20,000 bases of DNA from the IMG/VR virus record IMGVR_UViG_3300034378_000239, one strand, 5' to 3'. The translations under genes and the position numbers were made by a program. This DNA is from an uncultured virus (IMG/VR IMGVR_UViG_3300034378_000239). Lineage: Duplodnaviria > Heunggongvirae > Uroviricota > Caudoviricetes. Shown here piece by piece: positions 1 to 20,000 of the stretch. The notes below the pieces were generated by a model. The model did not search any database. It was given only the letters and a program-made list of their open reading frames with translations, and was not told the DNA's origin. The stretch's first letter is position 1. Each line of letters starts with the position of its first letter.

Positions 1-11
1 AGTTCCTCGTC

Positions 12-833
12 ATGGAGATGCAGCGCCAGGACAAGGAGCTCGAGATCTCGGCCGAGAAATGGAAGGAGGGCATGGGCCTGCTCAAGGAGGTCATGCCCAA
101 GATCGTCAAAAAGAAGCTCGAGCGGCTCGAAAAGAAGCTCGGGCTCGACAAGGACGAGCGCGACGAGGACGAGGGCGAAAAGAAGAAGGGCGAAAAGAAG
201 AAGGACGAAAAGAAAAAGGACGACGACGAGGGAGGCGACGATGAGGAGATCGAGCGCGACGAAAACGGCCGCGTCGTGATCCGCATGGCCGGTGCGTGCC
301 GCGACTTCGGGTCATCGATCGAGCCGGGCCAGTGGGCCAAGCTCAGAAAGGCTCTCGAGAGCGAGCACTTCGAGCTGTTCGAAAAGGTCGTCGGGATCGA
401 GGAGGGCAGAGACGATGAAGCGCTCGAGCTCGTGCTTGCGCTTTCGAAGGTCATGGATCGGCCGTCGATCAAGCTCGAGCTGGGCATGATCTTCACGGCC
501 CAGCAGGTCGGCGTGATCACCTCGATTGTGAAGGTCGCCTACGCCAAGAAGGAGGAGGCGGAAACGGGCAAAAAAGGCGCAAAGGACGCGAAAAGCGCAG
601 ACGCCCCGCCCTCGGCCCCTCCCAGCGCCGCCAAGCAGCCCGAGTCCGACGAGGGGCAAGGGGACCCGGACGAGGACGCAGCGCCCCAGGAGGCCGCAGA
701 GGAACCCGAGGAGGGCGATGCTGGCGAGACCGAGGACGAGGAAGGCGACGAACCCGGGGACGAAGACGAAACCGCGACGAAAGCGCCGAAATCGAGGCGA
801 AAGAAGCGGCGCACGCGCGGCAGAACGAGGTAG
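12..833 (+). CDS. Hypothetical protein with acidic and Lys-rich low-complexity tracts; probably begins upstream of the window
   Basis: GC3-rich codon usage; frame is open back to the window edge; D/E/K-rich tracts and a basic C-terminus (KSRRKKRRTRGRTR). No family recognised. Confidence 0.75.
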   Translation: MEMQRQDKELEISAEKWKEGMGLLKEVMPKIVKKKLERLEKKLGLDKDERDEDEGEKKKGEKKKDEKKKDDDEGGDDEEIERDENGRVVIRMAGACRDFGSSIEPGQWAKLRKALESEHFELFEKVVGIEEGRDDEALELVLALSKVMDRPSIKLELGMIFTAQQVGVITSIVKVAYAKKEEAETGKKGAKDAKSADAPPSAPPSAAKQPESDEGQGDPDEDAAPQEAAEEPEEGDAGETEDEEGDEPGDEDETATKAPKSRRKKRRTRGRTR

Positions 834-935
834 TCGTGTCTTTTTGTCACACGAAAAACCGGGCCTGGTGGATAGGTCGTGACATCACGACAGTCGGCTC
901 GGTTCGTCCGAAATCGAGATATCTAACGCTGTAAA

Positions 936-1229
936 GTCGAGTAGGTCGAGTAGGTCGAGTAGGCTGATTCACCCTACTCGACGTCGTATCTCCCCGAATA
1001 CTACGTTTACAACAGCGTTCCCAGCTGTCAGTCGAGTACGTCGAGTAGAAATTAAAATCTTAACGCGCGAGAAAAAAAGAAGAGAATTTACAATTTATAT
1101 ATATAGGGGTACAAAGCTACTCGACCTACTCGACTTGACATTGTTTTCGGGGTACCAGGTGGGTCTGGCGTGCCGAATTCGCATGTCGAGTAGACCAACG
1201 CTACTCGACACCTACTCGACCTACTCGAC
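936..1229. repeat. Putative replication origin: 12 x 9-bp iterons (GTCGAGTAG/CTACTCGAC) flanking an AT-rich core
   Basis: Forward copies at 936, 945, 954, 1031 (GTCGAGTAC), 1040 and 1185; reverse copies at 974, 1117, 1126, 1201, 1212 and 1221. AT-rich tract at ~1049-1105. Abuts the stop codon of the primase-helicase gene. Confidence 0.85.
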
Positions 1230-1234
1230 GCCAG

Positions 1235-4045
1235 TTATGCGTCGTGTGTCGGGTTTAGTATCTCCACGCACCAGACGTGTGAGTTTCGATACCTGACAGG
1301 CACGAGGCGTCGTCTTTCGAAAACGCGCTTGGTGAATCTGCGAAGATTGCGCGAAATGACGATGGGCGTCAATTTCGGTGCGATGACCTGGAGCGTCTCC
1401 TCGATGGCGGCGAGGGTTTCGCGCAGGCCCGGGGGCGGCTCGGAGACGAGCTCGAGCACGCGAGCGATCGTGCAGCCGGCGAGTTGCTGGCCGTCCTTGG
1501 TGAGCACGGTTTGGCCGTAGGGGCCCGCGGCGAGCTCGTGCCAGAGCCGAAGCAGGATCGGCATGGCGCTGGCTTCTTCTTCGGCCAGATCGGACAGCTC
1601 GCCGCGGGTGAGGCCGGGGTCGGGTTGGCCGCAGAACACGATCGCCTCGCGTACGAGGTCGGACCAGGGCTGAAACGATCCCCAGGGAATGGAGTCCGGG
1701 CTTTTCGGGCCGCCCGCGACGCAAAAGGCACGAAGCACGGTGAGGGCCGCACGGACGAGCCGCGACCGTTCCCTTTTCACGTACGAAAGCAGGTCGGGGT
1801 GAGCGAAGCCCGATCTTTCCTCGGGGTGCTCGAGCTCGCTTTCGAGGCGAACGTGAAGCGATCGCCTAGCGGTGTCGCCGCGGACGCGGACGTTGTTGCC
1901 GGTCGCGTACCAGCACGCCAAAAGCGGGATCCGGACCATCTTGTTCTTGCCGAGCGCGCGGTCGGACCAGTACGTGCCGGTGAGCGCGGCGTCGAGCGCC
2001 GAGGTCCCGAGGACCTTGGCGACGTTGTCGATGAGGATCAGGCGGTCGCCCTCCATGGTGACCGAGGTGATCCTCTTTCGTTCCTCCTCCTCGTCCTTGG
2101 ACTGGTTCATGCGGGCCATGGATCGACCCGTGACGATCTCGCCGATCACGTCGGAAAGGAGGGTCTTGCCGCAGCCGCGGACATTGCCGTCGATGATCAC
2201 CATGGGGCACGGTCCCTCGAACGCGAACCGTGCGAACGGTGTGAGCAGCCCGGCGATCCAGGCCGAGGCGTGGCGAGACGATGCGAGCGGGAAGTCGCGG
2301 ATCACCTCGACGAGCTCGGCGTACGCGGCCACGGCATCCTTTTGCGAGGGCCTTTCGGGCACCGGCAGAAAGTGCGCGGACGGGGCGTAGAAGATCCCGG
2401 TCTGGTCATCGTAGCCCGGGGCATCAAGCACGGTGCCGTCGGGGCGGAGCACCGGGCTTTCGGCCACGGCCCAGAGCTGACGGATCCCGGGCCACACGCC
2501 GCGCGTATGCACGTCCTTTTCGACCCAGGGCGGCGCGTGCGTGAGCACGAGCTCGCCCTCCTTGTTGTATTTTTTCCAGATGATGCTTTCGGCCATCATC
2601 GACCGGACCTGGGGCTCGGGGAGCGCGACGATCACGGGCGACCCCTTCGCCCTCTTGACGGGCCGGCTGGTTTCGGACGATACGATCATCGAGAGCGCGC
2701 CGGCGCGGGCGTAGAGGTCGGGGCGTCTGACGAGCGCGCGGATCGCCTGGTCGGCGACCTCGCGTTCCTCGGTGGTGATGATGATCGTGGGGCGCCCGGG
2801 CTTTTTGCCCCCTTTGCCGCCTCCGCCTTCGTCTTTGCCCTCGACGACGCGAAGGTCCGGAAGGCTCGCGTCGTCCTCGGGGGGGGCCTCGGCCGGGGCC
2901 TCGGCCTCGCCGCGCAGCTCAGGCGGGATGTCGGTGTCGCCTGGTGGTGGTGGGGGGGGCTCGTCCTCGCCGAGCTCGGGGCCCTGGGGCATGGCGCCTG
3001 ACACGTGCCTCGTACGTGGTCCCGCAGGTTGCGAAGGGGGTGCGTACCGATCCTCGGGCGGTGGCGGCGGCGGGACCTCGTCCCCTATGGGCGGCGCCTC
3101 GGGGCGTTCGTGCTCGACGTAGGTGATCGGGTCGCGCTCGCGCTCCTCATCGAGCCGATACCCGAACGGCTGGTCTCTGCGCTCGTGGATCGCCTTGAGC
3201 TTGCGCCAGAGCTCGTGTTCGTCCCACGGCGGGTCGCAGCGGCCGTTCCATACCAGGAGGATCTGCCAGAATTCGCAGGGCTCGAGCCCGAAGTCACCGC
3301 CTATGCCGCAGACGCCATTGGTCGCCTTCCAGCCACCCCGGCCCTCGATCGCCGGGGCCACGCGCTCCATGAACGCCTCGCAGCGCAGTAGCCTGCGCTC
3401 CATGGAGTGGTCGCCGAGCGAAAACGAAAGCGTCTTCTTGGCTGGCGGCCGGGCTTCGAGGAGGATCGCCTCGGGCACGGGCGCGAGCGGCGTTCCCCAG
3501 TTCTCCCAGGTGTAGAGGTTTCCCGAGCGGTGAAGCGAAGGCGGCGCGACCACGAAGTTTCCGCCCTGGGCGAGGAGGTCGAGCCCCGGCCGGAACTTGA
3601 TCCGCGTGCGGATCTGCCCGTCGTCGCAAAGAAAGTAGAAGTGGCGGCCACCACCGCCGGTCTTTGCGATGAGCGTTTCGGGGAGCGGGCCGCGCTCGTG
3701 CTCGAAGGCACGAAGCGCCTCGTCGCCGCCGTCTTTCACATCGAGGTCGAGGACCACGAAGTGCGAGCGCGCGCCGCCCGGGGCGAGCGCAATTCCGGCA
3801 TCGGGTACGCGATTCCAGTGCGCCCTGACCACGCGTTCGTCTCGGGTCGCATCGTGGACGCCGTGGCGGGTGTCGGGGTGCTTGCCGAGTTGGGTGCAGC
3901 TCGGGCGCCCGCACGAGCACCGGCCTTCGATGATCCGGTGGAGCGGCAAGACGAGCCAACCGCGCCGAGCGTATTCGAGCGCGATCTCAAGGTGCGATCC
4001 CGGAATCTGCGGCATCGGCGCGGCGTGCTGTTTATGCGCCGTCAC
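1235..4045 (-). CDS. Bifunctional DNA primase/polymerase (Prim-Pol, AEP superfamily) fused to a C-terminal P-loop helicase-like domain; replication protein
   Basis: Prim-Pol motifs ALEYARRGWLVLPL, GKHP, VVLDLDVK (DxD), TGGGGRHFYF and VVAPPSLHRSG; Pro/Glu-rich linker; Walker A GNVRGCGKT and Walker B LILIDNV. The GTG start overlaps the uORF stop (GTGA). Confidence 0.9.
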   Translation of the reverse strand: MTAHKQHAAPMPQIPGSHLEIALEYARRGWLVLPLHRIIEGRCSCGRPSCTQLGKHPDTRHGVHDATRDERVVRAHWNRVPDAGIALAPGGARSHFVVLDLDVKDGGDEALRAFEHERGPLPETLIAKTGGGGRHFYFLCDDGQIRTRIKFRPGLDLLAQGGNFVVAPPSLHRSGNLYTWENWGTPLAPVPEAILLEARPPAKKTLSFSLGDHSMERRLLRCEAFMERVAPAIEGRGGWKATNGVCGIGGDFGLEPCEFWQILLVWNGRCDPPWDEHELWRKLKAIHERRDQPFGYRLDEERERDPITYVEHERPEAPPIGDEVPPPPPPEDRYAPPSQPAGPRTRHVSGAMPQGPELGEDEPPPPPPGDTDIPPELRGEAEAPAEAPPEDDASLPDLRVVEGKDEGGGGKGGKKPGRPTIIITTEEREVADQAIRALVRRPDLYARAGALSMIVSSETSRPVKRAKGSPVIVALPEPQVRSMMAESIIWKKYNKEGELVLTHAPPWVEKDVHTRGVWPGIRQLWAVAESPVLRPDGTVLDAPGYDDQTGIFYAPSAHFLPVPERPSQKDAVAAYAELVEVIRDFPLASSRHASAWIAGLLTPFARFAFEGPCPMVIIDGNVRGCGKTLLSDVIGEIVTGRSMARMNQSKDEEEERKRITSVTMEGDRLILIDNVAKVLGTSALDAALTGTYWSDRALGKNKMVRIPLLACWYATGNNVRVRGDTARRSLHVRLESELEHPEERSGFAHPDLLSYVKRERSRLVRAALTVLRAFCVAGGPKSPDSIPWGSFQPWSDLVREAIVFCGQPDPGLTRGELSDLAEEEASAMPILLRLWHELAAGPYGQTVLTKDGQQLAGCTIARVLELVSEPPPGLRETLAAIEETLQVIAPKLTPIVISRNLRRFTKRVFERRRLVPVRYRNSHVWCVEILNPTHDA

Positions 4046-4113
4046 CGTCGAGGCGATCTCTCGGCTCGAGGTCCTTGGATGTCCTGAGAGTCTCGCTTAC
4101 GCGTCTTTGCCAC
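4042..4113 (-). CDS. Putative 23-aa leader peptide (MAKTRKRDSQDIQGPRAERSPRR) coupled to the rep gene
   Basis: AGGAGG-cacc-GTG start; its TGA overlaps the rep GTG; rep has no clear SD of its own. Confidence 0.55.
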   Translation of the reverse strand: MAKTRKRDSQDIQGPRAERSPRR

Positions 4114-4308
4114 GGTGCCTCCTGGGGGAGGGGAGGGGGAGGATTGAAATGGGGCGAAGAAAGCGGGGCTAGGGCCTCTGTGGCGACAGGAGGCATCGAG
4201 CCGGGCCCGCCCCGCAGAGGCCCGGCGCTTCGCGGGCCAGCTCGGCTTTACGCCAGCCCGGAACTCGCGCGACTCGTACCGACAGCCGGTCATCGCCATG
4301 ACCGGGCG

Positions 4309-4337
4309 ACCCTAGCAGGGGGCGAAATGGGGCGCAA
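4309..4337 (-). promoter_or_regulatory. Putative sigma70-type promoter for the rep leader
   Basis: TTGCGC-17 nt-TAGGGT with an extended -10 TG, located just after a terminator. Confidence 0.5.
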
Positions 4338-4383
4338 GAACTGGCGATCCGCGGGCGCGCGACAATGCGCATAGTGCGACGAG

Positions 4384-4429
4384 AAAAGGTGAGGCCCGAA
4401 GGGTCCATGAAGCGAACCCTCCGGGCCTC
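4384..4429 (-). terminator. Intrinsic terminator ending the minus-strand small-gene operon
   Basis: 14-bp stem GAGGCCCGGAGGGU/ACCCUUCGGGCCUC, whose single non-WC pair is G-U only on the minus-strand RNA, followed by ACCUUUUCUC. Confidence 0.6.
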
Positions 4430-4491
4430 GAGCGCACCCCGTCACGGCCGTTTGGAAAGGACAGACACGATGCCGGGGTGCGCAAGCTCGG

Positions 4492-4614
4492 TCATAGCTT
4501 GCGCCTGAGCTCGCTTTCGATCCGCTCGAGGCGCCCGTCGATGCTCTGGAGCAGCTCGGCGATGATGCCGAGCGCGCGGATCAGCTGGAGGAGGTAGCCC
4601 TCCAGCTTGTCCAT
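4492..4614 (-). CDS. 40-aa amphipathic/coiled-coil peptide (MDKLEGYLLQLIRALGIIAELLQSIDGRLERIESELRRKL), not in the ORF track
   Basis: Hand translation; high-GC3 codons; starts 11 nt after the stop of the previous gene. Confidence 0.6.
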   Translation of the reverse strand: MDKLEGYLLQLIRALGIIAELLQSIDGRLERIESELRRKL

Positions 4615-4625
4615 CCACCGAAATC

Positions 4626-4859
4626 TCACGCGGCCCTCCTCGCCTCCTCGATCTGCCTCTGCCAGACCCGCTCGTACACGAGTTCCTCGACCTCATTGGC
4701 GCGGCGGCCGAGCACGCGCTCGAGCGCCTCGCGATGCGTGGGCCAGAGGTAGTAGGGGATCACCCGGTGGCGCCTGGGATCGAGGCCGCAGGCGAGGTCC
4801 TCCGCTGCGCCGGCCTTTGCGGCGGCGCGAATGATCGTCGCAGTCGTTTCAGTGTTCAT
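4626..4859 (-). CDS. Small hypothetical phage protein (MNTETTATII...)
   Basis: GGAAAGGA SD upstream of ATG 4859; start shortened relative to ORF 4626..4982. Confidence 0.65.
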   Translation of the reverse strand: MNTETTATIIRAAAKAGAAEDLACGLDPRRHRVIPYYLWPTHREALERVLGRRANEVEELVYERVWQRQIEEARRAA

Positions 4860-4880
4860 GGGTTTAGTTGGTCCTTTCCG

Positions 4881-4975
4881 ACCCCGCGCCAGGAGTCGCA
4901 CCTGGCAACCCGCGTGTCCGAGAGCAGATGTATCGCGCTTCCCTCCGTTTGTTGCGGGTTCCACTGGGGCGGGGC
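4881..4975 (-). ncRNA. tRNA-like structured RNA element (acceptor-like stem plus T-arm-like hairpin); not a canonical tRNA
   Basis: GCCCCGC/GCGGGGU closing stem; CCCAGUGG D-loop-like linker; AACCCGC/GCGGGUU stem; GCCAGG-UGCGACU-CCUGGC hairpin with a 7-nt T-like loop. Fills an intergenic gap. Confidence 0.45.
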
Positions 4976-4991
4976 AGATCACGCTTCTTCA

Positions 4992-5246
4992 CTAGAGCTC
5001 CTTTATGAGCGCGATCAGCCTTTCGCGGAGCTCGGTTTTGACCTTCTGCTCGCGGGCCCAGAGTTCGGGGTTGTCGACGATGTGCGGCGTGGCGCGTGAG
5101 ACACCTTTGAGCTGCAGGATCGCGGCAACGAGCGGCTGCACGTCATCGATGCGGTAGTCGTCCTTGAGCGCGACGGTGATGGCGTTGGTGACGGGCCTTC
5201 TGTCGGTTAGGGTGATCGTTCTCTTCTTGGGTTCCGTGGTGTTCAT
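4992..5246 (-). CDS. Small hypothetical phage protein, 84 aa
   Basis: AAGGAAACCACC-ATG start; typical codon usage. Confidence 0.7.
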   Translation of the reverse strand: MNTTEPKKRTITLTDRRPVTNAITVALKDDYRIDDVQPLVAAILQLKGVSRATPHIVDNPELWAREQKVKTELRERLIALIKEL

Positions 5247-5261
5247 GGTGGTTTCCTTGGT

Positions 5262-5326
5262 GGCCCTGGTTCGTCAAGCGGGGTAGGGCCGGGTTCCCCG
5301 CGACGGCCCCGCGGGGCCGTTTCGCC
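5262..5326 (-). ncRNA. Type II hammerhead ribozyme-like RNA with a loop I/3'-tail pseudoknot (two core deviations)
   Basis: GGC-GAAA-CGGCCCC GC GGGGCCG-UC^-GCGGGG(AACCCGGCCCUA)CCCCGC-UUGACGA-ACC-AGGGCC. Predicted cleavage after GUC, between 5302 and 5301. Confidence 0.65.
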
Positions 5327-5370
5327 TAGTCGGTCTCCTCCAGGTGTGCCGCAACGGCGCGGCCGAGCTT

Positions 5371-5431
5371 CCCATATCGAAGTCTTCGGTTTCTTCTCCA
5401 CCTCCACGAAGTGTATGAATTTATAACGCAT
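5371..5431 (-). pseudogene. Truncated 5' end of a low-GC gene (MRYKFIHFVEVEKKPKTSIWE), reading on through the junction to 5243
   Basis: GGAGG SD and AT-rich codons for ~20 codons, then an abrupt switch to GC-rich, non-protein-like sequence that runs across the hammerhead. Confidence 0.5.
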
Positions 5432-5465
5432 ATCTGTTAACCTCCGTTCTTGTTAACCACTCGCG

Positions 5466-5702
5466 TCACGTTGGTTTCGTGTTGATAATTGGCGATTCCT
5501 GAACAGCAATCAAATCCCGCAAATGTTTCGCATTTCCATGTTCCCCTATCGACTCGTACAATCGGATACAGACTTCAACATCTTCCCGGCTTCCACGAAA
5601 ATCGTACAACCGATAAATGGCAGCAAGCTCCGACTCCGACAAATCGGTAATAGTGCTTAGACCCCGCATATGACCAGCCCCAATCGCATATTCCAACGTC
5701 AT
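5466..5702 (-). CDS. Hypothetical protein, 78 aa, low-GC (MTLEYAIGAG...)
   Basis: GGAGG-ttgtt-ATG at 5702; codon usage differs from the flanking genes. Confidence 0.65.
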   Translation of the reverse strand: MTLEYAIGAGHMRGLSTITDLSESELAAIYRLYDFRGSREDVEVCIRLYESIGEHGNAKHLRDLIAVQESPIINTKPT

Positions 5703-5810
5703 AACAACCTCCATTTTTGTTTCTGGCAATATTCACTCATCGAAACACGCTGACGGTTCCGCGCAAAATCCTGACCTGCCCGGTGATGTAGCGGCACGCC
5801 TTGCCATTGA

Positions 5811-6146
5811 TTAGTCCCTCCTGAAATACGACCCGTGCCGGTCCAGCCACGTCTGGAGCGCGTGCTTACTCATCTCCGCGCTCTCGGCTGACACGCGGAA
5901 AATCGGCTCCGCGCGGGTCGCCTCCGACTGGAGGAACACCGAACATCGGAATCGAACCAGCGGGTCTGACGACTCGATGCGAGTGACCGTCAGCAACATG
6001 TCGTCGCCATCCTCGTATTCGAATCCACCCTGGCCGTCCTGGTGCCATTCGATGGGCTCTGGCGTGGCCACCTCTGCGGCAGGCACGAGCACCATTGGCG
6101 TCAGCGTGCCGTCGTCTTCGATGCGACAGATTTTATCAGTCCTCAC
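5811..6146 (-). CDS. Hypothetical protein, 111 aa, possibly chimeric (MRTDKICRIEDDG...)
   Basis: TAA-c-AGGAGGAG-agct-GTG start lying inside the long ORF 5811..6836. Confidence 0.5.
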   Translation of the reverse strand: MRTDKICRIEDDGTLTPMVLVPAAEVATPEPIEWHQDGQGGFEYEDGDDMLLTVTRIESSDPLVRFRCSVFLQSEATRAEPIFRVSAESAEMSKHALQTWLDRHGSYFRRD

Positions 6147-6363
6147 AGCTCTCCTCCTGTTAACCGTTCGAGTCCGCAATGCCTTGGTTCGCCGGCCGCA
6201 GAACCTCTCATCGCCGCGTCGGTTGACGCGATAGGCTCGCTTGACGATTCCGGCATCCACAAGCGCGTCGCGGTCTAGGTCAGCACCGCAGCGCAGGGCA
6301 TGAGCATCGTCGGCCGATAGCCCACGCGCGATCTCTGCGGGGTCGGGGGTGCGTGTCATCGGT

Positions 6364-6725
6364 CTAGTCCTCCTGTAGCTGCGCTCGCGGCGGGCGGCTT
6401 CGGCGACCGCCTCGTCCAGGGTCTCTGCGCCGAGCAACGTGGCGGAGCCCGGCTCTGAGCACCACTCGGAGTACGCATTGGGGTCGCCGCCGAGATCGCG
6501 CCGGCCGAGCTCGAGCGCCGAGCTGTCGGCGACGTGGTAGTACTCGCCGGTTTCGCCCGCGAGATAGACGACCCCGTCGGAGACGACGGCGGACTCGTGG
6601 CAACCCAGGATGCCGGCCGCGGCGTACCAAGCGGCCCGGTCGTCTCCGCTGAGGTCGTCCGGAACCTCGACGGTCCCGGTCCATCCGTGGCCTGTGTGAT
6701 GCTGAGGTGTGGTCTTGCGTGTCAT
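6364..6725 (-). CDS. Hypothetical phage protein (MTRKTTPQHH...), now fused in frame to downstream modules, probably by a small indel near its 3' end
   Basis: ATGA overlap with the upstream gene; an out-of-frame AQLQED-TAG at 6364 sits beside the AGGAGG SD and ATG 6359 of the next gene. Confidence 0.55.
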
Positions 6726-7429
6726 GGTCCTGTTTTTCTTGGGAAGCGATCCTCGAGATGCGCCTCGAGCTTGCGCTCGAGCTCGCTGTCGAGGTCGTAC
6801 GAGGCCCTGTGGATGGTCTCGAGGTCGATGCCCCAAAGCTCCTTTGCGCCCTCGGCGAGCAGGGTCGCGAAGTGGTCACCGTGGCGCTCACCAGCGGGTG
6901 CGGCGACGTGACACAGCTCGTGGAGCAAGAGTGCGAGCACGAGATGCCGGGGACACCGGCAGCCGAGTTCGAGGACGACGCGGAATCCGTTCGCCCGGCC
7001 GGAGCGGTAGGTCTCAATACCCTCGACATACCGCGCCCACATCTCCTTGCCGACGCGAGCCGGGCGAGGCTTCTTCACGCGCCGGATCCGAAGATCCAGC
7101 TCGATGTCCTCGCCGCCACCCAAGCCTCTCGGGAACACGCGTCTTCTCGTGAGGGTGCGGCAGATCTTGCGCAGCTCGGTGGGAACGTGCAGCCCGCTCA
7201 CGGTCTCGAGCTCCCGCGCTTTGGCCTGCTGGCGCTTGCGCTTGGTCTCACGCACATCACGCTTTTGAGCACGCTTGCGCTTGAGCACGGGGCAGCCGCG
7301 CTCGACCAGAACGCTCGCCTGTTTGGAGCACGGAAGGCAAAAGCGCGCGGTGGCGTTGCGGCGCGGCCTCGCGCCCAGAAGAACGCCATCGCCGCAGTTC
7401 GGGCAAACCCAGCGGTGCCGCTCGGTCAT
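6722..7429 (-). CDS. Zn-ribbon plus SprT/WLM-like zinc metallopeptidase domain protein
   Basis: CPNC...CLPC at the N-terminus; LLHELCHV (HExxH) followed by HGDHF. Confidence 0.7.
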   Translation of the reverse strand: MTERHRWVCPNCGDGVLLGARPRRNATARFCLPCSKQASVLVERGCPVLKRKRAQKRDVRETKRKRQQAKARELETVSGLHVPTELRKICRTLTRRRVFPRGLGGGEDIELDLRIRRVKKPRPARVGKEMWARYVEGIETYRSGRANGFRVVLELGCRCPRHLVLALLLHELCHVAAPAGERHGDHFATLLAEGAKELWGIDLETIHRASYDLDSELERKLEAHLEDRFPRKTGP

Positions 7430-7560
7430 GAGGAGCCATCCTTTGGCACCACGCAGGTCAGGGTGGCCCGGAGGATGCCGGTCACGAGGTATGCGAGCCC
7501 CGCGAACATGACGATGCCCGACCAGGCCGCGAGGGTATCGAGGGCGAGCGTGGTCACCAC
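7426..7560 (-). CDS. 44-aa single-TM peptide
   Basis: GGAGG-acagc-GTG start; hydrophobic stretch LAAWSGIVMFAGLAYLVTGIL; overlaps both neighbours. Confidence 0.55.
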   Translation of the reverse strand: MVTTLALDTLAAWSGIVMFAGLAYLVTGILRATLTCVVPKDGSS

Positions 7561-7832
7561 GCTGTCCTCCGGCCGCACTGGGCGCTGGTTACGTGCTCTT
7601 GGACGGCGATCGTGCAAGCGGCCGCTTGGGCTGCTCTTTGGGCTAGCTCGATGGTCGGCTCGCAGCCGCTTTTGGCTTTGCCTTGGCCTTTGGCGAGCCA
7701 GGTGAAGCAAAAGCCGCGGTCATGGATCATGGCGCGGACGTTTTTGGTCCGCATGCAGAAGAGCTGGTCGCCGTTCGGGGCTCTGGCCGGGTACCATTCG
7801 AACGACAGCATGCGTTGAGGCTTGAGCGTCAT
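7554..7832 (-). CDS. Small hypothetical phage protein (MTLKPQRML...)
   Basis: Purine-rich SD; starts 4 nt after the upstream stop. Confidence 0.6.
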   Translation of the reverse strand: MTLKPQRMLSFEWYPARAPNGDQLFCMRTKNVRAMIHDRGFCFTWLAKGQGKAKSGCEPTIELAQRAAQAAACTIAVQEHVTSAQCGRRTAW

Positions 7833-7836
7833 CGTC

Positions 7837-8037
7837 TCAGCCCTCTCTGACGATGCGGACGCACGCATCAGCGACGGCTTGGCCGTGCTCGGTCAGGGTA
7901 CCGTTTCGCCCGACGAACTTGGCGAGGTCGCTCCAGCTCGGGGCCCATGCGGGGATCCCGGCCACGCGCATGATGGCCAAGGCGGTTTGCGTGGAGCGGC
8001 TGAGGCTCCGCGCGATTTCGAACGGGTTTTGTTCCAT
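7837..8037 (-). CDS. 66-aa hypothetical protein, first gene of the leftward operon; paralog of the split gene
   Basis: Preceded by GGAAAGGACAGACACG-ATG and a promoter. Confidence 0.65.
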   Translation of the reverse strand: MEQNPFEIARSLSRSTQTALAIMRVAGIPAWAPSWSDLAKFVGRNGTLTEHGQAVADACVRIVREG

Positions 8038-8055
8038 CGTGTCTGTCCTTTCCAC

Positions 8056-8084
8056 ACGATACGACGCGCGGACCGTGAAGTCCA
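8056..8084 (-). promoter_or_regulatory. Putative sigma70-type promoter of the leftward early operon
   Basis: TGGACT-17 nt-TATCGT in the divergent intergenic region. Confidence 0.45.
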
Positions 8085-8226
8085 TTCACGTGCAATTCTC
8101 TTTTTCGTGGAGCAAAGACCTTTCGCGCACCCCGCGCAGACACGTTTCGCGTCCCCAAACGGGACCGCCGGGACAATGAATGAACGTGCTACGCTGGCGG
8201 TCCAAACGGGCGGAAGGACAGACACG

Positions 8227-8535
8227 ATGGCACGACAGAACGAAAAGGACGAGGTCGCCGCGGCGCTCGCGGACTTGGGCTTTCAGGCCGAGCACACTGG
8301 CGGCAACTGCATGGCCTACTTCCGGTATCTCGGCGCGGGGCCGATGGAGCCCCATCTCGTGATCACCGAGGGCTGCGATCCGATCCTGCCGGAAAGCTGG
8401 CGCTCTCCCGTGTTCCTCGGCAGGTACGAGTCCGCCGAGCACGGTGAGCCGAGCGCGTCCGAGGAGTACGAGACGGTGCGCTCGTTCATCGAGGCGGTGA
8501 AGGCTGGCGAGTCCGAGCTGGTCCGGGTATCCTGA
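8227..8535 (+). CDS. Hypothetical phage protein, 102 aa (GFxxxHTGGNCMA motif)
   Basis: GGAAGGACAGACACG-ATG start; extended -10 TGCTACGCT at 8187-8195. Confidence 0.7.
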   Translation: MARQNEKDEVAAALADLGFQAEHTGGNCMAYFRYLGAGPMEPHLVITEGCDPILPESWRSPVFLGRYESAEHGEPSASEEYETVRSFIEAVKAGESELVRVS

Positions 8536-8541
8536 CGGGGC

Positions 8542-9489
8542 ATGAGGATCGGCTCGCTGTTCTCTGGCATTGGTGGGCTCGACATCGGCCTGGAGCAGGC
8601 CACGGGCGGCCGGGTCGTTTGGATGTGCGAAAACGACCCATACGCGCGGCGCGTGCTCGCTCGCCACTTTCCCGACATGCCGTGCTACGATGACGTGAGG
8701 GACGTCGATGAAGGAGCTCCGGCCGTCGACCTCGTCTGTGGAGGCTTCCCCTGCCAGGACGTCAGCGCCGCAGGAAGCGGAGCCGGGATCAGAGGATCTC
8801 GCTCCGGTCTCTGGAGCGAATTTGCGCGGGTCGTTCGCGTGCTACGACCCGGCCTCGTCTTCGTGGAGAACGTGCCAGGTCTCGCTTCTCGGGGTCTCGG
8901 AGTCGTTCTCGGCGACCTGGCCGCGCTCGGGTACGATGCGGAGTGGGATTGCATCGGGGCGTGCTGCGTCGGCGCACCGCATCGACGGCTGCGCCTGTTC
9001 ATCCTTGCTGCCGACTCGGAGCGCGACATCGTACGGGACCTCGCAAAATGGGCAGCGCCCGGACGGCTCAACGTATCTCGGGGCCGGGAAGCCGTCCTTG
9101 GAGACGATGGCGCGAAAGGGGATGTGGCCGACGCCGACGGCCGGGGACGCGAAAGCCTCAGGCTCTCGGAACCTGCCCGGCTCGAAGGCGCATGCCGGAG
9201 TGAGCCTTACGGACGCGGTGAGGACGGGGAATTCGACGTCGCCGCGGCGGCAGCTCGTCCCGACATCGTGCGCGAGCGATGCGCTGGGTGGCCACGCAAA
9301 GAAGAAGCCGCGCGGGAGGCAAGGCTCGTTGTCGCTCAAGGAGCAGACGCCTGGCGCCTTGAACCCGACGTGGGTCGAGTGGCTCATGGGGTTGCCGCTC
9401 GGGTGGACCGACTGCGGAGCCTCGGGAACGCGGTCGTCCCGGCGCAGGTAGCGAAAGCCTGGGAGATCCTGATCCGAAGGATCGCTTAG
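8542..9489 (+). CDS. DNA (cytosine-5)-methyltransferase, catalytic chain
   Basis: Motif I LFSGIGG, IV GGFPCQD, VI ENVPG, VIII HRRLRLF, X RLRSLGNAVVP. Confidence 0.92.
   Translation: MRIGSLFSGIGGLDIGLEQATGGRVVWMCENDPYARRVLARHFPDMPCYDDVRDVDEGAPAVDLVCGGFPCQDVSAAGSGAGIRGSRSGLWSEFARVVRVLRPGLVFVENVPGLASRGLGVVLGDLAALGYDAEWDCIGACCVGAPHRRLRLFILAADSERDIVRDLAKWAAPGRLNVSRGREAVLGDDGAKGDVADADGRGRESLRLSEPARLEGACRSEPYGRGEDGEFDVAAAAARPDIVRERCAGWPRKEEAAREARLVVAQGADAWRLEPDVGRVAHGVAARVDRLRSLGNAVVPAQVAKAWEILIRRIA
8708..9451 (+). CDS. Nested +1-frame ORF: probable TRD/motif IX subunit of the C5 MTase (start uncertain)
   Basis: 247 open codons with LLPT, WPTPTAGDAK, SLTDAV and LNPTWVEWLMGLPLGWTD, which resemble the variable region and motif IX of phage C5 MTases. 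Confidence 0.6.
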   Translation: MKELRPSTSSVEASPARTSAPQEAEPGSEDLAPVSGANLRGSFACYDPASSSWRTCQVSLLGVSESFSATWPRSGTMRSGIASGRAASAHRIDGCACSSLLPTRSATSYGTSQNGQRPDGSTYLGAGKPSLETMARKGMWPTPTAGDAKASGSRNLPGSKAHAGVSLTDAVRTGNSTSPRRQLVPTSCASDALGGHAKKKPRGRQGSLSLKEQTPGALNPTWVEWLMGLPLGWTDCGASGTRSSRRR

Positions 9490-9600
9490 CGGCCTCTTTG
9501 AAACCGCTGGCTTTCCCCGGTCGGGTGGTCGGTGTCTTCGCGTCCTGGAGATCCGTCTTCGAGCCTTGGCGCGAACGGCCGCCCGTGGTAGCGTCGCGCC

Positions 9601-9795
9601 ATGAAAGATGAAGAGCTCCTCGAGCTGGCCAGGGGCGCGTTCGAACGCCTCGAAGACCTCGAAGACATCATGGCCGCGAGCGTGGTGCAGGCCCAGGGCG
9701 AAGAGCTGCCCAAAGAGGCCGAGGCCAGAGCGGACGCGTCGATGATCCGCCTGCTTTCGCGGGTCGCCAAGCGCCATCAGGGGCTGGGCGAGTAA
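9601..9795 (+). CDS. 64-aa helical hypothetical protein, probably leaderless
   Basis: TTGGCG-17-TAGCGT-6-ATG; GC3-rich codons. Confidence 0.65.
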   Translation: MKDEELLELARGAFERLEDLEDIMAASVVQAQGEELPKEAEARADASMIRLLSRVAKRHQGLGE

Positions 9796-9797
9796 AG

Positions 9798-10580
9798 TCA
9801 CTTTACGCGCCACGAATAGGGCGCGTCGCATTTCGGGTCCCAGAGCCTGGGAATCGGCTTGCCGCGACGGGCTCCGGTCCTCAAAGTCTCCCCCCCTCGT
9901 CCGCAGCCGAGCCCGAGCTCGTCGGCGAGCGGGATTGCGACCTTCTGCCAGATCCGCGAGCCCGGGTCGGAAACGCGCGATCGGTGCGCCTGCCGGTGCG
10001 CCCAGATCCGCTCAATGCGGCCTCCCTGGCGGTCGACCTCGGCGACATAGTACCTGACGAGCACACGAGCGACCCGAAGCTGCGCGTCGGTGGCTTCGAC
10101 CCGCAGGTCGGCTCTCGTCTTGCCGCGAGTGCGCTCGCGTTTCGATAGCCAGAACGTGCGGGGGTCGCTTTCGACGCCGTCGGCCCTGGCCGAGATCTCG
10201 ATGCCGATGGTGAAGTCATTGGCGGCGTGGCCATGCCACACGACCGCGGTGATCGGGTGAAGCAGCACGAGGTCCGCATCGGCGGTCACGCCGCCATGCG
10301 CAGGCACTCCGAGAAAGCGCGAGGCGCCGGAAAGCACGCACGCGGTTTGGTGAAGGCAGATCCCCGTGACCGCCCCGATGCCCCTTTTGCCGCGCGACCG
10401 CCCTCGCCTCTTGGCGCCCGTTCGCGGCCTTTTGCGGAGGTCGATGACGTTGGCCGAGCGCCGAAGCTCGGAAAGGGGAGAGGCAGTCTCGGGCCCGTCG
10501 TCCTCGGAGCCCGGCCCCTCGGCCATGCCGCCCAGGACCCACTTCGCGAGATCGATGAGGCCGCAGCGCAAGGTGAGCAT
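9798..10580 (-). CDS. N-acetylmuramoyl-L-alanine amidase (Amidase_2-like), candidate endolysin
   Basis: GICLHQTA, PAHGGV, WHGHAANDFTIGIEI and AHRQ...DPG match the Zn-amidase pattern. Confidence 0.8.
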   Translation of the reverse strand: MLTLRCGLIDLAKWVLGGMAEGPGSEDDGPETASPLSELRRSANVIDLRKRPRTGAKRRGRSRGKRGIGAVTGICLHQTACVLSGASRFLGVPAHGGVTADADLVLLHPITAVVWHGHAANDFTIGIEISARADGVESDPRTFWLSKRERTRGKTRADLRVEATDAQLRVARVLVRYYVAEVDRQGGRIERIWAHRQAHRSRVSDPGSRIWQKVAIPLADELGLGCGRGGETLRTGARRGKPIPRLWDPKCDAPYSWRVK

Positions 10581-10604
10581 GGGCCGCGCCCGAAAGAAGC
10601 CAGG

Positions 10605-11120
10605 CTAGCCCAAGAGGCCGGCGTCGGCGACCTTGTCGATCAGGCGCCTTTTGATCCGCCGCCAGGCCACGGCGTAGAGGCTATTCGAATACTTGAGGCC
10701 CTTGGGCCCTCTCGGGTAGGCGACCCAAAAGGCGAGGTTCGTGACCCAGTTGATCGGGAGCTGGTCTTCGTTTTGGTCCTGAAAGCAGCGATTTACGGCG
10801 GCGCCCCCGTGGGCCCTCCGCAGAAGATCGGCCGCCGTGCTGCAGCGCACCATCTTTTCCTCGAGCGTCAGCCCCTCGGCCCTCATGATGCCGTCTGCGA
10901 GGTCATCGACGATCTTGTTTTCGTCGGGGTTCTTCTCGTACGGCTCGCCCAATGGCTCTTCGGGGCGCGGGCCGGGGCCGGGCCGGGGCTCGGGCTGGTC
11001 CCCCTTCACGTCGGGATCGGTGAGGGGCGCGCTCGGGCGCTTCGTCGCCTTGTAGACGAATGCGCCCACGACCACGCCGAGAAGGATCAGGGGAACGAGG
11101 GGAGCGGCTGCGACGAGCAT
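10605..11120 (-). CDS. Membrane-anchored protein with a Pro-rich linker
   Basis: N-terminal TM helix followed by K/R residues and PEPRPGPGPRPEEP; similar to 15844..16281. Confidence 0.7.
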   Translation of the reverse strand: MLVAAAPLVPLILLGVVVGAFVYKATKRPSAPLTDPDVKGDQPEPRPGPGPRPEEPLGEPYEKNPDENKIVDDLADGIMRAEGLTLEEKMVRCSTAADLLRRAHGGAAVNRCFQDQNEDQLPINWVTNLAFWVAYPRGPKGLKYSNSLYAVAWRRIKRRLIDKVADAGLLG

Positions 11121-11151
11121 GACCAAAGCCTACCACGTGGCGAGATCGCCG

Positions 11152-11688
11152 TCAGTAGCCCTCCTGGAAAGTCTTTCCGTATTCGGGACAGATCCGTCCG
11201 TAGCAGCGCCATGCCTCGTCGGGCGTGCCGTAGCGGCGCTTGATGTAGCTCAGCATGCCCGCGGCTTCCTCGACGGCGACACCGATCCCCAGACGGCCGC
11301 TCGGGTAGTGAGCATCGACGTTGCGGATAATGAGCTGACCGAGGCCGGTCGCCGATGAGTGGTCCGGCAGAACATTGCGCCGAAGCTCGTCATGGACCTC
11401 GGCCCAGCGCGTCTTGTCTTTCGACCGGTCGCCGTACTGGTAGTTCGGGATCCCGACCCAGCCATCGCTCTCACTCGTTAGGATCCGAATGAGCGAGTGG
11501 CTGGAGGCCCAAGACGGTGGCACTCCGATCATTCTCGCGGCCTGCTCGAACACGCGGATCTGGTCGGGCGACCCCGGAACGAGGCGGCATGGTACGAAGC
11601 GGCGCCGACCGGAGAGCGCCTCGGCGAGCTTGAGGCCCAAAAACGTGCCAGCGGCCACGAGCACGATGGCGGCTGCAGGGACGGCCAT
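11152..11688 (-). CDS. Membrane-anchored lytic transglycosylase (SLT/lysozyme-like fold)
   Basis: TM N-terminus; ILTSES (catalytic Glu), SATGLGQL, YIKRRYG. ATG overlaps the upstream stop (TGATG). Only the last 178 aa of ORF 11152..13521 are taken as real. Confidence 0.8.
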   Translation of the reverse strand: MAVPAAAIVLVAAGTFLGLKLAEALSGRRRFVPCRLVPGSPDQIRVFEQAARMIGVPPSWASSHSLIRILTSESDGWVGIPNYQYGDRSKDKTRWAEVHDELRRNVLPDHSSATGLGQLIIRNVDAHYPSGRLGIGVAVEEAAGMLSYIKRRYGTPDEAWRCYGRICPEYGKTFQEGY

Positions 11689-12458
11689 CAGACGAGCTCC
11701 CCCAAATAGGCATTCACTACGCGCCTCCAGCTGCGGGCCATGTCCGATGAGACCGAATGACCGACGGGGAAGGCGCTCAAATCGATCGGTGCACCTCGAC
11801 CCCTCATGCGGTCGACCTCGGCCTTGGTGCGCTCGTACGGGATCACGCGGTCCTCGGTGCCGTGAAAGGCGGTGGTTCGGGCCATGCTTTTTCGCCAAAG
11901 CGGCCTCGGGATCCAGCCGATTGCCGGAACCGCGGCATGCACGAGGCTCGGGTAGAGGTTGGCCATGAGATAGGACATCGAGGCGCCCTGCGAGCTGCCG
12001 GTCACGATGGGTCTGCCGATCGTGGGGCGACATCGCCTGATCGCACGAAGGAACTTCGCAACCAGCTTTCCGGTCTGGCGCATCTGGGCCTCGAGTTCCT
12101 CTTGGTCGCTGGTTCGCGCCGGCAGCGCGAACCACGATCGCTTGCCAGCGAGTGTGCCGGGCCCCTCGGGAAGGATCACGCGGGCCGGGGAATGGAGATT
12201 GCCATGAAAGCCCGCAAAGCCCTCGGGCGTGGCCGCGCGCGAATGGAAGACCACGACCATCGGCAACCTTTCGTCCGCGGCTGCGCCAGCGGACCGGCGC
12301 TCGAGATAGCGGAGGCCGGCGACCTCTCCGCCGCGGTCCGAGACCTGGTCGCACGAGACCTCCTCGTCCTTTCGCAAGCTTTTTGCCAGCACGTATCCCC
12401 CCAAGATGCTCAGGCCCCCGTAAAGGAGAAGACGCGTCTCGCGCTTGGTCAGCGGCAC
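11688..12458 (-). CDS. Membrane-anchored alpha/beta hydrolase (phospholipase/carboxylesterase family)
   Basis: GSSQGA nucleophile elbow, FHGTEDRVIP (Asp) and GHSVS (His); N-terminal TM. Confidence 0.85.
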   Translation of the reverse strand: MPLTKRETRLLLYGGLSILGGYVLAKSLRKDEEVSCDQVSDRGGEVAGLRYLERRSAGAAADERLPMVVVFHSRAATPEGFAGFHGNLHSPARVILPEGPGTLAGKRSWFALPARTSDQEELEAQMRQTGKLVAKFLRAIRRCRPTIGRPIVTGSSQGASMSYLMANLYPSLVHAAVPAIGWIPRPLWRKSMARTTAFHGTEDRVIPYERTKAEVDRMRGRGAPIDLSAFPVGHSVSSDMARSWRRVVNAYLGELV

Positions 12459-12507
12459 GAGAATATCCTAACACGCGGCGTTTTCGGGTGCATGGTAGAC
12501 TCGTGGC

Positions 12508-13092
12508 ATGTGGGGCTTCATCGCCGGGGTGCTGACCACGGCCGGCTTCGTGGGCTGGGCAGGTAGACGCAAGCTCCCCAAGATCAAGGGGCTCCGCCAG
12601 ATCCCGGGCTACCCGACCAAGCTCCTGATCTGGGAGACCAAAAAGAACGACCTCCACTCGCGCCTCGCCAACGTAGCCGGCGGCCGCCACGGCGTGTCCC
12701 ACGTCACCGTCGATCTGGGCGAAGTCGATGGGAAGGGCAGGCGGCTGATGGTCGACTGCCTTCCTTCGCGCGGCGTCGTACGGATCCCGAGAAACAAGTA
12801 CGGCCGGCGCCGGCACGCGACGATCGTGCTTTCGGGCGAGGACGGGCGCGAGACCGCAGGCGCGATCAAGGCCAAGATCGGGCTGCCCTACGATTCGCTG
12901 GCCATGCTCTCGGGCCTCGGGACCTCGGACATGATCACGTGCTCGACCCTCGTTTACTCGAGCCTGCCCGAGCGTCTGAAGGCAAAGGTCAAAAGCACCC
13001 GCGCCAAGGGACAAATAGGCGTGGCGTGCACACCGTCGCAGCTTCTCTTCGCATTTGGGGCCGAGCTCGACGGGGCGCCCGTCGTGATCTGA
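12508..13092 (+). CDS. Membrane-anchored permuted papain-like (YaeF/YiiX-type NlpC/P60) enzyme
   Basis: His before Cys: SHVTV ... IGLPYD ... TCSTLVY; N-terminal TM. Confidence 0.7.
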   Translation: MWGFIAGVLTTAGFVGWAGRRKLPKIKGLRQIPGYPTKLLIWETKKNDLHSRLANVAGGRHGVSHVTVDLGEVDGKGRRLMVDCLPSRGVVRIPRNKYGRRRHATIVLSGEDGRETAGAIKAKIGLPYDSLAMLSGLGTSDMITCSTLVYSSLPERLKAKVKSTRAKGQIGVACTPSQLLFAFGAELDGAPVVI

Positions 13093-13103
13093 CAATTCGG
13101 GTG

Positions 13104-14237
13104 CTAGCCCTCGGCGAACGCGTGCCGAACGGGCGCGAGCGGGCTTCGCTCGAGACGCGCGACCACCCTCGAGATCTGCGCGATCGCAATGTCGACGTCC
13201 TTGCGTTTGGTGAAGCGACCGAGCGAGACCCGGAGCACGGCGTCGCGTATGCCCATGGCCTTCATCACGTGGCTCGGTCCATCGGCCGCGCACGCCGATC
13301 CGGCCGAGCAGCAGATCCGCTGGCACACGAACGTGAGCAAGCGGTCGCCGTCGAGGCCGGGGAAGCGTAGACACGTGATCCCCGGGACCCGGGGTGCGTT
13401 CTGGCCCGCGATCCGCACGCCGAGCTTCTCGACGAGCCGGTCGCGAAGCGCCCCGAGGCGCCTTTCTTCGGCCGGAAGGTTCTTTTGGGCGAGGCGCACG
13501 GCCTCCGCGAACCCGACGCACGCCGGCGTGTTCGATGTGCCGGCGCGCATGCGCATTTCCTGGCGGCCGCCCACGATCTGCGGAACGATCTTGACACCCT
13601 CGCGAACGAACAGCACCCCGATCCCCTTCGGGCCGTAGGCCTTGTGGCTCGAGAGCGAAACGAGGTCGAGGCCGGCGACGTCGAGCTCGATACGACCCAG
13701 GGCCTGGGCGGCATCGACGTGAAAGAGCGCGCCGACCTTGCGACAGATCCTCGAGATCGCGCGAAGTGGCTGGAGCACGCCGGTCTCGTTGTTTATGGCC
13801 ATGACCGAAACGAGCGACCCGGGCCGGGCCACCTCCTCGATGAGGGCCGGGTCGACCAGGCCTTCGCGATCGACCGGGAGCACGTCGAGATCCGCGCCGC
13901 GCCTTTCGATGACCTCACCCGACCCCAAGATCGCCTTGTGCTCGGTGGCCACGGTCACGAGGTGCGGGTCCAGGGCGCCATCCGCGTACCCCTGGACGGC
14001 GAGGTTGTCGGCCTCGGTGGCGCCCGAGCAGAACACGACCTCGTGCGGCTTGGCGCCGATGGCGCTGGCGATCTCCTTGCGCGCGCGCGCCACGGCGTCG
14101 TGCGAGCTTTTGCCCTCGGGATGGGATGCGGCCGCGTTGGCGGCGCTGAGCCAGGGCGCCATGGTGGCGGCCACGCGCTTGTCGAGGGGGCACGTGGCCG
14201 CATAGTCCAGATACGGCCGCTCGTTGCACCTACGCAC
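13104..14237 (-). CDS. iscS: Cysteine desulfurase (IscS/NifS group I, PLP-dependent)
   Basis: YLDYAAT, SGATEADN, TEHKA, NNETG, FHVDAAQ, SSHKAYGPKG (PLP Lys), RAGT and SAGSAC (catalytic Cys). GGAGG SD before GTG 14237. Confidence 0.92.
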   Translation of the reverse strand: MRRCNERPYLDYAATCPLDKRVAATMAPWLSAANAAASHPEGKSSHDAVARARKEIASAIGAKPHEVVFCSGATEADNLAVQGYADGALDPHLVTVATEHKAILGSGEVIERRGADLDVLPVDREGLVDPALIEEVARPGSLVSVMAINNETGVLQPLRAISRICRKVGALFHVDAAQALGRIELDVAGLDLVSLSSHKAYGPKGIGVLFVREGVKIVPQIVGGRQEMRMRAGTSNTPACVGFAEAVRLAQKNLPAEERRLGALRDRLVEKLGVRIAGQNAPRVPGITCLRFPGLDGDRLLTFVCQRICCSAGSACAADGPSHVMKAMGIRDAVLRVSLGRFTKRKDVDIAIAQISRVVARLERSPLAPVRHAFAEG

Positions 14238-14544
14238 GCTCGCCCCGCCTCCTCCGGGTGGTGGTACCCCAGATCGTGGGAAGCAGCACAGAGCCTCCCA
14301 GGGCCGCAGAGAGGCTGGTGGCCTCGAGCGCGTACGAGCCGCTCGCTGCAGCACCACCGCCGAGCAGGAGGGCGTAAAGACCCGAGATCGCGTTCTCCGA
14401 GCGCAGCCTTTGCGTGCCCTCCAGAAGCGCGAAGGAAAACGCCGTCAAACAGCCGAGCGCGAGCGCGCTCAAAGGGCCGGTGGCGAGCAGGCCCAAAAGG
14501 CCGCAAGTAGCGCCCGCGATCGCATAGTAGGCGAGCCACCTCAC
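14230..14544 (-). CDS. Small multi-pass membrane protein, 104 aa
   Basis: 3-4 hydrophobic segments and a basic tail; GTGA overlap with the MTase stop. Confidence 0.6.
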   Translation of the reverse strand: MRWLAYYAIAGATCGLLGLLATGPLSALALGCLTAFSFALLEGTQRLRSENAISGLYALLLGGGAAASGSYALEATSLSAALGGSVLLPTIWGTTTRRRRGERA

Positions 14545-15222
14545 AGGGAGGAGAATACCATGGCCACGCGAAGCCTGGTTTCTGCGAGGCGGAAGGCGCG
14601 CGAGTCGATCTCCCCGCCCGAAAAGCGCCTGCCCTCGCGCAAGCAAGCGACGCCCGTGGTACCCGCGCCCGCGCACGGGTCGCACACGAGCTCGCCCGGT
14701 CGACTGTAGTCGCGCACGATCGCACGCATGAGCACCTCGGGCTTGTCACCCGGGATCACGGGACGCGCGCTTCGCTTGACCACATACGCGCCGGGCAGCG
14801 TGCCCCACGCGGCCATTTTTCTCGTACGTGGTCTGGCCACGATGAGCCACACCGTCCAGCTCGACGGGCCGTCGCCGCGTAGCCGAACTCGCGACCCACG
14901 GATCACGCACGGGATCGGTGCGAACACGTAGCGTCCGACCGCGCCGAGCCCCCGTTCCCAGTGCGGAGCGAGCACGTGATCCGTGAGCACGCACACCCAT
15001 CCGCGCGCGACCTCTGCGAAAAGGCGCGCCGCGCGAAGGACCTCCTCCTCCCCCCAGAACCCGAAACCGATCGGCGCGCGTCCGGCCCCCGTCGCCCCGC
15101 GATCATGACCACCGTGAGTGCGCGCGCTGTACGGCGGATCAGTGATCAGGTGGTCGCAAGAGGCGCGCGAAAAGCCCGCGTCCGGAGAGAAGAGATCTCC
15201 CCTCTTCAGGATCCAATCAGGC
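14541..15222 (-). CDS. DNA N4-cytosine/N6-adenine methyltransferase (beta class); start codon unclear
   Basis: LITDPPY (motif IV) precedes KPEVLM and LVCDPCAGAGTT (motif I). Confidence 0.8.
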
Positions 15223-15738
15223 TGCCCGGTAGGAGGCGCCGCGACCGTGGCCCTGCTTTTTGATCGTCTTGGCGCCGAGGAGCCTTTGGATCGCGGGCCG
15301 AAATTGCCCCTCGGGGATCTTGGCACCCGCGATGATCTCGCGCTTGGTCGCGCTCGACGTCCCGGCGAGAAACGCAGCAATCTTGCCGTCCACGTTATTC
15401 GGGTCGGAGCTCGAAACCACTCGAGGTGGTGCGCTCTTCTTTGATGATTTCGCTTTGGTTTTTGCCTTGGTCTTGACTTTGCGCTTTTTGCGGCCGTTTT
15501 TGGCCTGGGCCGGTTTTCTTGAGGTTTTCAGGGGCGTGGGCCTGGGCGCGCGGGCGTGCTCGAGAACCTCTTCGAACGTCATGGTCTTGAGCGCCTCGAG
15601 CGCGACGTCGTCGCCCTCGAGATAGGTTTCGAGCGTCTCGATCGTCATCTTGGGATTCGCGGCGATGAGCTCGCAGATCGCGGCTTTGTGCGCACCGCTC
15701 CGAAACGCCTCGAAATCCGCCATTACGTGATCCGCCAT
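15217..15738 (-). CDS. Basic DNA-binding protein: acidic N-domain, Lys-rich linker and C-terminal winged-helix-like domain
   Basis: AAAGGA SD; KNGRKKRKVKTKAKTKAK; KREIIAGAKI...AIQRLLGAKTIKKQGHGRGASY. Confidence 0.65.
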   Translation of the reverse strand: MADHVMADFEAFRSGAHKAAICELIAANPKMTIETLETYLEGDDVALEALKTMTFEEVLEHARAPRPTPLKTSRKPAQAKNGRKKRKVKTKAKTKAKSSKKSAPPRVVSSSDPNNVDGKIAAFLAGTSSATKREIIAGAKIPEGQFRPAIQRLLGAKTIKKQGHGRGASYRAA

Positions 15739-15775
15739 CTCGACTATTCCTTTGTGTGGGGGTTTGGGATGCGGC

Positions 15776-15804
15776 GTTATAACCAATCCCCCAAAGGCTG
15801 TAAA
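15776..15804 (-). promoter_or_regulatory. Putative sigma70-type promoter
   Basis: TTTACA-17 nt-TATAAC in an AT-richer gap. Confidence 0.55.
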
Positions 15805-15843
15805 GAAAAAGGCTCGAACGGATCGAGGGCGAGCGCGGACGTG

Positions 15844-16281
15844 TCAGGGAATTGGCGTCCACTTCCGCAGCACGTAGTCATTGAACTCCTGGTTGTGCCA
15901 GCAGTTTCGTTGCCACTGGTGCGCGTTCGCCGGGGGCGGCCACGGCGCTTCGGGAAAGAGGGCCTCGAGCGCGCACACCTTGACGCGCCAGACCTCCAGG
16001 CTCGAGCCCGTGCCCCCGATTTCGGCGAAGCACTCGTCGACCGCGGCTTCATACCCGGTCATGAAACGATCGTAGTAGTTTTCGGGGAACGGCGCGGGCT
16101 CGGGGACGGGCTGGCCCACGTCTCCCGGTCCCCAAACCGGCGGCGTACCTTCGGGCACGGGCGGCTCGGGTACCGGCACGGGTGCTGCCGCAAGGTCCAT
16201 TTCGTCTCTCTTCTTCTTTCCCAAAAGCACCGCCGCACCAACCGCGATGATCACCAGGATCGGAATGAGTGGGGACGCCAT
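15844..16281 (-). CDS. Membrane-anchored protein with a Pro-rich linker
   Basis: MASPLIPILVIIAVGAAVLLGKKKR, PVPVPEPPVPE; AAGGA SD. Confidence 0.75.
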   Translation of the reverse strand: MASPLIPILVIIAVGAAVLLGKKKRDEMDLAAAPVPVPEPPVPEGTPPVWGPGDVGQPVPEPAPFPENYYDRFMTGYEAAVDECFAEIGGTGSSLEVWRVKVCALEALFPEAPWPPPANAHQWQRNCWHNQEFNDYVLRKWTPIP

Positions 16282-16293
16282 CTTGCTATCCTT

Positions 16294-17805
16294 TCACTTT
16301 CTGCTTGCGAAAAACGCGAGCGCCGCCAGACCGAGGCCCGCGAGCGCGACCGACGCGCCGCTCGACGGCTGGGCGCCGGCATGAAAGGCCGGGAGCTTTT
16401 TGGCCTTTGCGATGGCGAGGGTCCGCCGCTCGGCTTGCCCGGCGATCTTGTCGGTGGGCGCGCATGCGGGGGTGCCGACGCCGCGGCTTATGAGCTCGCG
16501 ACGAAACGCCTCATCGCGCACGTTTGCGAGGTCGACGACGCAGCGCGCCGGATGGTCGAGAAGCTTTCTTCTGCTGTCCTCGCAAAGCGCCCAGAGCTCG
16601 GAGTCGGCCCTGAGCGCGGCGAAATCGCGGGTGACGTATGCGCAGGTGAGCGTTTTGAGCGCCCCGCGCTGGTGCTCCTTGAGCTTTTTCAGCTCGAGGA
16701 CCGGACGTGAGGTCTCGACGCCGTACGCTTGCCAGTCGCCTTCGGGGTCGTCCGGATGAAACCGGCGCCAGCCGACGCCCTCCCAGACCCCGTCCTGACC
16801 CGGATCGTTCATCTTGTTCGTGAAGATCCGCTTTTGCACCACGGAAAGGTCTCCGGTCGACTGCAGCCAATCGCGGAGGTTGCCGAGATAGACACGCCAG
16901 TTGTACGCGCAAAGGTCGCTATCGACGCAAAACATGGCCGGCGAGTTCTTGGTGACGAAGCCCCACGCGGAAACGCACATGTTGCGGAGGGAGGGAAGAT
17001 ACGTGCCCGTGTCCAAAAAGACCGCGGGAGCCTCGTGCCACTCGTACATCCTCGTGACGAGCTCGGTGCCGGGCGCATAGCCGAGCCAGTTCGCCTGCCA
17101 CTCGATGGACGGATCGCGAAGCGCCGCGCTCATTACGCGAAAGCCGCCGGGGAAGTTCACCCGTTCGAACTGCGCGCCGTCCGGCCTTCTCGCCCCGAGA
17201 CCGGGCGGCGAGAAGATGTCGGCCCAATCGACAGACGAATACATGTGCGCGCAAACGGAGGACGCGGACAGGTTGTCGAGCTCGGTCGAAAACGCCGCGG
17301 GCCGGTCGAGGCGCTCGGCGTTCTCATCGCCCTTGCGCGAGAGCTTGACGAGGTCGTGGATCGCCTTTCCGATCCCCCACGCGATCGAGATCGCCCAGCC
17401 CACGACCGGCACGACGGACGCGAGGTCGACGGCCGTGGTCAGCATCTTGTCCATGGATCCGCGAAGCGCCTTGCTCGAAAGGTTCTGCAGATCCACACCG
17501 AGCTCGCGGACGAGCGGATCGACCATGTCGAGCGAGATCTCGTCGAGCTCCATGGCCTCGACCATCTTTTCGAACGCGCGACCGGCGGGATAGCCGACGT
17601 TCGATGCGATCGCCCCGAGCGACTTCTGGGTGCCTTGTTGCCAGATCTGAACGGAAGCAGCGGTGAGGCGTCCCTTGGCCAGCGCGCCGGCGAGCTTGAC
17701 GTCACGTGATGCCGCGAGGTCCTGCCAATCCGGGAGCTTGGTCCGGACCGGCTCGGTGACGCGTAGGTTTCGAATGATCGCCGCGTCTGCAGGGATGATC
17801 GGCAT
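16294..17805 (-). CDS. 503-aa hypothetical protein with an internal hydrophobic segment and a C-terminal TM anchor; possible virion/membrane protein
   Basis: Long GC3-rich ORF; VVPVVGWAISIAWGIG; SVALAGLGLAALAFFASRK at the C-terminus. Confidence 0.75.
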   Translation of the reverse strand: MPIIPADAAIIRNLRVTEPVRTKLPDWQDLAASRDVKLAGALAKGRLTAASVQIWQQGTQKSLGAIASNVGYPAGRAFEKMVEAMELDEISLDMVDPLVRELGVDLQNLSSKALRGSMDKMLTTAVDLASVVPVVGWAISIAWGIGKAIHDLVKLSRKGDENAERLDRPAAFSTELDNLSASSVCAHMYSSVDWADIFSPPGLGARRPDGAQFERVNFPGGFRVMSAALRDPSIEWQANWLGYAPGTELVTRMYEWHEAPAVFLDTGTYLPSLRNMCVSAWGFVTKNSPAMFCVDSDLCAYNWRVYLGNLRDWLQSTGDLSVVQKRIFTNKMNDPGQDGVWEGVGWRRFHPDDPEGDWQAYGVETSRPVLELKKLKEHQRGALKTLTCAYVTRDFAALRADSELWALCEDSRRKLLDHPARCVVDLANVRDEAFRRELISRGVGTPACAPTDKIAGQAERRTLAIAKAKKLPAFHAGAQPSSGASVALAGLGLAALAFFASRK

Positions 17806-17826
17806 GACAAGAGCGTACCATAGCTC

Positions 17827-18003
17827 TCAGCCTGAGTCCTCGCGCCCACACACCGTGCACCGCCAACCCTTTTGGCACGCGTTGAACAGACGCTTGCCGG
17901 GCCCGTAGCGGTCGTCCTGGTAGGCGTCTTGGCACGTGCACCTGCGCACGGCCGTGCCGGACGTTGTTCGCGGGGCCTCGATGACGGCTCGTTTCGGCTC
18001 CAT
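17827..18003 (-). CDS. 58-aa Cys-rich, probably Zn-binding phage protein
   Basis: CTC...YQDDRYGPGKRLFN...RCTVCG; TGAGGAC-ATG coupling. Confidence 0.7.
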   Translation of the reverse strand: MEPKRAVIEAPRTTSGTAVRRCTCQDAYQDDRYGPGKRLFNACQKGWRCTVCGREDSG

Positions 18004-18007
18004 GTCC

Positions 18008-18517
18008 TCAGGCATCTTTGACCTCATCGGTTATGAGCGCGGCGAGTTCCTCGGGCGAAAGGGCGCCCGCGCACGGCGTTGACGGCGGGATCGCTGGAGG
18101 CTGGAGGCCGAGCCGCTCGCAGAAGCTCGAAACGTCCTCGTCGCTGAGGTTTTCGGCGACGTGTTTCGTGCACGCCCGGCAGTATGCGATCTGGGCGTCG
18201 AGAAGGAGGTTCAGGGCGACGTAGTCTTCTTGCGAACGGGCGGACATTATGGCGCCGGTCAGGTAGCTGTAGACGCCGGTCGCGACCTCGGCGTCCGCGC
18301 ATCCGGGAACGAGCACGCCGGCGCCCCCGCATTCCGAGCACGGGCGCGGAGCCTGGGCGTCCGTAATGACGAACCCGTCGGCCGCCTCGTTGGCTTCCAT
18401 CATATGGAACTGGGCCGAGCCCGAGCCCTCGCAGCGCCAGCATGTACGGGTGGCGAGACGGATCGCGGCGAAGAGGCAGTCGGAAAGAAAGTCTTCTGCA
18501 GAAGGCATCGGTCTCAC
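18008..18517 (-). CDS. Protein with DnaJ-type CxxCxGxG zinc-finger repeats
   Basis: CWRCEGSG and CSECGGAG; GTGA overlap with the upstream gene. Confidence 0.7.
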   Translation of the reverse strand: MRPMPSAEDFLSDCLFAAIRLATRTCWRCEGSGSAQFHMMEANEAADGFVITDAQAPRPCSECGGAGVLVPGCADAEVATGVYSYLTGAIMSARSQEDYVALNLLLDAQIAYCRACTKHVAENLSDEDVSSFCERLGLQPPAIPPSTPCAGALSPEELAALITDEVKDA

Positions 18518-18780
18518 GACGCTTTGCTCGGTGCGCTCTCAAGCTGGGCGTACCACACGGGCTCGAGCTCGGCCCAGACGCGTACGATGAAGGTGGTGCC
18601 GTCTTCGGCTCTTACCGCGATCGGCTGGGCGGTCCTTGCACTGTCGTACAGGCCGTCGATCCAGCCGTCGTGATCGTCCTGGGCATACATCTTCGCGGCC
18701 TCGAAAACGTCGAGGGCATGGTAGGTCGAGGCGTCGGTCTCGTCGCCGTTTATGGTGTCCCAGACCTCGTATTTCGGCAT
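18514..18780 (-). CDS. Small acidic hypothetical phage protein
   Basis: TGAGGACGCC-ATG start; normal codon usage. Confidence 0.7.
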   Translation of the reverse strand: MPKYEVWDTINGDETDASTYHALDVFEAAKMYAQDDHDGWIDGLYDSARTAQPIAVRAEDGTTFIVRVWAELEPVWYAQLESAPSKAS

Positions 18781-18787
18781 GGCGTCC

Positions 18788-19003
18788 TCAGGGCTTTCGG
18801 ATCTTCTGACTTACCCACCACTTCTTTACCATGATTGTGCGCGGCTTTCCGGGCGAGGGCTCGCCGCCCTCCCAGCACGCGACGCCGAAGCCAATCGGGC
18901 CCGACCAGCCCTTTTTCTTGCCGGCCGTGATCTTCACGATCCACGACCCGGGCGCGCGGCGCAAGAGCACGGCCTCGAAACGCTCGTAGTCGTCGGGGAT
19001 CAT
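18788..19003 (-). CDS. 71-aa hypothetical protein
   Basis: GAAGGACC-ATGA coupling. Confidence 0.6.
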   Translation of the reverse strand: MIPDDYERFEAVLLRRAPGSWIVKITAGKKKGWSGPIGFGVACWEGGEPSPGKPRTIMVKKWWVSQKIRKP

Positions 19004-19638
19004 GGTCCTTCTGGTGTCGAATGCTTTGCGGAGCGATCCTTGTGCGCCTCAAGAACCTTGTGGGCCTCTGCAAGTGCGTCCGCAGCCCAGTCGCCGGAAG
19101 GATGGCGGTCCTCTGCGACCGCAAGCAGCTTTTCGATAGCGGTCGCCATGGTGTTGGTGTGGCCCTCCCACACCTCGGCTTCTTCGGCCATGAGGGCCAT
19201 CAGGCCGAGCGCCTTTTTGGCGACCGCCCCCGCGTTTCGATGGGCTGTCTCCATGGCCTCCAGCATTTCGTCTCGCTGGAACAGAACGCGGTCTGGCTCC
19301 AGCATGTCATCCCACAGGATGCGTCTGCGTTCTTCGTCCGTCATGGTCCCTCTTTTCGTTTGGGAGCGATCCTTGAGGACGCCGCCTCGTTCGAGGACTG
19401 CACGGACCACGGCCAGTGGGATCGCGTGCCAAGAGGGGCTCGCGCCCTCCGCGTCTGGAGGATGCGGGCCGACCACCAGGACGGGCTCGTCGCCCTCCTC
19501 GTCATCGTGCTCGATGTAGACTGCCCGGCTGTCCCCGGAGCCGCCCTCGGCCATCCAGTCGATCTTGCACCGTGGACACGAGCTCCAGCTCCATCCGGGG
19601 GGAAGCGGAGGAGGCTTCGTGGCTTCTGGGTCGGTCAT
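19000..19638 (-). CDS. Hypothetical protein, probably an in-frame fusion of two genes (second start at 19344)
   Basis: Internal junction motif with SD GAGGGACC-ATG at 19341-19373. Confidence 0.6.
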   Translation of the reverse strand: MTDPEATKPPPLPPGWSWSSCPRCKIDWMAEGGSGDSRAVYIEHDDEEGDEPVLVVGPHPPDAEGASPSWHAIPLAVVRAVLERGGVLKDRSQTKRGTMTDEERRRILWDDMLEPDRVLFQRDEMLEAMETAHRNAGAVAKKALGLMALMAEEAEVWEGHTNTMATAIEKLLAVAEDRHPSGDWAADALAEAHKVLEAHKDRSAKHSTPEGP

Positions 19639-19892
19639 GGTCTTGGTTTCCTATCGCGCTCCAACGCTCTCAAGAGAGTTACTGGGTCAACCTTGTATGC
19701 CCTCGAGAATGCCAGTACTTCCTCGCCTGGAATGCCCAGCTGACCGTTTTCGATCATGATGACGCTTCGGCGGCTTCGTCGGGTGAGCTCGACGATGTCT
19801 ATTTGGGACAGGCCAAGGGCCTCGCGGGCTTCCGTCAAAAGTCTGGAAGTGCGCGTGAGCTTGGAAGCGCGGCGATGATACGGCTCTATCAT
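19635..19892 (-). CDS. XRE/Cro-C1-type helix-turn-helix transcriptional regulator
   Basis: LLTEAREALGLSQIDIVELTRRSRRSVIMIENG...LAFSRAYKV; AGGAGGGACC-ATG start. Confidence 0.8.
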   Translation of the reverse strand: MIEPYHRRASKLTRTSRLLTEAREALGLSQIDIVELTRRSRRSVIMIENGQLGIPGEEVLAFSRAYKVDPVTLLRALERDRKPRP

Positions 19893-20000
19893 GGTCCCTC
19901 CTGGTTGGGGGAGCGATCCTCGGGCCAAGAAGTGCTGGCAAGCAACGCGAAGCAACGCCCATCGGAGACCAGGGCGACTGCGAGGCAATCATCGCACGTA
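19889..20000 (-). CDS. 3' end of a gene entering from beyond the window (...TCDDCLAV...EDRSPNQEGP*)
   Basis: Open frame ending in an ATGA overlap with the HTH gene. Confidence 0.4.
   Translation of the reverse strand, partial: TCDDCLAVALVSDGRCFALLASTSWPEDRSPNQEGP

Follow-up and report, generated by a model that had tools for sequence, protein, structure and literature searches.

The 20,000-nucleotide stretch of DNA analysed here (the window) carries on its minus strand, at 5326..5262, a hammerhead that almost certainly descends from the pseudoknot-stabilized type II hammerheads of phages. Its core departs from the consensus at two positions, where U replaces C3 and A replaces G10.1, and we put at roughly one in two the probability that the element is an attenuated site, at which slow and partial cleavage would be expected from the sequence. 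An earlier note had described a type II pseudoknot hammerhead with these two deviations; its coordinates, elements and deviations can be read directly from the DNA, and the relatives described below strengthen the identification. The same note had offered an active, an attenuated or a decaying ribozyme, a range that narrows here to attenuated or recently dead.

Anatomy and genomic setting

All elements of a type II hammerhead are present in the correct order (Table 1). Along the minus strand from 5328 to 5244 they run UAG, G-C, GAAA, stem III, C17, stem I, UUGACGA, ACC, AGGGCC, ACC, AAGGAAA, CCACC, AUG. Stems I (6 bp) and III (7 bp) are capped by loops and stem II is open, as in the type II permutation; G12 A13 A14 are followed by the A15.1-U16.1 pair (5323-5320 with U5303), and the NUH triplet, in which H17 is not G, is G5304 U5303 C5302. 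Stem II is as short as first described, with 2 bp and the A10.1/C11.1 mismatch. The full complementarity that had been claimed between loop I GGCCCU and the tail AGGGCC also holds, so that loop I can form six pairs with the nucleotides right after stem II. Outside 10.1-11.1, the 19 pairs of the stems and pseudoknot contain no mismatch.

Table 1. Coordinates of the hammerhead and of neighbouring features in the window
Feature	Position	Strand	Remarks
Stem II, 5' strand (G11.3 G11.2 C11.1)	5326, 5325, 5324	minus	G5326-C5268 and G5325-C5269 paired; C5324 opposite A5270
Core G12 A13 A14	5323-5321	minus	Invariant in the family alignment, but fixed by the search pattern
Stem III hairpin	5320-5303	minus	7 bp, 5320-5314 with 5309-5303; first pair A15.1-U16.1; loop CGCG 5313-5310
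C17	5302	minus	Predicted cut 5302/5301, placed from both model alignments
Stem I hairpin	5301-5278	minus	6 bp, GCGGGG 5301-5296 with CCCCGC 5283-5278; 12-nt loop AACCCGGCCCUA 5295-5284
Core UUGACGA (U3 U4 G5 A6 C7 G8 A9)	5277-5271	minus	U3 in place of consensus C3
Stem II, 3' strand (A10.1 C10.2 C10.3)	5270-5268	minus	A10.1 vs C11.1 mismatch, flagged non-standard by cmsearch
Pseudoknot tail AGGGCC	5267-5262	minus	6 Watson-Crick pairs with loop I GGCCCU 5290-5285
SD-like AAGGAAA	5258-5252	minus	Followed by ATG 5246-5244 of the 84-aa ORF
Prim-pol/helicase-like gene	1235-4045		

When loop and tail were shuffled 100,000 times with their composition preserved, a pseudoknot of 6 bp arose in 0.29% of cases (P ~0.003), and in 0.05% when the helix was required to begin, as in the relatives, with the first base of the tail. 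The minimum free energy of the region relative to shuffled sequences is ordinary (z = -0.02 for the minus strand and -0.91 for the plus strand). The stem III hairpin appears in the minimum-free-energy fold. The nested fold has a minimum of -33, the nested algorithm preferring the pseudoknot helix over stem I; the nested hammerhead fold lies at -25.3 to -26.0 kcal/mol, with up to -10.8 more from the pseudoknot duplex. An alternative register, in which the last cytosine of stem I would serve as C3 and be followed by an extra U, was rejected, as it would undo the 1.1-2.1 pair and could not apply to the other relatives that carry U3.

The window is phage-like, with a GC content of 65% and with genes mostly on the minus strand; amidase and DNA methylase genes are also found in it. 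Directly downstream of the hammerhead lies an ORF of 84 aa (5246..4992, minus strand; GC3 0.85). This ORF was called by the gene finder of the source, as seen from an exact match in the protein collection, and its product had no relative in 5.8 billion clusters. On the minus strand between 4900 and 5900, no sigma-70-like promoter was found. A look-up of sequencing runs that contain 4600-6000, RNA runs included, listed none.

The earlier note had placed the element between a stop codon and an SD sequence. Both are present, and the TAG triplet is confirmed at 5328-5326, its last base, G5326, doubling as G11.3; but the frame that it closes is open for just 36 codons (from 5436) and contains no ATG, GTG or TTG. 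Because this frame is short and has no start codon, the TAG does not mark the end of a recognisable gene. Just upstream of the ribozyme, at about 5380-5790, there is an island of low GC content (43-51%), inside which lies an orphan gene of 82 aa with a GC3 of 0.48; an identical protein, P0123, is encoded by a second contig as well. The ribozyme therefore sits at a border, between what is apparently an acquired cassette and the GC-rich replication genes.

Relatives and covariance-model scores

At its gathering thresholds, Rfam listed nothing. A cmsearch with the Rfam model Hammerhead_II (RF02276), which had been proposed as a check, gave a match from end to end (model positions 1-66, the whole length) but at 26.5 bits, under the gathering score of 37. 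The E value of this match is 0.0018 in a stretch of 301 nt and 0.12 in the whole window, and its bit score is the highest of six sub-threshold matches listed for the window. Two canonical hammerheads with a 6-bp stem I and a AACCGCCCUA loop, L262 and L272, reach merely 37.4-39.8 bits with the same model, and the penalty for U3 among orthologues is about 5-7 bits (39.4-43.3 bits with U3, vs 44.5-48.5). A score of 26.5 bits is therefore approximately what would be expected of a genuine member altered at two core positions.

Searches for an orthologous locus were made in several collections. Blastn of 4900-5800 against phage records gave no match, a search with the 91-nt motif at E values up to 10 returned nothing beyond short GC-rich chance matches, and genome contigs held no orthologous locus. 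No viral contig with the 84-aa and prim-pol proteins was confirmed. A search with an alignment that included the 75%-identical P0002, a protein encoded on a 13-kb contig, returned relatives of at most 41% identity only, and a metagenome scan with generic prim-pol patterns returned relatives of at most 51% identity among the matches listed; none of the 160 prim-pol loci from those metagenome matches listed has a hammerhead of this type. A 24-base pattern specific to the window (GG-CGAAAC ... ACCAGGGC) found a single stretch, L291, which has no stems and was rejected as a chance match. A halophile origin, prompted by a UUGACGA variant known from salterns, was ruled out, the proteins of the window not being acidic.

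Since no orthologous locus was obtained, the wider ribozyme lineage was collected by scanning viral contigs with the pattern CGAAACGGCC-N4-12-GGCCGTC-N18-40-TGANGA, which samples the sub-lineage with a CGAAACGGCC...GGCCGUC stem III. The scan found at least 126 stretches; among the matches listed there are 123 unique sequences, 120 of which have a stem I of at least 4 bp. These relatives share a layout that begins with a stop triplet (UAA, UAG or UGA), G and a pyrimidine, CGAAAC, stem III and GUC, continues with stem I (6-8 bp), CUGAUGA, to which a further U or A may be added, and a 3-bp stem II, and ends with an (A)GGGC(A) tail as the pairing partner of loop I, a GAAAGGAG-like SD and ATG. The closest look-alikes of the window element among the matches listed are again L272 and L262, with their 6-bp stem I, AACCGCCCUA loop and AGGGCA tail; in the window the corresponding loop part is AACC-CG-GCCCUA and the tail AGGGCC.

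The placement of the 120 relatives is as expected for an intergenic element. Among the matches listed, a stop triplet lies at most 7 nt before CGAAAC in 90 of the 120, and an SD-like motif and a start codon follow downstream in 101 of the 120; the window has a TAG overlapping G11.3 on one side and AAGGAAA with ATG on the other. The distance from A9 to the start codon has a median of 25 nt in the 120 matches listed, and it is 25 nt in the window. The available part of Perreault et al. (2011; PMC3088659) describes hammerheads of type II in which loop I and the 3' tail form a pseudoknot and which cluster in prophages. Together with the counts above, it bears out the statement, in the earlier note, that such ribozymes occur between small phage genes.

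Fifty of the 120 sequences were chosen for an alignment, from sub-groups with a stem I of 6-7 bp and with all five UUGAUGA copies included. With the pseudoknot counted, 92.8% of cells are paired and 10 of 21 pairs change on both sides; this level of pairing was reached by none of 500 shuffles, and six slid registers did not come close. Stem II (columns 5-7 with 61-63) is paired in 50 of 50 sequences, covariation is seen in all six pairs of stem I, and the pseudoknot covaries as well (columns 41-44 with 65-68).

A covariance model of these 50 phage type II hammerheads with 73 positions, R1, gave the window element 46.1 bits (E 9e-11) across all 73 positions, the next-best match in the window scoring 10.5 bits with filters off. 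Neither the Rfam model nor R1 scores the pseudoknot as pairs, and with both models no second hammerhead was found in the 20-kb window. Because the members of R1 had been collected with a pattern derived from the window's own stem III, two controls were run. In the first, 163 unrelated loci (534,511 + 480,089 = 1,014,600 bases) scored at most 17.5 bits; L001, which was in this set, scores 40.1 bits and is itself a hammerhead. For the second, the same DNA pattern was applied to bacterial genomes, where it found at least 123 stretches, 122 of them unique among the matches listed. In 74 of these 122 matches listed, stem I is shorter than 4 bp and any base occurs at position 3, which marks them as chance matches. 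Together with three doubtful ones they make up 77 loci, and these score at most 29.1 bits in R1, bar three loci that the stem I filter had misjudged and that are real hammerheads of 60-79 bits. For L002-L004, which have UUGACGA and possibly a pseudoknot of 8 bp, there was no match to Rfam or to R1.

Because the window element lacks C3 and the G10.1-C11.1 pair and falls under the Rfam threshold, we file it as a core-variant relative of this family and not as a certified member.

Core changes and expected activity

In the window, position 3 is U, which can form with G8 a U-G wobble at best; the U4-A9 pair is present. Of the 123 viral matches listed, 117 have C at position 3 and six have U, and none has A or G; C also stands there in all 45 hammerheads that pass the stem I filter among the bacterial-genome matches listed. 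One U3 copy (L001/L274) has UUGACGA, as in the window, and scores 35.3 bits in Rfam. Five others (L173, L174, L235, L243 and L266) have UUGAUGA and belong to one orthologous site, upstream of a conserved gene of 144 aa. The five U3 records (G001-G005) are of about 13.5 kb, three being rated 100% complete and two having inverted terminal repeats, and each record of this clade has one hammerhead only.

Of 15 records, 13 entered a tree of this site made from the 1,300 nt downstream; L429, in which the gene is truncated, and L431, which has a different gene, were left out. The tree places the five U3 rows and one C3 row in a clade with support of 93/95 and terminal branches of 0.03-0.09. Two allele changes are needed on the best tree, and U3 may have had a single origin in the clade of 13.5-kb phages. 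The stems stay paired throughout the U3 clade, the 1.1-2.1 pair being U-A in some rows and C-G in others. Since the U3-G8 combination has been kept through roughly 10% divergence in viable-looking genomes, U3 seems to be tolerated in the pseudoknot scaffold.

At position 10.1, A5270 stands opposite C5324 where a G10.1-C11.1 pair is the rule. This position is G in 118 of the 120 viral matches listed, a count that includes a widespread form in which A9 is followed by an additional base. A complete scan for A after A9 found six stretches, two of which are artefacts of a second TGA..GA, one has another layout and two carry an extra A before G10.1. The last, L295, has AGC-AGGGCA opposite GCC and is a possible case of A10.1-C11.1, although its register is ambiguous. 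A10.1 is rare to unprecedented, with L295 as at most one possible precedent.

If the element is an attenuated site, as we prefer to read it, a minus-strand transcript would run from the low-GC cassette through the ribozyme to the 84-aa gene and the prim-pol replication gene, with the ribozyme in the usual slot of its lineage (stop triplet, ribozyme, SD, start codon). Stems III and I would fold during transcription, and pairing of loop I with the tail would dock stem I alongside stem II with its 2 bp. The 2'-OH of C5302 would then attack its own 3' phosphate, with G12 (5323) as the putative general base and the 2'-OH of G8 (5272) as the putative general acid. Just past the stem III hairpin, a 2',3'-cyclic phosphate would terminate the upstream RNA, while the downstream mRNA would begin with a 5'-OH at G5301 and go on through the stem I hairpin to the SD, which comes after the pseudoknot tail, and to the ATG. 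The two transitions (C3 to U, giving a U3-G8 wobble, and G10.1 to A, leaving an A-C mismatch to close stem II) probably weaken the core, for which reason cleavage is expected to be slow and partial. The analysis establishes the anatomy, the homology and the placement; we infer cleavage, its rate and its effect on both RNA halves from the sequence.

Several observations count against an attenuated site. The change of two near-invariant positions in one copy has the look of early decay, G10.1 itself being near-invariant, and the Rfam score is sub-threshold and the folding energy ordinary. According to the available part of Roberts et al. (2023; PMC9901934), co-transcriptional activity was low for all the single mutants in the CUGA turn of a type III hammerhead, and nothing but a swap of C:G to G:C gave rescue.

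These observations keep alive the possibility, which we regard as real though somewhat doubtful, that the hammerhead has been inactivated recently: it would belong to the same lineage, U3 and A10.1 would together abolish useful cleavage, and a GC-rich structured spacer would be left. Both changes fall at near-invariant positions, and, besides the low activity of single changes in the CUGA turn, some natural core variants cleave slowly and some have no activity (PMC3088659, in its available part). The 20-kb window contains no second hammerhead, and the frame ending at the TAG without a start codon is a hint of local erosion or rearrangement beside the low-GC insertion. Against recent inactivation stand the 19 other helix pairs, which are all perfect, the 6-bp pseudoknot included, and the maintenance of U3 alone in viable-looking phage genomes. 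By our own arithmetic, moreover, two random hits on ~57 constrained positions would both fall within the ~15 core positions with P ~0.07. If the hammerhead is a relic, the spacer upstream of the 84-aa gene would perhaps still be a stabilising hairpin, too recent for further decay.

We think it unlikely that the window holds a naturally 'double-wobble' hammerhead (U3-G8 together with a protonatable A10.1-C11.1) that has been selected as a conditional slow processing site. Were this so, cleavage would be governed by Mg2+/Mn2+ or pH, or would be in competition with ribosomes on an ORF of 62 codons that is described below, and it would set the share of the cassette transcript that is split off from the replication-gene mRNA. 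In that case the U3 clade of 13.5-kb phages would provide a second and independent example of attenuation under selection.

A fully competent ribozyme, in which the U3-G8 wobble and A10.1-C11.1 (possibly a protonated A+-C wobble) are accommodated with near-normal cleavage, is quite improbable. The persistence of the U3 clade and the intact structure would agree with it, and from general chemistry A10.1 should retain N7 for the A9/G10.1 metal site. Tolerance in nature points the same way, since natural hammerheads, active ones among them, have a stem II of 1-2 bp and a U10.1-U11.1 mismatch (PMC3088659, in its available part). However, U-U is the best of the mispaired 10.1-11.1 combinations in that same part of the paper, which implies that A-C is worse; the mutational data in the available part of PMC9901934 are unfavourable, and among the matches listed C and G prevail at positions 3 and 10.1 in the proportions given above.

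Very improbable, though compatible with the other readings, is a coding segment, in which an ORF of 62 codons (5431..5243) would be translated through the motif and any RNA structure would be secondary or competing. This ORF has a good SD, GGAGG 9 nt before its ATG, runs through the entire motif, and ends in a TGA that overlaps the next ATG (ATGA). Its GC3, however, is 0.55, vs 0.84-0.85 in the neighbouring genes. A profile-free HMMER search of 1.84 billion representatives gave its product a single match, to a 1557-aa protein in 11 stretches, which we read as low-complexity. The exact product is not in the protein collection, although both neighbours are there, and we take the ORF for this reason to have been left uncalled by the gene caller of the source. 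The stop triplets upstream and the SD and start codons downstream in the relatives listed also fit an intergenic element, and we do not think that this ORF is a gene.

The remaining explanation, that what resembles a ribozyme without any kinship to one is a set of GC-rich hairpins brought together by chance, a repeat element or an intrinsic terminator in a genome with 65% GC, draws on the ordinary minimum free energy, on the many chance matches to the same pattern in GC-rich bacterial genomes (the 74 of 122 listed without a stem I of at least 4 bp) and on the chance match of L291, but it is largely refuted and scarcely credible: pattern matches arising by chance stay at or below 29.1 bits in R1 among the matches listed, against 46.1 for the window; the architecture is complete, with pseudoknot and stem II as well as SD spacing and loop sequence; neither strand showed a terminator-like site at the motif; and the stem III palindrome occurs only once in the window.

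Comparison with known hammerheads

Type II hammerheads are abundant between phage genes, where their biological role is still only guessed; processing of polycistronic mRNA is put forward as a suggestion only in the available part of a 2019 review (PMC6765202). The window copy, unmistakably of this lineage and yet with U3 and A10.1, is an experiment of nature on the amount of core variation that a pseudoknot scaffold can tolerate; if dead, it is an ordinary relic. For detection, it means that the Rfam threshold misses copies of this kind. C3 is held in textbooks to be indispensable in the hammerhead core. In a clade of complete small phages, U3-G8 is the prevailing allele of their only hammerhead, which is hard to square with an indispensable C3, and this clade may matter more than the single copy in the window. 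The five UUGAUGA copies share with the window element lineage, architecture and the U3-G8 wobble. They differ in keeping G10.1-C11.1, in scoring above the Rfam threshold (39.4-43.3 bits) and in having U at N7, where the window has C; their genomes have a higher AT content and no relation to the window.

Compared with RF02276, the window element has the same order of elements, the same closed stems I and III and open stem II, and the same GAAA, A15.1-U16.1, GUC and U4-A9. Alike, too, are the stem II of 2-3 bp, the pseudoknot straight after it, which has at least 4 bp in most type II members (PMC3088659, in its available part), and the intergenic position in a phage before an SD. The window element differs from members of RF02276 in U3, in A10.1, in its sub-threshold score and in a 12-nt loop I with CG inserted relative to AACCGCCCUA.

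The nearest core outside this family is that of HHphage from salterns (U2a G2b U3 U4 G5 A6 C7 G8 A9, in the available parts of PMC3088659 and PMC7151607), which has UUGACGA with U3 in common with the window. HHphage carries a 2-nt insertion beside stem I and comes from hypersaline viral fractions, whereas stem I of the window needs no insertion. The assay described in the available parts of these two papers is for a sister variant, HHmeta, and not for HHphage. In a text search of the literature, no report joined 'U3-G8' and 'hammerhead', and 'C3U' was hardly mentioned.

Off-consensus hammerheads of phages and bacteria that nevertheless cleave, often slowly or with an altered metal preference, are described in the available parts of Perreault et al. 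(2011) and Naghdi et al. (2020; PMC7151607). They include natural covariation to U3-A8 (PMC3088659), the U10.1-U11.1 mismatch, a stem II with a single base pair and the A6C variant of Bcep176, A6C shifting the metal preference to Mn2+ (PMC7151607). None of the variants in those parts of the two papers has U3 with G8 retained or A10.1 opposite C11.1. A 2024 crystal structure of a pseudoknot hammerhead (PMC11300833, in its available part) has a tertiary brace formed by the pseudoknot, and both C3-G8 and G10.1-C11.1 are paired in its core. In that form the pseudoknot replaces helix II and there is an extra stem-loop, whereas the window element keeps a short stem II and makes its pseudoknot between loop I and the tail.

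Variant cores in viral relatives and candidate hammerheads

The allele UUGAUGA, which replaces the consensus C3 with U and forms a U3-G8 wobble, prevails at the sole hammerhead of a clade of phage genomes of ∼13.5 kb. It was present in the viral relatives L173, L174, L235, L243 and L266 (also in L421–L425). C3 orthologues of the same site were found in L166, L168, L204 and L426–L435. Of the 13.5 kb genomes carrying U3, three have a completeness rating of 100%, and inverted terminal repeats occur in two. All stems of the U3-clade hammerhead are still paired, with an exchange at one stem I pair. The literature searches made found no paper describing a natural U3 hammerhead in which G8 is kept.

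Two further candidates depart from the consensus. A relative in an IMG/VR contig (L295), canonical in its other features, has CUGAUGA-AGC-AGGGCA facing a 5′ GCC; this would represent either an A10.1-C11.1 mismatch, as in the window, or an extra A with a 1 bp stem II. No SD was present within 30 nt downstream. The second candidate was recovered from three metagenomes (L002, L003 and L004), among which the motif region is identical. It has, in order, CGAAAC, stem III, GUC, a stem I with a bulge, and then UUGACGA, together with an 8 bp loop/tail complement (GGGUGCGG with CCGCACCC). This arrangement may constitute another U3 hammerhead, with a 1 bp stem II; the motif was matched neither by Rfam nor by the family covariance model R1, which was built from 50 viral relatives.

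Genes and reading frames of the window

The window's hammerhead sits at the downstream edge of an island of low GC content (43–51%, as compared with 65% for the contig), and this position suggests that the island is an acquired cassette. The orphan gene within it has a record on a second contig too. One frame reads through the ribozyme and another closes beside it, and a +1 shift would fuse the two; this layout may reflect a leader peptide, local erosion or an indel introduced during assembly.

Features of the window around and beyond the hammerhead
Feature	Coordinates	Strand	Remarks
Low-GC island	5380-5790
Orphan gene, 82 aa	5714..5469		in low-GC island; GC3 0.48
ORF, 62 codons	5243-5431	minus	GGAGG SD; reads through ribozyme; ends in ATGA overlap with next gene
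Frame closed by TAG beside ribozyme	5326-5436	minus	without start codon
Prim-pol protein gene, 936 aa	1235-4045	minus
Class-V aminotransferase-like gene adjoining DNA methylase fragment	13104-14357 and 14541-15380	minus	aminotransferase-like gene: Pfam PF00266, phrog_12787

The closest relative of the prim-pol protein, P0002, is listed in the search table as 75% identical across 40% of the query. The close match is limited to roughly the first 330 residues, beyond which the C-terminal part of P0002 is unrelated, a pattern indicative of domain shuffling in the replication protein. Elsewhere on this phage-like contig, the adjoining aminotransferase-like gene and DNA methylase fragment may form a nucleotide or DNA modification module.

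Stem II register and the Rfam model

Among the 120 viral relatives listed, about half (63) have A9 separated from G10.1 by a single additional nucleotide, usually U and seldom A, which the Rfam Hammerhead_II model (RF02276) handles as an insertion. In the RF02276 consensus, stem II is annotated as two pairs, between model positions 2–3 (‘gG’) and the ‘Gc’ after the core, and the C before GAAA is annotated as unpaired. Because that C pairs with G10.1 in the sequences aligned here, the annotated pairs look to be one position out of register, an offset that probably lowers somewhat the scores of members with a short stem II.
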